Below are positions 1 through 64,000 of a stretch of DNA of 64,000 bases, in pieces. Every line of letters begins with the position of its first letter. Within the stretch, counting starts at the first letter, position 1. Location of the stretch: IMG/VR virus record IMGVR_UViG_3300037963_003542. One strand, given 5' to 3'. A program made the translations under genes and the position numbers. The notes beneath the pieces were generated by a model, which had not been told where the DNA came from, ran no database searches, and was given only the letters and a program-made list of their open reading frames with translations. Origin of the DNA: a virus.

Positions 1-283
1 CATTGCTTAATGGCCAGTCATTTTTAATATCTATGATTTTGTTGGTTAATAGAATAACCCAATCATAGTTAGGATCATTATAAACTGCATCAGAAACTTG
101 ATCTGGTCTGATGCCATCTTTCACTTGCAGTTCTGTGAATAAATCTGTTGCATATGCAGAGTTATCCAAACTAAGTTTTCTGAAGATGTTTGTAGCAAGT
201 ACAAAATCTTGGTTAGTAAACTGGAACTGAGTTCTAGTTGGAGTATATTCTATTTTTGGTAGATATGAGAAAAATGATGCCAT
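1..283 (-). CDS. gp53: baseplate wedge subunit gp53 (N-terminal part; runs off the window)
   Basis: Not in ORF track. Manual translation from ATG at 283: MASFFSYLPKIEY...VKDGIRPDQVSDAVYNDPNYDWVILLTNKIIDIKNDWPLS, the typical gp53 RPD..S..Y.DP.YDWVILL.N motif. Follows gp48. Confidence 0.85.
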   Translation of the reverse strand, partial: MASFFSYLPKIEYTPTRTQFQFTNQDFVLATNIFRKLSLDNSAYATDLFTELQVKDGIRPDQVSDAVYNDPNYDWVILLTNKIIDIKNDWPLSN

Positions 284-285
284 GG

Positions 286-1317
286 TTACTTAGATTGAAT
301 GTTGGGTCTCATCCCGAATAAGAGATCTCCATATAGATTTGTCACTTCAGTAAGTTGCATGGTGATTGTAACTCCAACAGTGGTTGCTTTTCCAGTAGCA
401 CCAAAATCACCAACAGTTGTGTAATTTCCTGTGGGTGTGAAATCAAAATCAATTTGATTAATTGCTGCTGGCAAGAGTGGTTGGATGAACGGGTGTTCTT
501 TTGCACCTCTCATATAGGTCAATAGTACAAAAGGTGGTTGTGTAATAAATCTACTTTTGTCATCAAAAAGGGTTGACCCAACTTGTGTTCCTAATGTAGC
601 TAATCCAGCAGATGTCCCAGCGTTGTTGAGTATAGTTTGAACTGCACCTTGCCAACCTCCAGGTCCTGTACCTCCCAGAGCACCGCTGATGGTTTGCGAT
701 GTAAGAGAACCAGCAGTATTAGCTACTCCTTCAACTGTTGCTGTTTGGGCAGCATCATAAAAAGTATTTTGCAATGCTTTTGTATTTAATGGTTTAGTAG
801 TTGTAGAAGGCAAACTTGCTTTTCTGAGCGTATCTACAATATTATAAATTGCCGTTGCATCCTCTTTAGATTTAGTAAAAAGATTAAATCTAAAGTTAAA
901 TCTTCTGAAGTCGGGACCTTCATAAAGAACTTCAAGGTTTGGGTTGAATACAACACCAGTAGTTGCTGAAAGTAATCCAGCAGCAGATAATCCACTCGCC
1001 CCTAATTTATTTGAAAGTTCTACTGCTTTATTAAGACCAAAATTTTCAAGTAATCTTCTTACAGAGTCTGTTGCTGCTTGCGTTTCTGTACCTCTATTCC
1101 CTAAGAATCTTCCTAATTCACCCAGTTCAGTGTTGGAAAAATTCTGTGACATTGCCTCAGTTACTTTTTGAGGAATGTTGATTACAATTGGATCTAGATA
1201 ATCTTTTATATACTCTACTTTATTTGAGTCATATTTTCTTCTGATAAACTCCATTTTCAAATAATCCACTGATGGATCACTTGCCCCAAAATCTGCTGGA
1301 TATCTTAATACTGACAT
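286..1317 (-). CDS. gp48: baseplate tail tube cap gp48-like
   Basis: LRYP N-terminus, NPNLEVLYEGPDFRRFNFRFNL motif, C-terminal LPAAINQIDFDFTP...MQLTEV; gp53-gp48-gp2-gp4 synteny. Confidence 0.8.
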   Translation of the reverse strand: MSVLRYPADFGASDPSVDYLKMEFIRRKYDSNKVEYIKDYLDPIVINIPQKVTEAMSQNFSNTELGELGRFLGNRGTETQAATDSVRRLLENFGLNKAVELSNKLGASGLSAAGLLSATTGVVFNPNLEVLYEGPDFRRFNFRFNLFTKSKEDATAIYNIVDTLRKASLPSTTTKPLNTKALQNTFYDAAQTATVEGVANTAGSLTSQTISGALGGTGPGGWQGAVQTILNNAGTSAGLATLGTQVGSTLFDDKSRFITQPPFVLLTYMRGAKEHPFIQPLLPAAINQIDFDFTPTGNYTTVGDFGATGKATTVGVTITMQLTEVTNLYGDLLFGMRPNIQSK

Positions 1318-1772
1318 TAGTTTTCTATAAATCTATGAATGGGGAGGGTAGCGATAAATTCCCAATCTTCTTCTTGGACCTCAAAGAATAAATGATCTGC
1401 TTGTTTGAAGATGTATCGGTGAATAGTTTTTTCAATAATCCTTGCTTTTTTATTTAGGAGGGCAAGAGCATATGGACCTTTCTCTCTGTCACGCAGGTAG
1501 TGTATATTAGACCCCAAGAAATTATCTTTAGCACGATCAAAAGCATAAACTAGAGGATAGATGTCATATCTATCCATCTGTGCCTTAAATTTTGGGTCAT
1601 ATTCGTAATAATATAGTTTCTCGGGTTCTACTTCATCTGTGATGTTATCATAGAGGTATTCAAAGACTTCTCTGCGATACCATTCTCTACTTTTTTTCTG
1701 ACCACCAGATTGCTTTGTGATGTGGTTTTCTAGACCACCTATTGTTCTGGTATTTGCAAATCCCTTAGACAT
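1317..1772 (-). CDS. gp2: DNA end protector protein gp2-like
   Basis: LYYYEYDPKFK...YDIYPLV...FLGSNIHYL motif; position next to gp4. Confidence 0.75.
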   Translation of the reverse strand: MSKGFANTRTIGGLENHITKQSGGQKKSREWYRREVFEYLYDNITDEVEPEKLYYYEYDPKFKAQMDRYDIYPLVYAFDRAKDNFLGSNIHYLRDREKGPYALALLNKKARIIEKTIHRYIFKQADHLFFEVQEEDWEFIATLPIHRFIEN

Positions 1773-2199
1773 TTAAGTGCTCCTCTGTGAGTATGAGAAA
1801 TTCTAGTCTTCTATCTGCACACCACTCTCTCGCTGCTTCCCATTTCGCTTGATTGACGACATATGTAGAAACTTCATTCAAATAACGTGGTGTTTTACGT
1901 TTGGGTATTTTGGGTTGTAATGTTTGTTTCTTTGGTTTGACTTCAATTAAGTATTTTTTGATAGTATTGTTCTTATTTTGGATTTTGATGTAAAAATCAA
2001 CAAAGTATCGGTGAATCCTACCGTCTAGAGGAGAACGATAAGGAACAACGATTTCTTCACTACCCCATTCAAGCACATGATCATGGTCATCACACCATTT
2101 CATGAATTTAAGTTCCCATAATGATCTGTATATTACTAGTCTCGGATCACCTTTGTATTTTCTTGGATTCTTTGGTTGAAACTTGCCAGAATACGCCAT
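1765..2199 (-). CDS. gp4: head completion protein gp4 (TnsA-like endonuclease fold)
   Basis: MAYSGKF.PKNP.KYKGDP...YRSLWE.KFM.WCD...WGSEE...Y..P.D...HRYFVDF...EVKPK.QT. Confidence 0.93.
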   Translation of the reverse strand: MAYSGKFQPKNPRKYKGDPRLVIYRSLWELKFMKWCDDHDHVLEWGSEEIVVPYRSPLDGRIHRYFVDFYIKIQNKNNTIKKYLIEVKPKKQTLQPKIPKRKTPRYLNEVSTYVVNQAKWEAAREWCADRRLEFLILTEEHLNV

Positions 2200-2204
2200 A
2201 AATA
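2198..2204 (+). promoter_or_regulatory. T4-type late promoter (ATAAATA)
   Basis: ATAAATA 32 nt upstream of the likely ATG at 2236; resembles the T4 late consensus TATAAATA. Confidence 0.6.
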
Positions 2205-2223
2205 TAATTACAACAAGTACTTC

Positions 2224-2230
2224 TATTTAG
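2224..2230 (-). promoter_or_regulatory. late promoter variant (CTAAATA) for the gp4-gp2-gp48-gp53 operon
   Basis: TATTTAG on + reads CTAAATA on -, about 25 nt upstream of the gp4 ATG. Confidence 0.45.
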
Positions 2231-2235
2231 AGTTA

Positions 2236-2913
2236 ATGTCTATATCTAGACTAAGGGGGATATTCAATACTGACTTAGGTGGATCATATTCTAATGAGTA
2301 TGAGGTAAACTTCTCTTTTAATACTTCGCTTAATTCGGAGATCTTGAAAAGATTGAAGTATTATGGGTTTAATCCATCATCTACCAGTAGTGGTGCCTAT
2401 AGTGATATGATGTTCTTGTGCGATGAAGCATCATTGCCAGGAACTTTTGCTGCCACTAATGAGGTTGATGGTGTATATGCAGGTAGATTGATTCAGTATC
2501 CTCATGCTAAACTTTATAATGATATGCGTCTGAGTTTTATTCAGACCAATCAACTCAATCCATCAAAGTTCTTTGAAGCATGGATGGGTGGTATGTTCCC
2601 AGAGTATGGTATTGATGATGTTACTGAGATTCAACCAGCGGAAAGAAATAGAAGGAGACAAGTAAGTAATACTGTAGGACTTCGTTATTATAATGAGATG
2701 ACTTGTAATATGAGAGTACAGAAAACTTATAAAAATAATATTGATCCATCTGGAGAAAATTCATGCTATTATGATATGTTTAATGTATATCCTTATAGTA
2801 TTGAAAGTGTGCCATTGTCGTATGGTGCTAGCACACTAAATAAATTGAGAGTATCGTTCAGATACGAAAAACATGTTGTGATCTTCTACGATCAAAAAGG
2901 AGCAGAATTCTAA
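2236..2913 (+). CDS. tail tube initiator / tail tube-like protein (gp54/gp19 family)
   Basis: SNEYEVNF...FLCDEASLPG...YPHAKLYND..LSF...FFEAWM...NVYPYSIESVPLSYG...L.VSFRYE. Start moved to MSISRL (2236) because the track start overlaps gp4. Confidence 0.75.
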   Translation: MSISRLRGIFNTDLGGSYSNEYEVNFSFNTSLNSEILKRLKYYGFNPSSTSSGAYSDMMFLCDEASLPGTFAATNEVDGVYAGRLIQYPHAKLYNDMRLSFIQTNQLNPSKFFEAWMGGMFPEYGIDDVTEIQPAERNRRRQVSNTVGLRYYNEMTCNMRVQKTYKNNIDPSGENSCYYDMFNVYPYSIESVPLSYGASTLNKLRVSFRYEKHVVIFYDQKGAEF

Positions 2914-2927
2914 TTATTTTTTGAACT

Positions 2928-3641
2928 ATGTCATTACCTCAGATTAACACTCCCGTCCATGAATTGAAAATTCCATCTACAGGGAGAAAAGTAAAATATA
3001 GACCATTTGTAGTACGAGAAGAAAAAATTCTTCTCCTTGCATTGGAGTCTGAAGATCAAAACGAAGTCACCAATGCCATTACTCAGATCATTGGGAATTG
3101 TATTCAAACAAAGATTGATTTAGATAGTCTCTCTACATTTGATGTTGAGTATATCTTCCTCAATGTTCGTGCCAAGTCTGTTGGTGAAGTTCTTGAGTTT
3201 GCTATCACATGTCCTGATGATGGTGAGACACAAGCAGAAGTTGAGATCAATATTGATGATATTCAGGTAATCAAGGACAAGAGTCATACTGATACCATTG
3301 ACCTTGAGAATGGGTATTTTATTAAGATGAAATATCCTACAATGAAGTATATTATGGAAAAGAAACCTGATGACAAGAAAAGTCTTATTGATAGCACTTT
3401 TGAATATGCTGTTGAATGTATTGATACTATCTACAATGATGAGGAGACATGGGAAGCAGCAGATTCTACAAAGAAAGAACTTGAAGAGTTTGTTGAGCAG
3501 TTGAACTCTAAGCAGTATCAGAAACTGCAGGGGTTCTTTGCAACAATGCCTAAATTGTCTCATACAGTTAAGGTGACTAATCCTAAGACTGGTGTGAAGT
3601 CTGATGTTACAATTGAGGGACTGGCAAATTTTTTCGCCTAG
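2928..3641 (+). CDS. gp26: baseplate hub subunit / tail assembly chaperone gp26-like
   Basis: MSLPQINTP.HEL.IPSTG..VKYRPF.VREEKILLLA.ES...D.EYIFL.VRAKSVGE...C...IEGLANFFA. Confidence 0.9.
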   Translation: MSLPQINTPVHELKIPSTGRKVKYRPFVVREEKILLLALESEDQNEVTNAITQIIGNCIQTKIDLDSLSTFDVEYIFLNVRAKSVGEVLEFAITCPDDGETQAEVEINIDDIQVIKDKSHTDTIDLENGYFIKMKYPTMKYIMEKKPDDKKSLIDSTFEYAVECIDTIYNDEETWEAADSTKKELEEFVEQLNSKQYQKLQGFFATMPKLSHTVKVTNPKTGVKSDVTIEGLANFFA

Positions 3642-3668
3642 CGGTTTTCCAGAATAATCTGGAGAACT
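3626..3668 (+). promoter_or_regulatory. candidate programmed -1 frameshift signal (slippery site plus stimulatory hairpin)
   Basis: A AAT TTT TTC (3626-3635); spacer GCCTAGC; hairpin GGTTTTCCAGA-ATAA-TCTGGAGAACT (3643-3668), 11 bp with 2 G-U. Confidence 0.7.
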
Positions 3669-3817
3669 ATTATCGCCTAAATTTCAATCTCATGCAACAC
3701 CATAAATATAGCTTGACAGAGATTGAAAATATGATGCCGTGGGAGCGGGATGTTTATGTGAGTCTGTTAGTTGATTTTATTGAAAAAGAAAACGCACGCA
3801 GGGCCGCACAACAGTAA
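3626..3817 (+). CDS. gp51: gp51-like baseplate hub assembly peptide in the -1 frame of gp26 (first ATG only at 3692; probably reached by frameshift)
   Basis: Not in ORF track. The -1 frame reads KFFRLAVFQNNLENYYRLNFNLMQHHKYSLTEIENMMPWERDVYVSLLVDFIEKENARRAAQQ*, the cyanophage gp51 motif. Stop TAA 3815-3817 overlaps the next ATG. Confidence 0.8.
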   Translation, partial: KFFRLAVFQNNLENYYRLNFNLMQHHKYSLTEIENMMPWERDVYVSLLVDFIEKENARRAAQQ

Positions 3818-6222
3818 TGCCGATAAACCAGAGACCATCACCATCACCTCAAAATCCTGGACCTGGATCAGGCGGACCTGTACCTCAGAACCAGATGGTT
3901 CCTCAGGCTGCTGGTAATCCTCGTTATAAACCTGGAATAGGACCAGATCCTAATCCTAAGGTAGTAGTAAAGGCTGTCAATCCTCCTGTTACTCCTGATC
4001 AGGTAGTCTCTATGGCGGAGATTCCTGAGGCAGCAACTATTGAGTTGCCAAAAATTCAAAATATCAAGATTGCTCCTGTAAAGAATAAAACCATTCAGGG
4101 ACATCTAAAGGCGATTGAAGCAAAGATGGTCGCCACTGAGAAGTTGATGAAGGATATTGTCAAACTTCAGAAGGTACAGATTCATACTGAGAAAGAATTA
4201 TTTGAACGTAAGAGAGAGTTATATCAGAATACATTTGAAGAGTACTTATTAGATAAAACTATTGACTTTGAGGATCCTGAGAATCCTGATTGTACTTGTG
4301 TAAATTTACCAAAGAAAGGTGGACCAGGCGGTGGATTCCTTCCAAACCGAAACCGCCGCAATCGTGGTCGTAATAGACAACCATCAACAGCACCAGCACC
4401 ATCAACAGTACCATCAACAGCGAACAAACCTGCTAATGAACCAGCAACAGCTCCCGCACAACAACCCAACCTAGATCCAGGCAAAACACTACCTAGAAGA
4501 GAACAACCAGAAATACCTACTGGCACACCAGCATTTCCTTCTTTTAATCCACTTGATCTTTTGAAAATTATTCCATACCTTGTGCCTGGAATGGAACCAT
4601 CTACGCCATTGGGATTTAGTCGTGATCCTGGATTAGAAGAGTGGTTAAGAAAGGGTGAATTTGATCCCGTATCTCAGGCAGCTGCTCCTGCACTTTCACC
4701 AGAGGAAGCAAATAGACAACTTACTGAAGAAATTGAAGGTCAGCAAACTTCTTATAAACCATTTGAACCAGTTAAAGAGCAACCAGTATCACCAGATCCA
4801 GTTCCAGCAAATCCTCTACAAACAATGTTGGACGGATTTACTAATCCTAAATCATTAGCTGAAGTTACTGGTCTTCCCATCAGTGAAGATTTAGAATTCG
4901 CATTACAAACGGTCGTTGGTATGCAGGGTGGTAGCGCATTGCAAGTTGGTGCAGCAAAAGTACCTGCAATCGCAAACACTGTCAGAAGACTTGGTGTTCC
5001 ATTTGCTTCTAGAGTTCCTGGTCTCAAACGATTGTTTGGTTTGAGTGATGATGTTGCTGAGATTACTGTCAAGGCAGGTAAAGCAGGCACTGGTGCGGCA
5101 GATGATGTTGCTGCTACTACAACTACTGCTGTCCCTAAAACTAATGTTACTCCAGCAGCACGCTCTGTCCGTCGTACATCTTCGGGTGGTGAACGTTTGG
5201 GACGAAATGTTCGTCGTCAACGTGGAGGAAGAGGAAGAAGAGCTGATCGTGGTGCAGACAGGCGTATTCAGGAAGCACTGGATGATCCAGCGTTGCAGTC
5301 ATTGGATGATGCTCAGCGTCTCAGATCTCAAAATCCAGATTTACGATCCGCGCAAGAGGTAATGGATGATATTCCAATTCGCGTTCGTCCTGGTACAAAA
5401 CTTACCAAAGAAGAAATTGAACTTATTAATCAAGCGACTCGCCCAGGAACGAGTCAACAGGCTGCTAGGGGAATTCAGAAAAGATTGAATGTTCAGAATA
5501 AGTCAAACCCCGCAAATCAGGCGAGGGATACTGCTGCTAGAATGACAAAAAATAAAGCATCTGGTGGTATGGGTGATGTAGAATTGTTTAATAGTGACGC
5601 ATTGAATTATTTTAGAGGAATGTCAAGTAAAATTGTACCTATGGCAGATGGTGGTCTTGTCGGGTGGTGGAATAAAGGTAGGAACATGAGAGTTCCTTCT
5701 GAGAGTACTGCTAGTTGGAAAGACCTTATGGCAGATGATGCCAAACAGATTACTAGAACTAATAAAGCATTCAAGTCTGGTGCTACTGGTATTAAAGGAT
5801 GGAATCCTATCAAAGCATTTACACCTGAGATGGTAAGAACTGGTCCTACCCCTGCTGTTCGTCAGGCATTTGAAAGACCTGCCCGTACTGTTACACATCC
5901 ATTGATGATGGCATTAGAATTCATCATCAATGATTTGTTAATCAATCCAAGATCAACAGCAGTATATGATCAGGTTACTGGTCCTAATGCTTATTATAAT
6001 GATCCTGCTTATAAGGGTCCTATGCCATCACAGAATCTTGAGAATGCTCAAAGTAGCATGATGTCTGGCAACAATGATCAGAAACCTGAGGTTGTTCCCC
6101 TTCCGCCAGAATACATTAAGATTCCTGGTAAGAAGAACGCACCCAACTATGTTGGTACTGAATCACCTGATATTGAAATGAGAAGAAGTGTATTCACTAG
6201 ATCTTCATCACATATTGATTGA
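3817..6222 (+). CDS. putative tape-measure / baseplate hub-associated protein (Pro-rich, coiled-coil)
   Basis: 801 aa directly after gp26/gp51; coiled-coil segment IEAKMVATEKLMKDIVKLQK; ASGG and MADGGLVG motifs of the kind seen in tape-measure proteins. Assignment is positional. Confidence 0.45.
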   Translation: MPINQRPSPSPQNPGPGSGGPVPQNQMVPQAAGNPRYKPGIGPDPNPKVVVKAVNPPVTPDQVVSMAEIPEAATIELPKIQNIKIAPVKNKTIQGHLKAIEAKMVATEKLMKDIVKLQKVQIHTEKELFERKRELYQNTFEEYLLDKTIDFEDPENPDCTCVNLPKKGGPGGGFLPNRNRRNRGRNRQPSTAPAPSTVPSTANKPANEPATAPAQQPNLDPGKTLPRREQPEIPTGTPAFPSFNPLDLLKIIPYLVPGMEPSTPLGFSRDPGLEEWLRKGEFDPVSQAAAPALSPEEANRQLTEEIEGQQTSYKPFEPVKEQPVSPDPVPANPLQTMLDGFTNPKSLAEVTGLPISEDLEFALQTVVGMQGGSALQVGAAKVPAIANTVRRLGVPFASRVPGLKRLFGLSDDVAEITVKAGKAGTGAADDVAATTTTAVPKTNVTPAARSVRRTSSGGERLGRNVRRQRGGRGRRADRGADRRIQEALDDPALQSLDDAQRLRSQNPDLRSAQEVMDDIPIRVRPGTKLTKEEIELINQATRPGTSQQAARGIQKRLNVQNKSNPANQARDTAARMTKNKASGGMGDVELFNSDALNYFRGMSSKIVPMADGGLVGWWNKGRNMRVPSESTASWKDLMADDAKQITRTNKAFKSGATGIKGWNPIKAFTPEMVRTGPTPAVRQAFERPARTVTHPLMMALEFIINDLLINPRSTAVYDQVTGPNAYYNDPAYKGPMPSQNLENAQSSMMSGNNDQKPEVVPLPPEYIKIPGKKNAPNYVGTESPDIEMRRSVFTRSSSHID

Positions 6223-8249
6223 TGATTAAAGCAAAGACTAACATGATAGAACCAACTTCGGAGGCAGCAGAATCCGAAGTTTTTGTCGTAGCTGATAATA
6301 TCATACCTGTTCGTGTAGCATCTGTTGATACTATTCTCAATACAGAGTTTACTGAAGAAATGCAAGTTGTGCCTGAAAAACAGGTACAGCAACTTATTAT
6401 TGAGAATAAAACTACTAATCCATTGAGTGGATTCTTCGTCAGGATGGGTGGTTATCTTGACTCAATGGAGAACTTCCTCTCTGAAATGCATTCAAATTAT
6501 ATGAATGCGATTGAGCAGAAGAAATCATTATATCAAACTGAGGAGAGTGATCAAACACAGAGAACGAGTCGTTCAAAGAGAACTGCCAGAAAACTTTCTG
6601 ATGAAAGAAGATCTAATATGCCTAAACCTTTTGGTGACTTAGGTGATGACATTCTAGGTCTCATTGCTTTGAATGCTCTTGGTGGTGGTATAGATGATGC
6701 GATGAATATGGGTGGTGGTGAGATTCAGATAGTTCCTTATACACCAGTTGCAGGACAATTAGTTGCTAAGGGTAAAACTGATCCCACTCAAGGTGATAAG
6801 GGATATGTTAGTGGTTATCCTTTGACATCATTGTATGGATGGCGATGGGGTCGTATGCATGGTGGTGTTGATATTGGTGTACCAATCGGTACTAAATTTG
6901 CGTTGAAAGAAGATGCTGTAATTAAATTTGTTGGGTGGCAAGATCCTAACAATGCATACAAAGGTTATGGATTATTAGTTGATGCATGGGTTCCTAGTCT
7001 TAAGAAGATGTTCCGTTTTGGTCACCTTAGTAGTGTTGCGGTGAAGGAAGGTGAGACTATTAAGGCAGGAAGTGTTCTTGGTGCATCTGGTGATACTGGA
7101 TTATCTACTGGTCCACACTTCCATATTGAAGTTCATAGTCAGGTGACACGCACTTATGGTGGTGATGATCCTATGCCATATATTGACTATGTGATTGCTG
7201 GCGAAGAAGTTCAGCAGAGATCTGAAGGTTCTATTGAAAGAGTCGGTAGAGTCATGGTTGGTGAAGCTGGCACTGAATTCGTAGTTCCAATGAGTCAAAT
7301 GCCAATCTTCGCTGAACTTATGATGGAAGAGAAGATTAAGTCTCTAAATCCATATTATGTTTCTGATCATGGAGTTATTGATGATATTGGATTTGAGAGG
7401 AAATCTGGTTTTAGTCAGAATATGATGGCGTCTGGTGGCATTTCTGGTGCTATTCAATTTATCAAAAAACATGAAGGTCTTGGGGCATTTATTCCTGGTA
7501 CTGGTGGTGGAAATAGACTTGCTGATTATATTGGTGATGGTATGTCTACATCAGTGAAGGGAACTCCTAGATCAGTAGCATACAAATCTTCTACTGGATT
7601 ATATTCATATATTGATACCGAAGGTGTTCCTACTATTGGATATGGAACTACATTCTATGATGATATTTTTGGTGGTCAGCAACCAGTCAGAGATGGCGAC
7701 ACCAGCACAGTAGGTAAAATGGAATCTGTCATGAATAAGCATGTTAGACAGATTTATGATCAATATGATGAGTGGTATCCGTTATTCAAATACTTCAAAC
7801 CTAATCAGCAAGCAGGTATTATTTCATATCTCTATAATAGGGGACCTAATGCTATCGTAGGATATGGTCCTATGAGAAGAGCAATTAAGTCAGGTAATGT
7901 TCATGAACTTGCTCGCGAGATTGAGATTGATATTGCTAGTGTTGGACCCAAGAGAAGGAGAGAAGAAGCAGATTTACTTAGAACTGGTCCATCTAAGATT
8001 GTCGGACCTAAGATTGTCGGACCTAAAGAAGTTGGTCCTGGTAAAGTTGGATCTGGTATTCCTGGCGTTCCTGATTTGACTATTAAGAAGATGTTCCAGA
8101 GTTTTGGTAAACAATCTTCATTAAATACTATACCAGGCAATGAGCAAATGCGATTTGCTAGTGAGACACAAGAGCAATTCTCGTTTGACAATGTTAAAGG
8201 TGAGATCGTCGCACTCTATCAACCAACTGTCTATTATACTGAGACATGA
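6219..8249 (+). CDS. tail-associated protein with M23 peptidase and GH24-like lysozyme domains
   Basis: M23: WGRMHGGVDIG...GYG...FGHLS...G..G.STGPHFHIEV. Lysozyme: IKKHEG...Y.DTEGVPTIGYG...QQAGIISYLYNRG...RRREEA. Also VGEAGTEFVVP tape-measure-type motif. Confidence 0.8.
   Translation: MMIKAKTNMIEPTSEAAESEVFVVADNIIPVRVASVDTILNTEFTEEMQVVPEKQVQQLIIENKTTNPLSGFFVRMGGYLDSMENFLSEMHSNYMNAIEQKKSLYQTEESDQTQRTSRSKRTARKLSDERRSNMPKPFGDLGDDILGLIALNALGGGIDDAMNMGGGEIQIVPYTPVAGQLVAKGKTDPTQGDKGYVSGYPLTSLYGWRWGRMHGGVDIGVPIGTKFALKEDAVIKFVGWQDPNNAYKGYGLLVDAWVPSLKKMFRFGHLSSVAVKEGETIKAGSVLGASGDTGLSTGPHFHIEVHSQVTRTYGGDDPMPYIDYVIAGEEVQQRSEGSIERVGRVMVGEAGTEFVVPMSQMPIFAELMMEEKIKSLNPYYVSDHGVIDDIGFERKSGFSQNMMASGGISGAIQFIKKHEGLGAFIPGTGGGNRLADYIGDGMSTSVKGTPRSVAYKSSTGLYSYIDTEGVPTIGYGTTFYDDIFGGQQPVRDGDTSTVGKMESVMNKHVRQIYDQYDEWYPLFKYFKPNQQAGIISYLYNRGPNAIVGYGPMRRAIKSGNVHELAREIEIDIASVGPKRRREEADLLRTGPSKIVGPKIVGPKEVGPGKVGSGIPGVPDLTIKKMFQSFGKQSSLNTIPGNEQMRFASETQEQFSFDNVKGEIVALYQPTVYYTET
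7993..8034 (+). repeat. short 15-nt tandem repeat encoding KIVGP x2 (then KEVGP)
   Basis: TAAGATTGTCGGACC twice in tandem, plus a degenerate copy. Confidence 0.6.
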
Positions 8250-9943
8250 GTTTAATTCAAAGACTAACAAGAATAATAGCTGGTGAAGATTACGATCTAT
8301 CTCCATGGGATCCTGATCCTTTAGTAGACATAGAACCAAAAACTCCAATTGTTGGTGGTGATAAACCTGTAAAAATAAAAGCAAAAACTTCAATGATTCC
8401 TGCTGCAAAGCTTAAGCAGGAGTTGAAGAATTTTGCGAGTATGTTTATTCCAATTATTCCACCTTGGATGGTGGAGTTTGAGGAAGACGAGAAGCATTAT
8501 CTGGTGCCAAAAAAACAGATGAATATGTTAGTATCTGATGAGGATGTTGACGACTGGAATTACTTGTTGGAGAGATTCAATAATCTTCTTGCTAATTTAA
8601 CCAAGTTACTGAATAATATTAGAAAGGTTGATTATAATAAGATTGTTCATGATAAACTGCTTGAACGTGAGATTAGAAATAGAAAGATCAAGTTAACTGA
8701 AAAATTATTAGAGAAGACTGAGGAGAAGGAGGAGAAAGCATCTAAAAATACTCCTCAGTCTCAGATAGAAAATATGAATATGTTGATGATGGCAGTTGCG
8801 AATTCATTTATTCCAAGATCATCACAAAATGTCAATCCTCTGGATGCAGCAACACTTGAGCAGTTGAATGAAGATGGTTCTGCCTTAAAAGCAGCAGCAT
8901 TTCTTGGTACATTGGAAGCATCGTCACCACAAGATGTTGCTGATACTTTTCAGGTTATGTTGAATAGAGCATCAAAGAATCATTCTGGTTATGGTGGATT
9001 ATTTGAACAGATTACTGCACCAGAGCAGTTCTCTCCATATTCTGCTGCAATCTATGGTGATAGTGCTGACACCACCGCCGCAAGTTATTATGGTGGATTA
9101 GGTATTACTTTACAAGAACTTGCTGAGATGTCATCTGCTCCCGATGCATTTGAGCAGTTACAAGCTAGATTTGGAGCGGGTAGTGCTTCCATTGCACAAC
9201 AGGTCTTAGCAGATTTTGAGAGTGAGGGAACTTTATCTCAAAACTCTAAGGAGTTCATTGGTGGAATGGTTTCATTTAGAGGAGCTGGTAGTGATATTGG
9301 GGATAACTATAGTCAGAGGCACGAAGATGCTAATAAGTTTTTTGCTTCGGGTGCTATTGTTATTCCACAACTATTAGATGAATATGTGTGGTATAATACT
9401 AATGATAGGACTGATAATCTTGCCAAGTTTATTGTAGATAGACCAACGATTATTGATACTGCAGAAATAGGAGAACCGTTGATTGTTATTCCTACTGAGA
9501 GACCCATTGGTCAGCAAATTTTGAATATCTTATTCAAAGAACCATTTAGGAAGATTGAAAAGATTTTTGAACGTAATCAGCAGCAGAAGGAACAGCAGGA
9601 AGCAAAAGCACAAACACCTATTCAGAATAATACTACTTCTATCACTAGGTCACCTATTCCAGAATCTAGTAGACCCACATCAAATTATCTTCAACGTCAA
9701 CAACAATCTTCATTATATAATGAAGATATGAAATTAGAATCTATTGCTGGAGGATACTCTAGTGATAGTATTCAGAGCGGGATTACGAGGATTAATACTA
9801 AGGTCTCAAATCTCACTAGACAATCACAAACCACCACGCGCAGATCATTATCTAATATAGATACTGTATCGCAAAAAACTCAGAATGTTTTTGGTGCAAA
9901 AGTAATTTTAATGACACAAGACATCTACGCAACAGAGGAATAA
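8246..9943 (+). CDS. tail-associated protein with a cell-wall hydrolase (SleB/Hydrolase_2-like) domain
   Basis: LEASSPQDVADTFQVMLNRA...LFEQITAPEQFSP resembles the SleB-type E...V..V..NR......i....QFS motif; coiled-coil flanks. Confidence 0.55.
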   Translation: MSLIQRLTRIIAGEDYDLSPWDPDPLVDIEPKTPIVGGDKPVKIKAKTSMIPAAKLKQELKNFASMFIPIIPPWMVEFEEDEKHYLVPKKQMNMLVSDEDVDDWNYLLERFNNLLANLTKLLNNIRKVDYNKIVHDKLLEREIRNRKIKLTEKLLEKTEEKEEKASKNTPQSQIENMNMLMMAVANSFIPRSSQNVNPLDAATLEQLNEDGSALKAAAFLGTLEASSPQDVADTFQVMLNRASKNHSGYGGLFEQITAPEQFSPYSAAIYGDSADTTAASYYGGLGITLQELAEMSSAPDAFEQLQARFGAGSASIAQQVLADFESEGTLSQNSKEFIGGMVSFRGAGSDIGDNYSQRHEDANKFFASGAIVIPQLLDEYVWYNTNDRTDNLAKFIVDRPTIIDTAEIGEPLIVIPTERPIGQQILNILFKEPFRKIEKIFERNQQQKEQQEAKAQTPIQNNTTSITRSPIPESSRPTSNYLQRQQQSSLYNEDMKLESIAGGYSSDSIQSGITRINTKVSNLTRQSQTTTRRSLSNIDTVSQKTQNVFGAKVILMTQDIYATEE

Positions 9944-9944
9944 T

Positions 9945-11294
9945 ATGTCAGTCACTGATACAATCGTAAAAGCAACCGTATATGATATCCCCACTGTAAC
10001 TAAATTAGTTGAACTTGTGCCAGAGGGACAAGGTATTCTTTTTCCTGAGGTAATTTCATTTAATTATTATGAATCAGTGTTTGAAGATTTTATCACTGCG
10101 GAACTCACTATTTTAGATTCTGCAGGACTAGTTGATGAATCATTTGATAAATGTGGTGTGCGTCAATTTTGTCCCGTAGAAATTGAGTTTCCTGACCCCA
10201 GTAAGGGAACTGAATGGGAGAAAGATCGCCCTAATTTTGCATTCACTGGCAAGAATTGTTTCTTTGTTAATAACGTTTCCGATCAAATTATTCAAGGAAA
10301 GAAGAAGCAATATAAGTTACAACTTGTTAATAGGGATGCTGTCGTAGCATTGTCTAAGAACGTCAAAAGTTCTTGGCCACCTGATGATTCTACTAAAGTA
10401 GATTACAATACTGTTGTTGATAGCCTACTTACCAAATACATACAAACTGCCAAGAACAAGGAACCTGTCATGAAGTATATGACAGAGAGTATTGCGAAGT
10501 TGCAGGGACATAACTTTAAGGTCTATGAACTCCTTAATGCTATGTGTCAGTATGCTACACCTAAGGGAACTGATGGTTCTGGTCAAGAAGAAACTAGACC
10601 AGCTGGATATGCATTCTATGAGACATATGATGAGTATAGATTTGATCCAATTCACAAATTGATGACGGAAGCTTATAGATTGAAATCTGCTTATAAGGTT
10701 ATGCCTGTTAATGATGATTTAACGGGTCCTGCTCAAGCATCACAAACTATTTTAAGTTACAAGTTTTATGATGGTGTTACACAGAGCAGTTTATTGGAAG
10801 AGATCGCAGCAAAGAAGAGGGGTAAACCTAAGACTAAAGTTCTGGATGTTCAGCGAAATACGTTTACTGACATTGAGAAATTACCACCTAAAACTATTGA
10901 GGACAAGTGTTTGAAAGCTCCTTCTGATGGTGATTTTACAACAGTAAAATATCTTGAGCAAACGCAATATCAAATGGAATACTATAACACATGCGATGAG
11001 AAAAAATTGGATAATGAACCAACTAATCCAGAATTGACATCTTTGAATTATGGTGCTATGTTAGACTTATTAAGGACTAAAGTATCCACAATCAGAGTTC
11101 CTGGTAATTTGTCTCTGTCTGCTGGTGATCACCTCGAACTTGATTTCCCTTTAATTAAGGGAGACTCTGGTAAGGCAGCAGAAGCGAGTGATAAATATTC
11201 AGGAAAGTATTTGATTACAAGGGTCAACCATAGGGTTGAGGATATTACCCATTTGTACACGCATATGGAAATTTGTAAACTAGTAGAATCCTAA
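9945..11294 (+). CDS. putative baseplate hub protein (gp27/GPD-like)
   Basis: N-term YYESVFEDFITAELTILDS; C-term IRVPGN.SLSAGD.LELDFP...YSGKYLITRVNH; immediately upstream of gp5. Confidence 0.55.
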   Translation: MSVTDTIVKATVYDIPTVTKLVELVPEGQGILFPEVISFNYYESVFEDFITAELTILDSAGLVDESFDKCGVRQFCPVEIEFPDPSKGTEWEKDRPNFAFTGKNCFFVNNVSDQIIQGKKKQYKLQLVNRDAVVALSKNVKSSWPPDDSTKVDYNTVVDSLLTKYIQTAKNKEPVMKYMTESIAKLQGHNFKVYELLNAMCQYATPKGTDGSGQEETRPAGYAFYETYDEYRFDPIHKLMTEAYRLKSAYKVMPVNDDLTGPAQASQTILSYKFYDGVTQSSLLEEIAAKKRGKPKTKVLDVQRNTFTDIEKLPPKTIEDKCLKAPSDGDFTTVKYLEQTQYQMEYYNTCDEKKLDNEPTNPELTSLNYGAMLDLLRTKVSTIRVPGNLSLSAGDHLELDFPLIKGDSGKAAEASDKYSGKYLITRVNHRVEDITHLYTHMEICKLVES

Positions 11295-14200
11295 TGAACA
11301 CCGATTTTTCACAAAACCTGTGGTATCAAGGCAAAGAACTTGCCAAAGCAGGCACTACCATGCTTGGATGGGTTACTAGCGTCAAGTCAGAAGGTGGTGG
11401 GGGATATTATCAGGTTAGATGTCCTGCTATTCATGGATATTGTGATATTAATGAAGCGAATTGTGAGGAAGATGTAGTAGCAAAAGCAGCACTTCCTTGG
11501 ATTCCTTCTATTCAAACTGAACATGCTAATAGTGCTGTAAGACAAAATAATCCTAGACAATATTCTAAAGGACAATTTGTTGTCGTTAGGTTTGATGGAC
11601 CAAATTATAGTAGTCCTGTAATTATATCTGCCCATAAAGCAAAGCACCCAGTATTAGGTAAGAAGGAAAACTTTGATCAAAGTTCTCCATATGTTATTGC
11701 TGCTCTGGTAGAACCCCTTAAGGACAATGTAAGTACGAATCAGGGTGATAATGGTTGCTTTAAGGTTGTAACAAAAGCAGCTAAGATTACTGAAAACGGA
11801 GCACCTAAAAAGAAGACCAGCAAGTGCGGTGAAAGCGGCGGGATGCAATCGGAGGTTGGTGCTTTCATTGGTGAGTTCATGAAAATCATTCAGAACACCG
11901 ATGGTAAAATTGGATCCAAATTTGTTGATGGTGTAACTGGAGAGTTATTTGAAATTACTGGATATATCCAGCAATATATGTCTGCTCTAACAAATATCGT
12001 TAGCAGTGGACTGAAGTGGGTTAAAGCAATTATCACCAAGTATGTCAGACAAGCTATTGATATGCTGGTCAAGGCAATCATGGTTCCCATTACAAAGGTT
12101 ACTTCGATTGTTAATGAAACTATTGAGAAAGTTCTCAATATGATTTTCTGTAGCTTTGGTAATATTGATGCTATGATCTCCAACATGATTGAAGATCTGC
12201 TGAATACACTTGTGGATTCTGCTCTCAATAGCGTCTTTGGTTGTTTGAATACTCTGGTCGATGGTATTCTCAATGAGATCATGGGAGAAATTCTTGGTCT
12301 CGTTAGTGATATTATGGGTGCTATTGAGTCTATTGCTGGTATTGTCGGCGGATTTGGTAATCTACTGGGTGAGGCAATTAATGCGGTATTAGACTTCTTA
12401 GGTATTAGTTGTGGTGGTCCTGGTGATTGTGCAACTAGTGCATCAAATGCTCTTAACACTGCCTTCAACAATCCTGGTGAGTTTGGACTCACTGATGGCA
12501 TCAAATCAGGATTGCAAGGTGGTTTAGACGGTATTAATAATCTTACCAGTGATATTAATAAATCTACAGCAGCAGCAAATGCAGAGGCCGCGGCGTTTGC
12601 TAAGGGTGTTGACATGGGAACTGCAAATGTTCCTGGTGTTTCTACAGATAATCAAGCATTGAAGAATGCATTTACTACTGCAAATAACATTGCTGCTTCT
12701 AAAGTATCTAATGTCTTTGACTTCTGTAATAATTTGAGTGGAGGTAAAAATGCTAATGGATCTGAGTCAAAGCCAACAAATCCTGGCAATCCTGGTCCTT
12801 ATTCACCTAACACCACTTATGCAGTAGTTGTTGGTGATCCCAAAGACAGATATAATGCAGAATATGTTATTCTGCCTGTAAAAGAATCATCTAAAACTGG
12901 TAAAACTCAGAAGATAAAAATCAGAAGGAATGTAGATCATGAAGATGGTGTAATTGTTTTTGCTGTTCATCTTAGACCTACAGACACAGCTAGAGTTGTT
13001 GGTATCACTAAAAATCTTACTTCTGGTGGTGATTTAGAGATGGGAGATAAGTTAGGCAATAAGCAATATGCTACGATGCCTAAGAAATTAAAGTCAAAGC
13101 AAGAGTTTCCTAAACAGAAACGTGTAATTTCTTCTGAGAAAATATTGTTCCCTGCAGGGCAGAAGGAAGTGATGGTGGAGATCCCCACACTCAAGAATAA
13201 ACCACCAACAAATAAGGATGGTGATCAAATCGCTGAAGAGGTAACATACACTGCATCCATTTATAGATCTGTGGATGATCTTAACAAGAAGAAATATCCT
13301 TATACAAATCTTCCAGCAACTTCGGATTTGCTCAATAGTGCTACATTAAAGATCACCTTTGATAAAATTACTGACGATGATCCAGGCAAATCAGATATTT
13401 ATTTACCTCCAGAAATTCTTACTAAGCAGATCACTTATGCTGTTGGTAATGTCAGTGTAACTGCTGGCGAACCAGCACAATTCCAAGTAATTCGTAATCC
13501 TGTTGTTGATTTCTCTACTAGAGTTAATTGTATAACTGAAGTTGATACTGGTCAGGTATCTCCTGCTACGGAAGGAACTCATTATACAGGCGGTAGCGGT
13601 ATTCTTACATTTGGACCAGGAGAATCTAAGAAAATTTTCTCTGTTCCTACTATTCCTGATAGTGGTATTACAAATTCCACTAAATCTTTCTTAGTAAGAT
13701 TTAAGGACGAATTCCTTCCCATCAAAGTAGCTTCTAATCTTGGCGGTAAGGGTACTAAAAATGGAACTAAAATAGGTGCAGGTTTTACGAGAAGAGCAGT
13801 CATCAACTATGACTCTACCTTTAAACCATCCCCAATCTGTGAGGCAGAGATTCTGTTGACCACTGAGAATACACCATGTATTGTTCAGGAAGAAGATATT
13901 CCTTTGAACATTGGTTTTATTGCTAAAGCTAGTGTTGGTGGTTATGTTCTGTCTTATCAGTGGGAGAGGACATATGATGATCCCAAAGATTCTGCTACTA
14001 CTTGGACTACAGTCACTAATGGCACTAGAAGTGAAACTATTACGGAAAAGGTAACTACATTTGGTCCTTCCGACGTTACAATTAATGGCACTACTTTGGA
14101 TGGATGGGAGACAAATGATGTTGACCAATCTGTTAGTATTTCTTATTCTGGAGCAACAACTAATATATTGGCAGTTGCTCAACCATCATATCTTATTATG

Positions 14201-16057
14201 GATCAAGAGTATTATCGTTGTGTGATTACTGGAACGCCAGTTACTCCTTCTGCATATACTCCTACACTTACTTATACTACTGGACCAACCTATGTTGGTA
14301 TTACTAAAGAGGGGGTATATTCCAGCACGGTGAATTGTGCTCCTGCTGGTACTAAGGGCAACGGTCCTCTAGTAACATACACCAAAGCACCATCTATCGC
14401 TGGCACTGGTGAGTCTATGGAACTCTATGAGAACTATAGACCCAGAATGGTGTCGGAAAGTGTTGTCGGTGAAGAACTTACCGCTGAATTCCTTGCCGAT
14501 GGCTCTGGTTTAAAGGTTAGTGGTGATGTTGGACAAGGCTCCATTAAATTAAGATTTACATGGGATGATAATGTCAAAACTTCTGGTCAAGCAGTAGGTG
14601 AACTTACTGTTGCTGGTAAAACTTTCTCGCAAGGCAAGAAGGAAAAGGGTAGTCTGGATAAAACCATTTATGTAAATGCTGGAGAGACTTATCTTTTCCA
14701 ATATAAGACTGCTAAGAAACCTGCAAAACAACGCGGAACTAAGGTTATTTCTAAAGGTCAAGTCATTTTGTGGGATGATGATGCTAGTAACTCATTTGAT
14801 GAGAACGCTAGATTGACTATCCTTAAGGTTACTGGTAATGAAACCTCTATTAAAACCAAGCAGATCAATGATTTCACAGCAGGATTCTATCCTAAAGCAA
14901 TCGGTGAGTATGCACAGCACACTTATGGTGGACCTCTTAATTGGACTAGTTTAAGTGACTCTTATACAGGTGACTTTAATTTAGTTGGTGGTAGTGGAAC
15001 TGGTCTCAGTGTTAGAGCAACATTTGAAGCTTTCCCAGGCAAAGGAGGCAATCCTAATAACACAAGGTATAAGATTCTTGCGATTCTGAATGCTGGCGAA
15101 AACTATGTTGTTGGTGATGAATTATCATTCCCAGATCAAGGTGGATATAGTTTCAGTGGCATGGGAGAACTTGTTAAACTTCTCACTACTGATTTCGGCA
15201 TCAGTGATTTTGCTGGTGTCTGTGATGTTGTAGAACCAACTCAAGATGTTCCACCCCCTGTTGAAGAAGATGATAAAGATACTGATTGTAAAGAAGTAAG
15301 AGAAATGTTGGACAAAGATCCAAAATCTCTTACAGCTGTAAAAGACAAAGAAGGATATTGGGAGGATAAGGACGGCAAAGAATATTATTGTCCAGATGAT
15401 GATCTTATTGACGATCCTGAAGATGATGATGATGAACCTGAAGATGATGAAGATGATGATGTAGATCCCCCAGTTGATCCAACACCAGATCCTGATGATG
15501 ACGATCCCCTTCCTCCATCTACACCAGTTCCTGTTGATAAGGGTGGTGGTGTTATCACTGTTCCTATTCCACCTGGACTTCCTAAGTATAAGAAACCTCC
15601 ATTTATTCCCATTACGGGTCCTGGAACTGGTGCTGTTGCGAAAGCGGAACTTGATGATGATGGTAATTTAATCGATATTGTGATAAAATCAAAGGGTATT
15701 GGATATACCCCATCAGTTGATTATGAAGAGTGTGCAATCTTAACTAACATTATTATTACTAATGTTGGTGGGTATTATGAATTCTCTCCAACTGTATATG
15801 TTAATAATGATCCTACTATAGCAGTCGCTGCTATTGAAGATGGTAGACTTGCTGAGATCAGAATTACTAATCCAAAAGATATAGTTTATGATAGCCTCCC
15901 TGAAATTAGAATTATGGGTGGTAGTGGTTTTGGTGGATCTGCTCAACCTGTCCTAACCTTTGTTCCATGTCCAGAAGTTCCTGATCGTTATCTCAACGTT
16001 GTCAATAAATACAACGAGAGCAAACTCGGAACTGTATTCGTTGTAGATTGCCCGTAA
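11294..16057 (+). CDS. gp5: baseplate hub / spike gp5 N-terminal (OB-fold) protein with extra beta domains
   Basis: GWV.....YQVRCPAIHG...LPW...GQFVVVRFDG.....PVII OB-fold; helical mid region; Calx-beta/Ig-like segments (TFGPGESKK.FSVPT; YQWE...YYRCVITG); C-term GAVAKA..D..G....I.IK..G.GY repeats. Confidence 0.75.
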   Translation: MNTDFSQNLWYQGKELAKAGTTMLGWVTSVKSEGGGGYYQVRCPAIHGYCDINEANCEEDVVAKAALPWIPSIQTEHANSAVRQNNPRQYSKGQFVVVRFDGPNYSSPVIISAHKAKHPVLGKKENFDQSSPYVIAALVEPLKDNVSTNQGDNGCFKVVTKAAKITENGAPKKKTSKCGESGGMQSEVGAFIGEFMKIIQNTDGKIGSKFVDGVTGELFEITGYIQQYMSALTNIVSSGLKWVKAIITKYVRQAIDMLVKAIMVPITKVTSIVNETIEKVLNMIFCSFGNIDAMISNMIEDLLNTLVDSALNSVFGCLNTLVDGILNEIMGEILGLVSDIMGAIESIAGIVGGFGNLLGEAINAVLDFLGISCGGPGDCATSASNALNTAFNNPGEFGLTDGIKSGLQGGLDGINNLTSDINKSTAAANAEAAAFAKGVDMGTANVPGVSTDNQALKNAFTTANNIAASKVSNVFDFCNNLSGGKNANGSESKPTNPGNPGPYSPNTTYAVVVGDPKDRYNAEYVILPVKESSKTGKTQKIKIRRNVDHEDGVIVFAVHLRPTDTARVVGITKNLTSGGDLEMGDKLGNKQYATMPKKLKSKQEFPKQKRVISSEKILFPAGQKEVMVEIPTLKNKPPTNKDGDQIAEEVTYTASIYRSVDDLNKKKYPYTNLPATSDLLNSATLKITFDKITDDDPGKSDIYLPPEILTKQITYAVGNVSVTAGEPAQFQVIRNPVVDFSTRVNCITEVDTGQVSPATEGTHYTGGSGILTFGPGESKKIFSVPTIPDSGITNSTKSFLVRFKDEFLPIKVASNLGGKGTKNGTKIGAGFTRRAVINYDSTFKPSPICEAEILLTTENTPCIVQEEDIPLNIGFIAKASVGGYVLSYQWERTYDDPKDSATTWTTVTNGTRSETITEKVTTFGPSDVTINGTTLDGWETNDVDQSVSISYSGATTNILAVAQPSYLIMDQEYYRCVITGTPVTPSAYTPTLTYTTGPTYVGITKEGVYSSTVNCAPAGTKGNGPLVTYTKAPSIAGTGESMELYENYRPRMVSESVVGEELTAEFLADGSGLKVSGDVGQGSIKLRFTWDDNVKTSGQAVGELTVAGKTFSQGKKEKGSLDKTIYVNAGETYLFQYKTAKKPAKQRGTKVISKGQVILWDDDASNSFDENARLTILKVTGNETSIKTKQINDFTAGFYPKAIGEYAQHTYGGPLNWTSLSDSYTGDFNLVGGSGTGLSVRATFEAFPGKGGNPNNTRYKILAILNAGENYVVGDELSFPDQGGYSFSGMGELVKLLTTDFGISDFAGVCDVVEPTQDVPPPVEEDDKDTDCKEVREMLDKDPKSLTAVKDKEGYWEDKDGKEYYCPDDDLIDDPEDDDDEPEDDEDDDVDPPVDPTPDPDDDDPLPPSTPVPVDKGGGVITVPIPPGLPKYKKPPFIPITGPGTGAVAKAELDDDGNLIDIVIKSKGIGYTPSVDYEECAILTNIIITNVGGYYEFSPTVYVNNDPTIAVAAIEDGRLAEIRITNPKDIVYDSLPEIRIMGGSGFGGSAQPVLTFVPCPEVPDRYLNVVNKYNESKLGTVFVVDCP
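15405..15510 (+). repeat. acidic/Pro low-complexity linker in gp5
   Basis: DDDLIDDPEDDDDEPEDDEDDDVDPPVDPTPDPDDDDP. Confidence 0.7.
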
Positions 16058-16058
16058 A

Positions 16059-17258
16059 ATGCTAGATACCAAACAGTCGATTGAACAAGAATCCTCTAAA
16101 ATTCAGGAGGAAATGAATGAGGTAAGGGAAACTATCACTGATAGTTCCTTTACCATTAGGGAAACGTGTGGAGTTAATGATAGATCCTATGAGATGCGTC
16201 ATTATAAGGCATCGTTTATTCGTTGGCAGGAAAATGGAGCAGTTCTAATTAATGCCAGAAGTGCAACTAGAACTCCTAATGAAGGATACCTTGATGTTAA
16301 GTCAACAGGGTATATGCATTTTACATCTGAGCATGATATTAAATTAACTTCCAATGGTGCGAGAAACACTGGTGGTGGTGAAGGTGGCAGTGATGAAAAT
16401 AAAAGTATTGACATTTTTGGTTCGGGTGATATAATTGTACAAGGTAATGGCAAAGGTGGTATTGTAATCAATGCTGCTAATGGAGATCTTGAATTGATCT
16501 CTGGTGGTAGCATTATTATGAAAGCTGCTGATCAAATCAGTCTTAATACTGGTAGTCAAGACCCTGTTCCATTTGGACCCACTAAAAGTATTGGTAGTGG
16601 TAAATTAAGTATCTCAACTGGTCAGTATGAACTTTCTACTGCTAGTTACAAAGAAGTTGTTACTGGTACTAAGACTGTAGAAAACTATGGCGAAAACCTT
16701 GAGGAACAGAAATTAAATATCCTGCAACCTGCTGTTCTAGGACCAGGAGCACACATTACTACAAAGAATACAGTCGGCACTTTAAAACAAACTATTGGGC
16801 ATGACTATATTCTTGAAGTTGATGGCAAAATGAAAGTAAAGGTCAATAATAATCCTCTTAAAAAAGTTGGACCTTTGACATTAGAAATGCCTATGGAGGC
16901 AATGAAGACTGAGATTAATGGTAGTAGAACCTCTACATTATATCAAGATCCCATTCTTCAATACGCTCAGGACTTCACTAACATTCCTGTCGGTAATTCG
17001 TTTACTCAGATTACAACTGCTGCACCAGGAACTTCTGGATGGTCTGCTGCTACATTGGCAAAAGGTGATCTTGTTCTTCAAGCAACTGCAATCGGTAGTA
17101 TTGGTGTTCAAACTGGTCCTACTCCTGCTAACGTAATTCTACTCCAGAATCTTGGTGGTGGTGTTGCGATAACAGCATCAGGTGCTATGGGTATGATTCT
17201 TATGTTTGCAACAAAAGTAATTAACGCAACAGCACCAGTAGCAATTAACCTGAACTGA
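16059..17258 (+). CDS. putative gp5 C-terminal spike (beta-helix) protein
   Basis: Follows gp5-N after a 1-nt gap; beta-repeat character; ends INATAPVAINLN like gp5/VgrG C-termini. Confidence 0.55.
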   Translation: MLDTKQSIEQESSKIQEEMNEVRETITDSSFTIRETCGVNDRSYEMRHYKASFIRWQENGAVLINARSATRTPNEGYLDVKSTGYMHFTSEHDIKLTSNGARNTGGGEGGSDENKSIDIFGSGDIIVQGNGKGGIVINAANGDLELISGGSIIMKAADQISLNTGSQDPVPFGPTKSIGSGKLSISTGQYELSTASYKEVVTGTKTVENYGENLEEQKLNILQPAVLGPGAHITTKNTVGTLKQTIGHDYILEVDGKMKVKVNNNPLKKVGPLTLEMPMEAMKTEINGSRTSTLYQDPILQYAQDFTNIPVGNSFTQITTAAPGTSGWSAATLAKGDLVLQATAIGSIGVQTGPTPANVILLQNLGGGVAITASGAMGMILMFATKVINATAPVAINLN

Positions 17259-17590
17259 TGACACTTGGCAAACATTGTTTCACGGAGGTGTATGAATGCC
17301 CTCGTGAACTTCTTGATGATGAAATTTTTTTAAAAGAGCAAATCATTCAGTCTCTAAATAAAACTAGTTTAACCTTATTGGACATTTCGTCTCATAAGTT
17401 TGAACCACAAGGTGTTACTATAGTAGCATTACTCTCTGAGAGTCACATCAGCATCCACACTTGGCCCGAGCGAGGGTCTGCCGCCCTAGATGTTTTTACA
17501 TGTGGGGACACGAATCCAGAAGTAGCGATGATGCATATGATTGAGGCACTCAAGGCGAGAGATTACAACCTAAAATGTATCAAACGCTAA
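17258..17590 (+). CDS. speD: S-adenosylmethionine decarboxylase proenzyme
   Basis: GKHC..EVY.C...HKFEPQGVT.VALLSESHISIHTWPE.G.AALDVFTCG; self-cleavage site E|S intact. Confidence 0.95.
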   Translation: MTLGKHCFTEVYECPRELLDDEIFLKEQIIQSLNKTSLTLLDISSHKFEPQGVTIVALLSESHISIHTWPERGSAALDVFTCGDTNPEVAMMHMIEALKARDYNLKCIKR

Positions 17591-17591
17591 T

Positions 17592-17852
17592 ATGTACAAA
17601 GTAACCGCTAAACATGTCATCACCGATGAAGAAGGGATTGTAAAGGCATACTTTCTCAATGGTATTCCCTTTACGTTTGACTCTTTGGATGGTGAAACTC
17701 AGAATGATGAAGCAGTTTTAGCAGAAGTGATAGGTTCTCCTACAGTTTCCATTGAACTAATTCATCAGAAGTCTGCATATTTGTTGGAGGAAGGTTTACA
17801 CCCAATGTTGAGCGGTATAGAATTAGATCCCGAAAGCACTTTACCCGAATGA
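17592..17852 (+). CDS. hypothetical protein (cyanophage type)
   Basis: ORF track; YFLNGIPFTFD...LLEEGLHP; tight operon spacing. Confidence 0.7.
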   Translation: MYKVTAKHVITDEEGIVKAYFLNGIPFTFDSLDGETQNDEAVLAEVIGSPTVSIELIHQKSAYLLEEGLHPMLSGIELDPESTLPE

Positions 17853-18019
17853 AAATCAATCTCTGGTACTCACAACCCACAAGACAATGGCGGTGGACTC
17901 TTACTGATGATAAGGATCCCATGAGGCAAGAATCTGGTTCGCAACCATTCTTGCGTGACGCAATGGAAGATGTCGCTGACACTGTAGAATACATGCTTGA
18001 CACAATGCAAAATGAGTGA
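17849..18019 (+). CDS. small hypothetical protein
   Basis: Manual: MKINLWYSQPTRQWRWTLTDDKDPMRQESGSQPFLRDAMEDVADTVEYMLDTMQNE*; ATGA overlap with the upstream stop. Confidence 0.75.
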   Translation: MKINLWYSQPTRQWRWTLTDDKDPMRQESGSQPFLRDAMEDVADTVEYMLDTMQNE

Positions 18020-18052
18020 TACAATTTAATTTCCGTGTGAAGGAAGTGTTAG

Positions 18053-18083
18053 AGATCAGGTACTTTGTGCCTGATCTTTTTTT
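18053..18083 (+). terminator. rho-independent terminator
   Basis: AGATCAGGTAC-TTT-GTGCCTGATCT stem followed by a T run. Confidence 0.8.
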
Positions 18084-18087
18084 ATAG

Positions 18088-18094
18088 ATAAATA
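18088..18094 (+). promoter_or_regulatory. late promoter ATAAATA
   Basis: Between the terminator and the fibre ATG (18129). Confidence 0.7.
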
Positions 18095-18128
18095 ACCCAG
18101 AAGAACCATTTTTTGTAGATAACTTCAG

Positions 18129-21100
18129 ATGGCATTAACCAGATTAACTAATTTGATTGCTTCCAGAACTGGAAGAATGTTGTATGTCAATCCTGACGAT
18201 TTTAATGCGTCGGACTTGATTTCTAATAACGGCAACTCTCCTACGAGACCGTTTAAGACTATCCAGCGAGCACTTATCGAAGTTGCTCGATTCTCGTATA
18301 TTCAGGGACAGAATAACGATAAGTACGACCAGTTTACTATTAATCTTGCTCCTGGTGAGTATATTATTGATAACCGTCCTGGTAAATCAAACTCTGCTGA
18401 AGTTTCTGAGTTATCTGATCAATCTAATTTTAATATCTTTGATCCTGCCAACGATCTTTATAAGTTTAACTCTGTAGAAGGTGGTCTGGTTATTCCTAGA
18501 GGTACTTCTCTGGTCGGTATGGATCTTAGAAAGACTAGGGTCCGACCACGTTATGTTCCCGATCCAGCAAATGATGCTTTCGGCAGAACATCAATCTTTA
18601 GAGTAACTGGTGCATGTTATTTCTGGCAGTTCTCACTGTTTGATGCTCTTCCTACATCTGATGTTTCTGGTAATGGTGGTGTTTATAAAGATCCTAATAG
18701 CACTGCTATTCTAGACTCTAACTATTCACACCATAAGGTCACTTGCTTCACATATGCTGACCAAACTGATCTGGATCTCTTCTATGCAAAATGCTCTAGA
18801 GCATTTGCTTCTATTCCTACAACTCCAGGTGAATTAGAATCTAGAACTCAAGAAACTAGAATTGTTGGTCCTCTGCAACAGGCAGGACAAATTGATATTC
18901 AATCTATCACTGTTGCTGGTTCTCTTGTAACTATTGTAACTGATGGTCCTCACGAAGTATTTGAAGGTCAGCAGATTACTATTGAAGAGATTATTGGTAC
19001 TTATTCTGGACTGAATGGAACATATTATGTTACTAATGTTGCTAACGACACAACACTTACAATAACAGTTAATGGATTTACTCCTGGTAGTGTTCCTTCT
19101 GGTGAGCTCAATAGTGCTATTGTTAAGGCTGAGATTGATACTGTTGACTCATCTTCACCATATATCTTTAACTGTTCACTGAGATCTACTTATGGTCTTT
19201 GTGGTCTATGGGCAGACGGCAGCAGAGTTAGTGGATTTAAGTCCATGGTTGTCGCCCAGTTTACTGGTGTTTCACTTCAGAAAGATGACCGTGCGTTCAC
19301 TAAATTTAGTGAAACTACCACAGATCTTAATGGCAACATTCGACCTAGTTTTATTGTAGAAGGTCAATCTGGTGCTGTTGCACTTCACCAGGATTCTACT
19401 AGAGGTGTATATTATCGTGGTGAGGAGACCCGCACTCAAAATGATTGGAGACACTATCACATTCGTGTATCTAATAATGCGTTTATTCAGTCAGTTTCGG
19501 TGTTCGCCGTTGGTTATGCTGAGCAGCACTTAATTGAATCTGGTGGTGACTATTCTATCACCAACTCTAACTCTAACTTCGGTACACAAGCACTGATTGC
19601 TGATGGTTTCCGTCCTGATGCGTTTACACTTGATAAGAAGGGTCATTTTACTCATATTGTTCCTCCTCAGGCATTAACTACCCTTGATAGTGACGTTCAG
19701 TATTATCCATTAGATGTTCAGCAAAGTAGGGATGGAGTTCAACCTGACAGTGAGGGAGATAAGTTATATTTGTTCGCGCAGACTGATCCTGCCGTAAGTC
19801 CAATATTTGATATTAACAATACTAAGTTGGGTGGTAGAAGGGGCGATAAGATTTATGCCAGACTTACTAATCCACAGACTAGTCGCTTTGAGGAGTTACC
19901 AGCAACTATTTCGCCTAGTGGTGTTGAAGAACATGAAATCAAAGATGTAAGTATTGCCGACAACTTATTTACTGTTGATAGCACGCATCAATTTGAAACT
20001 GCCACTCCAATTAGAATTTACAGTAGCACAGGTTATTTACCTCTTGGAATGGAGTCTAATAGACTCTACTATGCTATTAAGATTAGCAATACAACATTTA
20101 AGATTGCTCCTTCAGCTGAAGATGCGAGAGCAGGTGCTGGTGGTTCTGCTAACAGCATTGTTAATATCAGATCTGATAAATCAGCTGCCGTAGGAGCACA
20201 ATTAATTGTAAAATCATTTATATCTGATACAAATCCTGAACTTCCAAGATTTAATGTTACAGTAAATGCTAATCTCGAAACCTTTAATACGGGTACGTTC
20301 CCTCATGGTTTCACGACTGGTGATAAAGTATTCTTCCGTCGCAGAGTAATTGCTGATCAAGTTTCAACGGGACAACTTCCTCAAATTCAGCAGAGTGGAG
20401 TAGTACAAGCTATTAGTCTCACGACTGAGTATTTTGTATATGTTGAGGATGCTTATAACTTTAAGATTGCTAATACTGAGTCGGACGCAAATAATAATAT
20501 TCCTATTCCTATTGACGCTCCTGGTGATGTTGCCCAGGTTGTTGTTTATAGAAATATCCAGAAATCACCATTACGCTTTGACCCACGTCAAGGTAAGGGA
20601 TGGTATATTTCTGTTCTGGCAGATAATACCAATAAAATTCATCCAGTTCTTACTAGCAGTAATGTTGCTAACATTTATTCAAACCCTGCGCTGACGAATA
20701 CAGAAAACGTATTCTTCAAGAGAGTTTCTGATAATAGGGCACTTGCTGATAGAACATATCGTATGAGATATGTTATTCCTAAGGATGAACGTAATGCAAG
20801 ACCTCCTCTGGTTGGTTATGTTGTTCAGAGAAGAACTGATGCTAGTAATGTAATTGAACCTTATACAAATGATAATGGATCTACTCAGACCCAACAACTT
20901 GACAGAATTTATTACATTTACAGAGCAGATACTATTCTGAAGCATATTCCTGATGAGCAGGATGGTGTTTATTATCTTACTATTCTTCTTGCTGACATTG
21001 CTCCTAAAGGTGCTCAATTCAACTTAACAACTGACACATTTTCACACCTGAAATATTCTCAGGATGTTGGTAAGATTTATCCTGACCTTGATAAAGATAA

Positions 21101-24026
21101 TCCAGAAGGTGATCCTGCTGCCGCCACTTCAGTTGCTGATAACCTTGTTCATGGTTTAGTATATCAGGATGATGATAGAAACTCTATCACGAAGGAAGCA
21201 GTAGAAACATTTGTTGCCGATGCAGGTTTTAGTCCTGCACTTCTTGCGGTGTCAGGTAAGGCAACTTCTGGTCAAGAAAATCGATTGATTGCTTTTAACT
21301 CAACCAATGAATTAATTAATATTGAACTGAGAAGAACATCACAGATTCGTGCTGGTAACCAGACATTTGAATATACTGGATTTGGTTCGGGTAACTACTC
21401 AACTGCATTCCCATCTAAGCAAGAAATTGTTCTTACTGATAAAGAAGTTCTTTATTCACAGGCACAACGTCGTCGTGCTGGTGTTGTATTCTATTCTGGT
21501 CTTAATGCATATGGTGATCTGTATGTTGGCAACCAGAAGATCAATGCTATTACAGGTGAAACTGAGATCATTGACAAACCAATTTTGAGAGTTGCAGGAT
21601 CTGCTGCTGTTGTTAATGAAGAGTATGTTCCTTATGTTGGTAATACTAAGAACGTTAATATTGCTGGTTTCCTTACGACTACTGGTGGAGATACTAAACT
21701 TGCTAACTCATTCCAAAATAAGAGTAAGTTCGATGAAGGTATTATTGTTGCTACAGAGAATGCTACTAACAGAGCAATTATCACTCAAGACATTGTATTC
21801 AGACCGAAGCAGATTTCAGTAGAGACACAACCTACTACAGGAAATGCAAAACAGGTTTATCTCGGACCTAACAATCTTAAACCCGTTGTTAGTAATGAGG
21901 GTGTATTTCCTGGCGATATCATCTATAAATCAAAAATCAATCGTAACACTAGAAGTCAAGGTTACATCTATGTTGGTGGTGATGCTACTGATGGTGGTAG
22001 TCCATTAGGGGTCATTGGTGATTATAGACAGATTGGTTTGATTGGCACTGGACACCTCACATCTATTGAAGAATCATATTCTGCTGGTGGCACTCCAGAC
22101 ACTTCAGTAGAACCTTACAAGGTAACTGGTAAGTTTGGTATTAACCAGATGACACCCACAGCATCACTTCATGTTGGTGATGGTGATGTTCTGTTTGACA
22201 ATGATCTGAAAGTGATGGGCGATGTAACGATTGAGGGTGGTGATCTTAAAACAAGTGCTAGCACATTTAACTATACTGATACATCAACCACAGTTAATTT
22301 TGCTACTAGCGCAACAACAATGAATGTTGCTGCTTCTAATGCTACAGCGGCAGGACGATCGGGTGGAACATCTGTCACTAATCTGAAGAGTGATAAACTT
22401 AAGGTTTACAGTGATATTGAGTTGGTTGGTCAGTACGATAGCACCACTTCTGATTCTGGTCCTAAGACTCTTGAAATTTCTACTACAGCAGACACAACTA
22501 ACTTCCTGACAGTTCCTTCTACTGTCAACTTTAGTTCTGCGAACATGAATGCCTTCACTGGTGCTACTAACATCAAAATTGGTAATAATACTGGTAATAC
22601 TACTATCAATCATGACCTTATCGTTTCTGGTAATCTGACAGTTAATGGTACAACAACCTATGTAAATAGCACGATTGTTGATCTTGATGATCCTATTATC
22701 TCTGTTGGTGGTAGTGGTAATGCTGCTGGTGCTCCTTCCTCTGCTGCAAATAAAGATAGAGGTATTGAACTGAAGTATTATTCAGGTTCTGCTAAATCTG
22801 GATTTATGGGTCTGAATGTCGGATCAATGAAGTATGAACTTTACACTGATGCCACTGGATTTAGTAGCAATAATATAACTGGAACTCTCGCAACCCTACG
22901 ACTTAATAAGTTAGAGGCAACTGATGATGTTGATGTTGATGGTGATGTTATTGTTGACGGTAAAGTTCATGCATCTACGTTTGAATTAGATGCAACATTA
23001 TCTTATACTGCGCTGGGTAATGAATTTAACTCTACCATGAGAAAGGCGATTGAGAAACATGCTCTGCCGATTGGTGCAATTATTATGTGGGGTGGTGGCA
23101 CCATTCCTGATGGTTATGCTGAATGTAATGGTGGTACTTATCAAAGAAGAAATGGATCAACAGCAGCATCACCAGATATGAGAGGAAGATTCATTGTAGG
23201 TGCTGGTGGTAACTATAGTGGCCAGGGCGGTTCTAAGACTAAGACTACTAGCACAAACTCTAATGCAACTACACTTAAAATTGATGCATCTCAGATTAAC
23301 ATTGGAGATACCGCTTTAAGCAGGAAACAGATTCCACGACATACACATGGTATGAATCATGGTCATTTTAACATCAATATAGATACATTTAGTGCTTATG
23401 GTGGAAATAATAATGCGATCAATGCACTTACTAGCACTAATGGTGGTAGCCACACACATAATCTCACTAATATGAATCACCATCACTGGTTTGGTGGTGA
23501 TGATCACCTAGAAGAAGCCGCCCAGGAATCAGAAATGGGTCAATACTGGGCTGGCAATGTAGTAGCAACAGACAATAGTGGTGAGTGGTATGACTGGGAA
23601 TCTGGTAGTTCAGGTTCTGGTAGGTATAGAGTATATAAAACTTCAAATCCTAAAACTAATGGATCTGACACTGATTGGGGTCCAGGCATGGACGCTGCTG
23701 GAGCTTCTCACGATCATACAGTAACAATTACTAGTAGTAAAGTTGTTGGTGCTATTAAAAGTGGTGAAGGAAAAGTCACCACCAGTAATATGCTAGACAA
23801 TCAGGGTGGTCAGAACACTCTTACTGCAAAGCGAACTGGTGATGGTTCAGATGGTGAAGGTGGTAATAGTGGTATTGGAGAAAGTGCTTCAGCAGCAAAA
23901 ACTCATACTCATAGTTTTGCTCTTAATAATAACAGTGATAGTGGACTTAAGAACAGATCACATACTCACACGATTGACGATATTTCACCACCATTCCATA
24001 CAACTACAATGCTTATTAAACTCTGA
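18129..24026 (+). CDS. large tail fibre-like virion protein with C-terminal tail-collar and HxH receptor-binding region
   Basis: Cyanophage-type N-term MALTRL.N.....GR.LYVNPDDFNASD...NG.SP.RPFKTIQRAL; collar LPIGAIIMWGG..IPDGYAECNG...PDMRGRFIVGAG; seven HxH motifs. Confidence 0.85.
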   Translation: MALTRLTNLIASRTGRMLYVNPDDFNASDLISNNGNSPTRPFKTIQRALIEVARFSYIQGQNNDKYDQFTINLAPGEYIIDNRPGKSNSAEVSELSDQSNFNIFDPANDLYKFNSVEGGLVIPRGTSLVGMDLRKTRVRPRYVPDPANDAFGRTSIFRVTGACYFWQFSLFDALPTSDVSGNGGVYKDPNSTAILDSNYSHHKVTCFTYADQTDLDLFYAKCSRAFASIPTTPGELESRTQETRIVGPLQQAGQIDIQSITVAGSLVTIVTDGPHEVFEGQQITIEEIIGTYSGLNGTYYVTNVANDTTLTITVNGFTPGSVPSGELNSAIVKAEIDTVDSSSPYIFNCSLRSTYGLCGLWADGSRVSGFKSMVVAQFTGVSLQKDDRAFTKFSETTTDLNGNIRPSFIVEGQSGAVALHQDSTRGVYYRGEETRTQNDWRHYHIRVSNNAFIQSVSVFAVGYAEQHLIESGGDYSITNSNSNFGTQALIADGFRPDAFTLDKKGHFTHIVPPQALTTLDSDVQYYPLDVQQSRDGVQPDSEGDKLYLFAQTDPAVSPIFDINNTKLGGRRGDKIYARLTNPQTSRFEELPATISPSGVEEHEIKDVSIADNLFTVDSTHQFETATPIRIYSSTGYLPLGMESNRLYYAIKISNTTFKIAPSAEDARAGAGGSANSIVNIRSDKSAAVGAQLIVKSFISDTNPELPRFNVTVNANLETFNTGTFPHGFTTGDKVFFRRRVIADQVSTGQLPQIQQSGVVQAISLTTEYFVYVEDAYNFKIANTESDANNNIPIPIDAPGDVAQVVVYRNIQKSPLRFDPRQGKGWYISVLADNTNKIHPVLTSSNVANIYSNPALTNTENVFFKRVSDNRALADRTYRMRYVIPKDERNARPPLVGYVVQRRTDASNVIEPYTNDNGSTQTQQLDRIYYIYRADTILKHIPDEQDGVYYLTILLADIAPKGAQFNLTTDTFSHLKYSQDVGKIYPDLDKDNPEGDPAAATSVADNLVHGLVYQDDDRNSITKEAVETFVADAGFSPALLAVSGKATSGQENRLIAFNSTNELINIELRRTSQIRAGNQTFEYTGFGSGNYSTAFPSKQEIVLTDKEVLYSQAQRRRAGVVFYSGLNAYGDLYVGNQKINAITGETEIIDKPILRVAGSAAVVNEEYVPYVGNTKNVNIAGFLTTTGGDTKLANSFQNKSKFDEGIIVATENATNRAIITQDIVFRPKQISVETQPTTGNAKQVYLGPNNLKPVVSNEGVFPGDIIYKSKINRNTRSQGYIYVGGDATDGGSPLGVIGDYRQIGLIGTGHLTSIEESYSAGGTPDTSVEPYKVTGKFGINQMTPTASLHVGDGDVLFDNDLKVMGDVTIEGGDLKTSASTFNYTDTSTTVNFATSATTMNVAASNATAAGRSGGTSVTNLKSDKLKVYSDIELVGQYDSTTSDSGPKTLEISTTADTTNFLTVPSTVNFSSANMNAFTGATNIKIGNNTGNTTINHDLIVSGNLTVNGTTTYVNSTIVDLDDPIISVGGSGNAAGAPSSAANKDRGIELKYYSGSAKSGFMGLNVGSMKYELYTDATGFSSNNITGTLATLRLNKLEATDDVDVDGDVIVDGKVHASTFELDATLSYTALGNEFNSTMRKAIEKHALPIGAIIMWGGGTIPDGYAECNGGTYQRRNGSTAASPDMRGRFIVGAGGNYSGQGGSKTKTTSTNSNATTLKIDASQINIGDTALSRKQIPRHTHGMNHGHFNINIDTFSAYGGNNNAINALTSTNGGSHTHNLTNMNHHHWFGGDDHLEEAAQESEMGQYWAGNVVATDNSGEWYDWESGSSGSGRYRVYKTSNPKTNGSDTDWGPGMDAAGASHDHTVTITSSKVVGAIKSGEGKVTTSNMLDNQGGQNTLTAKRTGDGSDGEGGNSGIGESASAAKTHTHSFALNNNSDSGLKNRSHTHTIDDISPPFHTTTMLIKL

Positions 24027-24030
24027 GGCA

Positions 24031-24092
24031 CCCTGTGCCAATTCAATAACTGTCACAGGGGGTGGTCCGCTCGTCGGGTCATCCCCTATACT
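24031..24092 (+). promoter_or_regulatory. dyad/stem-loop/-10 promoter cassette (copy 1)
   Basis: CCCTGTGCCA-N10-TGTCACAGGG, imperfect stem-loop, TATACT at 24087. Confidence 0.7.
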
Positions 24093-24116
24093 TATTTCAG
24101 TTGAGAGACGGAACGC

Positions 24117-26291
24117 ATGATCAACCAAGAAATCAAGGGCAATCTCGCCAAACTCCTCGCCACTGAGAACCTGATCGTTGAGCACCGTAAGGTGCCCACT
24201 GCATCCTTTGACACCCTTCGCCGTGTGCTGACCCTTCCCATCTGGGACAAGGCATCTGCGACTGTCTACGATATGCTGGTAGGTCATGAGGTTGGTCATG
24301 CACTATACACCCCTGACGTTGATTGGCGTGAGTCCGTTCGCAACAATGTTCCTAAAGACTTTGTGAACGTTGTTGAGGATGCTCGTATTGAGAAACTTAT
24401 GAAACGTAAGTTTCCTGGTCTGTCTCGTAGTTTCTATCAGGGTTATGAAGAACTGAATGATCAAGACTTCTTTGAGATTCAAGAGGTTGATCTTGAGCGT
24501 CTGTCATTCATTGATCGTATCAACCTGCACTTCAAGGTTGGTTCCTTCGCCATGATTCCTTTCGCCAATGACACTGAGCAGCAATTTGTTGCTCGTGTTG
24601 CTGATGCTGAGACCTTTGAAGAAGTGCTCGCTATCTGTGAAGATATTGTTGACTACCTGAAGCAACAGGAGAAGCAGCAGACTCCTACCCCTATGCCTCA
24701 GCAACAGGGTGAACAGCAAAGCACCGATGGCGAACAATCTGAGCAGCAAGGTGAGGAGGGTGAGAATAAAGAGTGGCCTACTGAGAGTGATCCTGAGGAA
24801 GATCATCGTGCTGATCGTAATGCCGATGATGCAGATCTTGAGACTCCTTCTTACAGTGGAGGTGGCGATACTTATGATGAGAATGAGTCTAAGACTCAGC
24901 GTGCTTTTGATGAGAATGCTGAAGAACTTGCTAACAATGATGAGTATCACAGCGAGACTACCTATGTAGAACTCCCTGAGATGATCATGGAGAACGTTAT
25001 TGTTGACTCTAAGGATCTCACTGCTTACATCACCAAGTGCTTCAATGAGAAGCAGGCAGAGCGTATGGAGTTCTGGGGTGATATTTTTGAGGGTCCAGAT
25101 ACTGCATACAAAACATATAAAAAGTCTGCTCAGAAGGAAGTAAACTACCTTGTAAAGGAGTTTGAGTGCAAGAAATCTGCCGATGCTTATGCTCGTCAGG
25201 CAACATCTCGCACTGGTGTTCTTGATACCAAGTCACTTCATACTTACAAGTACAACGACGATCTGTTCAAGAAAGTTACCGTGCTCCCTGATGGTAAGAA
25301 TCATGGCATGATCTTCGTGCTGGACTGGTCTGGTTCTATGGGTGATGTTATCCTTGACACTGTTAAGCAACTGATGAACCTGACGTGGTTCTGTAAGAAA
25401 GTACAGATCCCTTTTGAGGTTTATGCTTTCACCAATGAGTGGCATCCTGTGTTCATTGATCGTGACTATGATGCTTGTGAGGGTTTGCCTCAAAAGGCAG
25501 TACAAAAGGCAGGTGTTCTTGATATTAACAAGCATTTCAGTCTGCTGAATGTGCTCAGTTCCCGCACCAATGCTAAGCAGTTTGAGGAGCAGTGTCTGAA
25601 TCTGTTCCGTTGTGCTTATACTTTCAAGTATCACTGCTATTACAATCCTCCTCAGGGTCTGGGTCTGTCTGGCACACCTCTGAATGAGAGCATTGTGGCA
25701 CTTAACAGCATCATCCCTCAATTCAAGAACGATAACAAGCTCCAGAAGGTGAATTGTGTCATCCTGACTGATGGTGAGGGTTGTGATCTTGCCTACAATT
25801 ATGAGTATCCTTATGGTCTTGATGGTCTCGGTCGTCGTCGTTGTCCTGGTGTCTCTACTCTGCGTGATCGTAAACTCGGTCGCACTTACAAACAGTTCTC
25901 TGATTACACGGGTGATTATGATAAATCCATGACTGCTATTCTTCTCCAGAACCTGAAGGATCGTAACCCTGATGTCAACATTCTGGGATTCCGTATCTGT
26001 AGTGGCACTGATTTCGGTCGCTTCTATCGTTACGTCAACAACATCCGTTCTTACAATGATGTTCCTGAGAATGATATGAAGAACTGGCGCAAGTTCAAGT
26101 CTCTGGAGATGTCTCCTGCTGGTTATGATGCATTCTATGCAATCTCTGCCTCTGGTATGAATGTGGAGACTGAGTTTAATGTTGCTGAGGATGCTAGTGT
26201 TGCTCAGGTTCGTAAGGCATTCCGCGACAATCTGAAAAAGAAGACGACTAACAAGAAACTTCTCTCCTCTTTCGCCTCGCTTGTCTCTTGA
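24117..26291 (+). CDS. CobT-like protein: HEXXH metallopeptidase domain plus vWA (MIDAS) domain
   Basis: HEVGHALYT; VNVVEDARIE; acidic linker; VLDWSGSM; LSGTPLNE; ILTDGEG. Confidence 0.85.
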   Translation: MINQEIKGNLAKLLATENLIVEHRKVPTASFDTLRRVLTLPIWDKASATVYDMLVGHEVGHALYTPDVDWRESVRNNVPKDFVNVVEDARIEKLMKRKFPGLSRSFYQGYEELNDQDFFEIQEVDLERLSFIDRINLHFKVGSFAMIPFANDTEQQFVARVADAETFEEVLAICEDIVDYLKQQEKQQTPTPMPQQQGEQQSTDGEQSEQQGEEGENKEWPTESDPEEDHRADRNADDADLETPSYSGGGDTYDENESKTQRAFDENAEELANNDEYHSETTYVELPEMIMENVIVDSKDLTAYITKCFNEKQAERMEFWGDIFEGPDTAYKTYKKSAQKEVNYLVKEFECKKSADAYARQATSRTGVLDTKSLHTYKYNDDLFKKVTVLPDGKNHGMIFVLDWSGSMGDVILDTVKQLMNLTWFCKKVQIPFEVYAFTNEWHPVFIDRDYDACEGLPQKAVQKAGVLDINKHFSLLNVLSSRTNAKQFEEQCLNLFRCAYTFKYHCYYNPPQGLGLSGTPLNESIVALNSIIPQFKNDNKLQKVNCVILTDGEGCDLAYNYEYPYGLDGLGRRRCPGVSTLRDRKLGRTYKQFSDYTGDYDKSMTAILLQNLKDRNPDVNILGFRICSGTDFGRFYRYVNNIRSYNDVPENDMKNWRKFKSLEMSPAGYDAFYAISASGMNVETEFNVAEDASVAQVRKAFRDNLKKKTTNKKLLSSFASLVS

Positions 26292-26316
26292 CAGGCGAGA
26301 CGCCTTCCTCTATAAT
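26288..26316 (+). promoter_or_regulatory. sigma70-type promoter
   Basis: TTGACA-17 nt-TATAAT, perfect consensus. Confidence 0.85.
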
Positions 26317-26340
26317 CATTATGCACCCCAATACATAGAA

Positions 26341-26814
26341 ATGCGTGAACTTGTAGAATCCAAAAATTACTGTGAACTCTACAACTGCTATGCGGTATGG
26401 ATCACAGACAACCGTCAATTCTTCACCACAGGTAGTGCTATGGTGAAGATGCCAGATAGTGAGGTTAAGAAACCATTCGGTTTCCGTTCCTATCTGAAGA
26501 CATTTTTAAGCACTGAATCTGAGATTCATAGTGCAGAACAAGATGCTTCTGAATATCTCAGTCAGTATCCTGATGAGTTTATCAAGAATGCAGACATTTT
26601 TGCTAAGCAGTTTCCTAACATCATTAAGCATCGTCAGGAGAAACTGAACCAGAAGAAAACTAAGTCTAATGCTAAACTGACTGAGTATTTTGAGCAACAG
26701 TCTATGAACTTCGCACCTAAGTCTAATGAGACTGAGACTGAGCGCCTGCTCGCCATGGCACAGAAGCATGGTGCCAAGATGTTCAAGAAGGGAGATCTGG
26801 AAATCCACTTCTGA
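26341..26814 (+). CDS. hypothetical protein
   Basis: ORF track; start moved to MRELVES because the promoter lies at 26288-26316. Confidence 0.7.
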   Translation: MRELVESKNYCELYNCYAVWITDNRQFFTTGSAMVKMPDSEVKKPFGFRSYLKTFLSTESEIHSAEQDASEYLSQYPDEFIKNADIFAKQFPNIIKHRQEKLNQKKTKSNAKLTEYFEQQSMNFAPKSNETETERLLAMAQKHGAKMFKKGDLEIHF

Positions 26815-26859
26815 AACTGGCACAGGGGGTGAGCACAGACCCCCAAAACCATGTATATT
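26804..26859 (+). promoter_or_regulatory. promoter cassette (copy 2)
   Basis: TCCACT-N7-CTGGCACA, GGGGGT...ACCCCC stem, TATATT at 26854. Confidence 0.65.
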
Positions 26860-26882
26860 TACATTGTTCGCAACCAAAGCAC

Positions 26883-27977
26883 ATGCCCCGCAAGATTGAC
26901 ATTGACATGAACGCTCTGACCGCGTTCATCTCCACTAACTACGGTGATGAGTTCGGTGGTGAGGCAGTTCGCGCTGCTGCCACTGAGTTCGGTGTGACCT
27001 ATCCTACCATCATGAAGCGTATTGAACAGTACAAGGTCGGTTACGGCAAGTGGAATCTCTCTGTTCAAGAACAACTGGAGCAAACTTATGCTGCTCCTGC
27101 CGCTGCTCCTGCTGTTGTTGAGTCTGTGGTGCAGAATCTCGTTCCTGCTAAGGACGATACTTTTGTCCCATTCGGTAACTTTACCGATGTAAAGAAGATC
27201 ATCAACTCTAAGATCTTCTACCCCGTGTTCATCACTGGTCTGTCTGGTAACGGCAAGACCTTCAGTGTTGAGCAAGCATGTGCTAATCTTGGTCGCGAAC
27301 TTATTCGTGTCAACCTCACTATTGAGACCGATGAAGATGATCTTATTGGCGGTTTCCGTTTGGTTGACGGTAATACTGTCTGGCACAATGGTCCTGTTAT
27401 TGAGGCACTTGAGCGAGGTGCTATTCTCCTCCTTGATGAGATTGATCTCGCATCTAACAAAGTTATGTGCCTGCAATCCATTCTTGAAGGCAAAGGTGTA
27501 TTCCTCAAGAAAACTGGTCGCTATGTGAAACCAGCAGCAGGATTCAATGTCATCGCCACTGCTAATACTAAGGGCAAGGGTTCTGATGACGGTCGCTTCA
27601 TTGGCACCAATGTGCTCAATGAGGCATTCCTTGAGCGTTTCGCTCTCACCTTCGAGCAAGATTATCCTACTCCTAAGATCGAGCAGAAGATTCTTGAAGG
27701 CATTTCTCTTGATCTCGGTCTCGAAGATCGTGAGTTCTGTGAGAAACTTGCTCAGTGGGCAGATATTATTCGTAAGACCTTCAACGACGGAGGCATTGAT
27801 GAAGTGATCTCAACACGTCGCCTGGTCCACATCATCCGTGCCTACGCTATTTTCGGCAAGCGTATGAAATCCATTGAGGTTTGTGTCAATCGCTTTGATG
27901 ATGAAACTAAGACTTCATTCATTGAACTTTATGACAAACTGGATGCATCCGTTGCCGTAGAAACCGAAGAGGGTTGA
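26883..27977 (+). CDS. cobS: CobS-like / MoxR-family AAA+ ATPase
   Basis: Walker A GLSGNGKT; ETDEDDLIGG; Walker B LLLDE; ATANTKGKGSDDGRFIGTNVLNEAFLERF. Start set at MPRKID. Confidence 0.93.
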   Translation: MPRKIDIDMNALTAFISTNYGDEFGGEAVRAAATEFGVTYPTIMKRIEQYKVGYGKWNLSVQEQLEQTYAAPAAAPAVVESVVQNLVPAKDDTFVPFGNFTDVKKIINSKIFYPVFITGLSGNGKTFSVEQACANLGRELIRVNLTIETDEDDLIGGFRLVDGNTVWHNGPVIEALERGAILLLDEIDLASNKVMCLQSILEGKGVFLKKTGRYVKPAAGFNVIATANTKGKGSDDGRFIGTNVLNEAFLERFALTFEQDYPTPKIEQKILEGISLDLGLEDREFCEKLAQWADIIRKTFNDGGIDEVISTRRLVHIIRAYAIFGKRMKSIEVCVNRFDDETKTSFIELYDKLDASVAVETEEG

Positions 27978-28007
27978 CACCCTCCGAAGTTTCTGCTACA
28001 CTAAATA
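27974..28007 (+). promoter_or_regulatory. sigma70 promoter overlapping a late-type CTAAATA box
   Basis: TTGACA(27974)-17-TACACT(27997); CTAAATA at 28001-28007; GGAG SD before ATG 28066. Confidence 0.7.
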
Positions 28008-28065
28008 CTTAACCTTTTGTCATAAAAGGTATTTACACTCATTCAATTAAGGAGAACAATTTCAA

Positions 28066-28434
28066 ATGATTAAATCCGCAATCGCTCTTGCCGCCGCTGC
28101 TCCTCTGATGGCAGCACCTGCCCTTGCTGGTCCATATGTGAACGTGGAAGCAAACTCAGGATTCACTGGATCGAACTACTCTGGAACGACGACAGACGCC
28201 CATGTAGGCTATGCTGGCACCACTGGCGCTATTGATTGGTACGCCCAGGTTGGTGGTTCCTACGTCTCCCCTGACGGTGGTGATGCTGAGACCGTTCCCT
28301 CTGGTAAGGCAGGTGCATCCGTCGCCGCTACGGACGCTCTGAGCGTCTATGGTGAAGTCTCCTTCATCGGATCAGGTTCTGATTCCGTTGATCGTGGTTA
28401 TGGCACCAAGATCGGTGCAACCTACTCGTTCTGA
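28066..28434 (+). CDS. secreted outer-membrane beta-barrel-like protein (picocyanobacterial type)
   Basis: Signal peptide MIKSAIALAAAAPLMAAPALA; alternating amphipathic beta strands; C-terminal GATYSF aromatic BamA-type signal. Confidence 0.7.
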   Translation: MIKSAIALAAAAPLMAAPALAGPYVNVEANSGFTGSNYSGTTTDAHVGYAGTTGAIDWYAQVGGSYVSPDGGDAETVPSGKAGASVAATDALSVYGEVSFIGSGSDSVDRGYGTKIGATYSF

Positions 28435-28447
28435 TATAATTAACTCT

Positions 28448-28469
28448 AAGGGGACTACGGTCCCCTTTT
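28448..28469 (+). terminator. rho-independent terminator
   Basis: AAGGGGAC-TACG-GTCCCCTT then TT. Confidence 0.75.
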
Positions 28470-28473
28470 CACT

Positions 28474-28558
28474 GGAAAGGTGGTCGAGTGGTTTATGGCA
28501 CTGGTCTTGAAAACCAGCGATGTGAGAGCATCCGTGGGTTCAAATCCCACCCTTTCCG
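28474..28558 (+). tRNA. tRNA-Ser (anticodon TGA)
   Basis: Acceptor GGAAAGG/CCTTTCC, anticodon arm CTGGT-CTTGAAA-ACCAG, long variable arm, T-loop GGTTCAAATCC; no encoded CCA. Confidence 0.95.
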
Positions 28559-28601
28559 TTGGAGTTTAACTCCACCCCAAAATTCTTTGCAAGTTTCTAC
28601 C

Positions 28602-28775
28602 ATGAATCAAATCGAAAACATCCTGTGTGACATTGATGGTCTGATTGGCGCTGCACTTGAAGCAGGCGACAAAGAAAATGCACAGGCACTAGTAGAAGAG
28701 TTTGGTGAGTGGTTCCTTGACTATGATAATGGCAGAGAAATCGAAGTTTTCTGTGTCGCTGAGGAGAGTGCATGA
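28602..28775 (+). CDS. small acidic hypothetical protein
   Basis: MNQIENILCDIDG...; start moved downstream of the tRNA. Confidence 0.65.
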   Translation: MNQIENILCDIDGLIGAALEAGDKENAQALVEEFGEWFLDYDNGREIEVFCVAEESA

Positions 28776-28996
28776 TATATTATTATGAGATCAGTATTGC
28801 AATCTTTGCTTTTCTTGTATTTTTAATTTACACAGACCCGAACGCTGCCCCGTACCTTAATTTAATTTTCAAAGAAAATTGGATTAACATCAGGCGGTGG
28901 TTTTATATCGCCATCATGTACCCAAGAATTAAATTTGACATGTGGATGATGAAGCGTCGAATAGAAAAAATTAAGAGAGAAAATAACATTAAGTAA
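28772..28996 (+). CDS. small membrane protein
   Basis: N-terminal hydrophobic helix; ATGA overlap. Confidence 0.65.
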   Translation: MIYYYEISIAIFAFLVFLIYTDPNAAPYLNLIFKENWINIRRWFYIAIMYPRIKFDMWMMKRRIEKIKRENNIK

Positions 28997-29041
28997 TTTG
29001 GATAGTTATGTGTTATAATTACCTTAAGTTATGTTCAGGAA

Positions 29042-29212
29042 ATGACAAACTACAACATGGTGATTGATGCCATCTCACAGGAATTACACGCAGTCTATCA
29101 ACAAGACGAATGGAACGAGACCACAGCGAAGCAAACATCGCACAAGATCTTGACACTGGTAGAACAATTCCAGACGTTGAAGACACGACCAAGATGGAGG
29201 GCGAGCGACTAA
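29042..29212 (+). CDS. small hypothetical protein
   Basis: Manual: MTNYNMVIDAISQELHAVYQQDEWNETTAKQTSHKILTLVEQFQTLKTRPRWRASD*; AGGA SD. Confidence 0.6.
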   Translation: MTNYNMVIDAISQELHAVYQQDEWNETTAKQTSHKILTLVEQFQTLKTRPRWRASD

Positions 29213-29331
29213 AGTTGACACTAGCATTTCTAGGAGTTATACTAACAACGTTGGGTGTAATCTTCGCTGGTTACAAACATGGACACATGTCTATTTCAGC
29301 AGTCTATCATTCACTAACTAATTTCACTTAA
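29194..29331 (+). CDS. small single-TM protein
   Basis: MEGERLKLTLAFLGVILTTLGVIFAGYKHGHM...; start uncertain (track gives 29110). Confidence 0.55.
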   Translation: MEGERLKLTLAFLGVILTTLGVIFAGYKHGHMSISAVYHSLTNFT

Positions 29332-29615
29332 TGGCAATTCGTAATCGCAAAGGTAAAACTGTTGGTGCTGATGGTACTACTACCAAACGCAAACCAGGAC
29401 GCCCTAAGAAGAAACGTGGACCAGAAATTGATCCACCACGTCCTGTAGATGGGGGATTTCATGTAGTATTCCCCAATCATCTTCAGTTCAAAGAGAAGGA
29501 CGGCACACTGAAGAACTGTTACTTTCAGTGTGAATACCACATGGACAAATACATTGAGAGGTACAAACTTGACCGACGCAAACTTACAATCCGAGCAACA
29601 AAACCCCGTAACTGA
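29331..29615 (+). CDS. basic hypothetical protein
   Basis: ORF track; FP..L...E.....CYFQC..H..KYI.RY motif. Confidence 0.7.
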   Translation: MAIRNRKGKTVGADGTTTKRKPGRPKKKRGPEIDPPRPVDGGFHVVFPNHLQFKEKDGTLKNCYFQCEYHMDKYIERYKLDRRKLTIRATKPRN

Positions 29616-29901
29616 TACAATCCACCCGTCCTTGAAGCAAACTCTAGGACCAAACAACACCATTGAGAAAAACATTCCTGATGATGTTGAGTGGATTGAC
29701 GATGTATTCTACATTAAAAAAACTCGTTTTGGTTTGTATACTAGCATCCTAAAAAATCCATTGGGTGCTCATTTTCTCACTGGTGGTACTAGAGAAGGTG
29801 TGATTAACATGTCACGTTGGCATCTGAAATGCCTGCAAGATGATACATTGAAAGATTATACTCGCGTAGTAAATAATGGAGTTGTTGGAGGTAAATTGTG
29901 A
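29530..29901 (+). CDS. hypothetical protein (true start probably about 29630)
   Basis: IPDDVEWIDDVFYIKKTRFGLYTS...SRWHLK; the N-terminal 30 codons overlap the upstream gene. Confidence 0.65.
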   Translation: MNTTWTNTLRGTNLTDANLQSEQQNPVTDTIHPSLKQTLGPNNTIEKNIPDDVEWIDDVFYIKKTRFGLYTSILKNPLGAHFLTGGTREGVINMSRWHLKCLQDDTLKDYTRVVNNGVVGGKL

Positions 29902-30569
29902 AAAAACCACTAAAGCAAGTGTCTGTGCATGGAGCATTCTCCGTGCCTTTTGTTACATTTAAGTTTAGTAAGCATACTGAATATGACTTCAAACCAATCG
30001 AGAAGACTGTAAGGAAACCTGATGAGTGGCACATGCCTCTCAATACATCATACCCAAACATTGAGGATGATGATCCTTATATTAAACCTAATGTCCGTGA
30101 TCGATTGAAGAGAGATCTTCAGGAAGATCTTGTGGATGTGATGAAGGATCTTGGTATCATTCCTCTGTTTAAGATGAAGGATTTCTGGTATAACATTTAC
30201 CATGATAATCAAGGTCAGGAAGTACATGATCACCTCTCTGATTGTACTTCAAAGAATCCAACGTGGTCTGTGATCTATTACTATAAGAACGCACCTGGAA
30301 CTGTATTCATCCGCAATGATGATTGGTATAGAACCCAAGAGTTTCCTATGTGGCGTAATAGTATGCTCGCTGAGTGTTATATGCCATCATATATTCCAGA
30401 CTTAACGGATGGTGATGTTATTATGTTCCCTCCTTACATTAAGCATATGGTTAGGTATAGTGATAATCCTGATTTCCGCCTTACATTTGCTACCAACCTT
30501 ACGTTGTTGGATGACAATGAGATGCCTTCCATAGATAAAAATATCGGTAAGATTAAAGGTTTCGGATGA
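29898..30569 (+). CDS. putative 2OG-Fe(II) oxygenase
   Basis: WYNIY...Q.VHDH...WSVIYY...G...MFPPYIKHMV...R.TFA.N. Confidence 0.75.
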   Translation: MKKPLKQVSVHGAFSVPFVTFKFSKHTEYDFKPIEKTVRKPDEWHMPLNTSYPNIEDDDPYIKPNVRDRLKRDLQEDLVDVMKDLGIIPLFKMKDFWYNIYHDNQGQEVHDHLSDCTSKNPTWSVIYYYKNAPGTVFIRNDDWYRTQEFPMWRNSMLAECYMPSYIPDLTDGDVIMFPPYIKHMVRYSDNPDFRLTFATNLTLLDDNEMPSIDKNIGKIKGFG

Positions 30570-31039
30570 ATAATGAATTCCTAAAAGTTAGAGAACATCA
30601 TGAATACTTGCCAGGTGCAATGACTAAAGTTCCTACCTGGCAGGATTTTATTGATGAATTAGATTATTCCATGTGTAATGGTCTAGACATGAAAGGCAAT
30701 AATGATGGTGGTCTGGTTATAGAAAACTCGGATCATATTAGGCAATCTAAAAATCTAGAGGATAGAATTGCTAACTGTAATCCTGGTTATCTTTTAACTC
30801 ATACTCAGATTTACATCAGTTTGAGTAGAATGTCTACCACATTTGGTAAGCACAATGACACTACCGATGTTTGGTTTTGGCAGTGTATTGGTAAAACTTC
30901 TTGGACAGTATGGGATCCAGATCCAATCACATACATATTACGTCCTGGTGATATTATCTACACTCCAGTAGGTATGTTTCATGAACCAAAACCATTAACA
31001 CCAAGAGTCGGAATGTCAATCGGCATCAAACCATTATGA
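30566..31039 (+). CDS. cupin/JmjC-like oxygenase
   Basis: QIYISL....TFGKHNDTTDVWFWQCIGKT.W.V...L.PGD.IY.P.GMFHEP. Confidence 0.75.
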   Translation: MNNEFLKVREHHEYLPGAMTKVPTWQDFIDELDYSMCNGLDMKGNNDGGLVIENSDHIRQSKNLEDRIANCNPGYLLTHTQIYISLSRMSTTFGKHNDTTDVWFWQCIGKTSWTVWDPDPITYILRPGDIIYTPVGMFHEPKPLTPRVGMSIGIKPL

Positions 31040-31194
31040 ACGACGATGAATTCACACTATTACAAATAGATGATAGATTGAATGACCTAGAATCTAGGAT
31101 AGAATCTATTGAACATGCTATTCAAGTCCTCACGCATAGAATAGATGGTATTCACCCAGTGGTGTATAATATAGTAAACTCAGAAAAAAAGTAA
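31036..31194 (+). CDS. small coiled-coil protein
   Basis: Manual: MNDDEFTLLQIDDRLNDLESRIESIEHAIQVLTHRIDG...; ATGA overlap. Confidence 0.55.
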   Translation: MNDDEFTLLQIDDRLNDLESRIESIEHAIQVLTHRIDGIHPVVYNIVNSEKK

Positions 31195-31199
31195 TTGTC

Positions 31200-31379
31200 A
31201 TGTATGAAGAACTAAATTGCTTTGAAGAGGCACTGAAACACTTTGGTACAAGAGTTGAGTTTGCCTGCGCTATGGAAATGGGTAGGAAAATCTCTCCTGA
31301 GGATGCCTACCAGATGATCAAAGATGAAATGAAAGAACTAAAAAAGTGTCGTAAAAAGTTTAACAAGGAGGAATGTTGA
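31200..31379 (+). CDS. small hypothetical protein (cyanophage type)
   Basis: Manual: MYEELNCFEEALKHFGTRVEFACAMEMGRKISPEDAYQMIKDEMKELKKCRKKFNKEEC*. Confidence 0.75.
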   Translation: MYEELNCFEEALKHFGTRVEFACAMEMGRKISPEDAYQMIKDEMKELKKCRKKFNKEEC

Positions 31380-31564
31380 TGACTGATCCTAAAGAAGAAG
31401 ATTCTCTACTAGTTGAATACGATGAAGATGCTCGCACAATGAGAATTGAATGGGATGATAATGATCCTAAGTGGAACTGGTTGAATAGTCTTAGTGAAGA
31501 AGAAGTTCATGAAATTATCACGACTAATCTACAGCATTTGGTAGAACAAGATGAAACTAATTGA
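31373..31564 (+). CDS. small acidic hypothetical protein
   Basis: ORF track; IEWDDNDPKWNWLN motif. Confidence 0.65.
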   Translation: MLMTDPKEEDSLLVEYDEDARTMRIEWDDNDPKWNWLNSLSEEEVHEIITTNLQHLVEQDETN

Positions 31565-32135
31565 TTTAGAATCTCCAGAAGAACCTCTACAATATATTGA
31601 AGGAACTGAGTGGGATAGAGTAACTCAGGATTATATCAGGCAATATAAAGGTATTCTTACTGATGCAGAATGCAAAAAGATTATTGATGCTAATGAGCAT
31701 GATGAATGGGATGATGAGTGGGATGAAAATCCATGGATTGTAGGCACATACGACGACAACAGAGTATGTGATGTTAAATCAATCAAGGATCCCGAAATTG
31801 ATGACATTTTGTTTGGTGCATTTGGTAGAATGCTTAAACTTTATGCGAGGGATTTTTGGAGGGCATCATTGTGTCTAACTGATACTGGTTACACATTGTT
31901 CAAATATAGTCTGGGTGATAGTAATCCTATACACATTGAACCTTCTGGCAGCACTATTATCGCGACACTTATTTTAAGTTCAAGTGAAGGTGGTGGAATG
32001 CAATTTTTCAATAAAGAAAAAGTTGATACATCTATTGGTACTGGTATTATATACCCATCATCATTCATGTTTCCTTCCGCAGTGTTACCAGTGACAGAAG
32101 GTGTTCGCTATTATGTGAGTACCACCTTCAAATAA
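31551..32135 (+). CDS. prolyl-4-hydroxylase-like 2OG-Fe(II) oxygenase with a degenerate metal triad
   Basis: TGY.L.KY..G....IHIEP....ATLIL....GG...F...G..IIYPS.FMFPSAVLPVT.GVRY. Confidence 0.7.
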   Translation: MKLIDLESPEEPLQYIEGTEWDRVTQDYIRQYKGILTDAECKKIIDANEHDEWDDEWDENPWIVGTYDDNRVCDVKSIKDPEIDDILFGAFGRMLKLYARDFWRASLCLTDTGYTLFKYSLGDSNPIHIEPSGSTIIATLILSSSEGGGMQFFNKEKVDTSIGTGIIYPSSFMFPSAVLPVTEGVRYYVSTTFK

Positions 32136-32220
32136 CTTAATAGTAATAATTAAGACAATCTGTGATCCCGAATAAATTATAATATACATGTTATGATATT
32201 CACATACAACAGATTGCCCT

Positions 32221-32403
32221 ATGACACACATGCCACCAGATCGTTGCACCACACTTACTCCAGAAGAATTAGAGGAGTTAAATGCATTGCGGAAAGCAAT
32301 TACTGAGCATCCTGCGTCAGTACATTCTGACAGAATGGAGCGGTTTGCAGATCTGATGGTAAGATGTTTAGATGCCGAAGAGGAGAAATCTTCGGATAAA
32401 TAA
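32221..32403 (+). CDS. small hypothetical protein
   Basis: ORF track; LTPEELEELNALRKAI..HPASV...MERF..LM. Confidence 0.65.
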   Translation: MTHMPPDRCTTLTPEELEELNALRKAITEHPASVHSDRMERFADLMVRCLDAEEEKSSDK

Positions 32404-32423
32404 AACAACCATCGTATTCAACC

Positions 32424-32636
32424 ATGGATAACATCGAAGCACACATTGCTAAAGATAAGGAGATCCTAGAAAATCCAACAACGTCTCCACAACAGAGACG
32501 CCACATTGAGCATCAGTTAGACCAACTAGAACGCTATCAAAAGGAGCATCCTGAAGATCATCATGACCCCACAGACCTTGAACTCTGGTGTGAAGACTTC
32601 CCCGAAGCAGACGAGTGTAGAATTTACGAGGATTGA
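32424..32636 (+). CDS. cp12: CP12 Calvin-cycle inhibitor (phage type)
   Basis: C-terminal PTDLELWCEDFPEADECRIYED; N-term IEAHIAKDKEIL..P..SPQ.RRH...L..LE.Y...HP.DHHDP. Confidence 0.92.
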   Translation: MDNIEAHIAKDKEILENPTTSPQQRRHIEHQLDQLERYQKEHPEDHHDPTDLELWCEDFPEADECRIYED

Positions 32637-32808
32637 ACAATTCTACAAAGGACAAGAACTTTTATATCATTGTCCCGATACTACTCATCATGGTGTAGTC
32701 AATTTCATTGATGATGTATCTGGATCATACATTACATTGACTGTTAATGTGTCAGATTTGGTGATCTACCCGATATGGTGGGACAGACTAGAAGAATATA
32801 GCAAGTGA
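32563..32808 (+). CDS. hypothetical protein (start uncertain)
   Basis: ORF track; GVVNFIDD...YITL...VIYP..W; the 5' part overlaps cp12. Confidence 0.55.
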   Translation: MTPQTLNSGVKTSPKQTSVEFTRIEQFYKGQELLYHCPDTTHHGVVNFIDDVSGSYITLTVNVSDLVIYPIWWDRLEEYSK

Positions 32809-32888
32809 CCCTGTGCCACTTTGCGAACTGGATCAGCGCCCTTGACCAGGCGCTTTTTTAGTGGCATACTATAAGAGTCAAAGGGACA
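32809..32888 (+). promoter_or_regulatory. promoter cassette (copy 3)
   Basis: CCCTGTGCCACT-N7-CTGGATCA, AGCGCC...GGCGCT stem plus T6, TGgCATACT, then ATAAGAGTCAAAGGGACA. Confidence 0.65.
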
Positions 32889-32894
32889 CACCCC

Positions 32895-33140
32895 ATGCAA
32901 CTGCTCACCTCCGCCACGCAAATTGATTATTTTCCGCAAGGTGATGGTAAGCACCGCTTTACTAAGCGCGTTATCTGGCACCCCGATGCGGAATGTGATC
33001 AGCAGATGACTTCATTCAGCACTGTTCTTAAGATTGAGATGAAGTATCAGGTCCGTAATTACATCGCCAATGGTGCAGAGGTTGTCAAATTCAACACAGA
33101 AGAGTATAATGGTAAAGACTATACTCCTATGATGTGCTGA
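32895..33140 (+). CDS. hypothetical early protein
   Basis: ORF track; downstream of cassette 3. Confidence 0.7.
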   Translation: MQLLTSATQIDYFPQGDGKHRFTKRVIWHPDAECDQQMTSFSTVLKIEMKYQVRNYIANGAEVVKFNTEEYNGKDYTPMMC

Positions 33141-33304
33141 TGCACACTAACTATTCTTTACAGGGGAATGACATCATTCCCTACTATTCTATCCAAGAGT
33201 GGGTAGATAACTGGGACGAATTGTTTGAGCGGGTTGAAGTTGAACGTGAGACCATTGGTGTCTACGATAACAACAACTATTGCTTATTCGTTCCATTCTC
33301 CTAG
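33140..33304 (+). CDS. small protein with weak Phd/YefM antitoxin-like N-terminal motif
   Basis: Manual: MHTNYSLQGNDIIPYYSIQEWVDNWDELFERVEVERETIGVYDNNNYCLFVPFS*. Confidence 0.5.
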   Translation: MHTNYSLQGNDIIPYYSIQEWVDNWDELFERVEVERETIGVYDNNNYCLFVPFS

Positions 33305-33372
33305 GCAGCACAGTATTCAGCGTAAGACCTAGCATTGAACCAAACACAATCCACTAAACTTCTCTCTTAAAA

Positions 33373-33630
33373 ATGATCGTGAACGCTCCTATCGCTCGTA
33401 TGCTCACCTCTGAGCAATCCAGTGCTATTGCATTCATTAAAATTGAAGACGAAACTGTGACCATTTCGTATCAGTCTAATCCTGAGCGTATGTATGAATT
33501 CACCAGCGAATCTCAGACCTTTGTATCACAACTGACTCAGATTGTTGAGGCAGATGATTTCATGGGCATGTCGCTGGGCGGCATCGTAGCAGATGCTCGC
33601 CGTGTGGGTGATCTGGTCCAGACAGTCTGA
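33373..33630 (+). CDS. hypothetical protein, KTSC-like
   Basis: SSAIAFI...ETVTISYQSNPERMYEF resembles the KTSC SS.I....Y......L.V.F......Y.Y pattern. Confidence 0.55.
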   Translation: MIVNAPIARMLTSEQSSAIAFIKIEDETVTISYQSNPERMYEFTSESQTFVSQLTQIVEADDFMGMSLGGIVADARRVGDLVQTV

Positions 33631-33694
33631 GAAGTGGCACAGGGGCGCTTCTAGCGCCCTCTCCACCCCTTATAATATAAGAGTCAAAGGGACA
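33621..33694 (+). promoter_or_regulatory. promoter cassette (copy 4)
   Basis: GACAGT-N7-GTGGCACA, GGGGCGCT-TCT-AGCGCCCT stem, TATAAT at 33671, ATAAGAGTCAAAGGGACA. Confidence 0.75.
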
Positions 33695-33699
33695 GCACC

Positions 33700-33903
33700 A
33701 TGCTCACCACCAACGCACCATACGGTTGTCAGACATACAAGGATCTACTGATCCTGCTCCAGTCCATGACTCCCGAGCAACTAGATTGCACTCCAACTGT
33801 CTATGATGCTGACAATGATGAGTATTATCCTTTCAGTACATTCTTGACTGCGAGTGATACAAACTCTGTGCTTGATGAAGACCATCCTTACTTCTCCTTC
33901 TGA
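33700..33903 (+). CDS. hypothetical early protein
   Basis: ORF track; TY..LL..LQSMT.EQLD...TVYD...DEYY. Confidence 0.7.
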   Translation: MLTTNAPYGCQTYKDLLILLQSMTPEQLDCTPTVYDADNDEYYPFSTFLTASDTNSVLDEDHPYFSF

Positions 33904-34034
33904 TGACTAACACCGATGATTTCCTTGAAAACACCAAACTTGTTGCTGAAAAAACTGGCAACCTTGATCTCTGGCATGAAATGTTTGGTGAGTTTGAAGA
34001 AGAATCAGGATCCTCTCTGGATGACAACGACTGA
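33903..34034 (+). CDS. small acidic protein
   Basis: Manual: MTNTDDFLENTKLVAEKTGNLDLWHEMFGEFEEESGSSLDDND*; TGATG overlap. Confidence 0.5.
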   Translation: MTNTDDFLENTKLVAEKTGNLDLWHEMFGEFEEESGSSLDDND

Positions 34035-34052
34035 ACCCAATTACGACGACTG

Positions 34053-34241
34053 ATGGAAACTACAACAGCAACTTATCAGATCTCAGTTACAACTGACGAA
34101 GGGTCACTGTCATTCATGAAGGACATGCCCACTAAACCCAAAACATCTAAGGGTATTAAGTCACAGAATAATAAACTATCCAAGTGGGTAGAGCAACGCT
34201 ATCCTAACTTTATCTCCTACGACATCACTCTTCTCAAATGA
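34053..34241 (+). CDS. hypothetical protein
   Basis: ORF track. Confidence 0.65.
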   Translation: METTTATYQISVTTDEGSLSFMKDMPTKPKTSKGIKSQNNKLSKWVEQRYPNFISYDITLLK

Positions 34242-34417
34242 ATCGCGACGAACTTCAATCCAAACTGATTTATCAGATGTTGGATGACATGGATCTCAAA
34301 ACCATGTATTCTGTATTGTATGATTACATGAGTGAATCATATGATAAGTATTCTGAAGAAGAGTTGACAGAAGAGGTCAACGAGTATTATCCTGAACTTC
34401 TACCCATCCAAGACTAA
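34238..34417 (+). CDS. small acidic hypothetical protein
   Basis: Manual: MNRDELQSKLIYQMLDDMDLKTMYSVLYDYMSESYDKYSEEELTEEVNEYYPELLPIQD*. Confidence 0.7.
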   Translation: MNRDELQSKLIYQMLDDMDLKTMYSVLYDYMSESYDKYSEEELTEEVNEYYPELLPIQD

Positions 34418-34686
34418 TGAACAAGTATCGCGTCAAAACTATCTCATTTGATTTTGAGGACAGTGATTTTGAACTCCCACCAAGCATTCAACAAGAAATT
34501 ATTGATGATTGTAAAAATCGCGTCTGGTCTTCTGAAGAAGACGATTTAGTTGACGAGATCACTGAGTTCTACGGTTATTGCATCCAGAGTATTGACTATG
34601 AGGAGAAGATTCCTTATGTTGATGCTGTTATTGGTAACGATCCTTATGCTCCCGCATTCAAACGTGAATCTAATCTTTCAGAATGA
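34417..34686 (+). CDS. hypothetical protein
   Basis: ORF track; TAATG overlap. Confidence 0.65.
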   Translation: MNKYRVKTISFDFEDSDFELPPSIQQEIIDDCKNRVWSSEEDDLVDEITEFYGYCIQSIDYEEKIPYVDAVIGNDPYAPAFKRESNLSE

Positions 34687-34850
34687 TGACCACACAGAAC
34701 CTAATCATCAGTGGTCTACAGTATGAGGAGTTAGTGCTATTGCAAGAACTCATGGTGCTAGTAGATCAGACTGATATGATTGATCATCCTCTACTCATTG
34801 AGGATCGTGAGACATTTGAGTCACTTTTTAATAAGGTAATGAACGCATGA
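34683..34850 (+). CDS. small hypothetical protein
   Basis: Manual: MMTTQNLIISGLQYEELVLLQELM...FESLFNKVMNA*. Confidence 0.55.
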   Translation: MMTTQNLIISGLQYEELVLLQELMVLVDQTDMIDHPLLIEDRETFESLFNKVMNA

Positions 34851-34993
34851 CCTGGATCGTTAAAATGTATTCCGCAGGCAAAGTATTCAATGTGGAAATT
34901 ATCGCGGGTAATCCGCAAGATGCCCGCGCTGCTGCCCTCGCTCGTAATCCTCATGCAACTATTGTCGGAGTCAACGCAAGAATGGGTAACTGA
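34847..34993 (+). CDS. small hypothetical protein
   Basis: Manual: MTWIVKMYSAGKVFNVEIIAGNPQDARAAALARNPHATIVGVNARMGN*. Confidence 0.7.
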   Translation: MTWIVKMYSAGKVFNVEIIAGNPQDARAAALARNPHATIVGVNARMGN

Positions 34994-35061
34994 AGAAGAA
35001 TCAGTTACTGATATGATTGTAGACATCAACATTGATGAACTACACAAATTTGCTGAATTGA

Positions 35062-35856
35062 ATGACTATGTACTCACTACCGAGTGATTTTCCCCATGAC
35101 CCACCTAAAAACTATACTTACGAAGTTGAGGAGTTCCGACGTAACATTCTACGCATTTGGTGTTGCAATCATTCTCAATTCACTTACAACGGCGGTGGTC
35201 CTGCACAAACTGTTTGGGGATTCTACAACATCAAACGTAGAACTTACTTTGCCCCACACTCATCAAAACGGATCGGTGCAACAGTATCACTAGACCAGAC
35301 CACACCGTACAGTGCTATGCCACTTCTTAAACTGGCACTGGACAGCGTTGAAACCACCCCAGAAGGGTCTACAATGACTTCAGTTCAAACAAAGGACATG
35401 ACCACCACCACACCCCGCAAACAAGAGTTCAGCGACTTCTGTGCCCAGCGTGATGCACAGAACACCTTACAACTGAATGTGACCAAGTGGTGCTATATGT
35501 TGTGTGATGCATTGCGCCACAATTATATGAAGGAATCGTATGTACGTCACAAGTTCCTGATGCCTTCTTCATCTAATCCTGCTTATCATCAGGAGTGCCT
35601 GGATAAGATTGATAAGGACATTTGTGATTATAATTTCTATATTGAGACTGGTCGTAAGTATCACAAGATCATGATGAATGCTGCTGGTTCACACTCTGTC
35701 CATGCATTTGTTGACAAGAAGACTGGTGAACTTTACAAGGCAGCATCTATCAAACAACCTGCTAAAGGTGTACGCTTTGATCTTCGTATTATCACCCAGC
35801 GTGAGGAAGTATTGGAGAAATGTGATTGGGCAGGTGGTTACCTTTACAAGAGATGA
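35062..35856 (+). CDS. in-frame fusion of two hypothetical genes across a promoter cassette (second gene starts at 35398)
   Basis: First part PPKNYTYEVEEF.RN...IW...WGFYN...TTPYSAMP. Second part MTTTTPRK...GRKYHKI...SVHAFVDKKTGELYKAAS..QPAKGVRFDL with its own promoter and AAGGAC SD. Confidence 0.65.
   Translation: MTMYSLPSDFPHDPPKNYTYEVEEFRRNILRIWCCNHSQFTYNGGGPAQTVWGFYNIKRRTYFAPHSSKRIGATVSLDQTTPYSAMPLLKLALDSVETTPEGSTMTSVQTKDMTTTTPRKQEFSDFCAQRDAQNTLQLNVTKWCYMLCDALRHNYMKESYVRHKFLMPSSSNPAYHQECLDKIDKDICDYNFYIETGRKYHKIMMNAAGSHSVHAFVDKKTGELYKAASIKQPAKGVRFDLRIITQREEVLEKCDWAGGYLYKR
35318..35397 (+). promoter_or_regulatory. promoter cassette (copy 5), internal to the ORF
   Basis: TGCCACT-N7-CTGGCACT, TTGAAA-16-TACAAT(35370), GACTTCAGTTC. 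Confidence 0.65.
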
Positions 35857-35859
35857 TTT

Positions 35860-36828
35860 ATGAGAAATAAGATCTTCCCCGCCTTTGTTGCGGGGATTTA
35901 TATTGTCTGGTTATATTTGGTGATCACTACCACAGGATTCGGTGTATATCTTACACACTGGTTATATTCTGTGATGATGATTATAGGTGCTGCTGTTGCA
36001 GGATTCACTCCAGTTGGTGGTGGTGCGGTAGCATATCCTGTTCTTTCATTATATGCTGATCTCACACCACAAATTGCACGGGATTTTTCACTTGCAATTC
36101 AGGCAGTAGGAATGACATCCGCATCGATTTATATCATGACGCGGAAACCATATAGATTAAAGTTTTATGCACCTATTCCATTGTACGTTGCATTTAATTT
36201 TATAGGTTTTATTGGTGTTACTGCATTCTATTCTTATATTCCAGTTCATATTATCCAGATGGTCTTTGTCACTCTTGCAGTGGCATTTGTTGGTAGTTTC
36301 ATGATCACCAAACAGTATGGAACATTGAGGATAGTTGCACCTAAGTGGTATCATATTGGATTGTTTTCATTTGCAGGTGGTGGATGTGCTGCATTGTTTG
36401 GAACAGGATCTGACATGATGATTTACATTATGTTGAGTGTATATTATGGCATGAGAGAGGAACGAGCAACAGACGTAAGTATTATCACAATGGCAGCAGT
36501 ATCAGTGTTGGGAGTATTATATACTGCACCTAGTATGTCACCCGAAGTATATCCTATGTGGTTAGTAGCAGCGCCTGTAGTAGCAGTATTTGCTCCATTT
36601 GGTAATATGCTATTGACAATCATTCGGAAGTATTATATGCTGTTGTTTGTACTAGGGTTGAGCACATTCAATTATATCTACTGGAGCGCAAAGAACCCTA
36701 CACTATTACTACCATCTATTGCTTTTATAATTACATTTACTGCAATCTTTACATTCCAACGTTATGGACTCGAATTACATCGACAAGAATCTAATCCTAT
36801 CGGAACAGTGCGAGAGACTGAGCCCTGA
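35860..36828 (+). CDS. TSUP (TauE/SafE) family sulfite/organosulfur exporter-like membrane protein
   Basis: About 8-10 hydrophobic helices; GAAVAGFTPVGGGAVAYPVL; SLAIQAVGMTSAS; GGGCAALFGTGSD; A...S.I.MA..S..G. Confidence 0.7.
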   Translation: MRNKIFPAFVAGIYIVWLYLVITTTGFGVYLTHWLYSVMMIIGAAVAGFTPVGGGAVAYPVLSLYADLTPQIARDFSLAIQAVGMTSASIYIMTRKPYRLKFYAPIPLYVAFNFIGFIGVTAFYSYIPVHIIQMVFVTLAVAFVGSFMITKQYGTLRIVAPKWYHIGLFSFAGGGCAALFGTGSDMMIYIMLSVYYGMREERATDVSIITMAAVSVLGVLYTAPSMSPEVYPMWLVAAPVVAVFAPFGNMLLTIIRKYYMLLFVLGLSTFNYIYWSAKNPTLLLPSIAFIITFTAIFTFQRYGLELHRQESNPIGTVRETEP

Positions 36829-37531
36829 ATTTTGTAAGCATGTTATCAATCGATTTACAGAGGATGATCGTAAGGTAGATGGTGGTTTCGGTCGCAGCGG
36901 ACGTACTGACCACAGTATTAAACACTCATACGATCTTAACATCACTGACCCCACAATCTATCCTACATGGAAGAATGAGAACGTAAGATTTAAGCAGTGT
37001 TTGAGTATGTCACTGGCAGCATATGAATTCATGCTAGGTGATACACATAGTAAGTTGTTCCCATTCTATGATTGTGATAAAGGTGTAAGGAATAGTGGTT
37101 TCCAGATTCAGTATTCTCCTGCTAACACTCGTGGGTATGATTGGCACTCTGATGAACACATCTTTGGATGCACTGATCGTGAAACATTCAAAACACAGAC
37201 ATGGAATCGTGGTCTTACATATATCTTCTATCTCAATGATGTACCTGATGGTAGTGGTTACACTGAGTTTATAGATGGTACGAAGGTACAACCAAGAACA
37301 GGTAAGTTTCTTATATTTCCTGCTACATGGACATACTTACATCGTGGTTACCCAACTGATCATGATAAGTATATTGCTACTGGTTGGGTATATGGTAAGC
37401 GTACATTGAACATCAGACGACAACATGCACCAAATGAAGTAGCATTGCAACCTGATCGTATTAAAGAAATTACTGATCATCAACCTGTACCCGAGCAATT
37501 TAAGACAGTAGAAGGACGACGATTTGTATGA
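36764..37531 (+). CDS. 2OG-Fe(II) oxygenase (P4Hc-like)
   Basis: FQIQY...YDWHSD...LTYIFYLNDV...GYTEF...VQP..GK.LIFPATWTYLHRG.P....KYIATGW; HxD...H intact. Confidence 0.88.
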   Translation: MDSNYIDKNLILSEQCERLSPEFCKHVINRFTEDDRKVDGGFGRSGRTDHSIKHSYDLNITDPTIYPTWKNENVRFKQCLSMSLAAYEFMLGDTHSKLFPFYDCDKGVRNSGFQIQYSPANTRGYDWHSDEHIFGCTDRETFKTQTWNRGLTYIFYLNDVPDGSGYTEFIDGTKVQPRTGKFLIFPATWTYLHRGYPTDHDKYIATGWVYGKRTLNIRRQHAPNEVALQPDRIKEITDHQPVPEQFKTVEGRRFV

Positions 37532-37602
37532 TTGAGTAACTCCAGAGCTACTACAGAGTGTATTTGGAGTATATTATAAATGTCATTTTTAATATAGTTG
37601 CG

Positions 37603-37647
37603 TTTTCCACATGCTTGTGGAATGTGTGTGGAAAAGGTTGTGGAATA
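37603..37647. repeat. cluster of four DnaA-box-like 9-mers (TTTTCCACA type)
   Basis: TTTTCCACA 37603 (+); TGTGGAATG 37616, TGTGGAAAA 37627, TGTGGAATA 37639 (-); a fifth exact box TGTGGAAAA at 37980. Confidence 0.65.
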
Positions 37648-37753
37648 CCTGATAATGTGCGGAGGAACTTCTGTCTTAGCGTGCATCCTACCGATTGTCA
37701 ACCCCATGTATAAGAACTTCACAAATATGTCAGAAGGTTCTCACAGTTGGCAC

Positions 37754-37782
37754 TTGACAGACCTGCGAGATCCTTATATAAT
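37754..37782 (+). promoter_or_regulatory. sigma70-type promoter
   Basis: TTGACA-17-TATAAT. Confidence 0.8.
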
Positions 37783-37831
37783 AACTCTGTGAGGTTTCAA
37801 AGGTCAGTCCCTATGAGGTTTTCCGAGAAAC

Positions 37832-37860
37832 TTGACAACCGCCCAGTTCTACAGTATGAT
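37832..37860 (+). promoter_or_regulatory. sigma70-type promoter
   Basis: TTGACA-17-TATGAT. Confidence 0.75.
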
Positions 37861-37946
37861 GATTTCTGAGGTTTTTATGAATTCTGAAAAACTTATAGAA
37901 TTGCAGAAAATGTGAAAACTGAGAATTTATAAAAACCTCAGAAATC
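37861..37946. repeat. 25-bp inverted repeat with a 36-nt spacer
   Basis: GATTTCTGAGGTTTTTATGAATTCT (37861-37885) vs AGAATTTATAAAAACCTCAGAAATC (37922-37946); 24/25 Watson-Crick plus one G-U. Confidence 0.85.
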
Positions 37947-38006
37947 TTAAAAGTTAAGTATTTGAGAATTTCACAGTTCTGTGGAAAACTTATACTTAAC
38001 ACTTTT

Positions 38007-38091
38007 GGGACTATGGTGAAATTGGTAAACACAACAGACTTAAAATCTGTCGGAGATTAACTCCTTGTCAGTTCAAGTCTGACTAGTCCTA
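38007..38091 (+). tRNA. tRNA-Leu (anticodon TAA)
   Basis: Acceptor GGGACTA/TAGTCCT, anticodon arm ACAGA-CTTAAAA-TCTGT, variable arm, T-arm GTCAGTTCAAGTCTGAC. Confidence 0.93.
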
Positions 38092-38145
38092 TAGAGAATA
38101 TTATACTAAATATTCTCAAATTGATTACACTTTACAAAGACTAAA

Positions 38146-38304
38146 ATGTCTTCTTCAAACAAATTTGAGTACTATTTTGAGACTGCTGATGGTACAAATC
38201 AAGAAGGATTTGTAACAGCAAATACTCATCAAAATGCTATCAAAAAGATCAAAAAAGAATACAAAAAGCATAAGATTACCTATCTTGATGTTCAACCACT
38301 GTGA
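38146..38304 (+). CDS. small basic hypothetical protein
   Basis: Manual: MSSSNKFEYYFETADGTNQEGFVTANTHQNAIKKIKKEYKKHKITYLDVQPL*. Confidence 0.6.
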   Translation: MSSSNKFEYYFETADGTNQEGFVTANTHQNAIKKIKKEYKKHKITYLDVQPL

Positions 38305-38555
38305 AACTAAGACCCATGACTATTGAAAACTACGTTGTCTGTGAAGGTTATGCCTACTGGGAAAAAGATGGCAACTATTACACAACCACTGTTGACAAGA
38401 AGAATAACATCCAGTGGTCAGATGCTTCTCGGATTGATATTAAATCCAGTGGTGGAATTGATATCGCTAATGTACATCAACTGTATGATTGCCTACATGG
38501 AATCAAAACAGCACAACGACAGTTACTTAACGAAACTCGCAAAATTGCCGTTTAA
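38301..38555 (+). CDS. hypothetical protein
   Basis: ORF track; GTGA overlap. Confidence 0.6.
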   Translation: MKLRPMTIENYVVCEGYAYWEKDGNYYTTTVDKKNNIQWSDASRIDIKSSGGIDIANVHQLYDCLHGIKTAQRQLLNETRKIAV

Positions 38556-38559
38556 TTCT

Positions 38560-38703
38560 ATGCATGAATCAACTCTAGATCTCTTCTGTGGTGATACTAA
38601 CTCAGACGACGCTAAGTTAGCAGAAGAGTTTGCAAACGAAATTGAAGCGAAGGCAGCACATTTAGAAGTCACTGTTGACTACTACATGCAAGAGTTTATG
38701 TAA
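38560..38703 (+). CDS. small acidic hypothetical protein
   Basis: MHESTLDLFC...E.KAA.LEVTVDYYMQEFM; cyanophage-type C-terminal motif. Confidence 0.7.
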   Translation: MHESTLDLFCGDTNSDDAKLAEEFANEIEAKAAHLEVTVDYYMQEFM

Positions 38704-38776
38704 AGAACTCGTAGGGTCACTAAGTAACACAAACTGGTCGGCCGCTTCGCTCTGTATCGTGGTGATACATAGGAAA

Positions 38777-38834
38777 ACCAGTTGGCGCAGTGGCACAATA
38801 GCACAGGCAGACCGTCAGACCCTGTGCTTATAAT
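38777..38834 (+). promoter_or_regulatory. promoter cassette (copy 6)
   Basis: ACCAGT-N7-GTGGCACA, AGCACAGG...CCTGTGCT stem, TATAAT at 38829. Confidence 0.75.
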
Positions 38835-38840
38835 GGTCAC

Positions 38841-39020
38841 ATGACAACAAACGAACTGATGACAGACCGCCTGACTGAACTCCAAGATTTCATGTTTGAC
38901 ACCATGGCATCCCCTGAGATGAGCGTGGACTGGTTCTGCGACCGCTTCAACGTGAGCGCAACGGATGACGTGATCGACTTCGTGCTGGATGCCCATGAGG
39001 GCATGTTTGCCGACCAGTGA
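38841..39020 (+). CDS. small acidic early protein (probably leaderless)
   Basis: Manual: MTTNELMTDRLTELQDFMFDTMASPEMSVDWFCDRFNVSATDDVIDFVLDAHEGMFADQ*. Confidence 0.7.
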   Translation: MTTNELMTDRLTELQDFMFDTMASPEMSVDWFCDRFNVSATDDVIDFVLDAHEGMFADQ

Positions 39021-39081
39021 GACAAGTGTCACAAGGTTGGCAGCGATCCTGCTGACCCTGTGCCTATAATGACTTCAGTTC
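39013..39081 (+). promoter_or_regulatory. promoter cassette (copy 7)
   Basis: ACCAGT-N7-GTGTCACA, GGTTGGCAG...CTGCTGACC stem, TGTGCCTATAATGACTTCAGTTC. Confidence 0.75.
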
Positions 39082-39098
39082 AACCAACACACAACACC

Positions 39099-39425
39099 AT
39101 GCGTAAGATCGAATCCCTGATGAACCGCGCCATCGCCGCTGGCAAGGATTGGAAGAATGCCAACACTGAAGTGATCAACGCCGATGGCGTCTCCTCTGTG
39201 TACCTGCATGGCAACCTCATCGCTGAGATCACCGACGACGCTATGAAGATTTTTGATGGCGGTTGGCAGTCCAACACCACCAAGTCGCGTCTGAATGCCC
39301 TGCTGTCTGCCTTCGGTCATCATGGCGAGTGCGTCTATCAGTCCGACTGGACATGGTACATCCGCCTGTGGACTGGTGACGACTACGCTACCACAGAATT
39401 CCGTTCTGGTATGCGCCTGGCATAG
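39099..39425 (+). CDS. hypothetical early protein
   Basis: MRKIESLMNRAI...V.LHGN.IA...DGGWQSNTTKSRLNALL; start after the cassette. Confidence 0.75.
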   Translation: MRKIESLMNRAIAAGKDWKNANTEVINADGVSSVYLHGNLIAEITDDAMKIFDGGWQSNTTKSRLNALLSAFGHHGECVYQSDWTWYIRLWTGDDYATTEFRSGMRLA

Positions 39426-39480
39426 TGTCACACTGGGGGGAGTGATCCCCCCTCTCTTGTGCCTATAATGACTTCAGTTC
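39425..39480 (+). promoter_or_regulatory. promoter cassette (copy 8, half-site only)
   Basis: GTGTCACA, GGGGGGA-GTGA-TCCCCCC stem; 23-nt TGTGCCTATAATGACTTCAGTTC identical to copy 7. Confidence 0.75.
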
Positions 39481-39491
39481 CAAAAAACCTC

Positions 39492-39716
39492 ATGCTTAAC
39501 GTCTCCTGCATCAGCCCCAGCGTCTCCCGCTCGGTCTGGACTCTCAAGGTCAATCCCCTGACTGGCACGTTCAAAGTTCGCTGGTTCAAGACCCCATCCG
39601 CTGAGTACACCTATAAGACTCGCCGCCGTGATGTGATCGCCCTGCTGATGACGGGCGACCGCTCACTAGGACAATGGGTGAACTATCACACTGGTGCCCG
39701 TCGTCCCCGTCTCTGA
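39492..39716 (+). CDS. hypothetical early protein (KTSC-like beta fold)
   Basis: SRSVWTLKVNPLTGTFKVRWFKTPSAEYTY...S.GQWVN. Confidence 0.65.
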   Translation: MLNVSCISPSVSRSVWTLKVNPLTGTFKVRWFKTPSAEYTYKTRRRDVIALLMTGDRSLGQWVNYHTGARRPRL

Positions 39717-39727
39717 TCCTGTAGAAT
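39670..39727 (+). promoter_or_regulatory. promoter cassette (copy 9, degenerate)
   Basis: GACAAT-N7-CTATCACA ending 39690; TAGAAT at 39722 (31 nt spacing). Confidence 0.5.
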
Positions 39728-39753
39728 TCTCACAAGCAAACAAAGCGAACCTC

Positions 39754-39939
39754 ATGGCACTCAAAGACTACGGCAACGGCATCATGGCATCCTCTGACGA
39801 TCTCGCTAGCATCGGTGAGTTGTACATGCGCGAGGAGATGGAGCGTCAGAAGCAACGCGCCCTGCTTCGTGCTGCATTCCGCGACGGCAAGGCAGTGGAT
39901 GGACAGTGGGGAAGCTGGAACATCAGTGATCGCCACTGA
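39754..39939 (+). CDS. small hypothetical early protein
   Basis: MALKDYGNGIMASSDD... Confidence 0.65.
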   Translation: MALKDYGNGIMASSDDLASIGELYMREEMERQKQRALLRAAFRDGKAVDGQWGSWNISDRH

Positions 39940-39957
39940 CCCCTGACCCCTTATAAT
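39902..39957 (+). promoter_or_regulatory. promoter cassette (copy 10)
   Basis: GACAGT-N7-CTGGAACA, TCAGTG-ATCGC-CACTGA stem, TATAAT at 39952. Confidence 0.6.
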
Positions 39958-39984
39958 TTAGAAGAACACCACACAGGACACACC

Positions 39985-40233
39985 ATGAACGGTTGGGCAA
40001 ACTACGAAACCTGGAACGCTTCCCTCTGGATCGGCAACGATGAATTCCTCTACAACACTGCTAAGGCATGTGTCACCTATCGCGAGGGTCTGGAGACGCC
40101 TTGGGATAAGTTCGTTCGCTGCATGACTGATGGCATGATCGGACGCCATCTGGTCACCACTGGTGACGGTGTGCGTTGGGATGACCCCGCCATCGACGCC
40201 GATGAGATGAACGAGATGCTGTGGGAACTGTGA
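39985..40233 (+). CDS. hypothetical early protein
   Basis: MNGWANYETWNASLWIGNDE.LY...T.DGVRW.D; AGGA SD. Confidence 0.8.
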   Translation: MNGWANYETWNASLWIGNDEFLYNTAKACVTYREGLETPWDKFVRCMTDGMIGRHLVTTGDGVRWDDPAIDADEMNEMLWEL

Positions 40234-40257
40234 GGGGTCGCCCCCCTCTGATATAAT
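40232..40257 (+). promoter_or_regulatory. stem-loop plus extended -10 promoter
   Basis: GAGGGG-TCGCC-CCCCTC then TGATATAAT. Confidence 0.6.
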
Positions 40258-40277
40258 ACCACCAACGACACAACCCC

Positions 40278-40475
40278 ATGATTTACTCCCCCGCCTGCTC
40301 CCTCTATGATCAGTCCATCGTCTGGTCTGGTCGCATGGCAGACCCTGATAATGAGTTTGCCTTCCGCCGTGATCATGGACCTAGCATCGGATCGGATGCT
40401 GTGACCATTGCCGCCATCCACTCCCGCTGCTATGCTCAAGAAGCACTGGACAAGATTCCCACGTTTGAACCATGA
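40278..40475 (+). CDS. hypothetical early protein
   Basis: ORF track; downstream of the promoter. Confidence 0.6.
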   Translation: MIYSPACSLYDQSIVWSGRMADPDNEFAFRRDHGPSIGSDAVTIAAIHSRCYAQEALDKIPTFEP

Positions 40476-40657
40476 AGCATCGGAAGTCCCTCACGCTCCT
40501 CATGAAATCTTACGGGTTCACTCTGGAGCGTGAAAGCAAGCACCTAGTCTGGCGGAATGCTCAGAGGGTGATGGTCACCACTAGCAGCACCCCGAGCGAC
40601 ACCAACGCCCTGCGTCAGGTGGAACGCCAGATCCGCCGCAAGTTGGCAGCAGCATAG
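40472..40657 (+). CDS. HicA-like (dsRBD-fold) toxin / mRNA interferase
   Basis: L..LM...GF.L.R.SKH.VWR....V.VT.S.TPSD...LR.V...IRR fits the HicA alpha-beta-beta-beta-alpha pattern with His after strand 1. Confidence 0.6.
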   Translation: MKHRKSLTLLMKSYGFTLERESKHLVWRNAQRVMVTTSSTPSDTNALRQVERQIRRKLAAA

Positions 40658-40665
40658 CACAGTTG

Positions 40666-40699
40666 TCCCGCCCCTTCGGGGGTAGGGGGCGTTGCGCCC
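40666..40699 (+). other. GC-rich hairpins including a C(UUCG)G tetraloop at the end of the early cluster
   Basis: GCCCC-TTCG-GGGGT (40670-40683); GGGCG-TTG-CGCCC (40687-40699). Confidence 0.6.
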
Positions 40700-40839
40700 T
40701 TAATTGAAAAAACCCAAACTACCCTAACCTACAAAGGTTCCCAAACGCCCGAGAGAATCTCTTTCATATAAAAAATTTTCCGCCATAAAAATTCTCCAAA
40801 AAACCCCGATTGCTATATACGGTAGTTTCCGAAACAATT

Positions 40840-41013
40840 ATGGAAAATATTCATCTAGACTTATCAGAGCATGAGATGGATGTCATGTTGAATGCCTTAG
40901 AGGTCGCCATAGAGAACGCTGATGAATATGAGGCGGGCGAGTACGAGGAAGTTCTTTTTGATGTTCAGAGGAAGCTTGACGAGGAGTACGATCTTGGTGT
41001 AGAATCAGACTAG
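40840..41013 (+). CDS. small acidic protein
   Basis: MENIHLDLSEHEMDVMLNALE... Confidence 0.6.
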   Translation: MENIHLDLSEHEMDVMLNALEVAIENADEYEAGEYEEVLFDVQRKLDEEYDLGVESD

Positions 41014-41026
41014 GCATTCACACATT

Positions 41027-41263
41027 ATGGCATACTTAGTTTACACAAAACAATCCTGCCCATACTGTGAGAACATTAAGAAAGTTCTTGCAGGACTGGG
41101 AGAATCTTATATGGAGGTGAAATTAAATCGCGATTTTACCCGAGAACAATTTACACAGAAATTTGGGTATGGGAGTACATTTCCCCAAGTTCTGAAAGAT
41201 GGTAAGCATATCGGAGGATGTAGCGCGACCATCACAGTATTGAGAAACGAGGGAAGAATCTAA
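41027..41263 (+). CDS. nrdC: glutaredoxin
   Basis: YTKQSCPYC...TFPQV..DGKHIGGC. Confidence 0.93.
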   Translation: MAYLVYTKQSCPYCENIKKVLAGLGESYMEVKLNRDFTREQFTQKFGYGSTFPQVLKDGKHIGGCSATITVLRNEGRI

Positions 41264-41460
41264 TGGCAACTAAGAAATGGTATGTGCGTGAGGTAAATTC
41301 TTCGAGGTATGTGAGCGAGCCTTATATTTGGTGGACAGAGAGTGGTTCATTGAACACCTGGACATCTGATAAGGACCGAGCGAAAGCCTGGCGGACTAAG
41401 AAGGAGGCTAGCGCGTTTGTCTCTGAGGTATTACATAGAGGGGAAGTACATGGCGAATGA
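41263..41460 (+). CDS. hypothetical protein
   Basis: ORF track; TAATG overlap; WTSDKDRAKAWRTKKEA. Confidence 0.6.
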   Translation: MATKKWYVREVNSSRYVSEPYIWWTESGSLNTWTSDKDRAKAWRTKKEASAFVSEVLHRGEVHGE

Positions 41461-41653
41461 AGATAAAAATGATAACAGTGAGTATTTTGACTTTGAGGAG
41501 GTACTACAGCGCATAAATAATCTGGAGATTGCTGTAGCACAGTTATTACACCCAGAGCTTAATTATAGGCGACCTGGAGCAGATGAGTATGAAAGACTCA
41601 CTGACACACTGGACTATCTCCATAATAAAGTATCCGAATTAAGTAAACGATGA
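41450..41653 (+). CDS. hypothetical protein
   Basis: MANEDK...YRRPG...YE.LTDTLDYLH.KV. Confidence 0.65.
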   Translation: MANEDKNDNSEYFDFEEVLQRINNLEIAVAQLLHPELNYRRPGADEYERLTDTLDYLHNKVSELSKR

Positions 41654-42651
41654 GTTATACTGTAGTTTATAGTGATTACAATGGATATCCTGGATCAGAG
41701 GACACCTACGATGGTAGAAGTGCTGTAGAGATTCCGATTCTTCCTGATGTCAATTTATATAATAGTTTCAACTTTGAACTGAAAGCAACCACCGTAAACG
41801 CTCGTGCTTCTACGACTCAAGAGGAAGGAGCAGGAGATTATAGTAGAAGTAATAATTATAGAACAACTGGTTATAGACAAGGTACGAGTACATCTCAACC
41901 ACATGGTGCATATATGGGCACTCATGTTGCGCGAATTCCTACTGCAATGCGTTGGGTTCGCAATAGGGGACCAGAGAATAATGCTATTGCACAGAATGAA
42001 TTAGGTGACTGGTTTACAGAAGATGTATTATCAAAGGCAGATAATAAGGGTGGTGGTGTTACATTTGTAGATAACATTGCACAGTCGGGCACATTTGACT
42101 TTACGTTCAATACAAGTGCCGAGGGCGGTGGAGAAGAAAGGCAGCAAACACATATATTTAATGTACCATATTGGAATACATTGTCCATCAGGGGGGGATA
42201 TAATGCCGCTGTATTCTGTCGAAATGAGTTCGGGTATACTGATGACTATGAAGGCGGCACATATGAGGTCAAGAGTCTATTTGAGTTGCCTGAGAAGTTT
42301 GATAGATTATATAAATTTATTCCCGACCAGCGAGAATTTACAACTCTTGAATTTCAAGTTGAAGTCGATTGGCAAGTTGCTGTAAGTTGGGGAATTTATA
42401 CTAATATTAGTTCATCTAATCAACAGAAAATTTTAAATAGAATGGGATATACCAGTTCAAATCAGACTGGTACTGATACTCATACAATTACCCATGTGGT
42501 AAATAATAGTAATAACGATTGGAATAGAATCCTGAATGAGTTAGTTGAAGAGAGGCAAAGAACTCCCGAAGAAATTAATAAACGTTATGGTCAGACTTTC
42601 CCACAGGAAGCAGAAGACACAGAAATTACTAAACCCGAGAAGATCCAATGA
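41650..42651 (+). CDS. putative virion structural protein
   Basis: ORF track; sits upstream of PAAR; YKFIPDQR....L.F...V.W...H.V.N..N.W motif. Confidence 0.5.
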   Translation: MSYTVVYSDYNGYPGSEDTYDGRSAVEIPILPDVNLYNSFNFELKATTVNARASTTQEEGAGDYSRSNNYRTTGYRQGTSTSQPHGAYMGTHVARIPTAMRWVRNRGPENNAIAQNELGDWFTEDVLSKADNKGGGVTFVDNIAQSGTFDFTFNTSAEGGGEERQQTHIFNVPYWNTLSIRGGYNAAVFCRNEFGYTDDYEGGTYEVKSLFELPEKFDRLYKFIPDQREFTTLEFQVEVDWQVAVSWGIYTNISSSNQQKILNRMGYTSSNQTGTDTHTITHVVNNSNNDWNRILNELVEERQRTPEEINKRYGQTFPQEAEDTEITKPEKIQ

Positions 42652-42953
42652 GAGCAGCAAGTACAATTGGTCACGTTTATCTAAATCGTTGCAACACTCC
42701 TGTGCAAGCAACGGGATCTCCCAATGTGTTTGTAAATAAACTTGCTAAAAGTAAACTTGGTGATGTTACAGCACCATACTTGGAGATTGTTCCTTGTCCT
42801 AAGTGCTGTAAGACACACGTTGCTCCTGTGATTACTGGAGCACCAAAAAACTTTACGAACAAGATTGCATCCGAAAGACTTGGTGATCTTGCCTTAGGTA
42901 TTACTGGAACATTTCCAATCATTGTAGGATCTCCTAACGTCTTCATGTCATGA
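42648..42953 (+). CDS. PAAR-like spike tip protein (gp5.4-like)
   Basis: Three repeats: TGSPNVFVNKLAKSKLGD / TGAPKNFTNKIASERLGD / IVGSPNVF; C and H residues that could bind metal. Confidence 0.8.
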   Translation: MRAASTIGHVYLNRCNTPVQATGSPNVFVNKLAKSKLGDVTAPYLEIVPCPKCCKTHVAPVITGAPKNFTNKIASERLGDLALGITGTFPIIVGSPNVFMS

Positions 42954-45900
42954 GTTCTAAGTCCAATAAGCACACCAAGACTCCTTGGTCGGACATGCCA
43001 AAATATGTGCCTAAGGACAGTCGTGTCGGTTCTGGGCGAATTCATCCTGTCGATTATTATACAGTAACTTCGCAGGATATTGCTACTGCGAGTAGTGGTT
43101 CTGGTAGTTCTGGTTCGGATATTGGTAACCCCGATAACCCACCATCAGGAGGATCTGGTGGGGCAACACCTGGCGCTGTTGAAAATCTTGTCAGTAGTAT
43201 TACATCTGCAATGGTGAATCCTGGTGATATTACCGATGTAGAACCAACATCAGGTCCTGTTCTTCTTAAAGTAACTGCAACGGTTAATATAATTTCTCCT
43301 GCGGGTCTTACATATCAATGGCAAAAGAAAGAATCTGGTGGATCATTCAGTGATATTTCTGGTGCAACAAATAGCGAGTATTCAGTTCCATCAGGATTAA
43401 CTGTTGATAATGACAGTGGTGATTCATATCGTTGTCAGGTATATCATGCAGATGCAGTCACAAGTCCTGTCCTTACCAATGAAGTAAATGTAACACTGAG
43501 TAGAAAAATTACGATTTCTGCTCAACCTGCTTTAGGTATTGTTGTTAAACAAGGAAATACTACAACATTAACTGCGACCGCTACAATTAGTAGTGGAACC
43601 ATGACTTATAAGTGGCAAATAAAACTAAATGGCACATCTACCTTTAGTGATATTGCTAATGCCAGTGGTACAGTTCCAGGTAATGGTGAGGTTTCGTATA
43701 CTACTGGTACACAATCAACTTCAAACAATGGTGATGAATATAGAGTAGTTTTCGCCAATGCCGAAGCAGGAGATATTATTAGTGGTAGAGTTGTAATGGC
43801 AGTCAGTGGTGCTGACTTTAGATTACAACCACCAATTAATGGAATTGAGTTCTGGAATTTTGAAGAACATGGTGCTTTAATTTTTGATCCTAGTAATACT
43901 ACTGATTATACTATTACTTCTCTCGAAGCTGGTAGAAGTAAGTTCAGTGCTCATCTCTGGGGTCAAGGGACATGTGGAGCAAAGGGTGGTTATACAGATG
44001 TAGATCTTCCTGTTGCAGGAGCAGATGTCTTTAAGGTTTACTTGAATGCTGGTGGTGGTTCTGCAGGAACATCAGACTCTGGGCGCTATGCAGAGGCAGG
44101 AGGAGGGTATGCAGGTATCTTTGATACTTCGGTATCTCAATCCAATGCTCTCGCTATTGCAGGCGGTGCTGGAGGTGCTAGTTTGAACACAGCATCTACT
44201 TGTGGTGGTACTCAACAAACAGTATCATATTCTTATTATTATCAATCACCATATCAGAGTACTTGTTATACAACAGTTAATAATAGTGTCCGTAAAAGTG
44301 GCGGTTGGTCTCATTCATATAATAATGCAACCAGAAGTAATAACTATCTAAACTGGTATGGTAATACTGGTGTGATATACAATATTCAACCACCTCTAAG
44401 ATATTATATTATTGGATTTGATAGTCCTATGCCCAGTGGTCAATATATCCTGTCAGTAAGCACTAGTAGTTGTACTGCTGGTGGCGGTGCTTGTCCTGGA
44501 TTTTATCTTGATATGACACAACTAACTAGAACTTCGCAGTGGATGGTTCTTGCATTCCGCAGGAATGATACTAGTGGTAGAAGTTATGTTGCTAGTTGTT
44601 CGTGGACTATTGAATACCAGGATATTCAAACAATTTCATATCCTTGTACAAAGTATACTACTGTTCAAGGCAATTTTAGTCATGTTGGTACTGCACAAGT
44701 TCTTGGAGGTGCAGGAGGAGGTACTACAGGAAGTGATGGATCTAATAGTACATCATCACAAATCTCTGCTAAGGGAGGATATGGTGGTAGTCAGTCATCT
44801 GCTGGTGCAGGGGGTAGCACATCCTCTGGTGGATCAACCAATGGTAGTACTGGCGCTGCACTTCAGGGTGGTGAAGGTGGTGTTAACTCTGGTTCGAGAG
44901 ACTCCGCTGGAGGCGGTGGAGGCGGCGGCGGATATTATGGTGGCGGCGGTGGCGCTGGTGGATATGATGGTTATAATGGAAGTAGCAATAATCCCAACAT
45001 TGGACCACAATCAGGTGGTGGCGGCGGTGCAGGATCTGGTTTTGTTCATTCTAGTGGCACTGGTACTACTGGTGCATTTGGAGGATCTACTCATGCCAAT
45101 CGTGGATCTGCTGGTGAAGAGAAACAAAATTCCAGAGTTGTAATTGAAGCAGCATTCATTGATATAAACACTCAACCAAGATCTGTTGTACGAGCATCAG
45201 GAACAGCAACTTTTGAAGTTAAGGCAGATGTCGTAGGTGTTACTGGACAGACAATTTCATATCAATGGCAAAAGAGAGCATCTGGACAAACTTCGTTCTC
45301 TGATATTAGTGGTGCTACAAGTGCAACTTATACTACGCCATCACTATTAAGTTCTAATAGTGGCGACACTTATCGATGTATCCTTGATAATGAGTATTGC
45401 GCCAGTAAAACTACAGATGAAGTTGTGACATTAATTACATCTAGTGGATCACAAGTATATAATATTACACAGACTGGTGAAACTAGTGTTGAAGTTCCTG
45501 CTAGTGCAACTGGATTTACTTATTGGTTATGGGGTGCTGGTGGACAAGGTGTCGGTGAATGTCCCACAGGAAATTTTAGTGGTGGTAGTGGAGGATATGT
45601 CACAGGAACCGTTACTATACCTAGCAATGCATCAGGTGCTTCATATGACAATGAACAAGTAAAAACTGGTCAGGGTGGTCTAACTCAAAAACCATCTTGT
45701 ACTAGTACTCAAAATGGTTGGTATACTAGAACTGGGGGACCAGAAACTAAGGGTAGTACTGCTGTACGAAAGTTGCAAATTCTTTGGCAAGGATCTTTGG
45801 TATATGATGGTCCATATTCACCAAATGAAGATGGTTATATAATTGTTGGAAACTACGGTTATAAATGGGGAACTTATAGATCCAATAGTGCTTATGGATG

Positions 45901-47338
45901 GAAAACTGATGATACATGTGGAACTGGTTCCAGTGGTCAAGGAGACTATTGTAATAGTTTTGATGTAAAGAGATATGATTATTCACCAGCAACAAGAACT
46001 ATATCAGTATTTGTAGGTGCTACTGGACAGGGATCTCCACAAGGTCAGGCAGGATATGGTGCTGGTCGTGGCGGTCAAAGATCTGAAATTACTTTCAATG
46101 GTCTTTCGGCTATCGTAGGTGGTGGTGGAGGCGCTGGTCAGAATGGACAAGGTGGCGGTGGTGGAGGCACTGGAGGTGGCGGTGCTGGAACAGGTCCAAA
46201 CACTGGTCAAGTTAGTGGTACTTCTGGAAGATCTGGAGGTGGCGCTGGTGGCGGTTCTGGTGTGAATCAAGGTAATCGCGGCGGCGGTGGTGGATCAGGA
46301 GTTTCAGGTGGTGCTGGTGCTGGCGGAGATGGTAATGGTAACTGTACTGGCGGTGGTGGAGCAGGAGGATCAGGTTCTATCTCTCTTGCATACACCAGTG
46401 CTAGTAATGGCAATACAGGAACTGCAGGAGGTGCTGCGCCTGTTCCTGCTTCATTACCTTCAGAGCACGTTAGTGGTCATGGTGGAGCTAGTCAAAATGG
46501 TCTAGCAGTCATTTCAATGACCGTTCCTGGATCATTGGAAATTGTCGGTATTGCTAGCGGAACATCAACAAATATTACTAATCTTTCTAGTACAAATACA
46601 TTGTCGGAACCATCTTTCTTAGTAGCATCTGGATTTGACTATAATGTCACCATAAGACTTCGTGGCAATACTCCTCCTGGTGTTGGTGGTGACGGTGGAT
46701 ATGTTCAGGGAACATTCACTGCAAAGGCAGGACAGTCTTACAGACTTCATTACGACACCAGATATTCTGCTGTATTCTATGGAACATCAGAAACAGCAAA
46801 TAACTGCATTATGCTTGCTGCAGAAGGTGGTTATGAAGGAGTACCTAGAAGTGAACTTTCAGGTGGTGGGCATCCATCAAGACCATCAAATACTCCTGGT
46901 GGTGATGCTGGATATCCTGGTGGTGCTATTGGAAATAATTTGAATACATCCTATGGTGGCACTGGTGGTTCAACTAGTGGATATAGAAGTGGTTCTGGTG
47001 GAAATGGTGGCAGTGCTGGTGGAGATCTTAGTGCTGGTGCTGGAAGCGCAGGTGGATTTTTTAGTGCTGGCGCAGGTGGCAGTGGTATAGATGGCGACGG
47101 TGGTCATGGAGGTTTTGGTTACTACGGCGGCGGAGGCGGCGGTGGTGGATGGGATAATGGTTTTGTTCAGGGTGGTTACTTCGGTGGCGGAGGTGGAGGT
47201 GGATCTTCTTACTTCGGGGGTCTTCCAAGTCCTTCTACTGATCCAAAGAGTCCTGCTGAAGTAACTGTTACAGGAACTTCATATGGAAATGAAACAGGGG
47301 GAGTTCAAATTCAAATCATCAGTGTTGCACAGGCATAA
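42950..47338 (+). CDS. Gly-rich tail fibre / structural protein with Ig-like domains
   Basis: Ig-like YQWQK...FSDISGAT...YRC repeats; Gly-rich blocks with LWG.GG, AGGGG, YYGGGGG motifs. Confidence 0.75.
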   Translation: MSSKSNKHTKTPWSDMPKYVPKDSRVGSGRIHPVDYYTVTSQDIATASSGSGSSGSDIGNPDNPPSGGSGGATPGAVENLVSSITSAMVNPGDITDVEPTSGPVLLKVTATVNIISPAGLTYQWQKKESGGSFSDISGATNSEYSVPSGLTVDNDSGDSYRCQVYHADAVTSPVLTNEVNVTLSRKITISAQPALGIVVKQGNTTTLTATATISSGTMTYKWQIKLNGTSTFSDIANASGTVPGNGEVSYTTGTQSTSNNGDEYRVVFANAEAGDIISGRVVMAVSGADFRLQPPINGIEFWNFEEHGALIFDPSNTTDYTITSLEAGRSKFSAHLWGQGTCGAKGGYTDVDLPVAGADVFKVYLNAGGGSAGTSDSGRYAEAGGGYAGIFDTSVSQSNALAIAGGAGGASLNTASTCGGTQQTVSYSYYYQSPYQSTCYTTVNNSVRKSGGWSHSYNNATRSNNYLNWYGNTGVIYNIQPPLRYYIIGFDSPMPSGQYILSVSTSSCTAGGGACPGFYLDMTQLTRTSQWMVLAFRRNDTSGRSYVASCSWTIEYQDIQTISYPCTKYTTVQGNFSHVGTAQVLGGAGGGTTGSDGSNSTSSQISAKGGYGGSQSSAGAGGSTSSGGSTNGSTGAALQGGEGGVNSGSRDSAGGGGGGGGYYGGGGGAGGYDGYNGSSNNPNIGPQSGGGGGAGSGFVHSSGTGTTGAFGGSTHANRGSAGEEKQNSRVVIEAAFIDINTQPRSVVRASGTATFEVKADVVGVTGQTISYQWQKRASGQTSFSDISGATSATYTTPSLLSSNSGDTYRCILDNEYCASKTTDEVVTLITSSGSQVYNITQTGETSVEVPASATGFTYWLWGAGGQGVGECPTGNFSGGSGGYVTGTVTIPSNASGASYDNEQVKTGQGGLTQKPSCTSTQNGWYTRTGGPETKGSTAVRKLQILWQGSLVYDGPYSPNEDGYIIVGNYGYKWGTYRSNSAYGWKTDDTCGTGSSGQGDYCNSFDVKRYDYSPATRTISVFVGATGQGSPQGQAGYGAGRGGQRSEITFNGLSAIVGGGGGAGQNGQGGGGGGTGGGGAGTGPNTGQVSGTSGRSGGGAGGGSGVNQGNRGGGGGSGVSGGAGAGGDGNGNCTGGGGAGGSGSISLAYTSASNGNTGTAGGAAPVPASLPSEHVSGHGGASQNGLAVISMTVPGSLEIVGIASGTSTNITNLSSTNTLSEPSFLVASGFDYNVTIRLRGNTPPGVGGDGGYVQGTFTAKAGQSYRLHYDTRYSAVFYGTSETANNCIMLAAEGGYEGVPRSELSGGGHPSRPSNTPGGDAGYPGGAIGNNLNTSYGGTGGSTSGYRSGSGGNGGSAGGDLSAGAGSAGGFFSAGAGGSGIDGDGGHGGFGYYGGGGGGGGWDNGFVQGGYFGGGGGGGSSYFGGLPSPSTDPKSPAEVTVTGTSYGNETGGVQIQIISVAQA

Positions 47339-47376
47339 TTGATGTGATATAATATCAAGGTACATTTGAGGATTTT

Positions 47377-47523
47377 ATGGCAAAGCGCCCTTCACTTACT
47401 GGTGGTAACGCCAACATTGAGTCAAAACCTAAAAAAACTCGTCAAGGATCGGGTCAGCATACTAAATATAGTGCAAGCTCCCGTAATGGAGCCCGTAAAC
47501 GTTACCGTGGACAAGGAAGATGA
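47377..47523 (+). CDS. small highly basic protein
   Basis: Manual: MAKRPSLTGGNANIESKPKKTRQGSGQHTKYSASSRNGARKRYRGQGR*; GAGGA SD. Confidence 0.75.
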   Translation: MAKRPSLTGGNANIESKPKKTRQGSGQHTKYSASSRNGARKRYRGQGR

Positions 47524-47615
47524 GTGAAGAAACTCCAGCACCTAGAACATACGGCTATGTCGTAGGACGTAGAGCCGGTGATCAAGAACATCCTGACAAG
47601 AAAAAAGAAGAATGA
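47520..47615 (+). CDS. small hypothetical protein
   Basis: Manual: MSEETPAPRTYGYVVGRRAGDQEHPDKKKEE*; ATGA overlaps at both ends. Confidence 0.45.
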   Translation: MSEETPAPRTYGYVVGRRAGDQEHPDKKKEE

Positions 47616-48094
47616 TTGAGATTGAAGAGCATATTAAAGATTGGATTGCTAAAATTTCTAAAGTTCGCCCCGAACTAAGTAATTTTTCTATCTGTCCTTA
47701 CTCTTCAACCGCTTCATATAAGATCATTCAAGCGCCGATTGACGACATCATACCCATCAAAGGGTTTGATGTCGTTATTTTTGTTGTTGAAGACTATCTT
47801 GACGCCGCGGCCATTCAAATGTGGTGTGAAATTTATAACACAATCTACCCAGAATACATATTTTTGGAAGATTGTGGTAATTATCACACCTTCATTAACG
47901 GTGTGCAGACAAACAATGGTAAATATAACCTAATGTTATGCCAATCAAAGGCAAAATTACGTCAACACCGCGAAATTTTGGCGAAATCTGGATATTATGC
48001 ACATTGGAATGATGCAATGATGCAAGAAATTCTTGGAAATGACTACGAAATTGTAAAAACCGCACAAAAAACCGATGGGAAACTCACCGACTGA
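47612..48094 (+). CDS. hypothetical protein (cyanophage type)
   Basis: RPEL.NFSICPY...YIFLED...QTNNGKYNL.LCQSK.KL...R..L....YY..W. Confidence 0.75.
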   Translation: MIEIEEHIKDWIAKISKVRPELSNFSICPYSSTASYKIIQAPIDDIIPIKGFDVVIFVVEDYLDAAAIQMWCEIYNTIYPEYIFLEDCGNYHTFINGVQTNNGKYNLMLCQSKAKLRQHREILAKSGYYAHWNDAMMQEILGNDYEIVKTAQKTDGKLTD

Positions 48095-48206
48095 CAAAGG
48101 TAAAGACTTTATTAAGTCTGGGATGACTCTAATTACTCAAATTGATTCCGACAGACTGCTGAAGAAAGCCCAGAAAAAGAAAGATGTCAAAAATAGTGAT
48201 AAATAA
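48075..48206 (+). CDS. small hypothetical protein upstream of gp25
   Basis: Manual: MGNSPTDKGKDFIKSGMTLITQIDSDRLLKKAQKKKDVKNSDK*. Confidence 0.6.
   Translation: MGNSPTDKGKDFIKSGMTLITQIDSDRLLKKAQKKKDVKNSDK
48199..48205 (+). promoter_or_regulatory. late promoter ATAAATA
   Basis: 20 nt upstream of the gp25 ATG. Confidence 0.7.
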
Positions 48207-48225
48207 TTGAAAAATCTACTATCAA

Positions 48226-48630
48226 ATGGCGTTGAATCCATCAAGATCCTATAAGGACTTGAGTTTTACATTCAAAATCAACCCGTTAAGAAAAGATCTC
48301 GTAGTTCTCAAAGATGAGAATGCTATTAAGAGAGCTCTCCTTAACTTATTTTCCTATAGGAAGGGCGAAAAGTTTTTTGACCCGACATTTGGTAGTGGAA
48401 TTCCTGATTTGTTGTTTGAACCTTTTGATTTTGCTACTGCTGGATCTATCCAGAGTGAAATTAAAACTGTAATTGAAACTTATGAACCCAGAGTTAATGT
48501 ATTGGGTATTGATGTAGATTTGAATTATGATTCCAATTCTTACGACATTCAAGTCGCTTACTCAATTCCTAATATTAGCGCACAGGTATTCACAACTTCA
48601 TTAACGTTAACGTCTTCATCAAAGATATAA
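48226..48630 (+). CDS. gp25: baseplate wedge subunit gp25
   Basis: SYKDLSFTF..NP..KDL..LKDENAIKR.L.NL.....GE.FFDP.FGS....LLFEP....I...I..YEPRV. Confidence 0.93.
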   Translation: MALNPSRSYKDLSFTFKINPLRKDLVVLKDENAIKRALLNLFSYRKGEKFFDPTFGSGIPDLLFEPFDFATAGSIQSEIKTVIETYEPRVNVLGIDVDLNYDSNSYDIQVAYSIPNISAQVFTTSLTLTSSSKI

Positions 48631-48633
48631 TCA

Positions 48634-50484
48634 ATGGCATACGCACAAGTTAGTTCTCTAGATTACGCTGATATCAGAGCTGCTCTGGTTGAATACTTGA
48701 GGCGTAATACTGATTTTACCGATTATGATTTTGAGGCTTCTACCCTATCATCGGTAATAGACCTCTTAGCATATAATACTTATTATACTGCCTTCAATAC
48801 AACGATGGCAGTCAATGAAAGTTTTCTGGCATCTGCATCTTTAAGAGATAATATTGTTAATATTGCAAAGCAATTAGGTTATACTGCAAAGTCTAGAACT
48901 GCAGCAAGTGCATCTCTTGAACTTAAAGTTGATTTTACTTCAGTTGCTGCAATCGACCAAAGATTGGTGCCGAAATTCCTTACTCTAAAGAAAGGAAATT
49001 GCTTTGTTGCGTCAAATGTAGATAATAGAAGTGAAACTTATCAATTTGCGGTTCTTGAAGACGTTGTAAGTCCTATTATTAATAATATTTGCTATATTAG
49101 TAATACTGTAGATAATGATAATTTAAAAATCCAAGAAGGTACTTATCTCACCTTCACTTTTATTGTGGATAAAACAATTCCCAATCAAAAGTTCATTATT
49201 CCAACAGAACATATTGATTCTGAAACCATCAAAGTCTCTGTGAGGGAAAATGCTAATTCATCTTCATTGGAGCAATTTGAAAAAGTTCCTAATATCTTAG
49301 ATGTAACTGCAGACGACGCTGCTTTCTTTGTACAAGAAGTTACTGACAGAAGATATGAATTAATTTTTGGTGATGGTGTTCTTGGGAAGGCATTAAAAGA
49401 TGGACAGGTAATTCAAGTTTCATATTTGGCAACATCAGGCAAAAATGCGAACGATATCAAGAACTTTGTGTTCTCTGGTGAAATCTATGATGAAAATAGT
49501 GCCAGAGTTTTAAATAATATTGGTGTTACCGTAAAATCTGGTAGTGCTGGTGGTGATGATATTGAACCAACTGAATTAGTTCAGACAAATGCTCCTAAAT
49601 TCTATGCTGCACAGAATAGAGCAGTAACATTAGATGATTATAAGATCATTACACAGAGACTTTACTCTTCAATTGCCGATATTATTGTATATGGTGGTGA
49701 AACTGAAGAACCACCAGAATATGGTCGTGTAAAAATTGCAATTAAACCAAAATATAGCGATATTCTGAGTAATTCTACAAAAACTGATATTTTATCAAAA
49801 TTAAAGAAATATACAGTAGCGTCTGTTACGCCAGTTATTGTTGATCCATCAATTGTTGATGTTTTAGTACAATCGAAGATTTTCTATAACCAAACTCAGA
49901 CAAATTCAACTACTGAGCAACTCAGAAACTTGGTTATCAGTAATCTTGATGAATATGATGAAACTGCGGATCTTAGTAAGTTTGGTGGAGTTATTAGAAA
50001 GAGTAAAGTTACTACAGTAATTGATTCTTCTCAAGATTCCATTACTGGTAATAACACAGAGTTTCGTTTGAGGAAAAAACTGGTTCCTGCACTTAATACA
50101 AGGGCACAATACCTTCTTTGTTATGTGAATCCATTCAAATCATATTGTGATGGTCAATCAACCATTACTAGCACTAAATTTAAGATTAGTGGTTTCTCTG
50201 AGGAAGCGTATTTAGAAAATACAGAGGATGGAACAATTAGAATATATACTATTGACCCTATTACTGCAAGGAAAAGAATTTTGGTCGATGATGTCGGCAC
50301 AGTCAACTTTGACGATGGAAAAGTGACATTAAGTTCCCTTACAATCACAGAGGGTAGTGATGCTGACAACAATATCTACATTACTGCCGTTCCTAAGAAC
50401 GACGATATCTTTGCAGTTCGCGAGGTTTATTTAAACCTTGCATTACAAGATAGTACTTTCTCAGTATTCAAAGAAGTAGCGTAA
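48634..50484 (+). CDS. gp6: baseplate wedge subunit gp6
   Basis: LDY..I...L..YLR....FTDYDFE.S.LS..ID.LAYNTYY..FN..M..NESFL.SA.LRDN.V..AK.LGY; QNRAVT..DY. Confidence 0.95.
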   Translation: MAYAQVSSLDYADIRAALVEYLRRNTDFTDYDFEASTLSSVIDLLAYNTYYTAFNTTMAVNESFLASASLRDNIVNIAKQLGYTAKSRTAASASLELKVDFTSVAAIDQRLVPKFLTLKKGNCFVASNVDNRSETYQFAVLEDVVSPIINNICYISNTVDNDNLKIQEGTYLTFTFIVDKTIPNQKFIIPTEHIDSETIKVSVRENANSSSLEQFEKVPNILDVTADDAAFFVQEVTDRRYELIFGDGVLGKALKDGQVIQVSYLATSGKNANDIKNFVFSGEIYDENSARVLNNIGVTVKSGSAGGDDIEPTELVQTNAPKFYAAQNRAVTLDDYKIITQRLYSSIADIIVYGGETEEPPEYGRVKIAIKPKYSDILSNSTKTDILSKLKKYTVASVTPVIVDPSIVDVLVQSKIFYNQTQTNSTTEQLRNLVISNLDEYDETADLSKFGGVIRKSKVTTVIDSSQDSITGNNTEFRLRKKLVPALNTRAQYLLCYVNPFKSYCDGQSTITSTKFKISGFSEEAYLENTEDGTIRIYTIDPITARKRILVDDVGTVNFDDGKVTLSSLTITEGSDADNNIYITAVPKNDDIFAVREVYLNLALQDSTFSVFKEVA

Positions 50485-50485
50485 A

Positions 50486-53400
50486 ATGAATTTTAATAAG
50501 TTAACAATATCAGATTTAGTTGGACAGCAACTACCAAATTTCATTGTTGATGAGTTTCCTACTTATGTAAAATTCTTTGAGGAGTATTATAAGTCACTAG
50601 AAGTATCTGGTGGCATTTTAGATATTCAGAACAACTTTCTGGAATATACTAATGTCGATAGCCTAAGAAAGTTTAACTTAGTTAAAACTTATAAACTACA
50701 AACAGCAATTGATGCTAGTGCTACTTCTATTGTATTAGATAAAATTGATGGTCTTCGTACTGATGGTGGTATTATTGGAATCGGTGATGAAATTATCTTA
50801 TATTCTTCCGTAGATATTGCCACAAGAACTCTTACTGATTGTGAGAGGGGATTTAGTGCTACCACAAAATTTGATGCACAAAAAACTACTATTGAAACCA
50901 GTACAGCTCAATCTCACGATGTAGATGATGTAGTTACAAATTATTCAAGTTTAATTCTGTTTTTCATTCTGAAAAACTATGAGAAGCAGTATCTTGCTGG
51001 ATTCCCACATGAAAATATTGCTGATCAGATCGGTAAGGATACGCTGATCAGAAACATCAAAGATTTCTATAGCTATAAAGGAACAGATCTTTCTATTGAG
51101 TTTCTGTTCAGAGCATTGTATGATGAAGAAGTTACTGTAAGATATCCTAGAGATAGAGTCATCAAGGCTTCTTATTCTGATTGGACTGTTGATGATATTA
51201 TTAAAGTTGAACAAATTGAAGGAAATCCTTATGATCTAGTTGGTTCTCAGATCAGACAAACTGATGCTACTGGTGTTGTCCAAGCAACTGCAATTATTGA
51301 TGATCTATTAATCAATAATATCTCAAACTATTCTTCTGGTACTAAAAATATCTATGAAGTTAGACTGAATGTATTAAACTCACAAGTTTTTACAATTCCT
51401 CAATCATCTATACTTAGACGTGATATTTCTGCCAGTGATAGTGTCATTACTGTAGATAGCACCCTTAGTTTTCCTAAACTAAATGGCGTTATTGAGATTG
51501 ATGGTGAGTTTATTACATATAGAACTAAAACCTTCAATCAATTTATTGATTGTGGTAGAGGAGCATATGGCACTAATCCTGCACCACATTTTGTTGATCA
51601 GGAAGTAGTCACAACCGAATATCTTTTTGGATATCCTGCAGGTAAAAGTGAAGAGGAAGACCAAGTTAAAATGAGAATTCTTGGAGTTCTTTCGGAAGTT
51701 GATATTAGAGATGGTTCTAACTATTTTGAGACTGGGGAAAAAATTAAACTTTCGCCAGATGGAGATACAGATAATAGACCTCAATTTACCAGTTGGCGAT
51801 TAAATGAGGTAGGAAATTTTTGCTCCAGTTCTGACATTCAAATTAATAATGCTGTTAAAAATATCCCCACAAGTGCTTTCGCTGTATTTAAAGATTCCAA
51901 ATATGCTTATGTGACTAGTGCGGGACTTCCTGCCAATTCTATTGGTCCTTTTCGTGGGGTTGGTTATGATGTCAGAAATCAAAATATTTTAAAATCAATT
52001 CCACTAACCACTGAAAAAAATACTCAGAAGCAAGAAACTAAAAACAAGCCTGTTGGCTTATTCATTAATGGTGTTGAGGCATTTAGTGCCCAAGATTATG
52101 AAGAAGTTTCATATGGATCAATTGATAGTGTAAGTATTGCTCAAAGTGGATTTGGATTTGAAGAAAATATCCAACCAATTTTTAGAGTAAAAGATGCTAC
52201 TGGAAATGGTGCAACTTTTAATGCAAGCATTGTAGATGGTAAAGTTACATCTATTTCTGTCATTGATGGTGGTCAAGATTATACCAGAGATCATGAACTT
52301 GAAGTGACTTATGGATTTGATGCAACAGCAACAATTGCTCAAGATGCACATTTAGTAAATGGAGAAATTAAAACAATTACTGTTACTGGTGGTGGACAGG
52401 ATTATGTTGCGACACCAAATGTGGAAATTGTTGATACTGCTGGTAGAGGTAAGGGTGCATTTGCAATCGCTCAAGTAACTAATAATCAAGTTACTGGGGT
52501 CGTTGTTTTAAACGGTGGTACTGATTACACAGATAAGAGCACAATTCAAGTAAGAATTGTGTCAAAAGGTACTGGAATTTTTGCCACTGCTAATGTTAAA
52601 AAATGGTCTTTTGACAGAGTATTTAAAACTAAAAATACTTTAGATGCAAATCAAAATTGGATTCCTGCAACACAAGTAAAATCTGATCTTGGAAATGGAT
52701 ATTTGTACGCCAGTTCTAATGCAGCATATGGACTTCAATATGGATTTGCCCAAAATCCAAAACTTTTGAGATCTAGTTTAGTAGATAATGTACAAGGTGT
52801 TAATGCCGCCTATGCCGAAAAGACTTCTGGATTTGTTCATTCTCCTATTTTAGGTTGGGCATATGATGGCAATCCCATTTATGGTCCTTATGGATATAGT
52901 AATCCTGTAGATTCAAATAGTGCTATCTCTAGGCAAACTTCTTCTTATGCATTAAAATCTACAGCACCATCAGGTAGACCTAGTACAGCAAAGTATCCTT
53001 TGGGTGCTTTTATTCAAGATTATGACTATATTCAAGGTAATGGATCGTTAGATTTTAATAATGGTCGTTTTTGTAAAACACCAGAATTTCCAAATGGAAG
53101 ATATTGTTATTTCATAACTGTAGATAATTTTGGTTCTGGTGTTTATCCATATATTTTAGGAAAAACTTTCTACTCAGTTCCTGCAGCTAATAATTTTAAT
53201 CTTGAATTTGATCAAAGTAATGATTCTAATATTCCAGAGGGTGCGAGAAGAATTAGAACCGCTAATACACCAACCAGAGGATTTGATGCATCTTTGATTG
53301 TGGGAGAAATTGGTAGAGGAGCAGTAGATTCATTTACTGTTACCGAATCTGGTGCAACATTTAAAAACAGTGATTATCTGTATATTGATAATACAGACAC

Positions 53401-56400
53401 CGAAGGATCTAGGCTTTTTGGACGAGTTTCTCAGGTTGATGGTAAGACTGTGCCCAGAGTATCCTATCAAGTTGCTTCAGGATCAACTATTCCAGCAACG
53501 AATGGGATTCCTAATGCACCATGGCCTGTAGAAATTAGTGCTCCTGAATATGCAGATACAAAATTTGCAGTTACTGCAGAAACTTCGGAACCTCATGGTC
53601 TTTCTAGTGGAGATGAGGTAACATTATCTCTTGCATTGTCAAATGTTAATATTACAAAAACATTTAAAGTAAGAGTATCTAATTATCAGACAATTACTTA
53701 CAATAAACCATCAGTCACCACAAAATTGGTTGTTGATGTTGCTTTCAATGCAGTTAACATCAGTATTAACACTCCTGATGCACTATTACTTAGAGAAAAT
53801 GATTATATTAAAATTAATGATGAAATTTTAAAAATTACATCAATTAATACAAATTCTGGTCTATTGGCGGTAGATAGAGGTCAGTTTAACACTCCATTGA
53901 GATTACATGCAGCAACAAACCCTGTAACGTTACACATTCCAGACGATCAACCAGATTATAGATTAACTGTTGGTTCTCCAATTACTACTACTGGTGTTGC
54001 TGGAGTGATCTATAATATCAATAAAGAAAATTCGACAATTGATGTAAGAGTTACTTCAGGAACTTTTGCATCTTCTAATACCATTGTTGATACATCATCA
54101 CCAACTGGAAGAGATTTAGATATTGCTAGTGTAAGTGAAAAAAGTGTATATTGGGAAATTGATCCAACTGGAACAGGAAATCATTATGTAAGAGATCTGC
54201 AATTCAGATTTATCAGAGGAAGTAAGTATATTTTTGATCTTAGTGATGGCAGTAACTTAAATCATAACCTTATTTTCTCCGAAGATTCTGCCAATGTAAA
54301 TACACTGTCAAATGTTAGTTACATTGGGACACCAGGCACACCTGGAGCATCTGCAACTATTGAAAAAGCATCTTTGATGAACATGGATGTTTCTAGAGTC
54401 TATTATTATGATGAAGCAGGTGGAATCATCAATAACAAAAAATATTTTAGTCTTCAACTGCTTCCAGCTGGAACACAGAAGATTGATATTGTAGATTCCA
54501 CTAAATTCCAATTTTCTGCCCCATTCCAACCAGAAGTAACGGAATGGTTGAACTTAATTTCATATAAAACAACCTCGCAGACTGCAATAGGAAAAATTTC
54601 CGAAATTGTAGTAATTGATGGTGGTGAGGGGTATAAAAAACTTCCTAAAATTGAAGGTGTCACTCATACCTTACTTGATGACATTAGAACAGAGATAAGT
54701 CTTGTCGGAGGATCATTTTCCGAAGTAAAAGTAATTAATGGTGGATCTAGATATTCTTCTTCCACTAAAATTTTTGTAAACACTACTACTGGTTCTGGTG
54801 CAGTATTGACACCAACTGTTGTTGGCGGAAAAATTATTTCTATTAAAGTAGATGATCCTGGAGATGGATATTCTGCAGATGATACTATTACTGCAGTTGA
54901 TACTGATGCTAAAATCTATGCTCAGGGCGAAAATATCGGAAAAATTAAAACAGTTAGATTTAGCAACAACGGAAGTCAGTTTACCTCTGATAGAACTCTT
55001 AGCAAATCACTTTTATTCAATAAAAAGGTCATTGTCAGAGACCTTCCTTCCGATAATTATAAATTAGCAGAAGTTGTTACCACTACTGGTGGATTTGAGG
55101 GTGAGGTAGAAAGTATTACTGCTTTAGGAAATGATGTTTATTTACTTGACCTTCTCGTAATTAAAGGAGAACTGAATAAAGGAGATACCTTAGTTGGTCA
55201 GATTAATCAATATACATCTGTAGTTGAATATGCAACTACTCCAGATGTTGTCGGTAAAGTTGGGGGATATGTTGGTAAAGTTGGATTCTTTGAATCTGAT
55301 CTTGGCAAGATTAGTTCATCTTCCCAGAAAATTACTGACAGTAACTATTTCCAAGATTTCTCATATGTCATTAGAAGCACGAGAAGTCTGAGTGAGTATA
55401 AGCAATATGTTGATGAAACTACTCATCCACTTGGATTTAAACTGTTTGGTGAAGTTGCGGTCGAGAATGATGTAGATTTTGAAGATACCGTAACTGGAAA
55501 TCCATTTAGTATCGGTCTGGCTGAAGATCCACATGCAAGGGAAGTTATTATCTCCTTGCCAGATATCAATGTAGAGTCGGATATTGTATTCAAGAAACAT
55601 GAGGTTTCTGTGATCAAAGCAGCTGATATCAAATCTTATATTGGACAAGGTGCCGCAAGACTTAATTTCTTAGAAAACCAGATTGAAGCAACGAAAATTG
55701 CAGATATTTCTTCTAGCTTTGATGATGTTACTAAAACGTTTACATTAACCACACAGGATGGCAATTTTCCAAAAGATGCTCCAAATACATCTGTGATGGT
55801 TGCGTTGAATGAGATTTTCCAAGAGCCCTACGAAACTCAAGATATTTTAGGAATTACATATGATGGTGGATTGATGACCGTCACTACTGATGGTGATCAT
55901 GGATATGCAGTTACTACCTCAGGACAAACTTATCCTGATCAAAAGTATGTACATATTTCTGGCGTAATAAATTCTGTTGCTAATATCAATTTTAATGATA
56001 AATTTGAAATTTATGATGTACCATCATCTGACACTTTCAGAGCAACCATCAACAATCCAAATGGAGTTTTGACTAACAATGACCCAGCGGTTTGTGCTGA
56101 TGTTAAATCAACCATTGATAATCTAACTACAATCCTTACTTATTATACAGCAAATCCATCTGCATCAAGACCCATTAAGAATCAGGGTATCTGGCCAGAT
56201 CCAACACAAGGACCAGTTAGTGCCAATAGACATAGAGATGGCGCTAATTTAATTAGCGCGAATAGATTTCATATCATTGATAGAGCAAATGCTGAAATTT
56301 CTCTACAGTATCCTGATTTCTATTATCCTAATGATCCTCAGACTAACTCATACAGCAGATATAGAGATGCTTATCGTTTGATCATGACCAACCGTAAGGA

Positions 56401-59400
56401 ATTGGTTGACAGAGGTGCTGCTCAGATCGCCGTAGACTATCCTGATTTTGTTTATCCAGGTGATCCCACAACTGCTAGTGATTATCGCTTTAAGGACGCT
56501 TACAGACTCATTCAGCAGAACAGACAAGAGATTATTGATAACGCTTGGACTACTATGCAAGCAGGATCAAATACTGCTGACCCCGCAGTAGAAACCAAGT
56601 GTAAGCGTGACATCGGATTGTTCATTGATTATACATCACTGGATCTTGTCAATGGTGGTAATGAATATGCTCGTAAGTTTGCTCTTCAGTATTTTGATGA
56701 GAATGGAAATCCTCTTACTAATGGTTTACTTGGTGAAGAATTAGCATCAAATGATGCTTTCAATGCTGCTAAGGACAATATGATCCTGGCATTCACCAAT
56801 CAACTGACAGTTACTGACAGCACGATCACTCCTGATCCTGCTGGTGCTCCTCTGTGTGCTAACGTAACCTCTGCAATTACAACTCTCACAGGTATTGTCA
56901 CTGCTGCGATTGCCGCAGGATCTACTGCTGGTCTTCCTACAGAGACTATTGGAGCAGACAGAACTGGAGAAGCGAAGTGTAAGCGTGATATCGGACTATT
57001 TGTTGATGCTATGGCATTGGATGTTCACACTGGTGGTAATGTCTATGCTCGTAAGTTCCTCAAACAATACTTCAATGCTGCTGGAACATCATTTACTACT
57101 AATGGTCTTGACGGCGAAATCCTTCAATCTATCACTGCATTTGAGAAGGTTAGAGATTTGATGAAACTTGCAATTGTGAATCAATTGCTCGAAAAAGATC
57201 TTACAATTACTTCTGCTAATGCAAATTATTGGGGAACTGCTGTTGGTACACCAACTAATGTTACTTATGATGCTGTAACAGGTGTTGCTCAAGTTACTAT
57301 TGCTAATCATGGACTTAATAACGGAGATGATGTATTAATTAAGTCGAACGGACTGACATTTACTTGTGCTATGGACGGTAATGTTGCTGAAAAGTCCTAT
57401 CCAAGACTTGCTGATGGAAATCATGAAACTGCAATGGCAGTTTCAAATGCTACTAATGATACCTTTGATATTACTGTAGGTGCAAGTCCAGAAAAAACCT
57501 TTACTATTAGTGATGCTGATTATGATCCAGTATCTGGAGATGTTGAGTTAACAATTGGAAATCACTCTCTGAGAGCAGGTACAGGTGTTAAAATTGAACC
57601 AGAATCAATTACATTCACCTGTAATCTGGACAACGATGCTACTGAGCATTCTTATCCTAAATCTGAAATTTTAAATGCAACTGTTGATAATGCTGTTTAC
57701 AATCCATCTTCTGGAGTTCTTACAGTAACAGTTGAGAAACATGGGTGGGAGAATGGAGATTTCATTAAGTTCGATGACAACTCCCTTAAATTTACATGTG
57801 CTAGAGATAATAATCAAACCGAACATACTTATCCTCGCTCAACTGATCCTGTGAGTGGTAAGTGGATTCCTATTTACGATGTTTACTATGATTCATTCAA
57901 AGTTAAAATTGGAGTTTCTTCAGACACTTCAGAACATACATTTGTAAGTGCAGTAGATGATGGTCTTAAGAAGAAAAAGGATAAGACCTTTGACACTTCA
58001 GTCCCCATCATATCCACGACTGCAACTACCATTAAAATTAATGTTGGTAGTTCCACTGATACCTCAGTTCACACATATGTTCCAAGACTTTATACAGTAA
58101 CTGATGCAACCTATGATCCAACCAGTGGAATTTTAGGTATTACATCAGCTAATCATGGATTTACTGCTGGAGATGGTATTCTTCTTGGAGATGGAAGTTT
58201 AACCTTTAGTTGTACTTGTGATGGTAATGTTGAAGAGATTTCATATCCAAGATCAACTGATCCTGCTTCCAAGAAGAGACTTAATGTTATTTCTGCAACG
58301 AATGATCAACTTACAGTTAACATTGGAGCATCACCACTTGTAAAATACACTCCAACCAATGCAACCTATGATGGTTCAACTGGTTTGATGGAAGTAACCA
58401 TTGGAAATCATGGTATTAATCCCAATACCACTGTTAAAATGCTTGCCAATGGCATTACTTTCTCATGTGGTGCTGCTACTGGAACACATACATTTGTAAG
58501 TGGTGTTACTAATGCCATCACGGCAGGTTCTGGTGGTAGTGGAACTTTCACTGCTGCGACAGGAACAACATATGATCCATCCACAGGCGATTTAGTATTA
58601 GAAATTGGATCTCATAGTTTGACTACCGCTAATTCAGTTACCATTGCTGATGGCGGCGTAACGTTCACTTGTGATGCTGATAATCATGGTTCAAACCATT
58701 CTTATCCTCGTCCCACTGACCCTGCATCTGGTCTTACTCTTAGTATTTCAGCAACTACTGCAACAACAATTACTGTCAACGTAGGTGCTGCCGCGCCTTC
58801 TGGTACTAACCATTCTTATCCGAGAACACTGATTGACTCGTTCACTGTAACTGGTGCCACATACACGGCATCTACAGGTGCTATGACTGTCACAGTTAAT
58901 GATCATGGAATGATCAATGGTGATTGGATTAAGTTTGAGGATGATTCTTTGACATTTACTTGTGATCAAGATAGTCATAATTCTAATCACACTTATCCAC
59001 GTTCTACTGATCCTGTTAGCGGTAAGTTCATTCAAATTTCTAACGTAACCCAAAATACTTTTGACGTTAATGTTGGAGAATCGCCCGCTGGTCAACAGTA
59101 TACTCACCTTTTTGTAAGTGCAGTTGCTGATGGTCTTAAGCATAAGCGCGACCGTTCTTATGATCAACCAATTCCTGTTGTTTCTGTCACTGACACTACT
59201 ATCACACTCCAGGTTGGTACTACATCAATTGTTTCGGCACATACATTTGTTTCTGCTCTCACTGATGCAATCATTAGTGGTGGTGAATATCCTCACACAT
59301 TTGTGAGTGCTGCTAGTGGTGCATTGAATCAAGCTGTAGTTATTTCAGGTGGTAATTACTCACACACTTTCATTAGAGCAGTTGAAGATGCCATTGTAAG

Positions 59401-61690
59401 ACCTGTTGTTAATTCTCCTGTTGCAAATAACAGCAATGGAGCATGTGCAGATGTTCAAAGTAACATTGATAACCTTGTTAGTATTGTAACCACATATCTC
59501 TCTCAAGGATCTTTAGTATCACCTCTACCACTCCCAATTGAATCCATGCGCGTACCATCTTTCGGAGAAGGTAAGTGCAAGCGAGATCTCGGAATTATCG
59601 TTGATGCAATCATTGCTGATATGAGATCTGGTGGTAATTCTAATATTCTAGAAGCAACTGAGCGTTATATTGACGGAACTGCTCTACTTACCAATGGTAT
59701 TGCAGGTGAACTTGCAGAATCAACAACTGCCTTCAATAAAGCGCGTGATATGGCAAAACTCGCCATTACCAACCAATTATACGAGAAAGATTTTACTATT
59801 CTCCCAGATTTCCTTACGACATCAGGGACTCTTGATTCTACCGATGTTACTGACGCACTTCTCACTGAGGGTCAGTTTGAATATGAGAATATTGACATTA
59901 AATTCTATGAGACACCAAAAGAAGGGACAACTTTCTACTCAACATTCTTCAAGTTTGTTGATGGTGCTGATAATGCGAGATATTCTTATAAGATCAAAGA
60001 TATTCTTTTTGATGGAACATCTAAGAGATATGATCTTAAGAGAAAAAATGGATCTAATATTGTGACCGAGCAAGATGAAAATCTCTTGATTTTCATCGAT
60101 GGCGTGCTGCAGATTTATGGAGAAGCATATACTATTGATAGAACAGTCAATCCCAACCAAATTGTATTTACTACTCCGATTGAGAAGGAAAGACATTTCT
60201 TCGGTTATACTTTCAGTAAGTATAAAATGCTCAATAATTTCTCCCACCTTATTAATGGAAGTAGAAAATCATTTGAATTCGCGTTTGGGGATGATAATAT
60301 TATTCCTCCTGATGTACATCAGATTTTAGTGTTACTTGATGGTGTTCCTCAGACGGAAGGAATTGCATATAATATTGTTGATAACGTTATTACTTTCACT
60401 GAGGCACCACAAGTAGATAAGAATTGCCATTGTCTGTATTTCTATGGTAAAACATTTGAAAAGACTATTTCTATCTGGAATGGTAATATATTTGAGAATT
60501 TAGAATTTCTCGGGAATTACAATCCTGATGGTTGTAAATATCAAAATAAAGTTGCAAATACTGGTGATATTGTTCATCCTGGTGATCTTATCAAAATTGA
60601 TGGAGAAACTCCCAAAGAAATTATTAGAATGGATCAAAGGGCACTTGAAAATACCGATAACTTACTTTATACGGCATATGTATATACTGATAACTCATAT
60701 ATTCGCGGTAAGAATGCGGTTGCAAGTGCAACTGTGACGGGCGTACCAGTTTCAGGATCTAATACCATAGGAGTTGAAAATACAATTGGTGTTGACAATA
60801 CTATGGGTATTCCCACAGTATATGATTATCAGGTAACTGGTGCTACCATCACAAATAGTGGACTTGAGTATGATGTTGCTCCAATTGTTCTTTTCAAGAC
60901 AACATGCGACAATCCTGGAACAGGTGCTAAGGGATATGCCGAAATCACTAACGGCAAAGTGACTAATGTTGTAATCACAGATGGTGGTTCTGGTTATAAT
61001 GCTGCTCCTGAGATAATCTTCGCCAAAAAGTATGAAATTGTCAGACCACATACACCATTGTTCACTAAAAAGAACACTATTTTGAATATGAAGGTCGAAG
61101 GTGGAAATGCTGGTGTTGTAGATATTCATGAAGATACCACCCTCGAAGATCTTCTTCCTCTGGTTGTTTCGCAGATCAGTGCAGAAAGAACTACTCATGT
61201 TCAGACTCTTCTGCACAATGCAGGAAGAACTAATGAACCTGGACTTGCATATAACTTGAATACATTTGATCAAATCAAGTTCCAGTTTGAACCATCTGAA
61301 TTTAATGATCCTCTTGCTAACTATATTGGAACTGGAGTTACCATTGAGCATATGACACGTTATGCTCCAAATATCACAATCGGAGACTTTACTACGCACG
61401 CAGGTGTTGCATACGGTTCCGCTGGTGGTGTTATTATCAATATTCCAGCAGATGCCTATGTTACATATGGTCTCACCCTCAATGGTGCTATCAATGACGC
61501 AGTTACTACCGTTACAGTAACTGGTGATGTTTCTAACTTCCCACCTGCAGGATATTTGGAATTTGGTGATGAGATTATGGAATATACATCAATCTCTGGT
61601 CAAGATTTCACAGTTGTCAGAGGTGTTAAGTCTACAACAGCAACTACACACGCAGATGGTGATTATTTAAGACTCGCTTGGCGAGGGTGA
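50486..61690 (+). CDS. gp7: baseplate wedge initiator gp7-like giant protein (3734 aa) with internal repeat modules
   Basis: QLP.FI...FP.YV.F.E.YY; IKDFY..KGT..S..FLFR.LY; HSPILGWAYDGNPIYGPYGY; KITDSNYFQDFSYVI; HP.GFKLFGEV; lies between gp6 and gp8. Confidence 0.85.
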   Translation: MNFNKLTISDLVGQQLPNFIVDEFPTYVKFFEEYYKSLEVSGGILDIQNNFLEYTNVDSLRKFNLVKTYKLQTAIDASATSIVLDKIDGLRTDGGIIGIGDEIILYSSVDIATRTLTDCERGFSATTKFDAQKTTIETSTAQSHDVDDVVTNYSSLILFFILKNYEKQYLAGFPHENIADQIGKDTLIRNIKDFYSYKGTDLSIEFLFRALYDEEVTVRYPRDRVIKASYSDWTVDDIIKVEQIEGNPYDLVGSQIRQTDATGVVQATAIIDDLLINNISNYSSGTKNIYEVRLNVLNSQVFTIPQSSILRRDISASDSVITVDSTLSFPKLNGVIEIDGEFITYRTKTFNQFIDCGRGAYGTNPAPHFVDQEVVTTEYLFGYPAGKSEEEDQVKMRILGVLSEVDIRDGSNYFETGEKIKLSPDGDTDNRPQFTSWRLNEVGNFCSSSDIQINNAVKNIPTSAFAVFKDSKYAYVTSAGLPANSIGPFRGVGYDVRNQNILKSIPLTTEKNTQKQETKNKPVGLFINGVEAFSAQDYEEVSYGSIDSVSIAQSGFGFEENIQPIFRVKDATGNGATFNASIVDGKVTSISVIDGGQDYTRDHELEVTYGFDATATIAQDAHLVNGEIKTITVTGGGQDYVATPNVEIVDTAGRGKGAFAIAQVTNNQVTGVVVLNGGTDYTDKSTIQVRIVSKGTGIFATANVKKWSFDRVFKTKNTLDANQNWIPATQVKSDLGNGYLYASSNAAYGLQYGFAQNPKLLRSSLVDNVQGVNAAYAEKTSGFVHSPILGWAYDGNPIYGPYGYSNPVDSNSAISRQTSSYALKSTAPSGRPSTAKYPLGAFIQDYDYIQGNGSLDFNNGRFCKTPEFPNGRYCYFITVDNFGSGVYPYILGKTFYSVPAANNFNLEFDQSNDSNIPEGARRIRTANTPTRGFDASLIVGEIGRGAVDSFTVTESGATFKNSDYLYIDNTDTEGSRLFGRVSQVDGKTVPRVSYQVASGSTIPATNGIPNAPWPVEISAPEYADTKFAVTAETSEPHGLSSGDEVTLSLALSNVNITKTFKVRVSNYQTITYNKPSVTTKLVVDVAFNAVNISINTPDALLLRENDYIKINDEILKITSINTNSGLLAVDRGQFNTPLRLHAATNPVTLHIPDDQPDYRLTVGSPITTTGVAGVIYNINKENSTIDVRVTSGTFASSNTIVDTSSPTGRDLDIASVSEKSVYWEIDPTGTGNHYVRDLQFRFIRGSKYIFDLSDGSNLNHNLIFSEDSANVNTLSNVSYIGTPGTPGASATIEKASLMNMDVSRVYYYDEAGGIINNKKYFSLQLLPAGTQKIDIVDSTKFQFSAPFQPEVTEWLNLISYKTTSQTAIGKISEIVVIDGGEGYKKLPKIEGVTHTLLDDIRTEISLVGGSFSEVKVINGGSRYSSSTKIFVNTTTGSGAVLTPTVVGGKIISIKVDDPGDGYSADDTITAVDTDAKIYAQGENIGKIKTVRFSNNGSQFTSDRTLSKSLLFNKKVIVRDLPSDNYKLAEVVTTTGGFEGEVESITALGNDVYLLDLLVIKGELNKGDTLVGQINQYTSVVEYATTPDVVGKVGGYVGKVGFFESDLGKISSSSQKITDSNYFQDFSYVIRSTRSLSEYKQYVDETTHPLGFKLFGEVAVENDVDFEDTVTGNPFSIGLAEDPHAREVIISLPDINVESDIVFKKHEVSVIKAADIKSYIGQGAARLNFLENQIEATKIADISSSFDDVTKTFTLTTQDGNFPKDAPNTSVMVALNEIFQEPYETQDILGITYDGGLMTVTTDGDHGYAVTTSGQTYPDQKYVHISGVINSVANINFNDKFEIYDVPSSDTFRATINNPNGVLTNNDPAVCADVKSTIDNLTTILTYYTANPSASRPIKNQGIWPDPTQGPVSANRHRDGANLISANRFHIIDRANAEISLQYPDFYYPNDPQTNSYSRYRDAYRLIMTNRKELVDRGAAQIAVDYPDFVYPGDPTTASDYRFKDAYRLIQQNRQEIIDNAWTTMQAGSNTADPAVETKCKRDIGLFIDYTSLDLVNGGNEYARKFALQYFDENGNPLTNGLLGEELASNDAFNAAKDNMILAFTNQLTVTDSTITPDPAGAPLCANVTSAITTLTGIVTAAIAAGSTAGLPTETIGADRTGEAKCKRDIGLFVDAMALDVHTGGNVYARKFLKQYFNAAGTSFTTNGLDGEILQSITAFEKVRDLMKLAIVNQLLEKDLTITSANANYWGTAVGTPTNVTYDAVTGVAQVTIANHGLNNGDDVLIKSNGLTFTCAMDGNVAEKSYPRLADGNHETAMAVSNATNDTFDITVGASPEKTFTISDADYDPVSGDVELTIGNHSLRAGTGVKIEPESITFTCNLDNDATEHSYPKSEILNATVDNAVYNPSSGVLTVTVEKHGWENGDFIKFDDNSLKFTCARDNNQTEHTYPRSTDPVSGKWIPIYDVYYDSFKVKIGVSSDTSEHTFVSAVDDGLKKKKDKTFDTSVPIISTTATTIKINVGSSTDTSVHTYVPRLYTVTDATYDPTSGILGITSANHGFTAGDGILLGDGSLTFSCTCDGNVEEISYPRSTDPASKKRLNVISATNDQLTVNIGASPLVKYTPTNATYDGSTGLMEVTIGNHGINPNTTVKMLANGITFSCGAATGTHTFVSGVTNAITAGSGGSGTFTAATGTTYDPSTGDLVLEIGSHSLTTANSVTIADGGVTFTCDADNHGSNHSYPRPTDPASGLTLSISATTATTITVNVGAAAPSGTNHSYPRTLIDSFTVTGATYTASTGAMTVTVNDHGMINGDWIKFEDDSLTFTCDQDSHNSNHTYPRSTDPVSGKFIQISNVTQNTFDVNVGESPAGQQYTHLFVSAVADGLKHKRDRSYDQPIPVVSVTDTTITLQVGTTSIVSAHTFVSALTDAIISGGEYPHTFVSAASGALNQAVVISGGNYSHTFIRAVEDAIVRPVVNSPVANNSNGACADVQSNIDNLVSIVTTYLSQGSLVSPLPLPIESMRVPSFGEGKCKRDLGIIVDAIIADMRSGGNSNILEATERYIDGTALLTNGIAGELAESTTAFNKARDMAKLAITNQLYEKDFTILPDFLTTSGTLDSTDVTDALLTEGQFEYENIDIKFYETPKEGTTFYSTFFKFVDGADNARYSYKIKDILFDGTSKRYDLKRKNGSNIVTEQDENLLIFIDGVLQIYGEAYTIDRTVNPNQIVFTTPIEKERHFFGYTFSKYKMLNNFSHLINGSRKSFEFAFGDDNIIPPDVHQILVLLDGVPQTEGIAYNIVDNVITFTEAPQVDKNCHCLYFYGKTFEKTISIWNGNIFENLEFLGNYNPDGCKYQNKVANTGDIVHPGDLIKIDGETPKEIIRMDQRALENTDNLLYTAYVYTDNSYIRGKNAVASATVTGVPVSGSNTIGVENTIGVDNTMGIPTVYDYQVTGATITNSGLEYDVAPIVLFKTTCDNPGTGAKGYAEITNGKVTNVVITDGGSGYNAAPEIIFAKKYEIVRPHTPLFTKKNTILNMKVEGGNAGVVDIHEDTTLEDLLPLVVSQISAERTTHVQTLLHNAGRTNEPGLAYNLNTFDQIKFQFEPSEFNDPLANYIGTGVTIEHMTRYAPNITIGDFTTHAGVAYGSAGGVIINIPADAYVTYGLTLNGAINDAVTTVTVTGDVSNFPPAGYLEFGDEIMEYTSISGQDFTVVRGVKSTTATTHADGDYLRLAWRG
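57240..59400 (+). repeat. about 7 degenerate beta-rich repeats in gp7 (T.YDP.SG.L..T...HG...LTF.C..D....H.YPR.TDP)
   Basis: Seven YP[RK] units near 57390, 57650, 57825, 58240, 58700, 58812 and 58990. Confidence 0.8.
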
Positions 61691-61702
61691 TAAATATAAA
61701 TA
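61690..61702 (+). promoter_or_regulatory. late promoter (ATAAATA / TATAAATA)
   Basis: Exact T4 late consensus TATAAATA at 61695-61702 upstream of gp8. Confidence 0.8.
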
Positions 61703-61733
61703 ACACAAGGAAAACCGTAAACCACTTATAGAG

Positions 61734-63305
61734 ATGCCAGCTTTAATTTCTGAACAATTTAGGATTCATAATGCTCAACAGTTTGAGGAAGCATTTTCTG
61801 AGACGGCAGCCACTAATATGTACTTCTTCATGGGTAGACCCCAAACTTGGGATACCGCTGCTGTAGCTGGCGCTCTCTCATATGTTGGTCAACCTGCAGG
61901 TAGTCAGCATAGTGGATCATATCTCGCTGCTCCAAACGAAAATAATCCTCCTACTCCAATTGATAGTTTCAATTATGAGAAGGAAGTCTTTGATGACATG
62001 ATTTCTCTTAAGAGAATTCAGTCATCTGATGTAAGATTAGTAGTCCCCAGACACAATTGGACATCTGGAGTTACATACTCCATGTATCGTTCTAACTATA
62101 GTGCTGATTTCAAAGCAAATTCAGCAGGAGAAAATGCTCCTCACCTGTATAGCGGCAAGTATTATGTCGTAAATAACTACAAAGTTTATAAGTGCATCTA
62201 TAACGGTTCTTCACCTGCTAATCCCAACGGAACTGCTTCTACAGTTGCTCCTACTGGTACAGGAGCAACCATCTTTAGCACTGCTGATGGTTATAGATGG
62301 AAGTTCCTTTATAGCATCGGTACAGACGATGTAATTAAGTTCTTTACTACTTCGTATATTCCTGTCCCTTCTGCATGGGGTGTTGGTTCTTCTGGTGATC
62401 CTACCAATGGTGTTGATGTTAAGGCAGCTGCTGTAGATGGTGCTATTGATACCGTAATTATCAACACTGGTGGTACTGGATATACTGACAATAATGTCAC
62501 TGGATACACTAACGTTCCCATTCGTGGAGATTGGGCAAAAAATGGTGGAACTCAAGCACTTGCCACAGTCAAAGTTACTAGTGGTGCTGTTACTGAAGTA
62601 ACAGTCACAACTCCTGGATCTGGTTATACTTACGGTTATATTAACGTAAATGCCACTGAGATTTCTGGTATTGGTGCTCCTGGTGTTTCAGCAGTTTTGG
62701 AAGTAGTCATTCCTCCTGCTGGCGGACATGGATACAATATCAATAAAGAACTTGGAACCAAGCGTGTTATGGTTAACGCCAGAGTTCAGTATGATGAGAG
62801 TCTTGAGTTCCCTGTTGACACAGACTTCAGAAGAATCGGTATTCTTCGTGATCCTGAGCAAACTGGTGGCGGTGCTGCTACTGGTGCTACATACAATGCT
62901 CTTGTAGCAGTTAAATTCCCATCAAGTACAGTTGCATCATTCAATATTGATGAAATTGTGACTCAAGCAACTACTAATGCTAAAGGTAAAGTTGTTTCAT
63001 GGGATTCAAGTACCAAAATTTTGAAACTCTATCAGAGTTCTTATGAGCACATTGGAACTGGTGATCAGGGAGGAGATCTTCCTGCTTTCTCAGGCGGTAA
63101 TGCAATTACAGGTGCAGATTCTGGATCAGTCGAGACTCCAGAAGTTGGTTATAGTTTAACTACTTCTAACTTGACATTTACCAACGGTTACGCTGGTACT
63201 GAGATCAAGAAGTATACTGGAGACATCATTTATGTTGAAAACAGAAGAACAGTTTCTCGTTCAATCGATCAGATTGAAGATGTAAAACTGGTCGTAGAAT
63301 TCTGA
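61734..63305 (+). CDS. gp8: baseplate wedge subunit gp8
   Basis: MPALISEQFRIHNAQQF.E; DDMISLKRI...V.LVVPR.NW..G..Y.MYR; VYKCIYNG; DGYRWKFLY; IIYVENRR.V.RS.DQIEDVKLVVEF. Confidence 0.93.
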   Translation: MPALISEQFRIHNAQQFEEAFSETAATNMYFFMGRPQTWDTAAVAGALSYVGQPAGSQHSGSYLAAPNENNPPTPIDSFNYEKEVFDDMISLKRIQSSDVRLVVPRHNWTSGVTYSMYRSNYSADFKANSAGENAPHLYSGKYYVVNNYKVYKCIYNGSSPANPNGTASTVAPTGTGATIFSTADGYRWKFLYSIGTDDVIKFFTTSYIPVPSAWGVGSSGDPTNGVDVKAAAVDGAIDTVIINTGGTGYTDNNVTGYTNVPIRGDWAKNGGTQALATVKVTSGAVTEVTVTTPGSGYTYGYINVNATEISGIGAPGVSAVLEVVIPPAGGHGYNINKELGTKRVMVNARVQYDESLEFPVDTDFRRIGILRDPEQTGGGAATGATYNALVAVKFPSSTVASFNIDEIVTQATTNAKGKVVSWDSSTKILKLYQSSYEHIGTGDQGGDLPAFSGGNAITGADSGSVETPEVGYSLTTSNLTFTNGYAGTEIKKYTGDIIYVENRRTVSRSIDQIEDVKLVVEF

Positions 63306-63343
63306 TATATATCATAGATCAAATCCCATTCTAGCTTAGTAAT

Positions 63344-64000
63344 ATGCCCCAGAGTACGAATCTAAATAAAGCTCCATATTTTGATGATTTTGATCCAGAT
63401 AATAGTTATTATAGAGTACTCTTTAGACCTGGATATTCTATCCAGTCTAGAGAGTTAACTACTCTACAATCTATTTTACAAAATCAGGTCGAAAGTCTTG
63501 CTAAAGCAAACTTTAAGCAAGGTTCTATTGTAGTACCTGGGGAACTTATTGTAGATAGACAATATAATTTTGTAAAAGTAAGTTCATTCACGAATAATCT
63601 TCAAATTACTGATTATATCGGTAAGAAGATGACTGGTAATACTTCTGGTATTTCCGCAACAGTTGTTAATGCCACACCTGCATCTACAACTGAATCCGCC
63701 ACTTTGTTTGTTAAATATGAAAGTGGTGGATCGTCTAATACTTCATTAACTTTCACTCAAGGAGAGACTATCACAGCAAACTCTCCTGGATCTCCTACTG
63801 CAATTGTTGGAGTCAACGGAAATGTTAAACCAACAACCACTAATGCCATGGGATTTGGCACTGCGGTTTCAGTTAATGAAGGCATCTATTATATTAATGG
63901 GACATTGGTTAAAAATGAGAGTGAGACCATCATCCTTGAAAAATATAACAACACACCGACTTATAAAGTTGGTTTTATTGTATCTGAACAATTAACAACT
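63344..64000 (+). CDS. DUF4815/VrlC-like virion structural protein (partial, runs off the window)
   Basis: Not in ORF track. Manual: MPQSTNLNKAPYFDDFDPDNSYYRVLFRPGYSIQSRELTTLQSILQNQVE... Confidence 0.85.
   Translation, partial: MPQSTNLNKAPYFDDFDPDNSYYRVLFRPGYSIQSRELTTLQSILQNQVESLAKANFKQGSIVVPGELIVDRQYNFVKVSSFTNNLQITDYIGKKMTGNTSGISATVVNATPASTTESATLFVKYESGGSSNTSLTFTQGETITANSPGSPTAIVGVNGNVKPTTTNAMGFGTAVSVNEGIYYINGTLVKNESETIILEKYNNTPTYKVGFIVSEQLTT

Follow-up and report, generated by a model that had tools for sequence, protein, structure and literature searches.

Is the small gp51 of T4-like cyanophages a protein in its own right, or is it the end of a longer protein produced when some ribosomes change frame at the 3' end of gp26? 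The question is raised by the window, by which we mean the whole 64,000-nucleotide stretch of viral DNA that was analysed (IMG/VR record IMGVR_UViG_3300037963_003542). The original prediction was that a programmed -1 frameshift joins gp26 to gp51 there, in the style of the lambda G/GT tail chaperone pair. Our results suggest that this is likely. In this uncultured marine T4-like phage the gp26-like gene is probably a tail assembly chaperone gene expressed as a 237-aa form and, through a -1 ribosomal slip, as a 296-aa form.

Organization of the gp26-gp51 junction

The features of the junction, all on the plus strand, are as follows.

2928-3641, plus strand: gp26-like gene, short form (TAC-N), zero frame, 237 aa
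3615-3619, plus strand: GAGGG, Shine-Dalgarno-like, 9-10 nt before the heptamer; may act as a 5' stimulator
3626-3632, plus strand: second heptamer A_AAT_TTT, in the window's clade only
3629-3635, plus strand: slippery heptamer T_TTT_TTC, conserved in frame, with suppressed synonymous change
3635-3817, plus strand: -1 frame extension (TAC-C), 60 codons and the stop TAA; with gp26 residues 1-236 it gives the predicted 296-aa long form
3639-3641, plus strand: zero-frame stop TAG of the gp26-like short form
3643-3668, plus strand: hairpin, 11-bp stem and 4-nt ATAA loop, 7 nt past the heptamer; probable 3' stimulator
3692-3817, plus strand: 41-aa ORF annotated as gp51 by gene callers, starting at the first ATG of the -1 frame

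The zero-frame 3' end of the gp26-like gene is GCA AAT TTT TTC GCC TAG, as had been read originally. Its product matches PF12322 T4_baseplate (E 1.5e-72, 244 bits against a cut-off of 24.5) and aligns to positions 5-232 of the 282 of phrog_150. The -1 frame is open from 3617 to 3817, across the zero-frame stop, and reads ..GKFFRLAVFQNNLENYYRLNFNLMQHHKYSLTEIENMMPWERD.., which confirms that it runs through the slippery site and encodes the gp51 motif. The extension matches phrog_634 (gp51; E 3.9e-29) and positions 230-276 of phrog_150, and in the window this gp51 C-terminal extension is present only through a change of frame. The fusion had been put at about 295 residues; the reading as a fusion holds, with the exact length corrected to 296 (236 + 60). 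The predicted junction peptide of the long form is SDVTIEGLANFFR and its counterpart without a fusion is SDVTIEGLANFFA.

Conservation of the slippery heptamer

Comparison across homologues had been proposed as a check on the slippery site. T_TTT_TT(C/A/T) occurs in the same frame in 199 of about 200 relatives, truncated ones having been left out of the count. In a parsimony analysis on a 179-tip tree its third-codon positions changed 0, 0 and 2 times, against 42-62 changes at most third positions nearby (18-62 over all of them). TTC, the minor Phe codon with a background of 27%, fills 106 of 108 second-Phe positions. The stop that follows differs among relatives (TAG, TAA or TGA) and the heptamer is constant. 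This conservation is far beyond chance. The heptamer was not found in T4-type gp26 genes with a separate gene 51, which have TTC TTT there. Heptamers of the H_HH.U_UU.Y type rank among the most efficient in E. coli (PMC4066793).

Two overlapping heptamers had been pointed out originally, and both are seen in the sequence. T_TTT_TTC is common to the relatives; A_AAT_TTT is limited to the window's clade, because AGT, TCT, GCT or GAT precede the run in other clades, and we have dropped it as a general signal.

An out-of-frame gp51 could also arise by an assembly or sequencing error in the homopolymer, or mark a decaying gene. Homopolymer errors do occur at this site in public data: the record of IME-SM1 has T5 instead of T6, and six ENA proteins (P0001-P0006) read through in frame. 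The latter were considered as natural in-frame fusions and rejected, because they lack N-terminal sequence and resemble homopolymer errors of error-prone contigs. For another in-frame protein, P0009, the nearest relative in IMG/VR is L138, which has a normal heptamer. Against an artefact in the window, two contigs from independent studies (X10 and X5) are identical across the T6 run, and the arrangement is shared by about 200 relatives under purifying selection. An artefact is thus extremely improbable and, for practical purposes, refuted.

Selection in the -1 frame and the starts of gp51

The frame relation between the two coding sequences is not random, as the original prediction required: gp51 is in the -1 frame in all relatives but one, S-SCSM1, in which it is in the +1 frame and has its own ATG. 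The codon periodicity of substitutions tracks the -1 frame from before the zero-frame stop onward. At the last sense codon there are 2, 5 and 36 changes at positions -4, -3 and -2, as a CGN codon in the -1 frame would show. The residue that the -1 frame encodes there is Arg in 151 of 178 relatives and Gln in 22 of 178, the zero-frame residue varies (A, S, G, V, E, N or T), and the variant TTA GAA also yields an Arg codon, AGA, in the -1 frame. The last sense codon thus evolves as an Arg codon of the -1 frame.

In the window there is no ATG, GTG or TTG in the -1 frame before 3692, and no purine-rich Shine-Dalgarno motif ahead of the ATG at 3692. That this first ATG follows the LENYY..NF.L segment and has no well-spaced Shine-Dalgarno sequence had been noted originally and is borne out. 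The 41-aa ORF annotated as gp51 is without the conserved FFR..LExYY..NF segment, which precedes 3692, and the 19 codons upstream of 3692 are under purifying selection in the -1 frame. Among the relatives we found no conserved, well-spaced Shine-Dalgarno-linked start upstream of LENYY. Any ATG, GTG or TTG is missing before the conserved gp51 motif in 56 of 178 distinct junctions, and this start-less state has changed at least 8 times on the tree. The cultured relatives Syn9, S-T4, S-CAM4 and those of the P-SSM type are all without a start. A possible gp51 start is present in 122 of 178 relatives, mostly an ATG at +5 or TAATG/TGATG, and therefore a free gp51 peptide may also be made in those lineages. 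The proposal that the small gp51 is the C-terminal extension of a gp26-gp51 fusion thus stands in so far as it is an extension; that it is only an extension may not hold for these 122.

It is conceivable that there is no fusion, that gp51 is made separately by termination-reinitiation near the gp26 stop, from a non-canonical codon or from ATG 3692, and that the heptamer is kept for some other reason. Several junctions fit such an explanation: an ATG lies 5 nt after the stop in 83 of 178 relatives, KVP40, Cr30 and RSP15 have TAATG or TGATG, the Vibrio phages D504 and 207E48.1 have TAATG and no heptamer, and the own ATG of S-SCSM1 serves a different frame. However, the window has no start ahead of the 19 selected codons, the -1-frame Arg codon is upstream of the stop and so outside what reinitiating ribosomes would read, and half of the lineages have L, V or I in place of the Met at +5. 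The invariance of synonymous sites, and the absence of the heptamer from T4-type genes, would also be left without explanation. Furthermore, three near-complete relatives have a single PF12322 gene each and no gene-51-type long paralogue was found in them, though the long form is essential in T4 (PMC3004832). We consider it unlikely that gp51 is made without any fusion, and favour the frameshift.

Possible stimulatory elements

The 11-bp hairpin described originally, 7 nt after the heptamer, was verified at 3643-3668. It folds with -15.3 kcal/mol (z -3.3 against shuffled sequences). Among the 9 distinct members of the window's clade 99% of cells are paired and 5 of 5 variable pairs remain paired. 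Covariation of the hairpin had been suggested as a further check. A sister clade has a different hairpin in the same place with covariation; there is no double compensatory change among the 9 members of the window's clade. In one large clade no consensus hairpin was found. Across the 179 relatives an excess of RNA structure is found downstream only (z -2.15, against +0.28 upstream), at a spacing of 5-7 nt from the heptamer.

Upstream of the heptamer, 137 of the 179 relatives have GAGG at the site of the window's GAGGG. Other Glu codons before Gly in these genes show the reverse preference (GAA 48, GAG 8). The window's GAGG 10 nt upstream, its heptamer and its hairpin 7 nt downstream are spaced much like the upstream Shine-Dalgarno sequence, heptamer and downstream hairpin of the E. 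coli dnaX signal, and by this analogy the GAGGG may stimulate the slip. The two signals differ in their heptamers, and the shift shortens the dnaX product whereas it would lengthen the product here.

These elements also bear on transcriptional slippage, in which the RNA polymerase would add an extra U in the T6 run of some transcripts and the same 296-aa protein would result. The site is a homopolymer run, the product and its conservation at the protein level would be identical to those expected from ribosomal slippage, and rare RNA variants would be invisible in contigs. However, 178 of 179 relatives have a run of exactly T6 and none has an expanded one, and known transcriptional slippage sites are usually longer than T6. 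The excess structure is downstream at 5-7 nt, where ribosomal stimulators lie, with none in the nascent RNA upstream, and the enrichment of GAGG upstream would have no role. Two contigs from RNA libraries (X17 and X18), which may also contain DNA, cross the junction without an indel and carry the unaltered run. Slippage of the polymerase thus seems improbable as the source of the long form, and we prefer slippage of the ribosome.

Relationship to gp26 and gp51 of T4

T4 gp51 consists of the PF12322 region and a C-terminal extension, and matches phrog_150 at positions 13-280. The -1 peptide of the window is 33% identical to residues 200-244 of T4 gp51 (E 3e-6), and the comparison with full-length T4 gp51 that had been recommended shows it to be colinear with the predicted 296-aa fusion. 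Within this one family the short form of the window is thus the colinear counterpart of gp26 and the predicted long form that of gp51. The difference is that T4 has two divergently transcribed paralogous genes and no heptamer, whereas the window has one gene and a recoding site. T4 gp51 is reported to be required for assembly yet absent from the particle (PMC3004832).

The original prediction was believed to be new for T4-like phages. This is not the case, since gp26 and gp51 were identified as tail assembly chaperones (TAC-N/TAC-NC) of T4-like phages by Vladimirov, Gautam and Davidson (Virology 2022;566:9-15), as cited in PMC12846349, which also describes polyT slippery sequences as known -1 signals in the TAC-N genes of T4-like phages. 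The Atkins 2016 review, in the part covered, and the PRFect paper make no mention of baseplate or cyanophage. Because the 2022 paper, as cited, already identified the pair, the window is a well-supported new example and not a new principle. What we add is comparative evidence that bears on the mechanism: the suppression of change at synonymous sites, the -1-frame Arg codon upstream of the stop, the downstream-only RNA structure with covariation, the upstream enrichment of GAGG, the single gene copy in relatives and the fold match of the window's own protein. This evidence is independent, and parts of it may already stand in Vladimirov et al. 2022.

The chaperone fold and the comparison with lambda

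An AlphaFold model of the gp26-like product has a pLDDT of 87. When this model was compared with 48,161 PDB chains, ranks 1-3 were taken by 3fgx (Z 7.9), 2ob9 (Z 7.6) and 3klu (Z 7.4), which match its residues 1-87/95. The alignments extend over 83-85 residues, most of each chain, and the next unrelated row has Z 3.9. These matches are middling and at the level of fold, with Z below 8, 7-13% sequence identity and an rmsd of about 4 A. All three structures, 3FGX (Rbstp2171), 2OB9 (HK97 gp13) and 3KLU (YqbN), are named tail assembly chaperones (PMC9603447). In a Foldseek search of the PDB no match reached significance (2ob9 had E 1.1 and a probability of 0.63), and a sequence search of the PDB yielded nothing. 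The model supports a tail assembly chaperone fold for the N-terminal domain of gp26. The solved chaperones differ in having about 100 residues, gp26 being larger with an extra second domain of 150 residues. The same three chaperones lead the PDB ranking for the relative P0009. The alignment behind the extension of the P0009 model is shallow and its pLDDT is 47-86, and we therefore draw nothing from the fold of the extension.

Since the N-terminal domain matches three solved chaperones best of the 48,161 chains, the analogy with lambda G/GT is structurally supported; the conservation of the site and the colinearity with T4 gp51 also favour this reading. The slippery heptamer of lambda is G_GGA_AAG, and that of the window T_TTT_TTC. 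There are also resemblances to lambda gpG/gpGT and the -1 frameshift conserved in tail assembly chaperone genes (Levin, Hendrix and Casjens 1993; Xu, Hendrix and Duda 2004; summarised in PMC5009743). In both, one gene accounts for a short and a frameshift-extended form, slippage is placed at the 3' end of the short ORF, the ORF after it lacks its own start, a tube gene precedes the chaperone gene and the N-terminal domain has the chaperone fold.

Proposed mechanism and its implications

The following model is built around what is demonstrated here: the site is conserved, selection acts on the -1 frame on both sides of the stop, T4 gp51 is colinear with the predicted fusion, the N-terminal domain has a chaperone fold and relatives carry one copy of the gene. 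Most ribosomes would read the gp26-like gene to the TAG at 3639 and yield the 237-aa short form, equivalent to T4 gp26. A minority would presumably move back by one base while both tRNA-Phe are on T_TTT_TTC (3629-3635), and continue with CGC CTA GCG to give the 296-aa long form (TAC-NC), equivalent to T4 gp51; the last 60 residues of this long form would be the 'gp51' of databases. Like their counterparts in dnaX, the hairpin and possibly also the GAGGG may increase slippage. If lambda G/GT is a guide, the N-terminal chaperone domain common to both forms would coat the tape measure or hub protein, and a further tail part would be recruited by the extension.

A broader scheme can be put forward, somewhat doubtfully. 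The cyanophage-type locus would give three products: the short form, a long form frameshifted by means of GAGG, U_UUU_UUC and the hairpin and, in two thirds of lineages, a free C-terminal peptide reinitiated at an AUG 2-14 nt after the stop. Lineages would then drift among different ways of solving one stoichiometry problem: by frameshift only, as in the window, by a mixture, by a coupled start only, as in some Vibrio phages, or by two genes, as in T4.

The public cyanophage and T4-like records that we sampled annotate a gp51 of 40-60 residues as 'baseplate hub assembly catalyst'. Most likely this is only the tail end of a 296-residue chaperone. Correcting the annotation of gp51 would alter how a core tail gene is called, which protein families it is placed in and how its structure is predicted. 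T4 gp26 and gp51, which have long figured as hub assembly factors with no known mechanism, gain a concrete model as a chaperone pair of the G/GT type.

Neighbouring genes

The genes on either side of the locus are as follows.

2176-2913, plus strand: tail tube-like gene, upstream neighbour
3817-6222, plus strand: downstream gene, 801 aa

The original prediction placed the pair directly before tape-measure-like genes, which the matches downstream do not establish. The 801-aa product of 3817-6222 has no Pfam or PHROG match, does not resemble T4 gp29 and is predicted to be disordered; it was not recognizable as a tape measure. The 676-aa product of the gene at 6219-8249 matches tape-measure families through an M23 peptidase domain only. 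The ATG of the 801-aa gene overlaps the TAA of the extension (TAATG). On the upstream side, the tail tube-like gene matches PF23849 Phage_TTP_2 (E 9e-29) and phrog_45 tail tube, and a tube gene followed by a chaperone gene is the usual order.

The gp26-gp51 junction

The window contains a T4-like tail gene block, with a gp48-like tube cap, a gp2-like end protector, a gp4-like head closure and a tube-like protein. The features around the junction are as follows.

2176-2913: tube-like protein, upstream of the gp26-like ORF
2928-3641: gp26-like ORF, 237 aa; PF12322 (T4_baseplate), E 1.5e-72; phrog_150 'baseplate hub'
3643-3668: hairpin of 11 bp, starting 7 nt 3' of the heptamer; -15.3 kcal/mol, z -3.3

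The gp26-like ORF ends GCA AAT TTT TTC GCC TAG, and the -1 frame has no stop over 3617-3817. From the heptamer onward this frame encodes FFRLAVFQNNLENYYRLNFNLMQHHKYSLTEIENMMPWERD..., a peptide that matches phrog_634 'baseplate hub assembly catalyst' (E 3.9e-29). It is telling that on phrog_150 gp26 covers positions 5-232 and the -1 peptide positions 230-276. The earliest ATG, GTG or TTG of the -1 frame is the ATG at 3692, 3' of 19 conserved codons. The slippery site, open -1 frame, gp51 motif and hairpin of the original prediction are therefore all real, while the tape-measure neighbour that it also claimed could not be confirmed.

The -1 extension ends in a stop codon that shares bases with the start codon of an 801-aa downstream gene (TAATG, 3815-3819), so that shifted ribosomes may be coupled to its translation. 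Further downstream, a 676-aa protein (6219-8249) combines an M23 metallopeptidase domain (residues ~170-340) with an endolysin-like region (397-592); judging by its position, it may be a cell-wall hydrolase associated with the tail, with a role like that of T4 gp5.

Conservation of the slippery site and the -1 frame

Loci of relatives were taken from three IMG/VR queries and from annotated phage records, and the heptamer was not required for their selection. The proposed frameshift site is conserved among them. About 200 relatives are untruncated and have a small gp51 downstream; in 199 of these, T_TTT_TT(C/A/T) occurs close to the gp26 stop and in the same reading frame, and in all except Synechococcus phage S-SCSM1 gp51 is in the -1 frame. 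The only loci without the heptamer are truncated ones, a single Ackermannviridae record and the T4-type controls. On a FastTree tree with a total branch length of 29, built from 179 distinct sequences, parsimony assigns 0, 0 and 2 changes to the third-codon positions of the heptamer, against mostly 42-62 (full range 18-62) at neighbouring third positions. The codon 5' of the T run always ends in T (TCT 25/25 vs a background of 54%, GCT 12/12 vs 34%), and TTC, the minor Phe codon, encodes the second Phe in 106/108 vs 27%. The stop codon and the sense codon before it are free to vary.

The substitution pattern suggests that the -1 frame is also read upstream of the stop. Positions -4, -3 and -2, in the last sense codon, have 2, 5 and 36 changes (parsimony). 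In the -1 frame this means two conserved positions followed by a free one; the same sites are third, first and second positions in the zero frame. Of 178 junctions, 151 encode Arg and 22 Gln at this place in the -1 frame, and the zero-frame residue varies (A, S, G, V, E, N, T). In one clade TTA GAA replaces TTC GCN, which alters both zero-frame residues and still leaves AGA, Arg, in the -1 frame. The codon for this Arg would not be read by reinitiating ribosomes. Beyond this codon, substitution periodicity follows the -1 frame beginning at the stop, far 5' of the ATG at 3692.

Comparison with T4

In T4-type phages gene 51 is separate and adjoins gp26, with divergent transcription. T4-type gp26 genes retain the Phe-Phe motif, but it is encoded TTC TTT after a Glu codon, and they therefore lack the heptamer. 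In T4 gp51 (249 aa), residues 1-201 are PF12322 and an extension follows; the protein spans phrog_150 positions 13-280, and T4 gp26 spans positions 14-235. The -1 peptide of the window aligns with gp51 residues 200-244 (33% identity, E 3e-6), beginning at the junction Phe. From this coverage and alignment, the short product of the window corresponds to gp26 and the predicted 296-aa product to gp51. Each of three near-complete relatives carries a single PF12322 gene and hence no separate long-form gene; these are a 177.7-kb record (91% gp26 identity), a 174.7-kb record and a complete record of 258 kb. Where T4 has two divergent genes, the window has one gene with a predicted -1 frameshift.

Mechanism of gp51 expression

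The invariant heptamer, selection on the -1 frame across the stop and colinearity with gp51 support the frameshift reading of the original prediction, and we consider -1 ribosomal frameshifting the probable mechanism. The heptamer U_UU.U_UU.C belongs to an efficient class in E. coli (PMC4066793).

Alternatively, gp51 could be a separately initiated product. A candidate start 5' of the conserved LExYY motif is present in 122/178 junctions, mostly as an ATG 5 nt after the stop, and KVP40, Cr30 and RSP15 have TAATG or TGATG at the junction. However, it is absent from 56/178, including the window, Syn9, S-T4, S-CAM4, S-SSM4, phiAS5 and Pseudomonas phage Milchi, and on the tree the start-lacking state shows at least 8 changes. 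Half of the lineages have Leu, Val or Ile in place of the Met (T4 gp51 has Val), so that this position behaves as an internal hydrophobic residue. Some lineages may make a free gp51 peptide, but this cannot account for the window, and separate initiation is an unlikely rival. In two Vibrio phages without the heptamer, D504 and 207E48.1 (loci L221 and L222), the ATG of the gp51-like ORF overlaps the gp26 stop (TAATG) and the ORF holds the conserved region in full. These phages solve the same problem with a coupled start.

Transcriptional slippage would yield the same protein and is compatible with all protein-level evidence, which therefore cannot separate it from frameshifting. Three observations argue against it, and we consider it, too, improbable. 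The run is T6 in 178/179 relatives. Scored against synonymous recoding, the excess of RNA structure is confined to the downstream side (mean z -2.15, 61% below -2), with z +0.28 upstream. GAGG lies 10 nt upstream in 137/179 relatives, although elsewhere in these genes Glu before Gly is GAA 48 vs GAG 8. The five stem pairs of the hairpin that vary within the window's clade all remain paired, none of them by a double change. A sister clade has a different 10-bp hairpin in the same place, with 15 double-change cells vs 4.0 +/- 1.5 in shuffles (0/500); one clade has no consensus hairpin. As to the reliability of the sequence, contigs from two unrelated DNA studies are identical across the T run, and those assembled from two RNA libraries of a single study cover 3533-3815 with no indel, although rare variants are not visible in such assembled data.

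The original prediction was not aware of ribosomal frameshifting here being described for T4-like phages. PMC12846349, however, gives polyT slippery sequences as known -1 signals in the TAC-N genes (short tail assembly chaperone form) of T4-like phages, citing a 2022 paper by Vladimirov, Gautam and Davidson, and we therefore count the principle as published. The window is a further, unannotated example, from a phage with only 54% identity to cultured phages in the gp26-like gene.

Predicted chaperone fold of gp26

An AlphaFold model of the window gp26 (pLDDT 87) was aligned to 48,161 PDB chains. The top three matches were 3fgx (Z 7.9), 2ob9 (HK97 chaperone, Z 7.6) and 3klu (YqbN, Z 7.4), each with 83-85 aligned residues on model residues 1-87/95; the next unrelated match had Z 3.9. 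PMC9603447, with reference to Pell et al. 2013, gives precisely this set as the tail assembly chaperones of solved structure, and a model of the relative P0009, a metagenome protein, gave the same three. Foldseek found no significant match. The Z scores are middling, but three of three family members coming first is hard to call chance, and the models support a tail assembly chaperone fold for the N-terminal part of gp26. The fourth-best match was 5ir0_B, ORF19 of a Vibrio cholerae PICI-like element (Z 5.0, 84 residues, gp26 residues 6-91), suggesting that this phage satellite may encode a chaperone-like protein.

Exceptional relatives and public records

S-SCSM1 (L001:2190-2410, MK867354.2) is the sole relative with gp51 in the +1 frame. 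It has 11 extra bases after the stop and its own ATG 5' of the LENYF motif; the heptamer is kept, yet a -1 slip would append only four residues. Either gp51 is made separately or a +1 slip occurs on the same run. Stenotrophomonas phage IME-SM1 (L218:1090-1230, NC_054952.1) has T5 instead of T6, so its annotated 281-aa 'baseplate hub subunit' continues for 28 unrelated residues and the gp51-like peptide falls in the +1 frame, which looks like a sequencing error in the homopolymer or else a +1 variant. In the Ackermannviridae Klebsiella phage cp18 (L004:2280-2470) and Salmonella phage SJ2 (L225:1115-1300), the -1 frame encodes the gp51-like peptide, whose conservation extends right to the gp26 stop. 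Their junctions (ATT TTC ATT TAA) have no X_XXY_YYZ heptamer, and no ATG or GTG precedes the end of the conserved L.SYF motif.

In-frame gp26-gp51 'fusions' occur in public protein sets as ENA metagenome gene calls (P0001-P0006 and P0009). Six of them lack their N-terminal end and one shows additional frame noise, which is what homopolymer errors in long-read contigs would produce; P0009 runs the full length and carries an altered junction (MGQAF). Precomputed domain lists of these proteins place PF28602 on the gp51 part.
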